Virus record (IMG/VR): IMGVR_UViG_2526164598_000014
Source: a virus
Lineage: Duplodnaviria > Heunggongvirae > Uroviricota > Caudoviricetes
Direction: 5' to 3' (one strand)
DNA: 49,244 bases
Shown here: positions 1-49,244 of the stretch, in pieces
How positions within the stretch are numbered: the stretch's first letter is position 1
How the letters are laid out: every line of letters begins with the position of its first letter
Notes under the pieces: generated by a model
Seen by the model: the letters and a program-made list of their open reading frames with translations, nothing else
What the model was told of the DNA's origin: nothing
The model's database searches: none
Translations under genes and position numbers: made by a program

Positions 1-1284
1 TTACTTCTTCGCCTCTGCAACCACTTTACTACCCACGCCGCGGTTATTGTATTCCCACATGCGGTTGTAGTTAGTGTCATTCAGATTGCGCTGTATTTCG
101 TCGTTATCATCTACGCTGCCGGTATTACCCGCAAACGGACGATTAGAGATCACCGCATCGGCCCACGGTTTAGCCGTGTTAAAACCTTCGTTGATGGCGC
201 TATCACGGATCACCACCTGACCGTTGGTATTGGCATCAACATCCAGCGAGCGGCCCAGTTGCGCCACACCATCACCGAAAGCATTGAAACGGCTGTTTAC
301 GGCGAGGAAACCGTAGTAAATGTTGGACAGCGTAGCCGGTGCAAACACATACGCTTCTTGCTGAGTACGTGAGTTCACCACGCGGAATTCGGTGTTATCG
401 AACACCACTGCGCCGCGACCAGAAACGATATCCACATCCCCTTCAATGTAGCTGTTGGTCACCAGCGTACGCGGCTGACGGTTGGTTTCCAGACGGTTCT
501 GCACACCGCTGTTGGTGACAAAGAAGGTGTTCTGACGACCGAGAATGTTAACGTTGTTAATCTGCACCAGGTCACCATCAGTACGCAGTGCCACCGCCGG
601 ATGGTTACCTGCATCTACGCTATCGCCCAGCGTGTTTTCGATGGTCAGATTTTGCAGTTGCAGGCCATTGTTTTGTGACCAGAAGACCGCAGAGCAGAGA
701 ACACCGATACTGTCGCTGCGTTTGCTCTGGCAGCTATCGTACATATACCACGCTGGTTTACCTGGCATATATTTGCCGCGCGGGTTGACGTCGTGACGCC
801 AGTCGGCAGGGCTCATGCCACCATCAAGGGAAAGCCCAATCTTCACATCAATCGGTTTTTCACCTGTACCGTACAGAGTAATTCCACCCGGAGCGGCAGG
901 GACATATACCGTTCCCTGATACTCACCAGGCATCACGGCAATATACTGGCGCTTGTTGGTACGCTTGATAATTGCCGCATCTACCGCCGCCTGAATCGTG
1001 GTATGCGTTACACCTTGAGTGCCCGCCGGGCCGACAACAAAGTCAGGTTGCGCAGGCAGGGTAATCGGGGAAGGATTCCACGCTGCAGCACCTGGTGTCA
1101 GGGATGCAAAATAGTGTTGAGCATCGAAATTCTGCGCTTCTTTTGCCGACAGAATCGGGCGAGAAGAGGTACCAGGCGCGGTTTGATCAGAAGGACGTTG
1201 ATCGGGCGGGGTTGAGCTACAGGCGGTCAGCGTCACGCCAAAAGCCAATGCCAGCGCCAGACGGGAAACTGAAAATGTGTTCAC
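1..1284 (-). CDS. ybhC: YbhC-like outer-membrane lipoprotein (pectinesterase-fold acyl-CoA thioesterase), chromosomal gene flanking attB-lambda
   Basis: 427-aa ORF with lipoprotein signal (LTLTAC lipobox) matching E. coli YbhC as recalled; lies immediately left of the att core. Confidence 0.8.
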   Translation of the reverse strand: MNTFSVSRLALALAFGVTLTACSSTPPDQRPSDQTAPGTSSRPILSAKEAQNFDAQHYFASLTPGAAAWNPSPITLPAQPDFVVGPAGTQGVTHTTIQAAVDAAIIKRTNKRQYIAVMPGEYQGTVYVPAAPGGITLYGTGEKPIDVKIGLSLDGGMSPADWRHDVNPRGKYMPGKPAWYMYDSCQSKRSDSIGVLCSAVFWSQNNGLQLQNLTIENTLGDSVDAGNHPAVALRTDGDLVQINNVNILGRQNTFFVTNSGVQNRLETNRQPRTLVTNSYIEGDVDIVSGRGAVVFDNTEFRVVNSRTQQEAYVFAPATLSNIYYGFLAVNSRFNAFGDGVAQLGRSLDVDANTNGQVVIRDSAINEGFNTAKPWADAVISNRPFAGNTGSVDDNDEIQRNLNDTNYNRMWEYNNRGVGSKVVAEAKK

Positions 1285-1330
1285 AGGTTGCTCCGGGCTA
1301 TGAAATAGAAAAATGAATCCGTTGAAGCCT

Positions 1331-1430
1331 GCTTTTTTATACTAAGTTGGCATTATAAAAAAGCATTGCTTATCAATTTGTTGCAACGAACAGGTCACTA
1401 TCAGTCAAAATAAAATCATTATTTGATTTC
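1331..1430. other. attL: attL: 15-bp lambda att core (1331-1345) plus phage P' arm
   Basis: Exact GCTTTTTTATACTAA core followed by recognisable lambda P' arm sequence (CATTATAAAAAAGCATTGCTTATCAATTTGTTGCAACGAACAGGTCACTATCAGTCAAAATAAAATCATTATTTGATTTC). Confidence 0.9.
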
Positions 1431-2489
1431 AATTTTGTCCCACTCCCTGCCTCTGTCATCACGATACTGTGATGCCATGGTGTCCGACTTATGCCCGAGA
1501 AGATGTTGAGCAAATTTATCGCTTATCTGCTTCTCATAGAGTCTTGCAGACAAACTGCGCAACTCGTGAAAGGTTGGCGGATCCCCTTCGAAGGAGAGAC
1601 CTGATGCTTTTCGTGCGCGCATAAAATACCTTGATACTGTGCCGGATGAAAGCGGTTCACGACGAGTAGATGCAATTATGGTTTCTCCGCCAAGAATCTT
1701 TTTGCATTTATCAAGTGTTTCCTTCATTGATATCCCGAGAGCATCAACATGCAATGTTGTTGGGATGGCAATTTTTACGCCTGTTTTGCTTTGCTCGACA
1801 TAAAGATATCCATCTACGATATCAGACCACTTCATTTCGCATAAATCACCAACTCGCTGCCCGGTAACAACAGCCAGTTCCATTGCAAGTCTAAGCCAAC
1901 ATGGTGATGATTCTGCTGCTTGATAAATTTTCAGGTATTCGTCAGCCGTAAGTCTTGATCTCCTTACCTCTGATTTTGCAGCGCGAGTGGCTGCGACCGG
2001 GTTTGTTGTTATATGGCCTTCAGCCATAGCCTCTCGGAATGCATCGCTCAGTGTTGATCTGATTAACTTGGCTGATGCCGCCTTTCCCTCGTCTATGTAT
2101 CCATTGAGCATTGCCGCAATTTCTTTTGTGGTGATGTCTTCAAGTGGAGCATCAGGCAGACCCCTCCTTATTGCTTTAATTTTGCTCATGTAATTTATGA
2201 GTGTCTTCTGCTTGATTCCTCTGCTGGCCAGGATTTTTTCGTAGCGATCAAGCCATGAATGTAACGTAACGGAATTATCACTGTTGATTCTCGCTGTCAG
2301 AGGCTTGTGTTTGTGTCCTGAAAATAACTCAATGTTGGCCTGTATAGCTTCAGTGATTGCGATTCGCCTGTCTCGGCCTAATCCAAACTCTTTACCCGTC
2401 CTTGGGTCCCTGTAGCAGTAATATCCATTGTTTCTTATATAAAGGTTAGGGGGTAAATCCCGGCGCTCATGACTTCGCCTTCTTCCCAT
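1419..2489 (-). CDS. int: Lambda integrase (tyrosine recombinase)
   Basis: 356-aa ORF matching lambda Int over full length as recalled (MGRRRSHERRDLPPNLYIRNNGYY...). Confidence 0.97.
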   Translation of the reverse strand: MGRRRSHERRDLPPNLYIRNNGYYCYRDPRTGKEFGLGRDRRIAITEAIQANIELFSGHKHKPLTARINSDNSVTLHSWLDRYEKILASRGIKQKTLINYMSKIKAIRRGLPDAPLEDITTKEIAAMLNGYIDEGKAASAKLIRSTLSDAFREAMAEGHITTNPVAATRAAKSEVRRSRLTADEYLKIYQAAESSPCWLRLAMELAVVTGQRVGDLCEMKWSDIVDGYLYVEQSKTGVKIAIPTTLHVDALGISMKETLDKCKKILGGETIIASTRREPLSSGTVSRYFMRARKASGLSFEGDPPTFHELRSLSARLYEKQISDKFAQHLLGHKSDTMASQYRDDRGREWDKIEIK

Positions 2490-2685
2490 TTCTGATCCTC
2501 TTCAAAAGGCTACCTGTTATTGGTCGATTTAAGTCAACCTTTACCGCTGATTCGTGGAACAGATATTCTCTTCCATCCTTAACCGGAGGAGGGAATATCT
2601 TGCATTCGCGCACCCATCGACGAACTGTTTCAAGGCTTCTTGGGCGTCGCTGGCGAGCGTTCCACTCCTGAAGTGTCAAGTACAT
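2467..2685 (-). CDS. xis: Lambda excisionase
   Basis: 72-aa ORF matching lambda Xis (MYLTLQEWNARQRRPRSLETVRRWVRECKIFPPPVKDGREYLFHESAVKVDLNRP...); overlaps int start. Confidence 0.95.
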   Translation of the reverse strand: MYLTLQEWNARQRRPRSLETVRRWVRECKIFPPPVKDGREYLFHESAVKVDLNRPITGSLLKRIRNGKKAKS

Positions 2686-2724
2686 CGCAAAGTCTCCGCA
2701 ATTACACGCAAGAAAAAACCGCCA

Positions 2725-2892
2725 TCAGGCGGCTTGGTGTTCTTTCAGTTCTTCAATTCGAATATTGGTTATGTCTGCATGTGCTATCTGCGCCCATATC
2801 ATCCAGTGGTCATAGCAGTCATTGATGTTCTCTGCTTCGATAACTCTGTTGAATGGTTCTCCATTCCATTCACCTGTGACTCGGAAGTGCAT
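2725..2892 (-). CDS. Small hypothetical protein (55 aa, MHFRVTGEWNGEPFNRVIEAENINDCYDHWMIWAQIAHADITNIRIEELKEHQAA)
   Basis: ATG-initiated ORF below the 60-aa cutoff of the ORF track, co-oriented with xis in the leftward operon; hand-translated from the reverse strand. Confidence 0.3.
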   Translation of the reverse strand: MHFRVTGEWNGEPFNRVIEAENINDCYDHWMIWAQIAHADITNIRIEELKEHQAA

Positions 2893-2974
2893 TTATCATC
2901 TCCATAAAACAAAACTCGCCGTAGCGAGTTCAGATATAATTTCCACCAAAGGCAGTAGTTGCTGATGCTAAGAA

Positions 2975-3403
2975 TTATTCAATATCTATTCCTGTAATAT
3001 CTTTTATCTTTTTCCTTGCAAAGCCTTTTGCTAGTGATTTTGAAACACTTATTAGTGTACTAATTCCCTCATCCTTAAAGTTTGTTTTTATAGTTTGCCA
3101 GACCTCCTTTTGACGCAAGTCAGCAATAAAATCATGCCCTCTTGCTGTCAACCTCAGTGGTACTTCGATCCAACTATATCCAACACCTTCCCCTAACTCG
3201 TTGGACATTATATGACCGAACCCAGGTTTTCCATCAACCCTGACTATTAATTCGTAGTCGCATAATAATCGCATATGGAAAATAAAATTTTGGTCATATC
3301 TATTAAAGCCATTATCCTCTAGTTCACTAAGCATCGTGTCAGGGCCATGAGTTTTTTCGAATGCGATAAGTAGATCTTTTAGATATTGCTGGTCTAATTT
3401 CAT
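2975..3403 (-). CDS. Hypothetical protein, 142 aa, AT-rich cargo gene
   Basis: ATG-initiated ORF (cat at 3401-3403) in AT-rich segment between xis and the ea/red region; no recognisable motif. Confidence 0.55.
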   Translation of the reverse strand: MKLDQQYLKDLLIAFEKTHGPDTMLSELEDNGFNRYDQNFIFHMRLLCDYELIVRVDGKPGFGHIMSNELGEGVGYSWIEVPLRLTARGHDFIADLRQKEVWQTIKTNFKDEGISTLISVSKSLAKGFARKKIKDITGIDIE

Positions 3404-3431
3404 TGCCGCCTCCGTGACATGTCACAGAGAT

Positions 3432-3770
3432 TTATATCATTAATTTTGTTTCGTGCCAGCCTTTGGTCACCCAGCATTGTGAGTCACCATTACACGGGCA
3501 TGAATTAACAGGAACTCTCTCGCCGCACTTACCGCAACGTTTTCTGCTGATCGATTTTATACGCCAGCGCACACGTGCATCATCCTGGCGGCTCAGTAAC
3601 GCGATGTACTCACCAAACTCGTAAGGCGCATGCCTGAAGCGGCGCGTGGCTCAGTTACGATCCAGCATTTCAATTTCCTGAGCATCAAGTACAAGCTCCA
3701 GCTTACGCATACCGGATGATGCTTGCTTGGCTCTCTGATCGACTTTGCGCTCTGCTGATGATTTAGCCAT
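3432..3770 (-). pseudogene. Zinc-ribbon-like ORF interrupted by an in-frame TGA (codon 40 of 112)
   Basis: ATG at 3768-3770, 39 codons, in-frame TGA at 3651-3653, then 72 further codons in the same frame ending TAA 3432-3434; C-terminal part has CGKCG...CPCN...C cysteine pattern. Confidence 0.4.
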
Positions 3771-3966
3771 TCTGCTTTTCCTGCATTAGGAGAAAGACAA
3801 TCATGGCGGCGCGGATACTTCCGGTATCTTTTTACTCGATATTACCCTTCAATGGCACATACAAGAAGAGAGCCATCAACAGGAGTGAGTGAGGAATCGA
3901 CAACCAGCAACGCTTAATTATCTATAGTGTCGTATTTGCTTCATAAAATATGGCGAATAACACAAA

Positions 3967-3996
3967 GCCCGCAGCAGCTCATTGTGCGGGCTTTTC
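3967..3996. terminator. Hairpin GCCCGCA-N11-TGCGGGC followed by TTTTCTT; putative intrinsic terminator
   Basis: Stem-loop 3967-3991 plus T-run read directly from sequence; lies downstream of the 204-aa gene. Confidence 0.4.
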
Positions 3997-4063
3997 TTAT
4001 ACATACTTCCTAGAGATAATTCTATGGAGGCATTAAATTAATACTGTCATTGGTAATATCATA

Positions 4064-4678
4064 TTATCTAAAAGTCTTTCCACTTTTAACGTCTAGGTAT
4101 ATTCTGTTCGACAACGTCATTCCTCCGCAATATGTGAAATAGATGTTTTTCCCCTTATTGCTTGATGCCATCCACCCTCCGATTTCCTTAAAGTCGCTTT
4201 CCGTGCAGACCCCTTCGTTTATTAACTTCCTAGCTGCCGAAGAAAACTCTTTTTTGTATATACGGTAGTCATCAGATCCTTTGATTAAAGTATCATCTCC
4301 GCTCGCATTTTCAGCAGGATCTGATGGCCTTTCACTGCTAAGATCACTAAGTTTAACCCATTCTGAAAACTTGCCATTGACGATTCCGTTTTTTCTTGTG
4401 CAGGATTTATTACCTTCTTTAATATATTCGCTTTCCCCTCCCACACATGAGGCTGAATATGGCTCAGTTATACGAACCCATTCACCTTTTTTTTCTAGAA
4501 AATCTACGCCTTCCCTGAAAAATAGTTTCCCAGCCACTCCGCATTTACTTGAAGGGCAGGTATGTCTTTCCGTTCGATCAACAACAACCCAAAGTCTTGA
4601 TTCATTTTTTGCCATTGCCGATGGTATTTGAGATGAGACAATTAACGTAAGCCCTAAAATTAGTATTGATTTTTTCAT
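4064..4678 (-). CDS. Secreted hypothetical protein, 204 aa, Sec signal peptide, multiple Cys
   Basis: N-terminus MKKSILILGLTLIVSSQIPSAMA is a typical signal peptide; mature part has 8 cysteines; AT-rich context. Confidence 0.6.
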   Translation of the reverse strand: MKKSILILGLTLIVSSQIPSAMAKNESRLWVVVDRTERHTCPSSKCGVAGKLFFREGVDFLEKKGEWVRITEPYSASCVGGESEYIKEGNKSCTRKNGIVNGKFSEWVKLSDLSSERPSDPAENASGDDTLIKGSDDYRIYKKEFSSAARKLINEGVCTESDFKEIGGWMASSNKGKNIYFTYCGGMTLSNRIYLDVKSGKTFR

Positions 4679-4976
4679 TGTAATTTCCTTTTACTTTTTA
4701 CAAAGCGTTTAATCATGGCTGATTATCTTTAAGCGTAGTAACAGCCTTGTGCGAAACATGTTACCAAATCGCCATTTCAGTGTATCCGCAGTTAGGCTGC
4801 CACTTCAAGGATTCCTAATTACATGGTACGTAAGCGTAAAATCCCGTTGGTTGTCGGGTAATAACTCTGATCAAATCTCCCTTGTCTTTTGCTCTTACGT
4901 ATGCAGCTCTTGTGTATTCAACCCAGGCCTCCAGTTCAGCAATACGCTTACTTCCATCCGAGATAACACCTTCTAC

Positions 4977-5228
4977 TCACGCTGCTCGTTGAGTTTTGAT
5001 TTTTGCTGTCTCCAGCTCAACACGCAGTTTCCTCACCGTTAGCGCAATATCCTCGTTCTCCTGGTCGCGGCGTTTGATGTACTGCTGGTTTCTTTCCCGT
5101 TCATCCAGCAGTGTCAGCACAATCGATGGTGTTACCAGCTCATGGAAAAGGTCCGCGTCAAATCCCCAGTTGTCATGCATTGCCTGCTCTGCCGCTTCAC
5201 GCAGTGCCTGAGAGTGAATTACGCTCAC
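4977..5228 (-). CDS. Hypothetical early-left (ea region) protein, 83 aa
   Basis: ORF in leftward pL operon, 4-nt overlap with upstream TraR-like gene. Confidence 0.55.
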   Translation of the reverse strand: MSVIHSQALREAAEQAMHDNWGFDADLFHELVTPSIVLTLLDERERNQQYIKRRDQENEDIALTVRKLRVELETAKIKTQRAA

Positions 5229-5446
5229 TTCGAACCTCTCTGTTTACTGATAAGTTCCAGATCCTCCTGGCAACTTGCACAAGTCCGACAACCCTGAACG
5301 GCCAGGCGTCTTCGTTCATCTATCGGATCGCCACACTCACAACAATGAGTGGCAGATATAGCCTGGTGGTTCAGGCGGCGCATTTTTATTGCTGTGTTGC
5401 GCTGTAATTCTTCAATTTCTGATGCTGAATCAATGATGTCTGCCAT
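5225..5446 (-). CDS. TraR/DksA-family C4 zinc-finger protein, 73 aa
   Basis: CxxC-N17-CxxC pattern (CCECGDPIDERRRLAVQGCRTCASC) typical of the phage TraR/DksA family. Confidence 0.7.
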   Translation of the reverse strand: MADIIDSASEIEELQRNTAIKMRRLNHQAISATHCCECGDPIDERRRLAVQGCRTCASCQEDLELISKQRGSK

Positions 5447-5544
5447 CTTTCATTAATCCCTGAATTGTTGGTTAATACGCTTGAGGGTGAATGCGAATAA
5501 TAAAAAAGGAGCCTGTAGCTCCCTGATGATTTTGCTTTTCATGT

Positions 5545-5760
5545 TCACCGTTCCTTAAAAACGCCGTTTAACATGCCGATTGCTAGGCTTAAATGAGTCG
5601 GTGTGAATCCCATCAGCGTTACCGTTTCGCGGTGCTTCTTCAGTACGCTACGGCAAATGTCATCGACGTTTTTATCCGGAAACTGCTGTCTGGCTTTTTT
5701 GATTTCAGAATTAGCCTGACGGGCAATGCTGCGAAGGGCGTTTTCCTGCTGAGGTGTCAC
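5545..5760 (-). CDS. Hypothetical protein, about 71 aa from GTG start (ORF track gives 5545-5826)
   Basis: GTG at 5758-5760 overlaps the TGA of the upstream 27-codon ORF (GTGA); the longer 93-aa reading from 5826 overlaps that ORF out of frame. Confidence 0.4.
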   Translation of the reverse strand: MTPQQENALRSIARQANSEIKKARQQFPDKNVDDICRSVLKKHRETVTLMGFTPTHLSLAIGMLNGVFKER

Positions 5761-5840
5761 TGAACAAGCCCCATGTCGGCAAGCATAAGCACACAGAATA
5801 TGAAGCCCGCTGCCAGAAAAATGCATTCAGTGGTTGTCAT
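5757..5840 (-). CDS. Small hydrophobic peptide, 27 aa (MTTTECIFLAAGFIFCVLMLADMGLVQ)
   Basis: ATG at 5838-5840 overlaps stop of upstream 63-aa gene (ATGA), stop overlaps GTG of downstream ORF; single predicted TM helix. Confidence 0.3.
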   Translation of the reverse strand: MTTTECIFLAAGFIFCVLMLADMGLVQ

Positions 5841-6028
5841 ACCTGGTCTCTCTCATCTGCTTCTGCTTTCGCCACCATCATTTCCAGTTTTTGTGAAAGG
5901 GATGTGGCTAACGTATGAAATTCTTCGTCTGTTTCTACTGGTATTGGCACAAACCTGATTCCAATTTGAGCAAGGCTATGTGCCATCTCGATACTCGTTC
6001 TTAACTCAACAGGAGATGCTTTGTGCAT
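5837..6028 (-). CDS. Small early-left protein, 63 aa (lambda orf63-like by position)
   Basis: ORF directly downstream of exo side in pL operon; assignment by position and size only. Confidence 0.5.
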   Translation of the reverse strand: MHKASPVELRTSIEMAHSLAQIGIRFVPIPVETDEEFHTLATSLSQKLEMMVAKAEADERDQV

Positions 6029-6189
6029 ACAGCCCCTCGTTTATTATTTATCTCCTCAGCCAGCCGCTGTGCTTTCAGTGGATTTCGGATAACAGAAAGG
6101 CCGGGAAATACCCAGCCTCGCTTTGTAACGGAGTAGACGAAAGTGATTGCGCCTACCCGGATATTATCGTGAGGATGCGTCATCGCCAT
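6001..6189 (-). CDS. Small early-left protein, 62 aa (lambda orf60a-like by position)
   Basis: ORF immediately downstream of exo, overlapping its stop; assignment by position and size only. Confidence 0.5.
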
Positions 6190-6860
6190 TGCTCCCCAAA
6201 TACAAAACCAATTTCAGCCAGTGCCTCGTCCATTTTTTCGATGAACTCCGGCACCATCTCGTCAAAACTCGCCATGTACTTTTCATCCCGCTCAACCACG
6301 ACATAATGCAGTCCTTCACGCTTCATACGCGGGTCATAGTTGGCAAAGTACCAGGCATCTTTACGTGTCACCCACATGCTGTACTGCACCTGGGCCATGT
6401 AAGCCGACTTTATGGCCTCGAAACCACCGAGCCGGAACTTCATGAAATCCCGGGAGGTAAACGGGCATTTCAGCTCAAGGCCATTGCCGTCACTGCATAA
6501 ACCATCGGGAGAGCAGGCGGTGCGCATACTTTCGTCGCGATAGATGATCGGGGATTCAGTAACATTCACGCCGGAAGTGAATTCAAACAGGGTTCTGGCG
6601 TCGTTCTCGTACTGTTTTCCCCAGGCCAGCGCCTTAGCATTAACTTCCGGAGCCACACCGGTGCAAACCTCAGCCAGCAGGGTGTGGAAGTAGGACATTT
6701 TCATGTCAGGCCACTTCTTTCCTGAGCGGGGCTTTGCTATCACGTTGTGAACTTCTGAAGCGGTGATGACGCCGAGCCGTAATTTGTGCCATGCATCATC
6801 CCCCTGTTCGACAGCTCTCACGTCGATCCCGGTACGCTGCAGGATAATGTCCGGTGTCAT
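6180..6860 (-). CDS. exo: Lambda exonuclease (Red alpha)
   Basis: 226-aa ORF matching lambda Exo as recalled. Confidence 0.96.
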
Positions 6861-7642
6861 GCTGCCACCTTCTGCTCAGTGGCTTTCTGTTTCAGGAATC
6901 CGAGAGCTTTCACTGCTTCGACCTGTGTCAGTTCTGACGATGCGCGAATGTCGCGGCGAAATATCTGGGAACAGAGCGGCAATAAGTCGTCATCCCATGT
7001 TTTATCCAGGGCAATCAGCAGAGTGTTAATCTCCTGCATGGTTTCATCGTTAACCGGAGTGATGTCGCGTTCCGGCTGACGTTCTGCAGTGTATGCGGTA
7101 TTTTCGACAATGCGCTCGGCTTCATCCTTGTCATAGATACCAGCAAATCCGAAGGCCAGACGGGCACACTGAATCATGGCTTTATGACGTAACATCCGTT
7201 TGGGATGCGACTGCCACGGCCCCGTGATTTCTCTGCCTTCGCGGGTTTTGAATGGTTCGCGGCGGCATTCATCCATCCACTCGGTAACGCAGATCGGATG
7301 ATTACGGTCCTTGCGGTAAATCCGGCATGTGCAGGATTCATTGTCCTGCTCAAAGTCCATGCCATCAAACTGCTGGTTTTCATTGATGATACGGGACCAG
7401 CCATCAACGCCCACCACCGGAACGATGCCGTTCTGCTTGTCAGGGAAGGCGTAAATTTCTTTCGTCCACGGATTAAGGCCGTACTGGTTGGCGACGATCA
7501 ACAATGCGATGAACTGCGCATCGCTGGCATCGCCTTTAAATGCCGTCTGGCGAAGAGTGGTGATCAGTTCCTGTGGGTCGACAGAATCCATGCCGACACG
7601 TTCAGCCAGCTTCCCAGCCAGCGTTGCGAGTGCTGTACTCAT
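6857..7642 (-). CDS. bet: Lambda Bet single-strand annealing protein (Red beta)
   Basis: 261-aa ORF matching lambda Bet as recalled ([48 protein letters not shown]...). Confidence 0.96.
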
Positions 7643-7647
7643 CCGTT

Positions 7648-8064
7648 TTATACCTCTGAATCAATATCAACCTGATGGTGAGCAATGGTTTCAACCATGT
7701 ACCGGATGTGTTCTGCCATGCGCTCCTGAAACTCAACATCGTCATCAAACGCACGGGTAATGGCTTTTTTGCTGGCCCCGTGGCGTTGCAAATGATCGAT
7801 GCATAGCGATTCAAACAGGTGCTGGGGCAGGCCTTTTTCCATGTCGTCTGCCAGTTCTGCCTCTTTCTCTTCACGGGCGATCTGCTGGTAGTGACGCGCC
7901 CAGCTCTGAGCCTCAAGACGATCCTGAATGTAATAAGCGTTCATGGCTGAACTCCTGAAATAGCTGTGAAAATATCGCCCGCGAAATGCCAGGCTGATTA
8001 GGAAAACAGGAAAGGGGGTTAGTGAATGCTTTTGCTTGATCTCAGTTTCAGCATTAATATCCAT
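7648..8064 (-). CDS. gam: Lambda Gam RecBCD inhibitor
   Basis: 138-aa ORF matching lambda Gam as recalled. Confidence 0.95.
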
Positions 8065-8162
8065 TTTTTATAAGCGTCGACGGCTTCACGAAACATCTTT
8101 TCATCGCCAATAAAAGTGGCGATAGTGAATTTAGTCTGGATAGCCATAAGTGTTTGATCCAT
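8019..8162 (-). CDS. kil: Lambda Kil host division inhibitor (47 aa)
   Basis: Internal ATG at 8160-8162 gives [47 protein letters not shown] matching lambda Kil. Confidence 0.85.
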
Positions 8163-8295
8163 TCTTTGGGACTCCTGGCTGATTAAGTATGTCGATAAGG
8201 CGTTTCCATCCGTCACGTAATTTACGGGTGATTCGTTCAAGTAAAGATTCGGAAGGGCAGCCAGCAACAGGCCACCCTGCAATGGCATATTGCAT
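8131..8295 (-). CDS. cIII: Lambda CIII (FtsH inhibitor, 54 aa)
   Basis: Hand translation from ATG 8293-8295: [54 protein letters not shown]; below ORF-track size cutoff. Confidence 0.9.
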   Translation of the reverse strand: MQYAIAGWPVAGCPSESLLERITRKLRDGWKRLIDILNQPGVPKNGSNTYGYPD

Positions 8296-8367
8296 GGTGT
8301 GCTCCTTATTTATACATAACGAAAAACGCCTCGAGTGAAGCGTTATTGGTATGCGGTAACGCAGCGC

Positions 8368-8736
8368 TCAGGCGGCTTTGATAGTCATATCATCTGAATC
8401 AAATATTCCTGATGTATCGATATCGGTAATTCTTATTCCTTCGCTACCATCCATTGGAGGCCATCCTTCCTGACCATTTCCATCATTCCAGTCGAACTCA
8501 CACACAACACCATATGCATTTAAGTCGCTTGAAATTGCTATAAGCAGAGCATGTTGCGCCAGCATGATTAATACAGCATTTAATACAGAGCCGTGTTTAT
8601 TGAGTCGGTATTCAGAGTCTGACCAGAAATTATTAATCTGGTGAAGTTTTTCCTCTGTCATCACGTCATGGTCAATTTCAATTTCTATTGATGCTTTCCA
8701 GTCGTAATCAATGATGTATTTTTTGATGTTTGACAT
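8368..8736 (-). CDS. ea10: Lambda Ea10 (Ssb-like early protein)
   Basis: 122-aa ORF in lambda position between cIII and ral; matches lambda Ea10 as recalled. Confidence 0.85.
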   Translation of the reverse strand: MSNIKKYIIDYDWKASIEIEIDHDVMTEEKLHQINNFWSDSEYRLNKHGSVLNAVLIMLAQHALLIAISSDLNAYGVVCEFDWNDGNGQEGWPPMDGSEGIRITDIDTSGIFDSDDMTIKAA

Positions 8737-8918
8737 CTATTCATATCCTCATAGATAAAAAATCGCCCTCACATTGGAGGGCAAAGAAGATTTCCAATAA
8801 TCAGAACAAGTCGGCTCCTGTTTAGTTACGAGCGACATTGCTCCGTGTATTCACTCGTTGGAATGAATACACAGTGCAGTGTTTATTCTGTTATTTATGC
8901 CAAAAATAAAGGCCACTA

Positions 8919-9119
8919 TCAGGCAGCTTTGTTGTTCTGTTTACCAAGTTCTCTGGCAATCATTGCCGTCGTTCGTATTGCCCATTTATCGACATATTTC
9001 CCATCTTCCATTACAGGAAACATTTCTTCAGGCTTAACCATGCATTCCGATTGCAGCTTGCATCCATTGCATCGCTTGAATTGTCCACACCATTGATTTT
9101 TATCAATAGTCGTAGTCAT
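8919..9119 (-). CDS. ral: Lambda Ral restriction alleviation protein
   Basis: 66-aa ORF matching lambda Ral (MTTTIDKNQWCGQFKRCNGCKLQSECMVKPEEMF...). Confidence 0.95.
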   Translation of the reverse strand: MTTTIDKNQWCGQFKRCNGCKLQSECMVKPEEMFPVMEDGKYVDKWAIRTTAMIARELGKQNNKAA

Positions 9120-9264
9120 ACGGATAGTCCTGGTATTGTTCCATCACATCCTGAGCATGCTCTTCGAACTCTTTAGACTGGCCCCCTGAATCTCCAGACA
9201 ACCAATATCACTTAAATAAGTGATAGTCTTAATACTAGTTTTTAGACTAGTCATTGGAGAGCAG

Positions 9265-9630
9265 ATGATTGATGTCTTAGGACCGGAGAAACGCAGACGG
9301 CGTACTACACAGGAAAAGATCGCTATTGTTCAGCAGAGTTTTGAACCGGGAATGACGGTCTCCCTTGTTGCCCGGCAACACGGTGTGGCAGCCAGCCAGT
9401 TATTTCTCTGGCGCAAGCAATACCAGGAGGGAAGTCTTACTGCTGTGGCCGCAGGAGAGCAGGTCGTTCCTGCCTCTGAACTTGCTGCTGCCATGAAGCA
9501 GATTAAAGAACTCCAGCGCCTGCTCGGCAAAAAAACGATGGAAAATGAACTCCTTAAAGAAGCCGTTGAATACGGGCGTGCAAAAAAGTGGATAGCGCAC
9601 GCGCCCTTATTGCCCGGGGATGGGGAGTAA
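9265..9630 (+). CDS. insC: IS2 InsC (orfA, HTH transposase N-terminal protein)
   Basis: [41 protein letters not shown]... matches IS2 InsC as recalled. Confidence 0.9.
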
Positions 9631-10493
9631 GCTTAGTCAGCCGTTGTCTCCGGGTGTCGCGTGCGCAGTTGCACGTAATTCTCAGACGAACCGATGACTG
9701 GAAAGATGGTCGCCGCAGCCGTCACTCAGATGATACGGATGTGCTTCTCCGTATACACCATGTTATCGGAGAGCTGCCCACGTATGGTTATCGTCGGGTA
9801 TGGGCGCTGCTTCGCAGACAGGCCGAACTTGATGGTATGCCTGCGATCAATGCCAAACGTGTTTACCGGATCATGCGCCAGAATGCGCTGTTGCTTGAGC
9901 GAAAAACCGCTGTACCGCCATCGAAACGGGCACATACTGGCAAAGTGGCCGTGAAAGAAAGCAATCAACGATGGTGCTCTGACGGGTTCGAGTTCCGCTG
10001 TGATAACGGAGAAAAACTGCGAGTCACGTTCGCGCTGGACTGCTGTGACCGTGAGGCACTGCACTGGGCAGTCACTACGGGCGGCTTCGACAGTGAAACA
10101 GTACAGGACGTAATGCTGGGAGCGGTGGAACGCCGCTTCGGCAACGAGCTTCCGGCGTCTCCAGTAGAGTGGCTGACGGATAATGGTTCATGCTACCGGG
10201 CTAATGAAACACGGCAGTTTGCCCGGATGTTGGGGCTTGAACCGAAGAACACGGCGGTGCGGAGTCCGGAGAGTAACGGCATAGCAGAGAGCTTCGTGAA
10301 AACGATAAAGCGTGACTACATCAGTATCATGCCTAAACCAGACGGGTTAACGGCAGCAAAGAACCTTGCAGAGGCGTTCGAGCATTATAACGAATGGCAT
10401 CCGCATAGTGCACTGGGTTATCGCTCGCCACGGGAATATCTGCGGCAGCAGGCCAGTAATGGGTTAAGTGATAACAGGTGTCTGGAAATATAG
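9588..10493 (+). CDS. insD: IS2 InsD (orfB, DDE transposase catalytic part)
   Basis: 301-aa ORF matching IS2 InsD as recalled; overlaps insC in -1 frame as expected for the fusion transposase. Confidence 0.9.
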
Positions 10494-10668
10494 GGGCAAA
10501 TCCACTCTTCAAATTCTTCTTCCATATATCACCTTAAATAGTGGATTGCGGTAGTAAAGATTGTGCCTGTCTTTTAACCACATCAGGCTCGGTGGTTCTC
10601 GTGTACCCCTACAGCGAGAAATCGGATAAACTCTATTCACCCCTACAGAGAGCAAAAGAGAAACGCCG

Positions 10669-11250
10669 ATGAACAACTCATGGTGGCAGGAACTAATGCA
10701 TTTTTTCCTGCAAGGAATGACACTTAAACAGTTGATTCATATGCTAATCATCCTGATCATATTGATTATTGTTATGCCGGTAAGCGTAAAAGAATGGATA
10801 AACCTGCATAATCCAGAAATCCTTCCTTATTATTGGATGTATTACATCCTGTTGTTCTGCGTTAGCTATGTGCTTAACGGTGTTGTTAATTCCGCTTATC
10901 ACGCTGTGACTGAAAGAATTGAGGTATCCGCTGCTCAGAAGCGCAAATCTAAAGAAGAAAAATATGTGCAAGATTTGTTTGATTCGTTAACTCTTGGAGA
11001 AAGAGCGTATTTGGCATTCGCTGTAGCCGCGAATAACCAGCTAAAGACAGAAAAGGGAAGCCCTGAAGCAATCTCATTGCTCGAAAAAGGGCTTCTTATT
11101 CGGATACCTTCTGCTACTGGATATCCTGAAATCGACCGTTTTGTTATCCCGGAACGCTATAGAAATGAGTGCTACATTCGGTTTGCCGGGAAGGCAGACA
11201 GCCTTATGGATGAACTTATCGCTCAGGATAAGCATGGCAAAAACAAGTAA
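10669..11250 (+). CDS. sieB: SieB-like superinfection exclusion membrane protein, 193 aa
   Basis: Rightward gene embedded antisense in pL operon between ral and N as in lambda; two hydrophobic segments; AT-rich. Confidence 0.6.
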   Translation: MNNSWWQELMHFFLQGMTLKQLIHMLIILIILIIVMPVSVKEWINLHNPEILPYYWMYYILLFCVSYVLNGVVNSAYHAVTERIEVSAAQKRKSKEEKYVQDLFDSLTLGERAYLAFAVAANNQLKTEKGSPEAISLLEKGLLIRIPSATGYPEIDRFVIPERYRNECYIRFAGKADSLMDELIAQDKHGKNK

Positions 11251-11266
11251 TTAGCAAATGAATTTA

Positions 11267-11539
11267 TCATCTCGCCGTCAGTTGTTTTGATTTCCGGTAG
11301 CCTGCCGCGTAAAGAGCTACGTTCGGAAGACAAGTTGAACCTTCATATTTTCTGGTCAACGTTGTCAGAGTTATCACTTCTGCTCTCATTGCTGGTTTGC
11401 GCTTGCATTGCAAGACCACTCGTGAAGGGGTTGGCCTGTGTAGCTTGTCGGAGCTGATCGCCTCCTGACTTTGCAGATTTGCGCGACGAGCTCTACGGCG
11501 AGAAGCTGCGGTGCCTTTAAATTCTGTTTTTCTGGACAT
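11267..11539 (-). CDS. N: N-type transcription antiterminator, non-lambda allele, 90 aa from ATG 11537-11539
   Basis: Arginine-rich motif near N-terminus (TAASRRRARRANLQ), strong RBS GGGAGG 5 nt upstream, position right of pL/nutL; longer 114-aa ORF in track lacks RBS. Confidence 0.7.
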   Translation of the reverse strand: MSRKTEFKGTAASRRRARRANLQSQEAISSDKLHRPTPSRVVLQCKRKPAMRAEVITLTTLTRKYEGSTCLPNVALYAAGYRKSKQLTAR

Positions 11540-11564
11540 GGATTCCTCCCGAATAAACTTTGGC

Positions 11565-11612
11565 GATGCAATCTCGAAGCTCCTCCTGAGACGATTGCTT
11601 CGGCATTGCATC
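11565..11612 (-). promoter_or_regulatory. Long inverted repeat in N leader (GATGCAAT...ATTGCATC with inner GCTTCG/CGAAGC)
   Basis: Perfect 8-bp outer stem and inner stem read from sequence, 26 nt upstream of N start; analogous in position to the lambda N-leader structure. Confidence 0.4.
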
Positions 11613-11637
11613 CCACAGCTTATGTGGTTGGGTGATC

Positions 11638-11684
11638 TGGCTTTTCAGCCACGTAGTCGAGAGTCGACGTTGTTTAAAGAGCCT
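11638..11684 (-). promoter_or_regulatory. nutL: Putative nutL (boxA-like GGCTCTTTA and boxB hairpin TGGCT-GAAA-AGCCA)
   Basis: On the reverse strand, boxA-like element followed about 25 nt later by a 5-bp stem with GAAA-type loop. Confidence 0.45.
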
Positions 11685-11945
11685 GCCAGTCTGTTCCATT
11701 TGGCTTCCAGCGTCCTGCTGACGGTTAAATAGTACGATATGTACTTTACAAGATCAATACAATTTGTTGTAAGTTGGCGTGGTTTTTTATAACGCTTTGT
11801 ATTTAATAGTGTTGTTTTTTAGCGTGGATGTATTGCCTCGGCGATGTAAGGAGAGATCAGAATTGCGTGGTTTAGTGGGTTGCATCTATTTATTTTTCAA
11901 TAAATACAATTGGTTATGTGTTTTTAGGTGGGGCGATCGTGAGGC

Positions 11946-11977
11946 AAAGAAAACCCGGCGCTGAGGCCGGGTTTTTC
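11946..11977. terminator. Bidirectional intrinsic terminator closing the cI-proximal operon (tImm-like)
   Basis: Hairpin CCCGGC-GCTGAG-GCCGGG at 11954-11971 flanked by A-run and T-run; directly after stop of 258-aa gene. Confidence 0.65.
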
Positions 11978-12753
11978 TAGGCTACCAGAGACTCAATCCA
12001 AGAGTCTCTGGTATGGAATGGCAACACTCGTGCGGTATCATTAAATAGTAGTGATAGTTGCTGTAGCTCAGGTGTTAACCCATCGCTGTCAACTATTACA
12101 AATCTATTGTTTATGTCAGGAACGACCTGACTTAAGTCAACAATCTTCCCAACTGTTGAGTGGGCAGTATTCCATCCCTTACTGCTGGCAAGGCTTACCG
12201 TAAACCCGCGTTTTGGTGGTATTAGTCGAGACTCATTCCTTAGCGTTAACGGAACAGTAATGTTATGCCCACTAATACCTTTCACTTTTTCCTTTAAGGC
12301 TAGTCGCTTCCCAAGCCCTGCTGATTTTAAGTAACTGATTACACATTTTTCGAACTTATCGTCTTTGACCTCAGCATACCAATCAGCAGTTTGGGCGGAT
12401 GCAAGAATCCCACCACGAATAACATTTGCAGTTACCTGTCCAACGGACGACTCATCTGCCCACGCAGATATCTCTCCAGAATCATTTAATGAAATTCCTT
12501 GCGAAGCGAGTGATGACCTAATCAGATCAATTTTCTTTTTAGTCAGGTGGATGCCGCGTGATTCAATATTCATCAATGTATCGCAGTAGTCTGTAACCCT
12601 ATACTGACCACTCATCTCTTGAACGAATACACTTATCTGCTCACAATCATCGTAGTATGTGAAGGGACTAATAACGCGCAGCAACGTGTCGCTCATTGGG
12701 TGGCATTCAAACCCGAGCTTAGATATGACTGTTGAACACGTTACATTTCCCAT
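11977..12753 (-). CDS. Hypothetical protein, 258 aa, second gene of operon in the rexAB slot
   Basis: ATG at 12751-12753; overlaps upstream 180-aa gene by 13 nt; AT-rich; no motif I can recognise. Confidence 0.7.
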   Translation of the reverse strand: MGNVTCSTVISKLGFECHPMSDTLLRVISPFTYYDDCEQISVFVQEMSGQYRVTDYCDTLMNIESRGIHLTKKKIDLIRSSLASQGISLNDSGEISAWADESSVGQVTANVIRGGILASAQTADWYAEVKDDKFEKCVISYLKSAGLGKRLALKEKVKGISGHNITVPLTLRNESRLIPPKRGFTVSLASSKGWNTAHSTVGKIVDLSQVVPDINNRFVIVDSDGLTPELQQLSLLFNDTARVLPFHTRDSWIESLVA

Positions 12754-13283
12754 GATAGCTGACCTGATTTATCTTGATTAGGTAAAGGTGGGCTGCCTTC
12801 ATATATGATATTAAGCGCCTCGCAAAAATAATTCCAGTAGCCAAAAAAATCATCTGGCTTGATGTTCGTTTCAAGCTTAAGTGCAATTTCTTCCCCAGCT
12901 GATTCGAAGTACATGTGATAGTGAGGACCTCGAGCCACCTCAACAAAATCTGGATGGTTCACTATAGATTTATTACGGTGTGGCTTGTTATCCGCAGGGT
13001 ACGGGTCAAGCGCGTAAATGCGCCTGTCATGAAGAAACATCACAAATGAAATCTTCACTATATCCACCCCTTCAACGATAGGAGGACGCCAGTGAAGCAT
13101 AAATCTTATGCCTGTGATTGGGTTGCCAATTTCATCAAAAGCTTTGAGATCCAATTTAAACCAGATTGGGGTTCGTCCCTCACTTCCGGTCCATGTAACT
13201 CCGCTAAAAGTTACTTTTTTCAAGCGAGTAATAGCTTGGTCAACCTCTTTCTGGGTAGGCTTAAAGTCGCCTTTTTTAGCCAC
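12741..13283 (-). CDS. Hypothetical protein, 180 aa, first gene of operon in the rexAB slot
   Basis: GTG at 13281-13283 (first in-frame ATG only at codon 62); 46 bp downstream of cI stop; no motif I can recognise. Confidence 0.6.
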   Translation of the reverse strand: MAKKGDFKPTQKEVDQAITRLKKVTFSGVTWTGSEGRTPIWFKLDLKAFDEIGNPITGIRFMLHWRPPIVEGVDIVKISFVMFLHDRRIYALDPYPADNKPHRNKSIVNHPDFVEVARGPHYHMYFESAGEEIALKLETNIKPDDFFGYWNYFCEALNIIYEGSPPLPNQDKSGQLSWEM

Positions 13284-13329
13284 TGATTCGTATCACCATG
13301 AAAGTTATTGTTAATACCTGTGCTTCTTG

Positions 13330-13983
13330 TCACCCAAACGTCTCTTCAGGCCACTGACTAGCGATAACTTTCCCCACAACGGAACAACTCTCATTGCATG
13401 GGATCATTGGGTATTGTGGGTTTAGTGGCTGTAGAAACACCTGACCGCTATCCCTGATCAGTTTCTTGAAGGTAAACTCATCACCACCAAGTCTGGCTAT
13501 ACAGAAATCGCCTGGCTCAACAGCCTGCTCAGGGTCAACCAGAATTAACATCCCGTCAGGAAAGCTGGGCTTGGAACCTGTTGGTGCGGTCATTGAGTTA
13601 CCTTCAACCTCAAGCCAGAATGCAGAGTCACTGGCTTTTTTGGTTGTGCTTACCAATCTCTCCGCATCGCCTTTGGTAAAGGTTCTGAGTTCTGGAGAGA
13701 ACATCCCAGCCTGAACATGAGAAAAAACAGGGTACTCATATTGTTTTTTAACTGGGGCCGATGAGTATTCGCCAACAGGTGAAAATGTCCCGTCGTGGTT
13801 GAATGATATGTTATCAATACCAAGGTATTTAAACACCACACCAATATCACTAAGAGATGGATGACGAGATCCGCGCAACCAGTGTCCAATCCCACCCTGC
13901 GTCATACCTAGCTCTTCGGCTAACTTCTCTTGAGTTATGCCGAGCTCTTTCATTCTGGATCTAGCCAGTTCATACCATTTCAT
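13330..13983 (-). CDS. cI: CI-type repressor (N-terminal HTH, C-terminal LexA-like S24 autopeptidase domain)
   Basis: HTH segment ([20 protein letters not shown]) and C-terminal domain with GNSM and K motifs; divergent from cro across an operator region; start taken at MKWYEL (ATG 13981-13983) with AAGGA 7 nt upstream, alternative ATG at 13987-13989. Confidence 0.85.
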
Positions 13984-13989
13984 TTTCAT

Positions 13990-14099
13990 GTCCTTATTAT
14001 TACGCTTTGTACTGGAACCATCCATGCACAATGTGTATTTTTACTTGTATTCGTAAAGTACATATTGTATTTTTTATTCGTGTTTACTATGGAGGGCAT
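13990..14099. promoter_or_regulatory. OR region: divergent pRM/pR promoters and operators between cI and cro
   Basis: 110-bp AT-rich spacer with repeated TACA-N3-TGTA / TACAA-N-TTGTA palindromes (e.g. GTAAAGTACATATTGTA). Confidence 0.55.
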
Positions 14100-14315
14100 A
14101 TGAGCAACCTACGAAAATATCGAGAGTCACTGAATATCTCTCAAACAACACTTGCTAAGGCAGTTGGATGCACACAGGGAGCTATCGGACATTGGGAATC
14201 TGGTCGTCGCTTCCCAGACCTTAAAACATGCCGTGCTCTTGTTGCGTGCCTAAACAAGTTAGGCGCAAAAGTCAGTCTTGATGACGTGTTCCCGCCGGAA
14301 CACAAAGCCGCTTAA
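14100..14315 (+). CDS. cro: Cro-type HTH repressor, 71 aa
   Basis: ATG at 14100 preceded by GGAGGG; HTH (ISQTTLAKAVGCTQGAIGHWESG); longer TTG-start ORF in track is an artefact. Confidence 0.8.
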   Translation: MSNLRKYRESLNISQTTLAKAVGCTQGAIGHWESGRRFPDLKTCRALVACLNKLGAKVSLDDVFPPEHKAA

Positions 14316-14325
14316 TAAGCGGATC

Positions 14326-14371
14326 CGCTCTTTGTAACAACGGACATTCGTCCTACGTCGCTGAAAAGCGA
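14326..14371 (+). promoter_or_regulatory. nutR: Putative nutR (boxA CGCTCTTT and boxB hairpin TCGCT-GAAA-AGCGA)
   Basis: boxA-like octamer at 14326-14333 and GAAA-loop hairpin at 14358-14371, between cro and cII. Confidence 0.5.
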
Positions 14372-14456
14372 GTTCCAAGATATCTGACCAACTAAGGCCA
14401 TATGCGTTTCCACGCATACCTTTCAACTAACTATTCACTATTGGAAATCTTAAGAA

Positions 14457-14753
14457 ATGGAAAGAACAAGTTACAGCAAACTATCACAGCGTGACGTTGA
14501 TCGCGCAGAAACAGATTTACTTATCAATCTGTCAGCTATTACCCAGCGCGGTCTGGCAAAGATGATTGGCTGTCATGAATCGAAGATAAGCAGAACGGAC
14601 TGGAGATTTATTGCTTCGGTCTTGTGTGCTTTCGGAATGGCATCAGACATCAGTCCGATTAGCAGGGCTTTTAAGTATGCGCTTGATGGACTCACCAATA
14701 AAAAACGCCCGGCGGCAACCGAGCGTTCTGAACAAATCCAGATGGAGTTCTGA
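14457..14753 (+). CDS. cII: CII transcriptional activator
   Basis: 98-aa ORF; C-terminal half matches lambda CII as recalled (…LTNKKRPAATERSEQIQMEF). Confidence 0.9.
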   Translation: MERTSYSKLSQRDVDRAETDLLINLSAITQRGLAKMIGCHESKISRTDWRFIASVLCAFGMASDISPISRAFKYALDGLTNKKRPAATERSEQIQMEF

Positions 14754-14775
14754 GGTCATTACTGGATCTATCAAC
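14697..14775 (-). ncRNA. oop: oop antisense RNA
   Basis: Reverse strand matches lambda oop (GTTGATAGATCCAGTAATGACCTCAGAACTCCATCTGGATTTGTTCAGAACGCTCGGTTGCCGCCGGGCGTTTTTTATT) including its terminator. Confidence 0.8.
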
Positions 14776-14785
14776 AGGAGTCATT

Positions 14786-15684
14786 ATGACAAATACAGCA
14801 AAAATACTCAACTTCGGCAGAGGTAACTTTGCCGGACAGGAGCGTAATGTGGCAGATCTCGATGATGGTTACGCCAGACTATCAAATATGCTGCTTGAGG
14901 CTTATTCGGGCGCAGATCTGACCAAGCGACAGTTTAAAGTGCTGCTTGCCATTCTGCGTAAAACCTATGGGTGGAATAAACCAATGGACAGAATCACCGA
15001 TTCTCAACTTAGCGAGATTACAAAGTTACCTGTCAAACGGTGCAATGAAGCCAAGTTAGAACTCGTCAGAATGAATATTATCAAGCAGCAAGGCGGCATG
15101 TTTGGACCAAATAAAAACATCTCAGAATGGTGTATCCCTCAAAACGAGGGAAAATCCCCTAAAACGAGGGATAAAACATCCCTCAAATTGGGGGATTGCT
15201 ATCCCTCAAAACAGGGGGACACAAAAGACACTATTACAAAAGAAAAAGAAAAGATTATTCGTCCGAGAATTCTGGCGAATCCTCTGACCAGCCAGAAAAC
15301 GACCTTTCTGTGGTGAAACCGGATGCTGCAATTCAGAGCGGCAGCAAGTGGGGGACAGCAGAAGACCTGACCGCCGCAGAGTGGATGTTTGACATGGTGA
15401 AGACCATCGCGCCATCAGCCAGAAAACCGAATTTTGCAGGGTGGGCTAACGATATCCGCCTGATGCGTGAACGTGACGGACGTAACCACCGCGACATGTG
15501 CGTGCTGTTCCGCTGGGCATGCCAGGACAACTTCTGGTCCGGTAACGTGCTTAGCCCGGCCAAACTCCGCGACAAGTGGACCCAGCTCGAAATCAACCGT
15601 AACAAGCAACAGGCAGTCGTGACAGCCAGCAAACCAAAACTCGACCTGACAAACACAGACTGGATTTACGGGGTGGATCTATGA
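14786..15684 (+). pseudogene. O: Lambda O replication initiator, frameshifted (1-nt deletion in A-tract around 15238-15253)
   Basis: N-terminal 150 aa in frame 1 (ends 15316) and lambda-O C-terminal 140 aa in the next frame (to 15684); total span 899 nt, one short of 900. Confidence 0.85.
15134..15219. repeat. ori: ori-lambda iterons (four ~18-bp O-binding repeats ATCCCTCAAAACGAGGGA and variants)
   Basis: Four tandem near-palindromic repeats inside O, followed by the AT-rich tract. Confidence 0.85.
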
Positions 15685-16382
15685 AAAACATCGCCGCACA
15701 GATGGTTAACTTTGACCGTGAGCAGATGCGTCGGATCGCCAACAACATGCCGGAACAGTACGACGAAAAGCCGCAGGTACAGCAGGTAGCGCAGATCATC
15801 AACGGTGTGTTCAGCCAGTTACTGGCAACTTTCCCGGCGAGTCTGGCTAACCGTGACCAGAACGAACTGAACGAAATCCGCCGCCAGTGGGTTCTGGCTT
15901 TCCGGGAAAACGGGATCACCACAATGGAACAGGTTAACGCAGGAATGCGCGTAGCCCGTCGGCAGAATCGACCATTTCTGCCATCACCCGGGCAGTTTGT
16001 TGCATGGTGCCGGGAAGAAGCATCCGTTATCGCCGGACTGCCAAACGTCAGCGAGCTGGTTGATATGGTTTACGAGTATTGCCGGAAGCGAGGCCTGTAT
16101 CCGGATGCGGAGTCTTATCCGTGGAAATCAAACGCGCACTACTGGCTGGTTACCAACCTGTATCAGAACATGCGGGCCAATGCGCTTACTGATGCGGAAT
16201 TACGCCGTAAGGCCGCAGATGAGCTTGTCCATATGACTGCGAGAATTAACCGTGGTGAGGCGATCCCTGAACCAGTAAAACAACTTCCTGTCATGGGCGG
16301 TAGACCTCTAAATCGTGCACAGGCTCTGGCGAAGATCGCAGAAATCAAAGCTAAGTTCGGACTGAAAGGAGCAAGTGTATGA
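15681..16382 (+). CDS. P: Lambda P replication protein (helicase loader)
   Basis: 233-aa ORF matching lambda P as recalled. Confidence 0.95.
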   Translation: MKNIAAQMVNFDREQMRRIANNMPEQYDEKPQVQQVAQIINGVFSQLLATFPASLANRDQNELNEIRRQWVLAFRENGITTMEQVNAGMRVARRQNRPFLPSPGQFVAWCREEASVIAGLPNVSELVDMVYEYCRKRGLYPDAESYPWKSNAHYWLVTNLYQNMRANALTDAELRRKAADELVHMTARINRGEAIPEPVKQLPVMGGRPLNRAQALAKIAEIKAKFGLKGASV

Positions 16383-16669
16383 CGGGCAAAGAGGCAATTA
16401 TTCATTACCTGGGGACGCATAATAGCTTCTGTGCGCCGGACGTTGCCGCGCTAACAGGCGCAACAGTAACCAGCATAAATCAGGCCGCGGCTAAAATGGC
16501 ACGGGCAGGTCTTCTGGTTATCGAAGGTAAGGTCTGGCGAACGGTGTATTACCGGTTTGCTACCAGGGAAGAACGGGAAGGAAAGATGAGCACGAACCTG
16601 ATTTTTAAGGAGTGTCGCCAGAGTGCCGCGATGAAACGGGTATTGGCGGTATATGGAGTTAAAAGATGA
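16379..16669 (+). CDS. ren: Lambda Ren
   Basis: 96-aa ORF matching lambda Ren as recalled. Confidence 0.9.
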   Translation: MTGKEAIIHYLGTHNSFCAPDVAALTGATVTSINQAAAKMARAGLLVIEGKVWRTVYYRFATREEREGKMSTNLIFKECRQSAAMKRVLAVYGVKR

Positions 16670-16742
16670 CCATCTACATCACTGAGCTAATAACAGGCCT
16701 GCTGGTAATCGCAGGCCTTTTTATTTGGGGGAGAGGGAAGTC

Positions 16743-17183
16743 ATGAAAAAACTAACCTTTGAAATTCGATCTCCAGCACATCAGCAAAACGCTATTCACG
16801 CAGTACAGCAAATTCTTCCAGACCCAACCAAACCAATCGTAGTAACCATTCAGGAACGCAACCGCAGCTTAGACCAAAACCGAAAGCTTTGGGCTTGCCT
16901 TGGTGACGTTTCGCGTCAGGTTGAATGGCATGGTCGCTGGCTGGATGCAGAAAGCTGGAAGTGTGTGTTTACCGCAGCATTAAAGCAGCAGGACGTTGTT
17001 CCTAACCTTGCCGGGAATGGCTTTGTGGTAATAGGACAGTCAACCAGCAGGATGCGTGTAAGCGAATTTGCGGAGCTATTAGAGCTTATACAGGCATTCG
17101 GTACAGAACGTGGCGTTAAGTGGTCAGACGAAGCGCAACTGGCTCTCGAATGGAAAGCGCGATGGGGAGATCGGGCTGCATGA
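16743..17183 (+). CDS. ninB: NinB (Orf) recombination mediator, 146 aa
   Basis: Starts MKKLTFEIRSPAHQQNAIHAVQQILPDPTKP as lambda NinB. Confidence 0.9.
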   Translation: MKKLTFEIRSPAHQQNAIHAVQQILPDPTKPIVVTIQERNRSLDQNRKLWACLGDVSRQVEWHGRWLDAESWKCVFTAALKQQDVVPNLAGNGFVVIGQSTSRMRVSEFAELLELIQAFGTERGVKWSDEAQLALEWKARWGDRAA

Positions 17184-17707
17184 CTATCAAATCAAATACG
17201 CCAGCACACGACAAGGACTGCTGGCAAACTCCGCTTTGGCTTTTTGATGCACTGGATATTGAGTTTGGATTCTGGCTGGATTCGGCAGCGAGCGACAAAA
17301 ATGCTCTGTGCGCTCACTGGCTAACTGAGGCCGACGACGCGCTCAATTCTGAGTGGGTAAGCCAGGGTGCAATCTGGAATAACCCACCGTACAGCAATAT
17401 CAGGCCGTGGGTGGAAAAAGCCGCTGAGCAGTGCATACAACAGCGACAGACGGTAGTGATGCTTGTGCCAGAGGATATGTCTGTCGGATGGTTCAGCAAG
17501 GCTCTGGAGAGTGTTGACGAAGTTCGTATTATCACTGATGGACGGATTAATTTTATCGAACCATCGACAGGGCTGGAGAAGAAGGGAAACAGCAAAGGTT
17601 CCATGCTGCTGATTTGGCGACCGTTCATCAGTCCTCGACGGATGTTTACTACCGTATCCAAAGCGGCATTGATGGCGATCGGGCAGGGCGTCAGGAGGGC
17701 TGCATGA
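17180..17707 (+). CDS. Phage DNA N6-adenine methyltransferase (Dam-like), 175 aa
   Basis: NPPY catalytic motif ([10 protein letters not shown]); ATG overlaps ninB stop (ATGA); occupies the ninC/ninD slot. Confidence 0.75.
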
Positions 17708-17880
17708 GACGACAGCGGCGAAGTTTCACCGACATCATCTGCGAAAACTGCAAATACCTTCCAACGAAACGCTCCAGAAATAAACGCAAGCCAATCCCAA
17801 AAGAATCTGACGTAAAAACCTTCAACTACACGGCTCACCTGTGGGATATCCGGTGGCTAAGACATCGTGCGAGGAAATGA
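17704..17880 (+). CDS. ninE: NinE, 58 aa
   Basis: [51 protein letters not shown] matches NinE as recalled; ATG overlaps dam stop. Confidence 0.85.
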
Positions 17881-18224
17881 CAATGGATTATTCACAGTTA
17901 AGTGATTTTGAAATTAACCGAATGGTAGGAGACATAATTTTTAAAGGCCTTTGGGCATGTAAGCCTGAAACATCAGGGAATAACACCAACAAATGGTATT
18001 ACGGAAATGCCGATGTAAGTCTTGAGCCATTAAACCCTTTGCCTGACTACTGCAATGATCCGAGCGCTTCATGGCCGATTATTGAGAAATACAGGATTTC
18101 TATCTTAGACCAGTTAACTGAATGGTGTGTGGATGCAAAAGGCGTAAGCCCAATATTTGATACCAGACCTCTCCGCGCCGCCATGATTGTCTTTCTCCTG
18201 ATGCAGGAGGCCAATAATGCTTAG
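17877..18224 (+). CDS. Hypothetical nin-region protein, about 115 aa
   Basis: ATG at 17877 overlaps ninE stop (ATGA); no motif recognised. Confidence 0.5.
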
Positions 18225-18434
18225 CCCATCTCAATCCCTTCAATACCTGAAAGGAAGCATAGAGCGGGCTTCAATGTGCACAGAGTGGATTCTATCTAGG
18301 TTTAGCGCATACAGAAGATTGCCGGTAAAGGGCATGCCAAGCAAGTCGATGCTGCATATGCAAAAGAATGCGCGCTGGAAGGTATGGCGAGAACACAGGT
18401 TATCTGGCTGAAAGAGGGGGTTATTAAGGCGTGA
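18217..18434 (+). pseudogene. ninF-like 5' end joined out of frame to the 3' end of another gene (remnant)
   Basis: First 10 residues as lambda NinF ([10 protein letters not shown]) then divergence; a different frame (18306-18434) carries a plausible C-terminus ...[26 protein letters not shown] whose TGA overlaps the rusA GTG. Confidence 0.35.
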
Positions 18435-18793
18435 ATACCTACAGCATCACATTACCCTGGCCTCCGAGCAATAATCGCTATTACCGCCATAATCGCGGGC
18501 GCACGCACGTCAGCGCAGAGGGGCAGGCATACCGCGATAACGTCGCCCGAATCATTAAAAACGCAATGCTGGATATCGGCCTGGCTATGCCTGTGAAAAT
18601 CCGCATTGAGTGCCACATGCCGGATCGCCGTCGCCGTGACCTGGATAATCTGCAAAAAGCCGCTTTTGACGCACTCACTAAAGCAGGTTTCTGGCTGGAT
18701 GATGCTCAGGTCGTTGATTACCGCGTTGTGAAGATGCCTGTTACCAAAGGTGGGAGGCTGGAACTGACCATCACCGAAATGGAGAATGAATGA
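18431..18793 (+). CDS. rusA: RusA Holliday junction resolvase
   Basis: 120-aa ORF (GTG start) matching RusA of lambdoid prophages as recalled ([18 protein letters not shown]...). Confidence 0.9.
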
Positions 18794-18930
18794 TGTTTGA
18801 GTTTAATATGGCAGAACTTCTTCGCCACCGCTGGGGGCGTCTGCGCTTATATCGTTTCCCCGGTTCTGTTTTGACCGATTACCGAATACTGAAGAATTAC
18901 GCCAAAACCCTGACAGGAGCAGGAGTATGA
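18790..18930 (+). CDS. ylcG: YlcG-like small protein, 46 aa ([46 protein letters not shown])
   Basis: ATG overlaps rusA stop; matches the DLP12 ylcG product as recalled; below ORF-track cutoff. Confidence 0.6.
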
Positions 18931-19015
18931 AGTCAGAGATAACAATCAACTAATACTGTTTTGTTGATTTTTGCTTGTAATTGGCGTTCTGGTCTGATTT
19001 TTGTGGAGTAAGTTG

Positions 19016-19399
19016 ATGCGTGATATTCAGATGGTTCTTGAGCGTTGGGGAGCGTGGGCGGCTAATAATCATGAAGATGTGACCTGGTCGTCCATTGCCG
19101 CCGGTTTTAAGGGATTAATTACTTCAAAAGTAAAATCTCGCCCGCAATGTTGTGACGATGACGCGATGATTATTTGCGGGTGCATGGCCCGTCTGAAAAA
19201 GAACAACAGCGATTTGCACGATTTATTAGTAGATTATTATGTAGTCGGTATGACATTCATGTCACTGGCAGGTAAGCATTGCTGCTCTGATGGTTATATC
19301 GGGAAAAGGTTACAGAAGGCTGAGGGCATAATTGAAGGGATGTTAATGGCATTAGATATCCGGTTAGAGATGGATATCGTTGTTAATAACTCTAATTAA
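19016..19399 (+). CDS. Q: Q-type late antiterminator of the phage 82 / DLP12 QuuD type, 127 aa
   Basis: [34 protein letters not shown]... matches the phage-82-type Q as recalled; not lambda Q. Confidence 0.8.
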
Positions 19400-19419
19400 T
19401 ATGCCAATTGTTTACTAAA

Positions 19420-19451
19420 AATTATTAAAAATGGGGCGTTGCAACGCCCCC
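19420..19451 (-). terminator. Putative terminator downstream of the porin gene
   Basis: Hairpin GGGGCG-TTGCAA-CGCCCC at 19433-19450 followed on the reverse strand by a T-rich run. Confidence 0.35.
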
Positions 19452-19587
19452 AAAAATAAAGGGTAATATATAACAGAAGATTTATATAGTTAGAAGCAAG
19501 GTTGTGCTCCTAAAGGAAGTGGCTTGAGGGAGCCACTTATATGTTGGGGAGGCAAAGCCTCCCGCAACATATCTTTTAGTAATCAAA

Positions 19588-20670
19588 TTAGAACTGGTAA
19601 ACCATACCTACAGCAACGATATCATCGGTAGCAACGCCAGATGCTTTCGTGAAATCGCTCTTATCAATCAGGTTGATTTTGTAATCAACAAAAGTGGACA
19701 TATTTTTGTTGAAGTAATAGGTTGCACCTACATCAATATATTCAACCAGGTCCTGATCACCCCACGCACCCAAGTCTTTTCCTTTAGATTGCAGGTAAGC
19801 AACGGACGGACGCAGACCGAAGTCGAACTGATATTGTGCAACTACTTCGAAGTTTTGTGCTTTGTTGGCAATATGGTTATTACCAAAAACAGTCATGTTC
19901 TGGGTTTCAGAATAGGTGGTAGCCAGATAGATGTTGTTCGCATCATATTTCAGACCAGCTGCCCATACTTCAGCATTTTGACCAGATGCATTCAGGCTGT
20001 TGTTACCGTAGATAACCTGATTATTAGTGCGGTCAGATTTAGCATAGGTTGCACCTACACCGAATCCTTCATACTCATAAGTAGTGGAGAAACCGAAACC
20101 ATCACCATTAGCTTCAGTTACGTCAGTGCGGTCATTTTTACCCTGATACTGAGCAGCAAAGTTCAGACCATCAACCAGACCAAAGAAGTCGTTGTTACGA
20201 TAAGTTGCAACACCAGTGGTGCGACCAGTCATGAACACATCTGTTTGGGTCCAGGTATCGCCACCGAATTCTGGCAGAACGTCAGTCCACGCACCGATGT
20301 CGTATGCTACACCGTAGTTACGGCCGTAATCGATTGAGCCGTAGTCACCGAATTTCAGGCCTGCAAATGCAAGACGGGTTTTGTCTTTGGAGGAACCTTG
20401 AGATTCAGCGCGGTTGCCTTTGAATTCATATTCCCACTGACCGAAACCAGTCAGTTGATCGTTGATTTGGGTTTCACCTTTGAAGCCAAGACGGGCATAA
20501 GTAGTATCACCATCATCTGCATCATTAGAGGAGAAGTAGTGCTTAGCATTAACTTTCCCGTACAGATCCAGCTTGTTACTGTCTTTATTATAAATTTCAG
20601 CTGCCTGAGCAGACATCGCCATCAGTACTGATGCAGCTACAGCAGAAATTGCCACTGTTAATTTTTTCAT
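19588..20670 (-). CDS. nmpC: Phage-borne general porin of the OmpC/OmpF/NmpC family, 360 aa
   Basis: Signal peptide plus C-terminal ...VGMVYQF porin signature; sits between Q and holin on the opposite strand as nmpC does in DLP12. Confidence 0.85.
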
Positions 20671-21098
20671 CGTGAGCCCTTTTTTTTGAACTATTATTAA
20701 AAAATGATGTCACTGCGCGATAAATATTCATCTAATCAATGTGATTATTTCAAGATGTAAGTTTTGGTTTCTCGTTTGATTTGTGAAGTAGATCTCTATT
20801 TTTATCTGAACTTTTTTCTATCGAATCCTATTCATAGCTCTTGTCTGAATAAAAATAAATCTACTAGCCAATTTATATTAACGGCTGTTATTTATAAGTG
20901 CTCTATAATTTGAAGGTTCAATTTAAATCGGCTAAAAATAACACTGGAAATTATTTGTTGGTTATTTGTTGAGATTTGCTTATGTATTTGTAGTGGTGTT
21001 TTCAATACTCGGTAGCATTCTCGCAAATATCATTTAGTGGTTTACGTACGTAAAAAATTGGTTATGCTGTTAAGAGTGGTTACTTCGTCACACAGCTT

Positions 21099-21122
21099 AA
21101 ACCCGCCGTCGAGCGGGTTTTT
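21099..21122 (+). terminator. Intrinsic terminator upstream of holin (tR'-like)
   Basis: AAACCCGC-CGTCGA-GCGGGTTTTT hairpin plus T-run, about 120 nt upstream of the holin start. Confidence 0.45.
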
Positions 21123-21243
21123 CCATTTTTTGAGTCTCGATATTAGCTGATAACCCAATACCTGAGTTATTCACTGACTCCGAGTCTGTTACGTTTCGTA
21201 GTATTCCCTCAATTTACACCCGCTTTGTCTGCGAGGTGGGGTT

Positions 21244-21459
21244 ATGAAATCCATGGATAAGTTAACAACGGGTGTCGCCTATGGCACCTCAGCAGGTAGT
21301 GCCGGTTACTGGTTTTTACAGCTGCTCGATAAAGTCACGCCCTCACAGTGGGCAGCAATAGGTGTGCAGGGTAGCCTGGTATTTGGCCTGCTGACGTACC
21401 TGACAAACCTTTATTTCAAGATTAAAGAAGATAAGCGCAAGGCTGCGAGAGGTGAATAA
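21244..21459 (+). CDS. S: Class II pinholin of phage 21 S type, 71 aa, dual-start motif MKSM
   Basis: [58 protein letters not shown]... two TM segments, Met1 and Met4. Confidence 0.9.
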
Positions 21460-21796
21460 TGCCTCCATCATTACGAAAAGCCGTTGCTGCTGCTATTGGT
21501 GGCGGAGCAATTGCTATAGCATCAGTGTTAATCACTGGCCCAAGTGGTAACGATGGTCTGGAAGGTGTCAGCTACATACCATACAAAGATATTGTTGGTG
21601 TATGGACTGTATGTCACGGGCATACAGGAAAAGACATCATGCTCGGTAAAACGTATACCAAAGCAGAATGCAAAGCCCTCCTGAATAAAGACCTTGCCAC
21701 GGTCGCCAGACAAATTAACCCGTACATCAAAGTCGATATTGTCAACGCCAAGATTATTGGCCGTTTTTCGCCATTTTTAATGTCCGCTATTGGTCA

Positions 21797-23763
<1,967 letters not shown>

Positions 23764-24081
23764 GAGTGTTCCCTTTGTGGTGTAGGAACCTTAAGGAAAC
23801 AACATGTTGGGTGGAGCGGACAATCCAAATGGTGAATTACTGTCTTATATCATTGGCGCTGACAATATACCGGAAACAATGCGCGGCGCTCTTTACTCAT
23901 TCGTTTACAACGTGGGTGCTGGCAATTTCAGAACATCGACGCTTCTTCGCAAAATAAACCAGGGCGATATCAAAGGCGCATGTGATCAGCTACGTCGCTG
24001 GACATATGCTGGCGGTAAGCAATGGAAAGGTCTCATGACTCGTCGTGAGATTGAGCGTGAAATCTGTTTGTGGGGTCAGCA

Positions 24082-24540
24082 ATGAACAGAGTAACCGCGA
24101 TTATCTCCGCTCTGGTTATCTGCATCATCGTCGGCCTGTCATGGGCTGTTAATCATTACCGTGATAACGCCATTACCTACAAAGCCCAGCGCGACAAAAA
24201 TGCCAGAGAACTGAAGCTGGCGAACGTGGCAATTACTGACATGCAGATGCGTCAGCGTGATGTTGCTGCGCTCGATGCAAGATACACAAAGGAGCTTGCT
24301 GATGCTAACGCGACTATCGAAAGTCTCCGTGCTGATGTTTCTGCTGGGCGTAAGCGCCTGCAAGTCGCCGCCACCTGTGCAAAGTCAACGACCGGAGCCA
24401 GCGGCATGGGCGATGGAGAAAGCCCAGGACTTACAGCAGATGCTGAACTCAATTATTACCGTCTCCGAAGTGGAATCGACAAGATAACCGCGCAGGTTAA
24501 CTACCTGCAGGAATACATCAGGACGCAATGCCTGAAATAA
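24082..24540 (+). CDS. Rz: Rz inner-membrane spanin
   Basis: N-terminal TM segment, coiled-coil body; ATG at 24082 overlaps endolysin stop. Confidence 0.85.
24302..24487 (+). CDS. Rz1: Rz1 outer-membrane lipoprotein spanin, embedded in +1 frame of Rz
   Basis: ATG at 24302 preceded by AAGGAG; lipoprotein signal [20 protein letters not shown] followed by proline-rich segment. Confidence 0.65.
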
Positions 24541-24741
24541 TTTTTTTGCAAATCACAAAGTCCATTTAATGAGCCTCGCGATGCGGGGCTTTTTGCAATA
24601 AATGCGTACCGCAACGCATGTTTTTTACACCGAACCTGCCCCTTTGGAATGGGCCTTTGAGGATACCAGTTAGTGCTGGCGAGCCTCGGTGGGCTGGTTT
24701 CCTGTGCGGCAAAGGTTCATTTCAAAGAGTAGGTACACGCT

Positions 24742-25239
24742 ATGAAATCATTAACCCTCTTCAATCAACCAATTCGTATCGGTGAAGATGGCATGATCTG
24801 CCTCACTGATATGTGGAAAGCCAGTGGTAAAAGTGAATCTGAATCGCCTTACCACTACCTGCGAAACAAGCAGACCAAAGAGTTCTTAGCCGAGCTGGAG
24901 AAAAACCACGAATCTGTGGTTTTTACTGAGCGCGGTGTACACGGTGGAACATATGGCGGGAAGTTTGTTGCTTACGATTATGCGGCTTGGTTAAACCCCG
25001 GGTTCAAGTACGCGGCCTATAAAGTCCTCGATGACTACTTCACCGGAGAACTTCAGCATCGCAACAGCTTAAGTGCGCAGCTCAACATGAAATGTCATGA
25101 GTTTGACCAGAAGAAAGACATGGCGAGCTTCTGCGGACAAGGGCTGGCAGCATGGCGCTATACGAAGCCAGTGTTGGTCGCTGAGATTAACTCCCTGGCT
25201 AACCAGCTGCAGATTACGATCCCCGGGCTTCCGGGATGA
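24742..25239 (+). CDS. Hypothetical protein, 165 aa, possible KilA-N/Bro-N-like N-terminal domain
   Basis: N-terminus FNQPIRIGEDGMICLTDMWKASGK resembles the KilA-N fold signature; weak call. Confidence 0.45.
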   Translation: MKSLTLFNQPIRIGEDGMICLTDMWKASGKSESESPYHYLRNKQTKEFLAELEKNHESVVFTERGVHGGTYGGKFVAYDYAAWLNPGFKYAAYKVLDDYFTGELQHRNSLSAQLNMKCHEFDQKKDMASFCGQGLAAWRYTKPVLVAEINSLANQLQITIPGLPG

Positions 25240-25499
25240 GTGATCGTGTTATTGAATGCGCCTCCAGAGCGGGGCGCGACTTCTCAGAGTTCATGAAAGG
25301 CGAGAAGGGCATGATGGAAGCATTGGCCTCGGTGGATGAGTTTGGCGAGCAGCTGCGCCTCAACGGCTGTGTCAATCATCACTTTGTTAGCTACATGATG
25401 CGGAACTCGATCATGCAGGCATTCATAGACATGGCAAAAGCCGAGAGGAAAGAAGAGCGCCGGCGTAAGCGAGCGGAAGCAAAAGCAAAAGTGAAGTAG
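25236..25499 (+). CDS. Hypothetical protein, 87 aa, lysine/arginine-rich C-terminus
   Basis: ORF overlaps upstream gene stop by 4 nt. Confidence 0.45.
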   Translation: MSDRVIECASRAGRDFSEFMKGEKGMMEALASVDEFGEQLRLNGCVNHHFVSYMMRNSIMQAFIDMAKAERKEERRRKRAEAKAKVK

Positions 25500-26087
25500 C
25501 CATTACAAAGCCCATTTACGGGTGGGCTTGATAATGAAACCGGAATTTATTCTGGGCCACCAGTTAACGGCAGTACCACGAAACAACCCAAGCCAGTAAG
25601 TGGGGAAATAACACCGGCAGCCACTGAAAGATGAACCTCCTGCCTTATGGCAAAAAAGATTCTTTGTGGTGGCGGACTGATGGAAAGACATCCTAATTTC
25701 AGCCAAACATTGAAGGAGTTGTTATGTCAGCAGAAGGTTTCAATAACCCATCAAAATTCCGGGATGAGTGGGATAGCAGCGTAAAGAGTAAGTGATGCCA
25801 TCACAAAAGCCATTCCCTACAGAGTGGCTTTGATAATGGCTTATACCCTACACGGGATAACTTAACTGATATCCCTTTTAAAGGATAAAGGTATTCAAGC
25901 CTGACACATCATGCGCTGTATCGTCGCCGTATTCCCGTATTAACAGAGACCGTAGCCCGACGGGGAACTCCTTCTGCGCGAGTGTGCGGGAATAATCAAA
26001 AACGATGCACACCGGGGTTACCGGGTACACATATTTCATCATGCCAGCGAGTCCGGTTCTGGCACGGAAGAAACCGGACGTTATGAT

Positions 26088-26498
26088 TTAGTGCGGAAAT
26101 ATTTGTGTAGAGTTCTGAATGTTCTCAGTAAAGAGTAATGAATTATCAAAGGTATAGTAATACCTTTTGTTTTCGTGGATATTTGTAATCCATCTGAAAA
26201 CCCCTGCTGTAGCAAGATTTTTCCTGTATTCGTAAAATGATAACTCTCCTGATTTGAATCCTTTTAAGGTGGCTTCTATAAGGCATTTATTTTTTGAAAA
26301 TCTTACATTTACAACCTTACCCTGTCCTTTTATTAAAACCGTATTATCGTTTTCAAGAACAAGATGAATATTCTCTGTGGCTAAATAGTAAATGTAATGT
26401 GAGACATTGTGACGTTTTAGTTCAGAATAAAACCAGTGATAGTTTAAATTATTTCGCACTTTATCGAATATTTGTTTAAAAATGGCAACCTGAGCCAT
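26088..26498 (-). CDS. Hypothetical protein, 136 aa from ATG 26496-26498 (DLP12 YbcV-like by size and position)
   Basis: GGAAGG RBS 9 nt upstream of the internal ATG (MAQVAIF...); very AT-rich. Confidence 0.5.
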
Positions 26499-26555
26499 TG
26501 TAGTACCTTCCATGTGATATGAGGGGGCGTAGTCTGCACGATTATCTAAATTGCT

Positions 26556-26789
26556 TCAATCTGGTCTAACCTGTTTTCTGAGCAATTCAGTAATGTCACT
26601 CTTTTCTTTGTTTGCTTCAGGCGAAACTCTTTTTTCTGAGCACAGTCTCCGGCGGCAGGCTTCAATGACCCAGGCTGAGAAATTCCCGGACCCTTTTTGA
26701 ACAAGAGCGATGTTAATTTGTTCAATCATTTGGTTAGGAAAGCGGATGTTGCGGGTTGTTGTTCTGCGGGTTCTGTTCTTCGTTGACAT
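26556..26789 (-). CDS. Small basic protein, 77 aa, possible ribbon-helix-helix DNA binder
   Basis: Arg-rich N-terminus followed by IRFPNQMIEQINIALVQKGSGNFSAWVIEACRRRL; 42 bp upstream of the 136-aa gene on the same strand. Confidence 0.45.
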   Translation of the reverse strand: MSTKNRTRRTTTRNIRFPNQMIEQINIALVQKGSGNFSAWVIEACRRRLCSEKRVSPEANKEKSDITELLRKQVRPD

Positions 26790-26988
26790 GAGGTTGCCCT
26801 GTATTCAGTGTCGCTGATTTGTATTGTCTGAAGTTGTTTTTACGTTAAGTTGATGCAGATCAATTAATACGATACCTGCGTCATAATTGATTATTTGACG
26901 TGGTTTGATGGCGTAGATGCACGTTGTGACATGTAGATGATAATTATTATCATTTTGCGGGTCCTTTCCGGCGATCCGACAGGTTACG

Positions 26989-27000
26989 GGGCGGCGACCT
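26989..27000. other. cos: cosN: 12-nt lambda cohesive end GGGCGGCGACCT
   Basis: Exact lambda left-end sequence GGGCGGCGACCTCGCGGGTTTTCGCTATTTATGAAAATTTTCCGG follows; cosB/Nu1 sites continue to 27177. Confidence 0.9.
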
Positions 27001-27177
27001 CGCGGGTTTTCGCTATTTATGAAAATTTTCCGGTTTAAGGCGTTTCCGTTCTTCTTCGTCATAACTTAATGTTTTTATTTAAAATACCCTCTGAAAAGAA
27101 AGGAAACGACAGGTGCTGAAAGCGAGCTTTTTGGCCTCTGTCGTTTCCTTTCTCTGTTTTTGTCCGTGGAATGAACA

Positions 27178-27697
27178 ATGGAAGTCAACAAAAAGCAGCT
27201 GGCTGACATTTTCGGTGCGAGTATCCGTACCATTCAGAACTGGCAGGAACAGGGAATGCCCGTTCTGCGAGGCGGTGGCAAGGGTAATGAGGTGCTTTAT
27301 GACTCTGCCGCCGTCATAAAATGGTATGCCGAAAGGGATGCTGAAATTGAGAACGAAAAGCTGCGCCGGGAAGTTGAAGAACTGCGGCAGGCCAGCGAGA
27401 CAGATCTCCAGCCAGGGACTATTGAGTACGAACGCCATCGACTTACGCGTGCGCAGGCCGACGCACAGGAGCTGAAAAATGCCAGAGACTCCGCTGAAGT
27501 GGTGGAAACCGCATTCTGTACTTTCGTGCTGTCGCGGATCGCAGGTGAAATTGCCAGTATTCTCGACGGGATCCCCCTGTCGGTGCAGCGGCGTTTTCCG
27601 GAACTGGAAAACCGACATGTTGATTTCCTGAAACGGGATATCATCAAAGCCATGAACAAAGCAGCCGCGCTGGATGAACTGATACCGGGGTTGCTGA

Positions 27698-27723
<26 letters not shown>
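27178..27723 (+). CDS. nu1: Terminase small subunit Nu1
   Basis: 181-aa ORF matching lambda Nu1 as recalled. Confidence 0.96.
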
Positions 27724-31404
<3,681 letters not shown>

Positions 31405-31424
<20 letters not shown>

Positions 31425-32724
31425 TCTCCCGCATATTGCCAGTATGGCCTTTAATGATCCGCTGATGCTTGAACCCGCCTATGCGCGGGTTTTCTTTTGT
31501 GCGCTTGCAGGCCAGCTTGGGATCAGCCGCCTGACGGATGCGGTGTCCGGCGACAGCCTGACTGCCCAGGAGGCACTCGCGACGCTGGCGTTATCCGGTG
31601 ATGATGACGGACCACGACAGGCCCGCAGTTATCAGGTCATGAACGGCATCGCCGTGCTGCCGGTGTCCGGCACGCTGGTCAGCCGGACGCGGGCGCTGCA
31701 GCCGTACTCGGGGATGACCGGTTACAACGGCATTATCGCCCGTCTGCAACAGGCTGCCAGCGATCCGATGGTGGACGGCATTCTGCTCGATATGGACACG
31801 CCCGGCGGGATGGTGGCGGGGGCATTTGACTGCGCTGACATCATCGCCCGTGTGCGTGACATAAAACCGGTATGGGCGCTTGCCAACGACATGAACTGCA
31901 GTGCAGGTCAGTTGCTTGCCAGTGCCGCCTCCCGGCGTCTGGTCACGCAGACCGCCCGGACAGGCTCCATCGGCGTCATGATGGCTCACAGTAATTACGG
32001 TGCTGCGCTGGAGAAACAGGGTGTGGAAATCACGCTGATTTACAGCGGCAGCCATAAGGTGGATGGCAACCCCTACAGCCATCTTCCGGATGACGTCCGG
32101 GAGACACTGCAGTCCCGGATGGACGCAACCCGCCAGATGTTTGCGCAGAAGGTGTCGGCATATACCGGCCTGTCCGTGCAGGCTGTGCTGGATACCGAGG
32201 CTGCAGTGTACAGCGGTCAGGAGGCCATTGATGCCGGACTGGCTGATGAACTTGTTAACAGCACCGATGCGATCACCGTCATGCGTGATGCACTGGATGC
32301 ACGTAAATCCCGTCTCTCAGGAGGGCGAATGACCAAAGAGACTCAATCAACAACTGTTTCAGCCACTGCTTCGCAGGCTGACGTTACTGACGTGGTGCCA
32401 GCGACGGAGGGCGAAAACGCCAGCGCGGCGCAGCCGGACGTGAACGCGCAGATCACCGCAGCGGTTGCGGCAGAAAACAGCCGCATTATGGGGATCCTCA
32501 ACTGTGAGGAGGCTCACGGACGCGAAGAACAGGCACGCGTGCTGGCAGAAACCCCCGGTATGACCGTGAAAACGGCCCGCCGCATTCTGGCCGCAGCACC
32601 ACAGAGTGCACAGGCGCGCAGTGACACTGCGCTGGATCGTCTGATGCAGGGGGCACCGGCACCGCTGGCTGCAGGTAACCCGGCATCTGATGCCGTTAAC
32701 GATTTGCTGAACACACCAGTGTAA
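31405..32724 (+). CDS. C: Capsid assembly protease C
   Basis: GTG at 31405 gives (M)TAELRNLPHIASMAFNDPLMLEPAYARVFF... as lambda gpC; overlaps B end. Confidence 0.9.
32329..32724 (+). CDS. nu3: Scaffold protein Nu3 (in-frame internal start within C)
   Basis: Internal ATG at 32329 gives MTKETQSTTVSATASQ... as lambda Nu3. Confidence 0.85.
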   Translation: MTKETQSTTVSATASQADVTDVVPATEGENASAAQPDVNAQITAAVAAENSRIMGILNCEEAHGREEQARVLAETPGMTVKTARRILAAAPQSAQARSDTALDRLMQGAPAPLAAGNPASDAVNDLLNTPV

Positions 32725-32733
32725 GGGATGTTT

Positions 32734-33066
32734 ATGACGAGCAAAGAAACCTTTACCCATTACCAGCCGCAGGGCAACAGTGACCCGGCTCATACCGCAA
32801 CCGCGCCCGGCGGATTGAGTGCGAAAGCGCCTGCAATGACCCCGCTGATGCTGGACACCTCCAGCCGTAAGCTGGTTGCGTGGGATGGCACCACCGACGG
32901 TGCTGCCGTTGGCATTCTTGCGGTTGCTGCTGACCAGACCAGCACCACGCTGACATTCTACAAGTCCGGCACGTTCCGTTATGAGGATGTGCTCTGGCCG
33001 GAGGCTGCCAGCGACGAGACGAAAAAACGGACCGCGTTTGCCGGAACGGCAATCAGCATCGTTTAA
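32734..33066 (+). CDS. D: Head decoration protein D
   Basis: [27 protein letters not shown]... as lambda gpD. Confidence 0.95.
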
Positions 33067-33083
33067 CTTTACCCTTCATCACT

Positions 33084-33108
33084 AAAGGCCGCCTGTGCGG
33101 CTTTTTTT
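33084..33108 (+). terminator. Hairpin GGCCGC-CTGT-GCGGC plus T7 run between D and E
   Basis: Stem-loop and T-run read directly; could act as attenuator or RNA stabiliser in the late operon. Confidence 0.35.
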
Positions 33109-33121
33109 ACGGGATTTTTTT

Positions 33122-34147
33122 ATGTCGATGTACACAACCGCCCAGCTGCTGGCGGCAAATGAGCAGAAATTTAAGTTTGATCCGCTGTTTCTGCGTCTCT
33201 TTTTCCGTGAGAGCTATCCCTTCACCACGGAGAAAGTCTATCTCTCACAAATTCCGGGACTGGTAAACATGGCGCTGTACGTTTCGCCGATTGTTTCCGG
33301 TGAGGTTATCCGTTCCCGTGGCGGCTCCACCTCTGAATTTACGCCGGGATATGTCAAGCCGAAGCATGAAGTGAATCCGCAGATGACCCTGCGTCGCCTG
33401 CCGGATGAAGATCCGCAGAATCTGGCGGACCCGGCTTACCGCCGCCGTCGCATCATCATGCAGAACATGCGTGACGAAGAGCTGGCCATTGCTCAGGTCG
33501 AAGAGATGCAGGCAGTTTCTGCCGTGCTCAAGGGCAAATACACCATGACCGGTGAAGCCTTCGATCCGGTTGAGGTGGATATGGGCCGCAGTGCGGCGAA
33601 CAACATCACGCAGTCCGGCGGCACGGAGTGGAGCAAGCGTGACAAGTCCACGTATGACCCGACCGACGATATCGAAGCCTACGCGCTGAACGCCAGCGGC
33701 GTGGTGAATATCATCGTGTTTGACCCGAAAGGCTGGGCGCTGTTCCGTTCCTTCAAAGCCGTCAGGGAGAAGCTGGATACCCGTCGCGGCTCTCATTCCG
33801 AACTGGAGACAGCGGTAAAAGACCTGGGCAAAGCGGTGTCTTATAAGGGAATGTATGGCGATGTGGCCATCGTCGTGTATTCCGGACAGTACGTGGAAAA
33901 CGGCGTCAAAAAGAACTTCCTGCCGGACAACACGATGGTGCTGGGTAACACTCATGCACGCGGTCTGCGCACCTATGGCTGTATTCAGGATGCAGATGCA
34001 TTGAGTGAGGGTATTAATGCGTCTCCCCGTTATCCGAAAAACTGGAAGACATCCGGCGATCCGGCGCGAGAGTTCACCATGATTCAGTCAGCACCGCTGA
34101 TGCTGCTGGCTGATCCTGATGAGTTCGTGTCCGTTCAACTGGCGTAA
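33122..34147 (+). CDS. E: Major capsid protein E
   Basis: MSMYTTAQLLAANEQKFKFDPLFLRLFFRESYPF... as lambda gpE. Confidence 0.96.
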   Translation: MSMYTTAQLLAANEQKFKFDPLFLRLFFRESYPFTTEKVYLSQIPGLVNMALYVSPIVSGEVIRSRGGSTSEFTPGYVKPKHEVNPQMTLRRLPDEDPQNLADPAYRRRRIIMQNMRDEELAIAQVEEMQAVSAVLKGKYTMTGEAFDPVEVDMGRSAANNITQSGGTEWSKRDKSTYDPTDDIEAYALNASGVVNIIVFDPKGWALFRSFKAVREKLDTRRGSHSELETAVKDLGKAVSYKGMYGDVAIVVYSGQYVENGVKKNFLPDNTMVLGNTHARGLRTYGCIQDADALSEGINASPRYPKNWKTSGDPAREFTMIQSAPLMLLADPDEFVSVQLA

Positions 34148-34188
34148 TCATGGCCCTTCGGGGCCATTTTCTCTCTGTGGAGGAGTCC

Positions 34189-34584
34189 ATGACGAAAGAT
34201 GAACTGATTGCCCGTCTCCGTTCGCTGGGTGAGCAACTGAACCGTGATGTCAGCCTGACGGGGACGAAAGAAGAACTGGCGCTCCGTGTGGCAGAGCTGG
34301 AAGAGGAGCTTGATGACACGGATGACGCAGCCGGTCAGGACACGTCTGTCAGCCCGGAAAATGTGCTGACCGTGCATGAAAATGAGGTGGTATCAGCGCA
34401 GCCGGATACCGTGACTGATACGGCTGAACTGGTCACGGTCGTGGCACTGGTGACGCTGCATACTGATGCACTTCACGCCACGCGGGATGAACCTGTGGCA
34501 TTTGTGCTGCCGGGAACGGCGTTTCGTGTCTCTGCCGGTATGGCAGCCGAAATGACAGAGCGCGGCCTGGCCAGAATGCAATAA
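34189..34584 (+). CDS. FI: DNA packaging protein FI
   Basis: ATG at 34189 after GGAGG; MTKDELIARLRSLGEQLNRDVSLTGTKEELALRVAEL... as lambda gpFI. Confidence 0.9.
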   Translation: MTKDELIARLRSLGEQLNRDVSLTGTKEELALRVAELEEELDDTDDAAGQDTSVSPENVLTVHENEVVSAQPDTVTDTAELVTVVALVTLHTDALHATRDEPVAFVLPGTAFRVSAGMAAEMTERGLARMQ

Positions 34585-34595
34585 CGGGAGGCGCT

Positions 34596-34949
34596 GTGGC
34601 TGATTTCGATAACCTGTTCGATGCTGCCATTGCCTGCGCCGATGAAACGATACGCGGGTACATGGGAACGTCAGCCACCATGACATCCGGTGAGCAGTCC
34701 GGTGCTGTGATACGTGGTGTTTTTGATGACCCTGAAAATATCAGCTATGCCGGACAGGGCGTGCGCGTTGAAGGCTCCAGCCCGTCCCTGTTTGTCCGGA
34801 CTGATGATGTGCGGCAGCTGCGGCGCGGCGACACGCTGACCATCGGTGAGGAAAACTTCTGGATAGACCGGATTTCGCCGGATGATGGCGGAAGCTGTCA
34901 TCTCTGGCTTGGGCGGGGCGTACCGCCTGCCGTTAACCGTCGCCGCTGA
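34596..34949 (+). CDS. FII: Head-tail joining protein FII
   Basis: 117-aa ORF (GTG start) matching lambda gpFII. Confidence 0.93.
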   Translation: MADFDNLFDAAIACADETIRGYMGTSATMTSGEQSGAVIRGVFDDPENISYAGQGVRVEGSSPSLFVRTDDVRQLRRGDTLTIGEENFWIDRISPDDGGSCHLWLGRGVPPAVNRRR

Positions 34950-34960
34950 AAGGGGGATGT

Positions 34961-35539
34961 ATGGCCATAAAAGGTCTTGAGCAGGCCGTTGAAAACCTCA
35001 GCCGTATCAGCAGAACGGCGGTGCCCGGTGCCGCCGCAATGGCCATTAACCGCGTTGCTTCATCCGCGATATCGCAGTCGGTGTCACAGGTTGCCCGTGA
35101 GACAAAGGTACGCCGGAAACTGGTAAAGGAAAGGGCCAGGCTGAAAAGGGCCACGGTCAAAAATCCGCAGGCCAGAATCAAGGTTAACCGGGGGGATTTG
35201 CCCGTAATCAAGCTGGGTAATGCGCGGGTTGTCCTTTCGCGCCGCAGGCGTCGTAAAAAGGGGCAGCGTTCATCCCTGAAAGGTGGCGGCAGCGTGCTTG
35301 TGGTGGGTAACCGTCGTATTCCCGGCGCGTTTATTCAGCAACTGAAAAATGGCCGGTGGCATGTCATGCAGCGTGTGGCCGGGAAAAACCGTTACCCCAT
35401 TGATGTGGTGAAAATCCCGATGGCGGTGCCGCTGACCACGGCGTTTAAACAAAATATTGAGCGGATACGGCGTGAACGTCTTCCGAAAGAGCTGGGCTAT
35501 GCGCTGCAGCATCAACTGAGGATGGTAATAAAGCGATGA
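34961..35539 (+). CDS. Z: Tail completion protein Z
   Basis: 192-aa ORF matching lambda gpZ. Confidence 0.95.
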   Translation: MAIKGLEQAVENLSRISRTAVPGAAAMAINRVASSAISQSVSQVARETKVRRKLVKERARLKRATVKNPQARIKVNRGDLPVIKLGNARVVLSRRRRRKKGQRSSLKGGGSVLVVGNRRIPGAFIQQLKNGRWHVMQRVAGKNRYPIDVVKIPMAVPLTTAFKQNIERIRRERLPKELGYALQHQLRMVIKR

Positions 35540-35931
35540 AACATACTGAATTCCGTGCAGCCGTACTGGATGCACTGGAGAAGCATGACACCGGGGCGAC
35601 GTTTTTTGATGGTCGCCCCGCTGTTTTTGATGAGGCGGATTTTCCGGCAGTTGCCGTTTATCTCACCGGCGCTGAATACACGGGCGAAGAGCTGGACAGC
35701 GATACCTGGCAGGCGGAGCTGCATATCGAAGTTTTCCTGCCTGCTCAGGTGCCGGATTCAGAGCTGGATGCGTGGATGGAGTCCCGGATTTATCCGGTGA
35801 TGAGCGATATCCCGGCACTGTCAGATTTGATCACCAGTATGGTGGCCAGCGGCTATGACTACCGGCGCGACGATGATGCGGGCCTGTGGAGTTCAGCCGA
35901 TCTGACTTATGTCATTACCTATGAAATGTGA
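35536..35931 (+). CDS. U: Tail terminator protein U
   Basis: 131-aa ORF matching lambda gpU. Confidence 0.95.
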
Positions 35932-35938
35932 GGACGCT

Positions 35939-36679
35939 ATGCCTGTACCAAATCCTACAATGCCGGTGAAAGGTGCCGGGACCACCCTGTGGGTTTATAA
36001 GGGGAGCGGTGACCCTTATGCGAATCCGCTTTCAGACGTTGACTGGTCGCGTCTGGCAAAAGTTAAAGACCTGACGCCCGGCGAACTGACCGCTGAGTCC
36101 TATGACGACAGCTATCTCGATGATGAAGATGCAGACTGGACTGCGACCGGGCAGGGGCAGAAATCTGCCGGAGATACCAGCTTCACGCTGGCGTGGATGC
36201 CCGGAGAGCAGGGGCAGCAGGCGCTGCTGGCGTGGTTTAATGAAGGCGATACCCGTGCCTATAAAATCCGCTTCCCGAACGGCACGGTCGATGTGTTCCG
36301 TGGCTGGGTCAGCAGTATCGGTAAGGCGGTGACGGCGAAGGAAGTGATCACCCGCACGGTGAAAGTCACCAATGTGGGACGTCCGTCGATGGCAGAAGAT
36401 CGCAGCATGGTAACAGCGGCAACCGGCATGACCGTGACGCCTGCCAGCACCTCGGTGGTGAAAGGGCAGAGCACCACGCTGACCGTGGCCTTCCAGCCGG
36501 AGGGCGTAACCGACAAGAGCTTTCGTGCGGTGTCTGCGGATAAAACAAAAGCCACCGTGTCGGTCAGTGGTATGACCATCACCGTGAACGGCGTTGCTGC
36601 AGGCAAGGTCAACATTCCGGTTGTATCCGGTAATGGTGAGTTTGCTGCGGTTGCAGAAATTACCGTCACCGCCAGTTAA
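35939..36679 (+). CDS. V: Major tail tube protein V
   Basis: [36 protein letters not shown]... as lambda gpV. Confidence 0.95.
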
Positions 36680-36694
36680 TCCGGAGAGTCAGCG

Positions 36695-37117
36695 ATGTTC
36701 CTGAAAACCGAATCATTTGAACATAACGGTGTGACCGTCACGCTTTCTGAACTGTCAGCCCTGCAGCGCATTGAGCATCTCGCCCTGATGAAACGGCAGG
36801 CAGAACAGGCGGAGTCAGACAGCAACCGGAAGTTTACTGTGGAAGACGCCATCAGAACCGGCGCGTTTCTGGTGGCGATGTCCCTGTGGCATAACCATCC
36901 GCAGAAGACGCAGATGCCGTCCATGAATGAAGCCGTTAAACAGATTGAGCAGGAAGTGCTTACCACCTGGCCCACGGAGGCAATTTCTCATGCTGAAAAC
37001 GTGGTGTACCGGCTGTCTGGTATGTATGAGTTTGTGGTGAATAATGCCCCTGAACAGACAGAGGACGCCGGGCCCGCAGAGCCTGTTTCTGCGGGAAAGT
37101 GTTCGACGGTGAGCTGA
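36695..37117 (+). CDS. G: Tail assembly chaperone G
   Basis: 140-aa ORF matching lambda gpG. Confidence 0.95.
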   Translation: MFLKTESFEHNGVTVTLSELSALQRIEHLALMKRQAEQAESDSNRKFTVEDAIRTGAFLVAMSLWHNHPQKTQMPSMNEAVKQIEQEVLTTWPTEAISHAENVVYRLSGMYEFVVNNAPEQTEDAGPAEPVSAGKCSTVS

Positions 37118-37533
37118 GTTTTGCCCTGAAACTGGCGCGTGAGATGGGGCGACCCGACTGGCGTGCCATGCTTGCCGGGATGTCATCCACGGAGTATGCC
37201 GACTGGCACCGCTTTTACAGTACCCATTATTTTCATGATGTTCTGCTGGATATGCACTTTTCCGGGCTGACGTACACCGTGCTCAGCCTGTTTTTCAGCG
37301 ATCCGGATATGCATCCGCTGGATTTCAGTCTGCTGAACCGGCGCGAGGCTGACGAAGAGCCTGAAGATGATGTGCTGATGCAGAAAGCGGCAGGGCTTGC
37401 CGGAGGTGTCCGCTTTGGCCCGGACGGGAATGAAGTTATCCCCGCTTCCCCGGATGTGGCGGACATGACGGAGGATGACGTAATGCTGATGACAGTATCA
37501 GAAGGGATCGCAGGAGGAGTCCGGTATGGCTGA
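36695..37533 (+). CDS. T: Tail assembly chaperone G-T fusion (via -1 frameshift)
   Basis: T-frame ORF 37099-37533 lacks own start and matches lambda gpT region as recalled. Confidence 0.85.
37093..37099 (+). other. Programmed -1 ribosomal frameshift slippery heptamer GGGAAAG (G to G-T fusion)
   Basis: Heptamer sits 6 codons before the G stop; downstream T frame opens in -1 frame. Confidence 0.85.
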
Positions 37534-40087
37534 ACCGGTAGGCGATCTGGTCGTTGATTTGAGTCTGGATGCGGCCAGATTTGACGAGCAGATGGCCAGA
37601 GTCAGGCGTCATTTTTCCGGTACGGAAAGTGATGCGAAAAAAACAGCGGCAGTCGTTGAACAGTCGCTGAGCCGACAGGCGCTGGCTGCACAGAAAGCGG
37701 GGATTTCCGTCGGGCAGTATAAAGCCGCCATGCGTATGCTGCCTGCACAGTTCACCGACGTGGCCACGCAGCTTGCAGGCGGGCAAAGTCCGTGGCTGAT
37801 CCTGCTGCAACAGGGGGGGCAGGTGAAGGACTCCTTCGGCGGGATGATCCCCATGTTCAGGGGGCTTGCCGGTGCGATCACCCTGCCGATGGTGGGGGCC
37901 ACCTCGCTGGCGGTGGCGACCGGTGCGCTGGCGTATGCCTGGTATCAGGGCAACTCAACCCTGTCCGATTTCAACAAAACGCTGGTCCTTTCCGGCAATC
38001 AGGCGGGACTGACGGCAGATCGTATGCTGGTCCTGTCCAGAGCCGGGCAGGCGGCAGGGCTGACGTTTAACCAGACCAGCGAGTCACTCAGCGCACTGGT
38101 TAAGGCGGGGGTAAGCGGTGAGGCTCAGATTGCGTCCATCAGCCAGAGTGTGGCGCGTTTCTCCTCTGCATCCGGCGTGGAGGTGGACAAGGTCGCTGAA
38201 GCCTTCGGGAAGCTGACCACAGACCCGACGTCGGGGCTGACGGCGATGGCACGCCAGTTCCATAACGTGACGGCGGAGCAGATTGCGTATGTTGCTCAGT
38301 TGCAGCGTTCCGGCGATGAAGCCGGGGCATTGCAGGCGGCGAACGAGGCCGCAACGAAAGGGTTTGATGACCAGACCCGCCGCCTGAAAGAGAACATGGG
38401 CACGCTGGAGACCTGGGCAGACAGGACAGCACGGGCATTCAAATCCATGTGGGATGCGGTGCTGGATATTGGTCGTCCTGATACCGCGCAGGAGATGCTG
38501 ATTAAGGCAGAGGCTGCGTTTAAGAAAGCAGACGACATCTGGAATCTGCGCAAGGATGATTATTTTGTTAACGATGAAGCGCGGGCGCGTTACTGGGATG
38601 ATCGTGAAAAGGCCCGTCTTGCGCTTGAAGCCGCCCGAAAGAAGGCTGAGCAGCAGACTCAACAGGACAAAAATGCGCAGCAGCAGAGCGATACCGAAGC
38701 GTCACGGCTGAAATATACCGAAGAGGCGCAGAAGGCTTACGAACGGCTGCAGACGCCGCTGGAGAAATATACCGCCCGTCAGGAAGAACTGAACAAGGCA
38801 CTGAAAGACGGGAAAATCCTGCAGGCGGATTACAACACGCTGATGGCGGCGGCGAAAAAGGATTATGAAGCGACGCTGAAAAAGCCGAAACAGTCCGGCG
38901 TGAAGGTGTCTGCGGGCGATCGTCAGGAAGACAGTGCTCATGCTGCCCTGCTGACGCTTCAGGCAGAACTCCGGACGCTGGAGAAGCATGCCGGAGCAAA
39001 TGAGAAAATCAGCCAGCAGCGCCGGGATTTGTGGAAGGCGGAGAGTCAGTTCGCGGTACTGGAGGAGGCGGCGCAACGTCGCCAGCTGTCTGCACAGGAG
39101 AAATCCCTGCTGGCGCATAAAGATGAGACGCTGGAGTACAAACGCCAGCTGGCTGCACTTGGCGACAAGGTTACGTATCAGGAGCGCCTGAACGCGCTGG
39201 CGCAGCAGGCGGATAAATTCGCACAGCAGCAACGGGCAAAACGGGCCGCCATTGATGCAAAAAACCGGGGGCTGACTGACCGGCAGGCAGCGCGGGAAGC
39301 CACGGAACAGCGCCTGAAGGAACAGTATGGCGATAATCCTCTGGCGCTGAATAACGTCATGTCAGAGCAGAAAAAGACCTGGGCGGCTGAAGACCAGCTT
39401 TGCGGGAGCTGGATGGCAGGCCTGAAGTCCGGCTGGAGTGAGTGGGAAGAGAGCGCCACGGACAGTATGTCGCAGGTAAAAAGTGCAGCCACGCAGACCT
39501 TTGATGGTATTGCACAGAATATGGCGGCGATGCTGACCGGCAGTGAGCAGAACTGGCGCAGCTTCACCCGTTCCGTGCTGTCCATGATGACAGAAATTCT
39601 GCTTAAGCAGGCAATGGTGGGGATTGTCGGGAGTATCGGCAGCGCCATTGGCGGGGCTGTTGGTGGCGGCGCATCCGCGTCAGGCGGTACAGCCATTCAG
39701 GCCGCTGCGGCGAAATTCCATTTTGCAACCGGAGGATTTACGGGAACCGGCGGCAAATATGAGCCAGCGGGGATTGTTCACCGTGGTGAATTTGTCTTCA
39801 CGAAGGAGGCAACCAGCCGGATTGGCGTAGGAAATCTTTACCGGCTGATGCGCGGCTATGCCACCGGCGGTTATGTCGGTACACCGGGCAGCATGGCGGA
39901 CAGCCGGTCGCAGGCGTCCGGGACGTTTGAGCAGAATAACCATGTGGTGATTAACAACGACGGCACGAACGGTCAGATAGGGCCACAGGCACTGAAGGCG
40001 GTTTATGACGTAGCCCGTAAGGCGGCAATGGATGTTGTGACCGGGCAGATGCGCGATGGTGGTCTGTTCTCCGGAGGTGGACGATGA
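37526..40087 (+). CDS. H: Tape measure protein H
   Basis: 853-aa ORF matching lambda gpH. Confidence 0.96.
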   Translation: MAEPVGDLVVDLSLDAARFDEQMARVRRHFSGTESDAKKTAAVVEQSLSRQALAAQKAGISVGQYKAAMRMLPAQFTDVATQLAGGQSPWLILLQQGGQVKDSFGGMIPMFRGLAGAITLPMVGATSLAVATGALAYAWYQGNSTLSDFNKTLVLSGNQAGLTADRMLVLSRAGQAAGLTFNQTSESLSALVKAGVSGEAQIASISQSVARFSSASGVEVDKVAEAFGKLTTDPTSGLTAMARQFHNVTAEQIAYVAQLQRSGDEAGALQAANEAATKGFDDQTRRLKENMGTLETWADRTARAFKSMWDAVLDIGRPDTAQEMLIKAEAAFKKADDIWNLRKDDYFVNDEARARYWDDREKARLALEAARKKAEQQTQQDKNAQQQSDTEASRLKYTEEAQKAYERLQTPLEKYTARQEELNKALKDGKILQADYNTLMAAAKKDYEATLKKPKQSGVKVSAGDRQEDSAHAALLTLQAELRTLEKHAGANEKISQQRRDLWKAESQFAVLEEAAQRRQLSAQEKSLLAHKDETLEYKRQLAALGDKVTYQERLNALAQQADKFAQQQRAKRAAIDAKNRGLTDRQAAREATEQRLKEQYGDNPLALNNVMSEQKKTWAAEDQLCGSWMAGLKSGWSEWEESATDSMSQVKSAATQTFDGIAQNMAAMLTGSEQNWRSFTRSVLSMMTEILLKQAMVGIVGSIGSAIGGAVGGGASASGGTAIQAAAAKFHFATGGFTGTGGKYEPAGIVHRGEFVFTKEATSRIGVGNLYRLMRGYATGGYVGTPGSMADSRSQASGTFEQNNHVVINNDGTNGQIGPQALKAVYDVARKAAMDVVTGQMRDGGLFSGGGR

Positions 40088-40413
40088 AAACCTTCCGCTG
40101 GAAAGTGAAACCCGGTATGGATGTGGCTTCGGCCCCTTCTGTAAGAAAGGTGCGCTTTGGTGATGGCTATTCCCAGCGAGCGCCTGCCGGGCTGAATGCC
40201 AACCTGAAAACGTACAGCGTGACGCTTTCTGTTCCCCGTTGGGAGGCCACGGTACTGGAGTCGTTTCTGGAAGAGCACGGGGGCTGGAAGGCCTTTCTGT
40301 GGACGCCGCCTTATGAGTGGCGGCAGATAAAGGTGACCTGCGCAAAATGGTCGTCGCGGGTCAGTATGCTGCGTGTTGAGTTCAGCGCAGAGTTTGAACA
40401 GGTGGTGAACTGA
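40084..40413 (+). CDS. M: Tail tip protein M
   Basis: 109-aa ORF matching lambda gpM. Confidence 0.95.
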   Translation: MKTFRWKVKPGMDVASAPSVRKVRFGDGYSQRAPAGLNANLKTYSVTLSVPRWEATVLESFLEEHGGWKAFLWTPPYEWRQIKVTCAKWSSRVSMLRVEFSAEFEQVVN

Positions 40414-41111
40414 TGCAGGATATCCGGCAGGAAACACTGAATGAATGCACCCGTGCGGAGCAGTCGGCCAGCGTGGTGCTCTGGGAAATCGACCTGACAG
40501 AGGTCGGTGGAGAACGTTATTTTTTCTGTAATGAGCAGAACGAAAAAGGTGAGCCGGTCACCTGGCAGGGGCGACAGTATCAGCCGTATCCCATTCAGGG
40601 GAGCGGTTTTGAACTGAATGGCAAAGGCACCAGTACGCGCCCCACGCTGACGGTTTCTAACCTGTACGGTATGGTCACCGGGATGGCGGCAGATATGCAG
40701 AGTCTGGTCGGCGGAACGGTGGTCCGGCGTAAGGTTTACGCCCGTTTTCTGGATGCGGTGAACTTCGTCAACGGAAACAGTTACGCCGATCCGGAGCAGG
40801 AGGTGATCAGCCGCTGGCGCATTGAGCAGTGCAGCGAACTGAGCGCGGTGAGTGCCTCCTTTGTACTGTCCACGCCGACGGAAACGGATGGCGCTGTTTT
40901 TCCGGGACGTATCATGCTGGCCAACACCTGCACCTGGACCTATCGCGGTGACGAGTGCGGTTATAGCGGTCCGGCTGTCGCGGATGAATATGACCAGCCA
41001 ACGTCCGATATCACGAAGGATAAATGCAGCAAATGCCTGAGCGGTTGTAAGTTCCGCAATAACGTCGGCAACTTTGGCGGCTTCCTTTCCATTAACAAAC
41101 TTTCGCAGTAA
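40413..41111 (+). CDS. L: Tail tip protein L
   Basis: 232-aa ORF matching lambda gpL. Confidence 0.95.
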   Translation: MQDIRQETLNECTRAEQSASVVLWEIDLTEVGGERYFFCNEQNEKGEPVTWQGRQYQPYPIQGSGFELNGKGTSTRPTLTVSNLYGMVTGMAADMQSLVGGTVVRRKVYARFLDAVNFVNGNSYADPEQEVISRWRIEQCSELSAVSASFVLSTPTETDGAVFPGRIMLANTCTWTYRGDECGYSGPAVADEYDQPTSDITKDKCSKCLSGCKFRNNVGNFGGFLSINKLSQ

Positions 41112-41116
41112 ATCCC

Positions 41117-41860
41117 ATGACACAGACAGAATCAGCGATTCTGGCGCACGCCCGGCGATGTGCGCCAGCGGAGTCGTGCGGCTTCGTGGTAAGCACGCCG
41201 GAGGGGGAAAGATATTTCCCCTGCGTGAATATCTCCGGTGAGCCGGAGGCGTATTTCCGTATGTCGCCGGAAGACTGGCTGCAGGCAGAAATGCAGGGTG
41301 AGATTGTGGCGCTGGTCCACAGCCACCCCGGTGGTCTGCCCTGGCTGAGTGAGGCCGACCGGCGGCTGCAGGTGCAGAGTGATTTGCCGTGGTGGCTGGT
41401 CTGCCGGGGGACGATTCATAAGTTCCGCTGTGTGCCGCATCTCACCGGGCGGCGCTTTGAGCACGGTGTGACGGACTGTTACACACTGTTCCGGGATGCT
41501 TATCATCTGGCGGGGATTGAGATGCCGGACTTTCATCGTGAGGATGACTGGTGGCGTAACGGCCAGAATCTCTATCTGGATAATCTGGAGGCGACGGGGC
41601 TGTATCAGGTGCCGTTGTCAGCGGCACAGCCGGGCGATGTGCTGCTGTGCTGTTTTGGTTCATCGGTGCCGAATCACGCCGCAATTTACTGCGGCGACGG
41701 CGAGCTGCTGCACCATATTCCTGAACAACTGAGCAAACGAGAGAGGTACACCGACAAATGGCAGCGACGCACACACTCCCTCTGGCGTCACCGGGCATGG
41801 CGCGCATCTGCCTTTACGGGGATTTACAACGATTTGGTCGCCGCATCGACCTTCGTGTGA
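41117..41860 (+). CDS. K: Tail tip assembly protein K
   Basis: ORF starting MTQTESAILAHARRCAPAESCGFVV... as lambda gpK; overlaps I. Confidence 0.9.
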   Translation: MTQTESAILAHARRCAPAESCGFVVSTPEGERYFPCVNISGEPEAYFRMSPEDWLQAEMQGEIVALVHSHPGGLPWLSEADRRLQVQSDLPWWLVCRGTIHKFRCVPHLTGRRFEHGVTDCYTLFRDAYHLAGIEMPDFHREDDWWRNGQNLYLDNLEATGLYQVPLSAAQPGDVLLCCFGSSVPNHAAIYCGDGELLHHIPEQLSKRERYTDKWQRRTHSLWRHRAWRASAFTGIYNDLVAASTFV

Positions 41861-42429
41861 AAACGGGGGCTGAAGCCATTCGGGCGCTGGCCACACAGCT
41901 CCCGGCGTTTCGTCAGAAACTGAGCGACGGCTGGTATCAGGTACGGATTGCCGGGCAGGATGTCAGCACGTCCGGATTAACGGCGCAGTTATATGAGACT
42001 CTGCCTGATGGCGCTGTGATTCATATTGTTCCCAGAGTCGCCGGGGCCAAGTCAGGTGGCGTATTCCAGATTGTCCTGGGGGCTGCCGCCATTGCCGGAT
42101 CATTCTTTACCGCCGGGGCCACCCTTGCAGCATGGGGGGCAGCCATTGGGGCCGGTGGTATGACCGGCATCCTGTTTTCTCTCGGTGCCAGTATGGTGCT
42201 CGGTGGTGTGGCGCAGATGCTGGCACCGAAAGCCAGAACTCCCCGTACACAGACAACGGATAACGGCAAACAGAACACCTATTTCTCCTCACTGGATAAC
42301 ATGGTTGCCCAGGGCAATGTTCTGCCGGTTCTGTACGGTGAAATGCGCGTGGGGTCGCGGGTGGTCTCTCAGGAGATCAGCACGGCAGACGAAGGGGATG
42401 GTGGTCAGGTTGTGGTGATTGGTCGCTGA
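41758..42429 (+). CDS. I: Tail tip assembly protein I
   Basis: 223-aa ORF matching lambda gpI. Confidence 0.95.
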   Translation: MAATHTLPLASPGMARICLYGDLQRFGRRIDLRVKTGAEAIRALATQLPAFRQKLSDGWYQVRIAGQDVSTSGLTAQLYETLPDGAVIHIVPRVAGAKSGGVFQIVLGAAAIAGSFFTAGATLAAWGAAIGAGGMTGILFSLGASMVLGGVAQMLAPKARTPRTQTTDNGKQNTYFSSLDNMVAQGNVLPVLYGEMRVGSRVVSQEISTADEGDGGQVVVIGR

Positions 42430-45251
42430 TGAAAAACGTTTATGTGAAACCGCCTCCGGGCGGTTTTGTCGTTTATGGAGCGTGAGGAATGGGTAAAGGC
42501 AGCAGTAAGGGGCATACTCCGCGCGAAGCGAAGGACAACCTGAAGTCCACGCAGTTGCTGAGTGTGATCGATGCCATCAGCGAAGGGCCGGTTGAAGGTC
42601 CGGTGGATGGATTAAAAAGCGTGCTGCTGAACAGTACGCCAGTGCTGGACAGTGAGGGGAATACCAATATCTCCGGCGTCACGGTGGTGTTCCGGGCCGG
42701 TGAGCAGGAGCAGACACCGCCGGAGGGATTTGAATCCTCCGGCTCCGAGACGGTGCTGGGTACGGAAGTGAAATACGACACGCCGATCACCCGGACCATC
42801 ACGTCGGCAAACATTGACCGACTGCGTTTTACCTTCGGCGTGCAGGCACTGGTGGAAACCACCTCAAAGGGGGACAGGAATCCGTCGGAAGTCCGCCTGC
42901 TGGTTCAGATCCAGCGTAATGGTGGCTGGGTGACGGAAAAAGACATCACCATTAAGGGCAAAACCACCTCGCAGTATCTGGCCTCGGTGGTGGTGGGTAA
43001 CCTGCCGCCGCGCCCGTTCAATATACGGATGCGCAGGATGACGCCGGACAGCACCACAGACCAGCTGCAGAACAAAACGCTCTGGTCGTCATACACCGAA
43101 ATCATCGATGTGAAACAGGGCTACCCGAACACGGCACTGGTCGGCGTGCAGGTGGATTCGGAGCAGTTCGGCAGCCAGCAGGTGAGCCGTAATTATCATC
43201 TGCGCGGGCGCATTCTGCAGGTGCCGTCGAACTATAGCCCGCAGACGCGGCAATACAGCGGTATCTGGGACGGAACGTTTAAACCGGCATACAGCAACAA
43301 CATGGCCTGGTGTCTGTGGGATATGCTGACCCATCCGCGCTACGGCATGGGGAAACGTCTTGGTGCGGCGGATGTGGACAAATGGGCGCTGTATGTCATC
43401 GGCCAGTACTGCGACCAGTCAGTGCCGGACGGCTTTGGCGGCACGGAGCCGCGCATCACCTGTAATGCGTACCTGACCACACAGCGCAAGGCGTGGGATG
43501 TGCTCAGTGATTTCTGCTCGGCGATGCGCTGTATGCCGGTATGGAACGGGCAGACGCTGACGTTCGTGCAGGACCGACCATCAGATAAGGTGTGGACCTA
43601 TAACCGCAGTAATGTGGTGATGCCGGATGATGGCGCGCCGTTCCGCTACAGCTTCAGCGCCCTGAAGGACCGCCATAATGCCGTTGAGGTGAACTGGATT
43701 GACCCGGATAACGGCTGGGAGACGGCGACAGAGCTTGTGGAGGACACGCAGGCCATTGCCCGTTACGGTCGTAACGTCACGAAGATGGATGCCTTTGGCT
43801 GTACCAGCCGGGGCAGGCACATCGCGCCGGGCTGTGGCTGATTAAAACAGAACTGCTGGAAACGCAGACCGTGGACTTCAGCGTGGGCGCAGAAGGGCTT
43901 CGCCATGTGCCGGGCGATGTCATTGAAATCTGTGATGATGACTATGCCGGTATCAGCATCGGCGGGCGCGTGCTGGCGGTAAACAGCCAGACCCGGACGC
44001 TGACGCTCGACCGTGAAATCACGCTGCCATTCTCCGGTACCACGCTGATAAGCCTGGTTGACGGAAGTGGCAATCCGGTCAGCGTGGAGGTTCAGTCCGT
44101 CACCGACGGCGTGAAGGTGAAAGTGAGCCGTGTTCCTGACGGCGTTGCTGAATACAGCGTGTGGGGGCTGAAGCTGCCGACGCTGCGCCAGCGCCTGTTC
44201 CGCTGCGTGAGTATCCGTGAGAACGACGACGGCACATATGCCATCACCGCCGTGCAGCATGTACCGGAAAAAGAAGCCATCGTGGATAACGGGGCGCACT
44301 TTGACGGCGACCAGAGCGGCACGGTGAATGGTGTCACGCCGCCAGCGGTGCAGCACCTGACTGCCGAAGTCACCGCAGACAGCGGGGAATATCAGGTGCT
44401 GGCGCGCTGGGACACGCCGAAGGTGGTGAAGGGCGTGAGCTTCCTGCTCCGTCTGACCGTAACAGCGGATGACGGCAGTGAGCGGCTGGTCAGCACGGCC
44501 CGGACGACGGAAACCACTTACCGCTTCACACAACTGGCGCTGGGGAACTACAGGCTGACAGTCCGGGCAGTAAATGCGTGGGGGCAGCAGGGCGATCCGG
44601 CGTCGGTATCGTTCCGGATTGCCGCACCGGCAGCGCCGTCGCGGATTGAGCTGACGCCGGGCTATTTTCAGATAACCGCCACGCCGCATCTTGCGGTTTA
44701 TGATCCGACGGTACAGTTTGAGTTCTGGTTCTCGGAAAAGCGGATTGCGGATATCAGGCAGGTTGAAACCACAGCACGCTATCTTGGCACGGCGCTGTAC
44801 TGGATAGCCGCCAGTATCAATATCAAACCGGGCCATGATTATTACTTTTATATCCGCAGTGTGAACACCGTTGGCAAATCGGCATTCGTGGAGGCTGTTG
44901 GTCAGCCGAGTGATGATGCATCCGGTTATCTGGATTTTTTCAAAGGCGAGATAGGGAAAACCCATCTGGCTCAGGAGCTGTGGACGCAGATTGATAACGG
45001 TCAGCTTGCGCCTGACCTGGCTGAAATCAGGACGTCCATTACGGATGTCAGCAATGAAATCACGCAGACCGTCAATAAGAAACTGGAAAACCAGAGTGCG
45101 GCAATTCAGCAGATACAGAAGGTTCAGGTTGATACAAATAATAACCTGAACAGCATGTGGGCTGTGAAGCTGCAGCAGATGCAGGACGGACGCCTTTATA
45201 TCGCGGGTATTGGTGCCGGTAGTAAGCGGCTCGTCAGAACCGTATTGATAT

Positions 45252-49244: not shown

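Follow-up and report, generated by a model that had tools for sequence, protein, structure and literature searches.

In phage lambda and in the lambdoid prophage DLP12, the region between the Rz spanin gene and cos carries two minus-strand genes that encode proteins of the DUF1398 and DUF3950 families (gene order bor, lambdap78, lambdap79, ylcI-like ORF, cos in lambda and borD-ybcV-ybcW-ylcI in DLP12). The two genes are separated in both genomes by the oppositely oriented ybcW/p79, and the protein encoded by ylcI has 64 aa. The ylcI-like ORF of lambda, at 48139-48303, is unannotated and the lambda reference annotation thus lacks it. In the cryptic prophage Qin of Escherichia coli K-12, by comparison, ynfO (77 aa) and ydfO (136 aa; b4533-b1549) are separated by 57 nt and adjoin a Nu1-type gene, nohA, while gnsB, cold-shock genes and other small genes, with no KilA-N gene among them, are found between ydfO and Rz.

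A different arrangement is found in the Stx-converting phage 2851 (NC_049943), where genes for a KilA-N/ORF11CD3 protein and for an 87-aa-like protein follow directly after Rz, and an oppositely oriented DUF3950 gene then follows these. This phage lacks a DUF1398 gene and has an HK97-type HNH-terS-terL packaging module. The ORF11CD3 domain is also found in the Rha/Ant/Bro proteins of lambdoid and P22-like phages, which are modular and combine it, at the C-terminus, with an N-terminal DNA-binding domain (Phage_pRha or Bro-N); the domain network of Bro-type phage proteins has been described (PMC10111431). A Rha-like gene is located directly 3’ of the Rz genes in the P22-like phage Sf101, and in VT2-Sakai ant is located between R and Rz, within the lysis cassette.

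The locus analyzed here is part of a 49,244-nt stretch of DNA (the window) from a virus of the Caudoviricetes (IMG/VR record IMGVR_UViG_2526164598_000014). Its left edge is Rz (24070..24540, plus strand; Pfam Phage_lysis, 137 bits), with which the lysis cassette ends, and its right edge is the cosN cohesive end GGGCGGCGACCT (26989..27000), recognized by its sequence; the gene for the small terminase subunit Nu1 (27178..27723, plus strand; Pfam Phage_Nu1, 336 bits) lies beyond. Four ORFs that an earlier note had listed between these edges were confirmed, at 24742-25239 and 25236-25499 on the plus strand and at 26556-26789 and 26088-26498 on the minus strand. An 85-aa ORF at 26805-27062 on the minus strand was rejected as spurious; it spans cosN and is absent from the RefSeq annotation. 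This interval is very probably the usual accessory-gene (“moron”) slot between Rz and cos of a lambda-like prophage, occupied by two independent convergent modules. Module A (plus strand, 24742-25499) would consist of a KilA-N/ORF11CD3 gene and an overlapping gene for an 87-aa protein, and module B (minus strand, 26789-26088) would be a ynfO-ydfO bicistron as in Qin. Morons are recognized by their presence or absence among similar phages and by atypical composition, and here both gene content and the distance from Rz to the DUF1398 gene were found to vary among relatives, with a GC content of 31% in the DUF1398 gene against 51% in the window.

The first gene of module A, on the late-operon strand, encodes a 165-aa protein for which a KilA-N-like N-terminus had been proposed. 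Pfam searches bore this out, with a match to KilA-N (PF04383) at residues 9-101 (57.6 bits, gathering score 23.8), and also identified ORF11CD3 (PF10549) over the full length of the profile at residues 109-161 (50.5 bits, cut-off 25). This protein thus has the architecture of the Rha/Ant/Bro proteins, with KilA-N instead of Phage_pRha or Bro-N as its N-terminal domain. It was assigned to PHROG 129/10441, its C-terminus also matches the Rha-like PHROG 518, and it shares 97% identity with the kilA product from phage 2851. By family, it may be a DNA-binding, antirepressor-like protein of the “Bro network”; a search of the literature on ORF11CD3 gave nothing specific. The KilA-N gene and the second gene share 4 nt (ATGA, with the stop of the former and the start of the latter), and the 87-aa product of the second gene is basic (pI 9.3), as the earlier note had said. 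The 87-aa protein belongs to PHROG 875 and is 99% identical to its counterpart in phage 2851, while no relatives were found in Pfam, NCBIfam, PADLOC or the PDB. Among 25 IMG/VR loci that carry the KilA-N gene, 21 also carry the 87-aa gene. Since module A follows Rz on the late strand, it is most likely transcribed late, under Q antitermination, and would act as a regulator or an antirepressor-like factor.

Stable hairpins are predicted between the two convergent modules. One stem-loop is located 3’ of the 87-aa gene (25501..25536; fold -17 kcal/mol, z = -3.2), and a second copy, together with a stretch of about 60 nt, was found at 25797..25885 (fold z = -5.6 on the plus and -5.5 on the minus strand). 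In an alignment of lambda-like, P22-like (Sf101) and Stx (2851) phages, this stretch of about 60 nt is nearly invariant, and 25797..25885 is probably a terminator or a boundary between the convergent modules. A scan for promoter and terminator consensus sequences found sites no more often than in shuffled sequence, and the boundaries of the transcription units are therefore ones that we infer. An Rfam scan of 24400-27300 at E ≤ 1 returned eukaryotic miRNA and snoRNA matches at chance level alone. The adjoining segment 3’ of the DUF1398 gene (25912..26087) is common to lambda (46868-47041) and many Stx phages. A possible fifth gene, a 54-aa ORF at 25878-26042 on the minus strand that is annotated in phage PhiR49_1, was rejected; its counterpart in phage 2851 and in L090 is interrupted by stops or has no start, and the segment around this ORF is therefore conserved as DNA and not as an ORF.

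The upstream gene of module B (26556..26789, minus strand) encodes a 77-aa protein that matches DUF3950 (PF13132; 72.8 bits, Pfam cut-off 25) and the NCBIfam model YlcI_YnfO_N (NF041551; 35.2, cut-off 30) and is 97% identical to YnfO of Qin and 81% identical to YlcI. It is Arg-rich, as had been observed before (14.3% R, pI 10.9), and the suggestion that it is a ribbon-helix-helix protein was weakly supported by structure prediction, profile matches and distant members of the family. Its AF2 model has an extended N-terminal arm, a helix at residues 19-32, a turn and a helix at residues 37-54, and its sequence fits the pattern of Arc/MetJ/CopG proteins, i.e., a basic arm, a predicted strand (NIRFP), a helix, a G-x-x-N/S turn and a second helix. 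Moreover, the DUF3950 family profile has its best two PDB matches among ribbon-helix-helix proteins, namely CdbA (E = 0.009) and a member of the CopG family (E = 0.026), and two distant DUF3950 members match Pfam RHH_6; the Pfam RHH models gave no significant match to the 77-aa protein itself. We conclude that this protein probably binds DNA as a ribbon-helix-helix protein and that its C-terminal tail is variable, the tail of YlcI from lambda and DLP12 being unlike that of the 77-aa protein. Distant DUF3950 genes lead unrelated operons, one with a gene for an HD-domain protein and one a TonB-receptor/CopC cluster, which fits a generic small regulator, and the 77-aa protein most likely regulates its own transcription unit. 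A 13-nt imperfect inverted repeat, ATCAATTAATACG-N7-CGTCATAATTGAT (26859..26891), is located 70-100 bp upstream of the ynfO-like start and is a candidate operator.

The second gene of module B (26088..26498, minus strand) encodes a 136-aa protein that matches DUF1398 (PF07166) with 146.9 bits (Pfam cut-off 22) and is 74-76% identical to YdfO, YbcV and lambda p78 (lambdap78). The extreme AT-richness reported for this region was confirmed for the gene, with 31.4% GC against 51.3% for the window. By contrast, the gap of 42 bp given for the two minus-strand genes needs correction, as it is the distance to a mechanically called 141-aa ORF that starts at ATG 26513; counted from ATG 26498, where the 136-aa protein starts, the distance is 57 nt. 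ATG 26498 is preceded by a GGAAGG motif and ATG 26513 by nothing comparable, and the RefSeq annotation likewise starts at the 136-aa position. The NMR structure of YdfO (PDB 2HH8) matches the 136-aa protein at E = 1e-66 and is the single PDB match of the DUF1398 profile; its PDB entry assigns no function to YdfO, and no sequence relative of DUF1398 with known activity was found. With a pLDDT of 48, the AF2 model of DUF1398 is too poor for fold-based inference.

Expression data are available for relatives of this gene. The mRNA of K-12 ydfO, which is transcribed from Qin, increased about 100-fold with ionic liquid (PMC4077768), and the ybcV transcript was reduced 10-fold in a pdhR mutant (PMC7660256). 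The AT-rich DUF1398 gene is regarded as a passenger and, by analogy with K-12 ydfO, is probably kept silent in the lysogen and induced by particular stresses. A published protective effect of YdfO overexpression in oxidative stress (PMC4077768) was not retained; the source cited for it (PMC3105296) describes YfdO of the prophage CPS-53 and never ydfO. The only functional claim for YdfO that was found in the literature, resistance to oxidative stress, thus traces to a confusion of YdfO with YfdO.

Comparison with lambda and DLP12 showed that bor is located there at the site of the KilA-N and 87-aa genes of the window, whereas window positions 25912-26572, with the DUF1398 gene (lambdap78), align to lambda 46868-47527 (82.5% identity) and positions 26627-26988 align to the last 362 nt of lambda (48141-48502; 95% identity), which contain the ylcI-like ORF and extend to cos. 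Between these alignments, where ybcW/p79 is found in lambda and DLP12, lambda has 613 bp and the window 54 bp. The proposal that all four genes replace lambda bor therefore holds for 24541-25911 with module A and is wrong for the two minus-strand genes, because lambda has homologues of both. The closer parallel for module B is Qin, which has the identical layout of 77 aa, 57 nt and 136 aa next to a Nu1-type gene, with a different DUF1398 allele (74% identity). Adjacent ynfO and ydfO genes were found in 2677 of 5426 complete E. coli genomes, in agreement with the suggestion that the pair is conserved lambdoid cargo, of the ynfO/ydfO type more exactly than of the ylcI/ybcV type. The KilA-N and 87-aa genes were found together in 389 of these genomes and the whole four-gene block in 99, as well as in the record of phage PhiR49_1. 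Of 80 IMG/VR loci that share this DUF1398 allele, 55 have no KilA-N gene; across these loci the DUF1398 gene lies between 314 and 2884 bp from Rz, its spacing to ynfO does not change, and that between Nu1 and ynfO hardly varies.

The location of these genes in a highly variable slot, where relatives carry lysogenic-conversion genes such as lambda bor, could indicate that one or both modules provide anti-phage defence or superinfection exclusion, and the antisense orientation of module B relative to late transcription would suit a gene expressed in the lysogen. We consider this quite unlikely. In PADLOC, the KilA-N protein has a weak match to the candidate model PDC-S22 (about 30 residues, E = 1e-8), but this short match (residues 60-90) lies within the KilA-N match, and none of the four proteins qualifies as a known defence system under PADLOC-DB 2.0, the 87-aa, 77-aa and 136-aa proteins having no PADLOC match. 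Moreover, enzymatic or sensor domains are absent, and literature searches found no defence phenotype for ydfO, ybcV, ynfO or ylcI and nothing specific on the slot between Rz and cos as a defence hotspot.

The 77-aa/136-aa pair had also been described as a regulator plus effector operon, of which the regulator part gained some weak support and the coupling lost ground, since each gene is found alone and ybcW separates them in lambda and DLP12. A stronger form of this idea, which we regard as very unlikely, is a type II toxin-antitoxin-like pair in which the 77-aa ribbon-helix-helix antitoxin neutralizes a DUF1398 toxin through its C-terminal tail and represses the operon. Gene order, sizes and the short gap are typical of such systems, as is an N-terminal ribbon-helix-helix domain with a variable C-terminal tail, and the tail found with an adjacent DUF1398 gene, EANKEKSDITELLRKQVRPD, differs from those of YlcI and the Stx phages. 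Functional coupling in this combination of alleles would likewise fit the constant spacing of about 57-60 nt that ynfO and DUF1398 keep in half of the E. coli genomes. The genes of type II systems form obligate pairs, however, and here DUF3950 was found in 155 and DUF1398 in 43 phage records, DUF3950 without DUF1398 in phage 2851 and DUF1398 without DUF3950 in L089-L092. Because each is common without the other, DUF3950 is not an obligate partner of DUF1398, and the two therefore probably do not form a toxin-antitoxin system; unlike in Arc/MetJ/CopG regulators and antitoxins, the partner gene of DUF3950 varies or is absent. In addition, DUF1398 has no match to toxin or defence models (Pfam, NCBIfam, PADLOC), the literature checked reports no toxicity for YdfO or YbcV, and YdfO was made in quantity for structure 2HH8, which may argue against strong toxicity.

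A role of DUF3950 in DNA packaging, as a protein that acts on packaging or late expression in phages and satellites from a binding site near cos or the terminase genes, is highly improbable, even though the DUF3950 gene adjoins and is divergent from the small-terminase region in both lambda-type (Nu1) and HK97-type (HNH-terS) phages. A satellite-like element inside a prophage has two DUF3950 genes, one of them fused to a Terminase_2 N-terminal domain, and YlcI/YnfO is among the genes of capsid-forming PICIs (PMC13612085). On the other hand, the distant DUF3950 genes in the HD-domain and TonB receptor/CopC operons, which are not of phage type, have no terminase nearby, an HNH gene separates DUF3950 (66% identical to the 77-aa protein) from terS in phage 2851, and DUF3950 is oriented antisense to the late operon. 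Virtually no credence can be given to DUF1398 as a virion protein, for which database labels speak (PHROG 413 “head protein”; lambdap78 “head protein” in RefSeq; “putative envelope protein” in older records). These labels contradict one another and no experiment in their favour was found, and the gene lies apart from the block of head genes and runs opposite to the late operon. In addition, tblastn found DUF1398 in just 43 of 50,697 phage records, a collection in which lambdoid phages greatly exceed this number and a 2.6-kb Rz-to-cos query matched 366.

A wider reading, which we regard as unlikely, is that DUF3950 proteins are small ribbon-helix-helix regulators located beside packaging genes in phages and satellites and that ynfO-DUF1398 is a cassette for lysogenic conversion or exclusion that is switched by stress and whose effector has a new fold. 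The preferred reading remains two independent modules in the moron slot. The earlier note had named clear assignment to known families as evidence against novelty, and such assignments were obtained throughout (KilA-N plus ORF11CD3, PHROG 875, DUF3950 and DUF1398), so the four genes are not new and are already covered by Pfam, NCBIfam and PHROGs. As a discovery, the locus carries little weight, its genes being present in about half of complete E. coli genomes and in K-12, with homologues in lambda. The four genes are very common, already known passengers of E. coli lambdoid prophages, a finding that is real but ordinary, and ynfO-ydfO is among the commonest prophage gene pairs of E. coli.

Between Rz (24070-24540, plus strand) and cosN (26989-27000), the prophage carries four small ORFs, and the layout and composition described in the earlier note were borne out by ORF coordinates, GC content, pI and Arg content. 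A plus-strand 165-aa ORF (24742-25239) overlaps at ATGA with an 87-aa ORF (25236-25499, plus strand; pI 9.3), and beyond a 588-bp spacer (25500-26087) lie, on the minus strand, a 136-aa ORF (26088-26498; 31.4% GC versus 51.3% for the whole window) and a 77-aa ORF (26556-26789; pI 10.9, 14.3% Arg), with Nu1 (27178-27723, plus strand) to the right of cosN. The 42 bp previously quoted between the 77-aa and 136-aa genes corresponds to a mechanically called 141-aa ORF; counted from the 136-aa start, which has a GGAAGG motif upstream and is also chosen by RefSeq, the gap is 57 nt. A further ORF of 85 aa (26805-27062, minus strand), whose C-terminal half matches PHROG 9395, is probably spurious, as it lacks RefSeq annotation and crosses cosN, so that virion DNA would carry it in two pieces. 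About 35 bp left of cosN is a perfect 8-1-8 palindrome (26937-26953), ATGATAAT-t-ATTATCAT, overlapped by a promoter-like plus-strand site (26926-26953, 10/12 matches).

Homology searches assigned all four proteins. The 165-aa protein contains KilA-N (57.6 bits) and ORF11CD3 (50.5 bits) domains, the C-terminal one additionally matching Rha-like PHROG 518, and the 87-aa protein is covered end to end by PHROG 875, with no relative in Pfam, NCBIfam or PDB searches. The 77-aa protein belongs to the DUF3950 (YlcI-YnfO) family, with 97% identity to K-12 Qin YnfO and 81% to DLP12 YlcI, and the 136-aa protein is a DUF1398 protein, with 74-76% identity to YdfO, to YbcV and to the last 136 residues of lambdap78. 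Qin shows the identical ynfO(77)-57 nt-ydfO(136) layout beside its Nu1-type gene, which, together with the family assignments, upholds the more cautious suggestion that the 77-aa/136-aa pair is conserved prophage cargo. All four genes are already known, and nothing in the slot is new.

In lambda (NC_001416), the order is Rz, bor (minus), DUF1398 (minus), ybcW/p79 (plus), a ylcI-like ORF (minus) and cos. The last ORF (48139-48303, minus strand), unannotated in lambda but annotated in some other lambda-like records, was found by tblastn about 200 bp left of cos and shares 94.5% identity with residues 1-55 of the 77-aa protein. Window positions 25912-26572 align to lambda 46868-47527 (82.5%) and 26627-26988 to lambda 48141-48502 (95%). 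Since lambda itself has DUF1398 and a ylcI-like ORF, the claim that these genes replace bor holds for the KilA-N and 87-aa genes, which with a mosaic spacer occupy the bor position, but not for the other two. Where lambda has the 613-bp ybcW segment the window has 54 bp, so that DUF3950 lies next to DUF1398 and ends in a different C-terminal tail. The whole 24540-27180 block is present in the PhiR49_1 phage record (host ECOR13; 98.6% identity).

Elsewhere in the prophage, an IS21-family element (istB, 21797-22594, and istA, 22591-23763, both minus strand; imperfect terminal inverted repeats at 21767-21788 and 23815-23836) interrupts the endolysin gene (21459-24085), splitting it into an N-terminal part from 21459 and a C-terminal Phage_lysozyme remnant (23804-24085); the prophage is probably lysis-defective. 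An OmpC/NmpC-type porin gene (19588-20670, minus strand) between the Q antiterminator (19001-19399) and holin (21244-21459) genes is a further lysogenic-conversion gene conserved in this type of prophage, with DLP12 (nmpC) and PhiR49_1 (OmpD) carrying a porin gene at the equivalent position.

Among 5426 complete E. coli genomes, 4915 have some part of 24540-27180 and 99 the full block; the adjacent ynfO-DUF1398 pair is common (2677 genomes), and the KilA-N/87-aa module occurs in 389. In 80 IMG/VR loci sharing the window's DUF1398 allele, KilA-N is absent from 55 and the Rz-to-DUF1398 distance varies between 314 and 2884 bp; the spacing of ynfO and DUF1398 is constant (60/61 nt as measured there), and Nu1 and ynfO are 388-389 nt apart in 58 of 66 loci. 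Stx phage 2851 carries counterparts of KilA-N (97%) and of the 87-aa protein (99%) as well as a DUF3950 gene; DUF1398 is missing from it, and its packaging module is of the HK97-type HNH-terS-terL kind. The slot is best read as two independent accessory modules. The plus-strand module, on the grounds of its strand and position and of the ATGA overlap, would be expressed through Q-dependent late transcription and would produce a Bro-network DNA-binding protein and, from the overlapping start, a small basic partner. The spacer is a patchwork of short segments common to 591 phage records, without an Rfam match. Two similar stable hairpins (25501-25536, z = -3.2; 25797-25840, z = -5.6) flank a ~290-bp segment, part of which also occurs in the P22-like phage Sf101, and a ~60-nt stretch following the second hairpin is nearly invariant among lambda-like, P22-like (Sf101) and Stx (2851) phages; hairpins and stretch are taken to be terminators or a module boundary separating the two convergent units. 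The remaining ~100 bp of the inter-hairpin segment, missing from both Sf101 and 2851, contain a 23-codon ORF (25724-25795, MSAEGFNNPSKFRDEWDSSVKSK) that is preceded, at a distance of 5 nt, by an AAGGAG motif and has no relationship to K-12 YnfR or YnfS. A 54-aa ORF in the spacer region was rejected as a gene because it is not conserved as an ORF.

A toxin-antitoxin function of the 77-aa/136-aa pair has a low probability despite their adjacency, as the co-inheritance that defines such pairs fails: each family is frequent without the other (DUF3950 in 155 records of the phage collection, DUF1398 in 43), and four loci (L089-L092) carry DUF1398 alleles beside DUF1441-type terminase genes without any DUF3950. 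A defence role is similarly improbable; no toxin, defence or enzyme model in Pfam, PADLOC or NCBIfam matched DUF1398. A packaging-linked role is also given little probability. Database labels for DUF1398 contradict one another ("head protein" versus "envelope protein"), and a virion role is unlikely since the gene is antisense to the late operon.

The NMR structure of YdfO (2HH8) was the sole PDB match in a DUF1398 profile search, and the AF2 model was too poor to use. ydfO mRNA has been reported to increase ~100-fold under ionic liquid (PMC4077768), and PdhR occupies the ybcV/ybcW intergenic region, with the ybcV transcript down 10-fold in a pdhR mutant (PMC7660256). Oxidative-stress resistance has also been ascribed to YdfO overexpression (PMC4077768); the source cited there (PMC3105296) reports YfdO of CPS-53 and never mentions ydfO, and this looks like a gene-name mix-up now in the literature.

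A ribbon-helix-helix fold for the 77-aa protein, raised as a possibility in the earlier note, is rated likely, short of proof. The best two PDB matches of a 28-relative profile are ribbon-helix-helix proteins (CdbA, E = 0.009; CopG-family, E = 0.026), two DUF3950 relatives match Pfam RHH_6, and the AF2 model (pLDDT 68) begins with an extended basic N-arm, followed by helix 19-32, a G-S-G-N turn and a second helix at 37-54. Composition, orientation, this likeness and the K-12 expression data suggest that the minus-strand module could be a lysogen-side, AT-rich unit, probably H-NS-silenced, in which the small predicted ribbon-helix-helix protein would control its own transcript, with DUF1398 as a downstream passenger.

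With 189 clusters at the 50% identity level, DUF3950 is a small family, and distant relatives conserve the core (T/K)-x-I-R-F-P-x-x-L-x-x-x-I ... N-F-S-A-W-V-x-E-A-C-R. Two distant homologues lie outside phage late regions: one (3501-5190 region of locus L100) overlaps the beginning of the gene for a 503-aa HD-domain protein, which has an AEP-like gene, SymE and RhuM as neighbours, and the other (3501-3725 of locus L102) follows a TonB-dependent receptor within a DUF2946/CopC cluster. Members are also present in satellites (PMC13612085). In E. coli CP027459.1 (3715563-3723925; L095, 1-8363), a satellite-like element with an integrase, a D5-type primase and DUF4222, resembling helper-embedded PICIs (PMC10111431), adjoins the truncated terS of a prophage with the same KilA-N/87-aa-like/DUF3950/HNH order. 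Two DUF3950 genes lie in this element, and in one of them DUF3950 is joined to a Terminase_2 N-terminal domain (120 aa). The small family size, the placement of distant members before unrelated genes and the occurrence in satellites fit a predicted role of DUF3950 as a small regulator of a generic kind whose partners can be exchanged.

Follow-up and report, generated by a model that had tools for sequence, protein, structure and literature searches.

In the draft genome of Escherichia coli DEC13C, the J gene of a defective lambdoid prophage is a pseudogene of an ordinary, already known kind that has been disrupted twice, with nothing new about it. One G is missing from a conserved run of five, and an IS66-family element also splits the gene, so that the missing G is neither the sole nor the decisive lesion. 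Whether the base was lost through a real slip or only in an artefact, this locus cannot yield a functional J, which leaves the prophage unable to build adsorbing virions. For annotation, J should be recorded as a pseudogene (frameshift plus IS) and the prophage as defective, a status relevant to the question of whether it can give rise to infectious particles in DEC13C.

The stretch of DNA that was analysed (the window; 49,244 nucleotides, from IMG/VR) was traced by an exact look-up of the J fragments to the 3' end of contig AIHH01000020.1, of which it forms the last 49 kb. The contig belongs to assembly GCA_000250355.2, a 2012 draft of strain E. coli DEC13C, in which the two J fragments are named EHX68484.1 and EHX68485.1 in GenBank. 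The window opens with the stop codon of ybhC, a gene of the host chromosome, and we take this side to be the lambda attB region. It continues with int, xis, recombination genes, an immunity region, O-P, nin and Q, followed by a porin gene, lysis genes, and head and tail genes, the last gene being lom. The element is a lambdoid prophage integrated beside ybhC.

The N-terminal reading frame of J lies at 42489..43841 on the plus strand, as given by the list of open reading frames and its translation, and comprises 450 codons (EHX68484.1). These are 441 native codons, a glycine at position 442 (GGC for GGG), eight out-of-frame codons (RHIAPGCG) and a TGA; the product carries the Pfam domains FNIII-A_GpJ and Phage-tail_3. 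In phage lambda, J codons 439-446 read ACC AGC CGG GGG CAG GCA CAC CGC, and the conserved run of five G (G5) spans codons 441-442 (CGG GGG). The window is one G short at this site and reads ACC AGC CGG GGC AGG CAC ATC GCG CCG GGC TGT GGC TGA. The tract of four G (G4) is at 43810..43813 on the plus strand, where lambda and nearly all J homologues examined have G5, and the missing base shifts the frame into a premature TGA at 43839..43841 (plus strand), as seen in the sequence, the list of open reading frames and the lambda alignment. Both observations of the initial annotation, a J stop soon after the GGGG run and a J-like sequence that runs on in the next frame from 43814, were borne out, the former directly from the sequence and the latter by checking the translation, which is uninterrupted. 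The codon-by-codon alignment with lambda J that it had proposed as a check gives exactly a 1-nt contraction of the G-run, and in an alignment to the closest relatives the missing G is the sole uncompensated gap within J. G4 is a discrete departure from the conserved in-frame state, not a chance pattern.

The middle segment of J occupies 43814..45221 on the plus strand in this next frame, and aligns collinearly with intact J genes as far as the junction with the IS. The open reading frame called here (43871-45331, 486 aa, EHX68485.1) extends into the IS, and Ig_J, Ig_J_second and Phage_Tail_Tip domains were identified in this segment with Pfam. The C-terminal segment, the receptor-binding end, is found at 47921..48692 on the plus strand with Phage_Tail_Tip and Ig_GpJ_C domains. 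Removal of the IS and of one copy of its target duplication brings it into frame with the middle segment, and lom (Pfam Ail_Lom) follows downstream.

The alignment to intact J genes breaks off at 45221 and picks up again at 47921. Alignment to an annotated relative (L001), Pfam and the terminal sequences identify the intervening 2,699 bp (45222..47920, minus strand) as an ISCro1-like element of the IS66 family; it is 99.7% identical, without gaps, to the element of L001 annotated as 'IS66-like element ISCro1 family'. Three genes are encoded on the minus strand, namely tnpC (45252-46823, 523 aa, Pfam DDE_Tnp_IS66), tnpB (46843-47190, 115 aa, TnpB_IS66) and tnpA (47190-47867, 225 aa, HTH_Tnp_1), and the terminal inverted repeats are GTAAGCGGCTC... 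and GTAACCGGCTC.... The 8-bp sequence TGCCGGTA is present at 45214..45221, where it appears as an overlap of the alignment ends, and again at the end of the IS at 47921..47928. A target duplication of 8 bp is typical of the IS66 family, and the element thus combines tnpA, tnpB and a DDE_Tnp_IS66-bearing tnpC with the inverted repeats and duplication of that family. The arrangement is that of a clean transposition into J at about codon 911.

When one G was added in silico and the IS and one repeat copy were removed, an open frame of 1165 codons was obtained, whose protein shares 99.4% identity with the intact J of L016, a relative, and 82% with lambda J over the full length. The IS-removed construct without the added G contains 37 stops. 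Judged by this repair, J carries exactly two lesions, the missing G and the IS, and no other damage. The proposal that one extra G restores the frame stands as far as 45221, but not beyond, where the IS interrupts J; a fifth G would not yield a functional J because the IS66-family element splits the gene.

Phage lambda gpJ (NP_040600.1; central tail fibre or tail tip attachment protein, TipJ) has the same gene order, H-M-L-K-I-J-lom, and shares the Pfam series FNIII-A_GpJ, Phage-tail_3, Ig_J, Ig_J_second, Phage_Tail_Tip and Ig_GpJ_C. The whole of this domain series is covered by the three fragments of the window, which also lie where J is expected in the tail module, between I (preceded by H, M, L and K) and lom (L005, L012; annotated relatives L001, L003). 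Unlike lambda gpJ, the J of the window is broken at codon 442 and split at ~911; it has no full-length product, and no single uninterrupted frame of ~1130-1165 codons was found. It is a pseudogene of the TipJ family and not a functional member.

The prophage of DEC13C is decaying. It resembles decayed (cryptic) lambdoid prophages of E. coli in its IS2, IS21-family and IS66-family insertions, its frameshifted O and its interrupted endolysin gene. Such prophages lose structural genes to frameshifts and IS elements; here the decay is very recent, the structural genes are otherwise intact and J has not drifted beyond its two lesions. An IS21-family element of 2,125 bp (21740-23864, minus strand), encoding istA (390 aa) and istB (~264 aa) and bordered by the 4-bp sequence ATAT on both flanks, interrupts the endolysin gene, whose two fragments lie at 21459-21800 and 23804-24085. 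Among three sister assemblies, this insertion is present only in DEC13C. An IS2-like element of the IS3 family (~1.33 kb, 9174-10504) lies between ral and sieB, with open reading frames of 121 and 301 aa, ends TAGACTGGCCCCC... and ...GGGGCAAATCCA, and CTCTT on both flanks. In the 19.4-kb late region the other genes are intact, and the further one-base length differences relative to L001 are limited to two intergenic positions, 26523 and 42438. Across the 49 kb, no frame-breaking indel other than the gap in J is left unexplained.

Gene O (14786-15684) is split into products of 176 aa and ~123 aa, with a run of five A (15243-15247) where the nearest relative has six. The identical 176-aa O product was found in unrelated assemblies, JXMX01000002.1 (a 1.37-Mb contig) and Logan DRR275243, and the O frameshift is therefore a real, circulating allele. 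The initial annotation had likened the J lesion to that of O. The two cases are not equal, as the frameshift of O occurs in independent assemblies and that of J in only one contig. Two further observations were made on O. JXMX01000002.1 has no IS element in the 20.5 kb around O, a stretch that leaves the head and tail genes outside, and a -1 slip of the Lys-tRNA on AAA (15245-47 to 15244-46) would give the wild-type residues E K R K.

Two sister strains, DEC13D (L156) and DEC13E (L158), were compared with positions 19823-42938 of the window. DEC13D has the same prophage, with one SNP and no indels relative to DEC13C in 17.6 kb, and likewise in a stretch of 20.9 kb, and the two strains agree at 95 of 95 homopolymer runs of at least five bases in 20.9 kb, 22 of which are runs of G or C. 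DEC13E also has the same prophage, with four SNPs and one indel in 14.3 kb. DEC13D carries an IS3-family element in the endolysin gene and DEC13E an IS66-family element upstream of Nu1. As the IS sites differ between the strains, IS activity has reshaped the prophage since they separated and the prophage is actively decaying; in the DEC13 clone, IS movement has outpaced point mutation.

The sister contigs stop inside J and short of the G-run (nt 1322), at nt 450 in DEC13D and nt 1217 in DEC13E; the run falls in a region where assemblies are tangled and broken by J paralogues. DEC13C and DEC13E show six clustered differences within J nt 509-749 (~240 nt), while the ~14-15 kb upstream are near-identical, with only four differences, a pattern that suggests that paralogue mixing or gene conversion may have affected J. 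At 43119 and 43237, the N-terminal part of J has nonsynonymous differences from both DEC13E and UDCW01, a Cys to Gly substitution in KQ(C/G)YPNT and an Asn to Ser substitution in SNY(N/S)PQT, the latter unique in a 9-sequence panel. The indel of DEC13E is a private T6 to T5 frameshift in L (L013 9495 / L158 ~20698; window ~40520), which leaves a called L product of 221 aa instead of 232 aa and is followed by three clustered SNPs ~430-450 nt downstream in L. This contraction looks like an assembly error or paralogue mixing in the DEC13E draft. Homopolymer frameshifts in old drafts can thus usefully be tested against sister strains and independent assemblies; here such a comparison proved the O frameshift real and left that of J undecided between two readings.

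The length of the G-run was examined in other J genes. G5 was present in all 16 of the independent J loci fetched by protein look-up, and a 22-mer containing it was found in at least 120 IMG/VR stretches. The 76-mer of the window with G4 was not matched perfectly by any of 4,173 complete E. coli records or 90 phage records, where its best matches cover 76 of 77 bases and have G5, and the G4 allele had no match among JGI metagenome contigs. The 450-aa and 486-aa products occur in one contig only in the whole indexed collection. The G4 22-mer was also found in two IMG/VR prophage contigs (L033 and L034) that have the same 450-aa truncation, with intact neighbouring genes; the contraction is the only lesion seen in the sequence examined. 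Among complete E. coli genomes, three records match the G4 allele with the flanks of L033 at an identity of at least 99%, and in the one examined, CP025910, the G4 lies at the record edge amid other frameshifts in I and J. This 'complete' chromosome (NZ_CP025910.1 1-5280; L035) opens within a prophage tail module in which I is annotated as frameshifted and J is in pieces, including the G4, and resembles an unpolished record edge.

The three other G4 alleles of J share 95-97% identity with the window and among themselves, which indicates that the contraction arose, or was miscalled, independently each time. Its frequency is 3 of ~140 fetched independent loci, which were chosen partly by pattern. 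One-base contractions were also found at the J runs at nt 1676, 1781 and 2093, each surveyed in ~75-125 J copies in IMG/VR; they occur in copies L060, L129 and L151, of which L060 has two. The homopolymer variants of these other J copies comprised contractions only, with no expansions.

The initial annotation had left the missing G as either a real inactivating slip or a homopolymer sequencing error, and both alternatives remain after testing. We lean slightly towards a genuine contraction by replication slippage. Slippage would have shortened G5 to G4 in J, with the frame shifting after residue 442 and ending eight codons on. The loss would be tolerated in a prophage that has no further need of a tail tip, J being cut by the IS66-family element, the endolysin gene by the IS21-family element, and O being frameshifted; the three IS insertions in the DEC13C prophage are consistent with such relaxed selection. 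A reliable consensus is indicated by the 95 runs that match DEC13D, by the recurrence of the O frameshift in independent assemblies, and by a Logan k-mer assembly of SRR096911 that equals window positions 10477-21768 at 100%. The SRR096911 contig ends 29 bases into the IS21-family element and thus contains the DEC13C-specific endolysin junction, for which reason we take these to be DEC13C's own reads; the match is independent of the assembler, though not of the platform. A real slip also agrees with the G5 to G4 change in three other J alleles and the contractions at three other J runs, and is opposed by the truncated products being unique to the DEC13C contig. Up to the IS junction, the private differences of J in a 9-sequence alignment are one substitution (43237) and the deletion, and positions 30.5-45.2 kb have no private substitution against a larger panel. 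Together with the 99.4% identity of the repaired gene, these few differences give no sign of long drift, and a long-standing decay of J, considered as a further candidate, was rejected on the single private substitution in the 9-sequence panel.

A substantial, although less than even, probability attaches to an artefact, in which the strain would have GGGGG and the draft consensus was under-called, or, in a variant, is a chimera with paralogous J reads from another prophage; the IS insertion would then be the single real lesion of J. The G4 has the features of the homopolymer under-calls of the pyrosequencing era, as it is a single-base contraction of a 5-base run in an otherwise conserved open reading frame of one 2012 contig, and a one-base under-call in a 5-base homopolymer is a typical 454 error. 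The draft was probably made from 454 paired-end reads with the Celera assembler. Its contig crosses three IS elements at which the short-k-mer assembly of this strain breaks, implying long-insert pairs, and other E. coli were sequenced in 2012 by the same centre with 3-kb paired-end 454 Titanium reads and the Celera assembler (PMC3491183). The confinement of the truncated product to one contig, the lack of a perfect match to the G4 76-mer in the 4,173 E. coli records and the perfect preservation of the rest of J all fit an artefact, as does the direction of the homopolymer variants in other J copies, all of them contractions. The G4 of CP025910 sits in an obviously noisy record edge, the private contraction in L of the otherwise near-identical DEC13E looks like an error of the same project, and the six clustered differences between DEC13C and DEC13E within ~240 nt of J suggest paralogue mixing in one of the assemblies. 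Unlike the usual homopolymer under-calls, however, the G4 stands in a contig whose other runs agree with the sister strain, with zero discordances in the 95 runs; O, the other frameshift in the window, proved real, the J gap is alone of its kind in the 49 kb, and a real slip in an already inactivated gene costs nothing. By a rough count, homopolymer discordances amount to ~1 per ~57 kb of sister-assembly sequence, which gives a prior probability of about 6% for an error somewhere in the unverified ~3.6 kb of J. The prior probability of a real contraction is, again roughly, similar to that of an error or somewhat higher, because the gene is already dead and because of the divergence from the outgroup; the nearest outgroup prophage, UDCW01000004.1, differs by 0.23% upstream of J. 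Readings other than a real slip and an artefact together carry very little weight.

One of these, in which the G tract would serve for programmed -1 ribosomal frameshifting or as an on/off contingency tract for J, is given practically no credence. A -1 slip of the Gly-tRNA from GGC (43812-14) to GGG (43811-13) would recreate the wild-type residues R G Q A H, the frame change falls within a lambda-type tail gene cluster, as does the programmed -1 frameshift of lambda G/GT, and the G4 contraction recurs in three other alleles. The lambda G/GT site is a conserved one with a slippery heptamer; at the J site, by contrast, nearly all homologues, lambda included, have G5 and stay in frame, so that the shifted state is not conserved but a rare singleton. 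Moreover, C CGG GGC does not follow the X XXY YYZ pattern of a slippery heptamer. Known contingency tracts are far longer than the 4-5 bases seen here, and a long tract with frequent length polymorphism between strains was not found in J. The other runs of J contract at a similarly low rate, which argues that the site is not special, and the downstream IS66-family insertion would make read-through pointless. Recoding and phase variation were thus rejected on conservation, the short tract, the missing heptamer and the downstream IS. It is also doubtful that the G5 at J codons 441-442 is a recurrent natural hot spot for the loss of the prophage tail tip, an idea that has its basis in the contraction being present in four J alleles (DEC13C, two IMG/VR prophages and CP025910) and that, if true, would make this contraction a repeatable first step in prophage grounding. 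The G-run as a special hot spot was rejected because other J runs show similar rare contractions.

Two minor observations concern regions of the window outside the tail genes. The porin gene between Q and the lysis genes (19588-20670, minus strand) is intact and encodes 360 aa. It is OmpC/NmpC-like according to its annotation in relatives, which have it too, and is a passenger gene. A run of six T at 14070-14075, in the spacer that separates the repressor-like gene from the cro-like gene, corresponds to seven T in three other prophages; the six T are reproduced by the Logan assembly of SRR096911.
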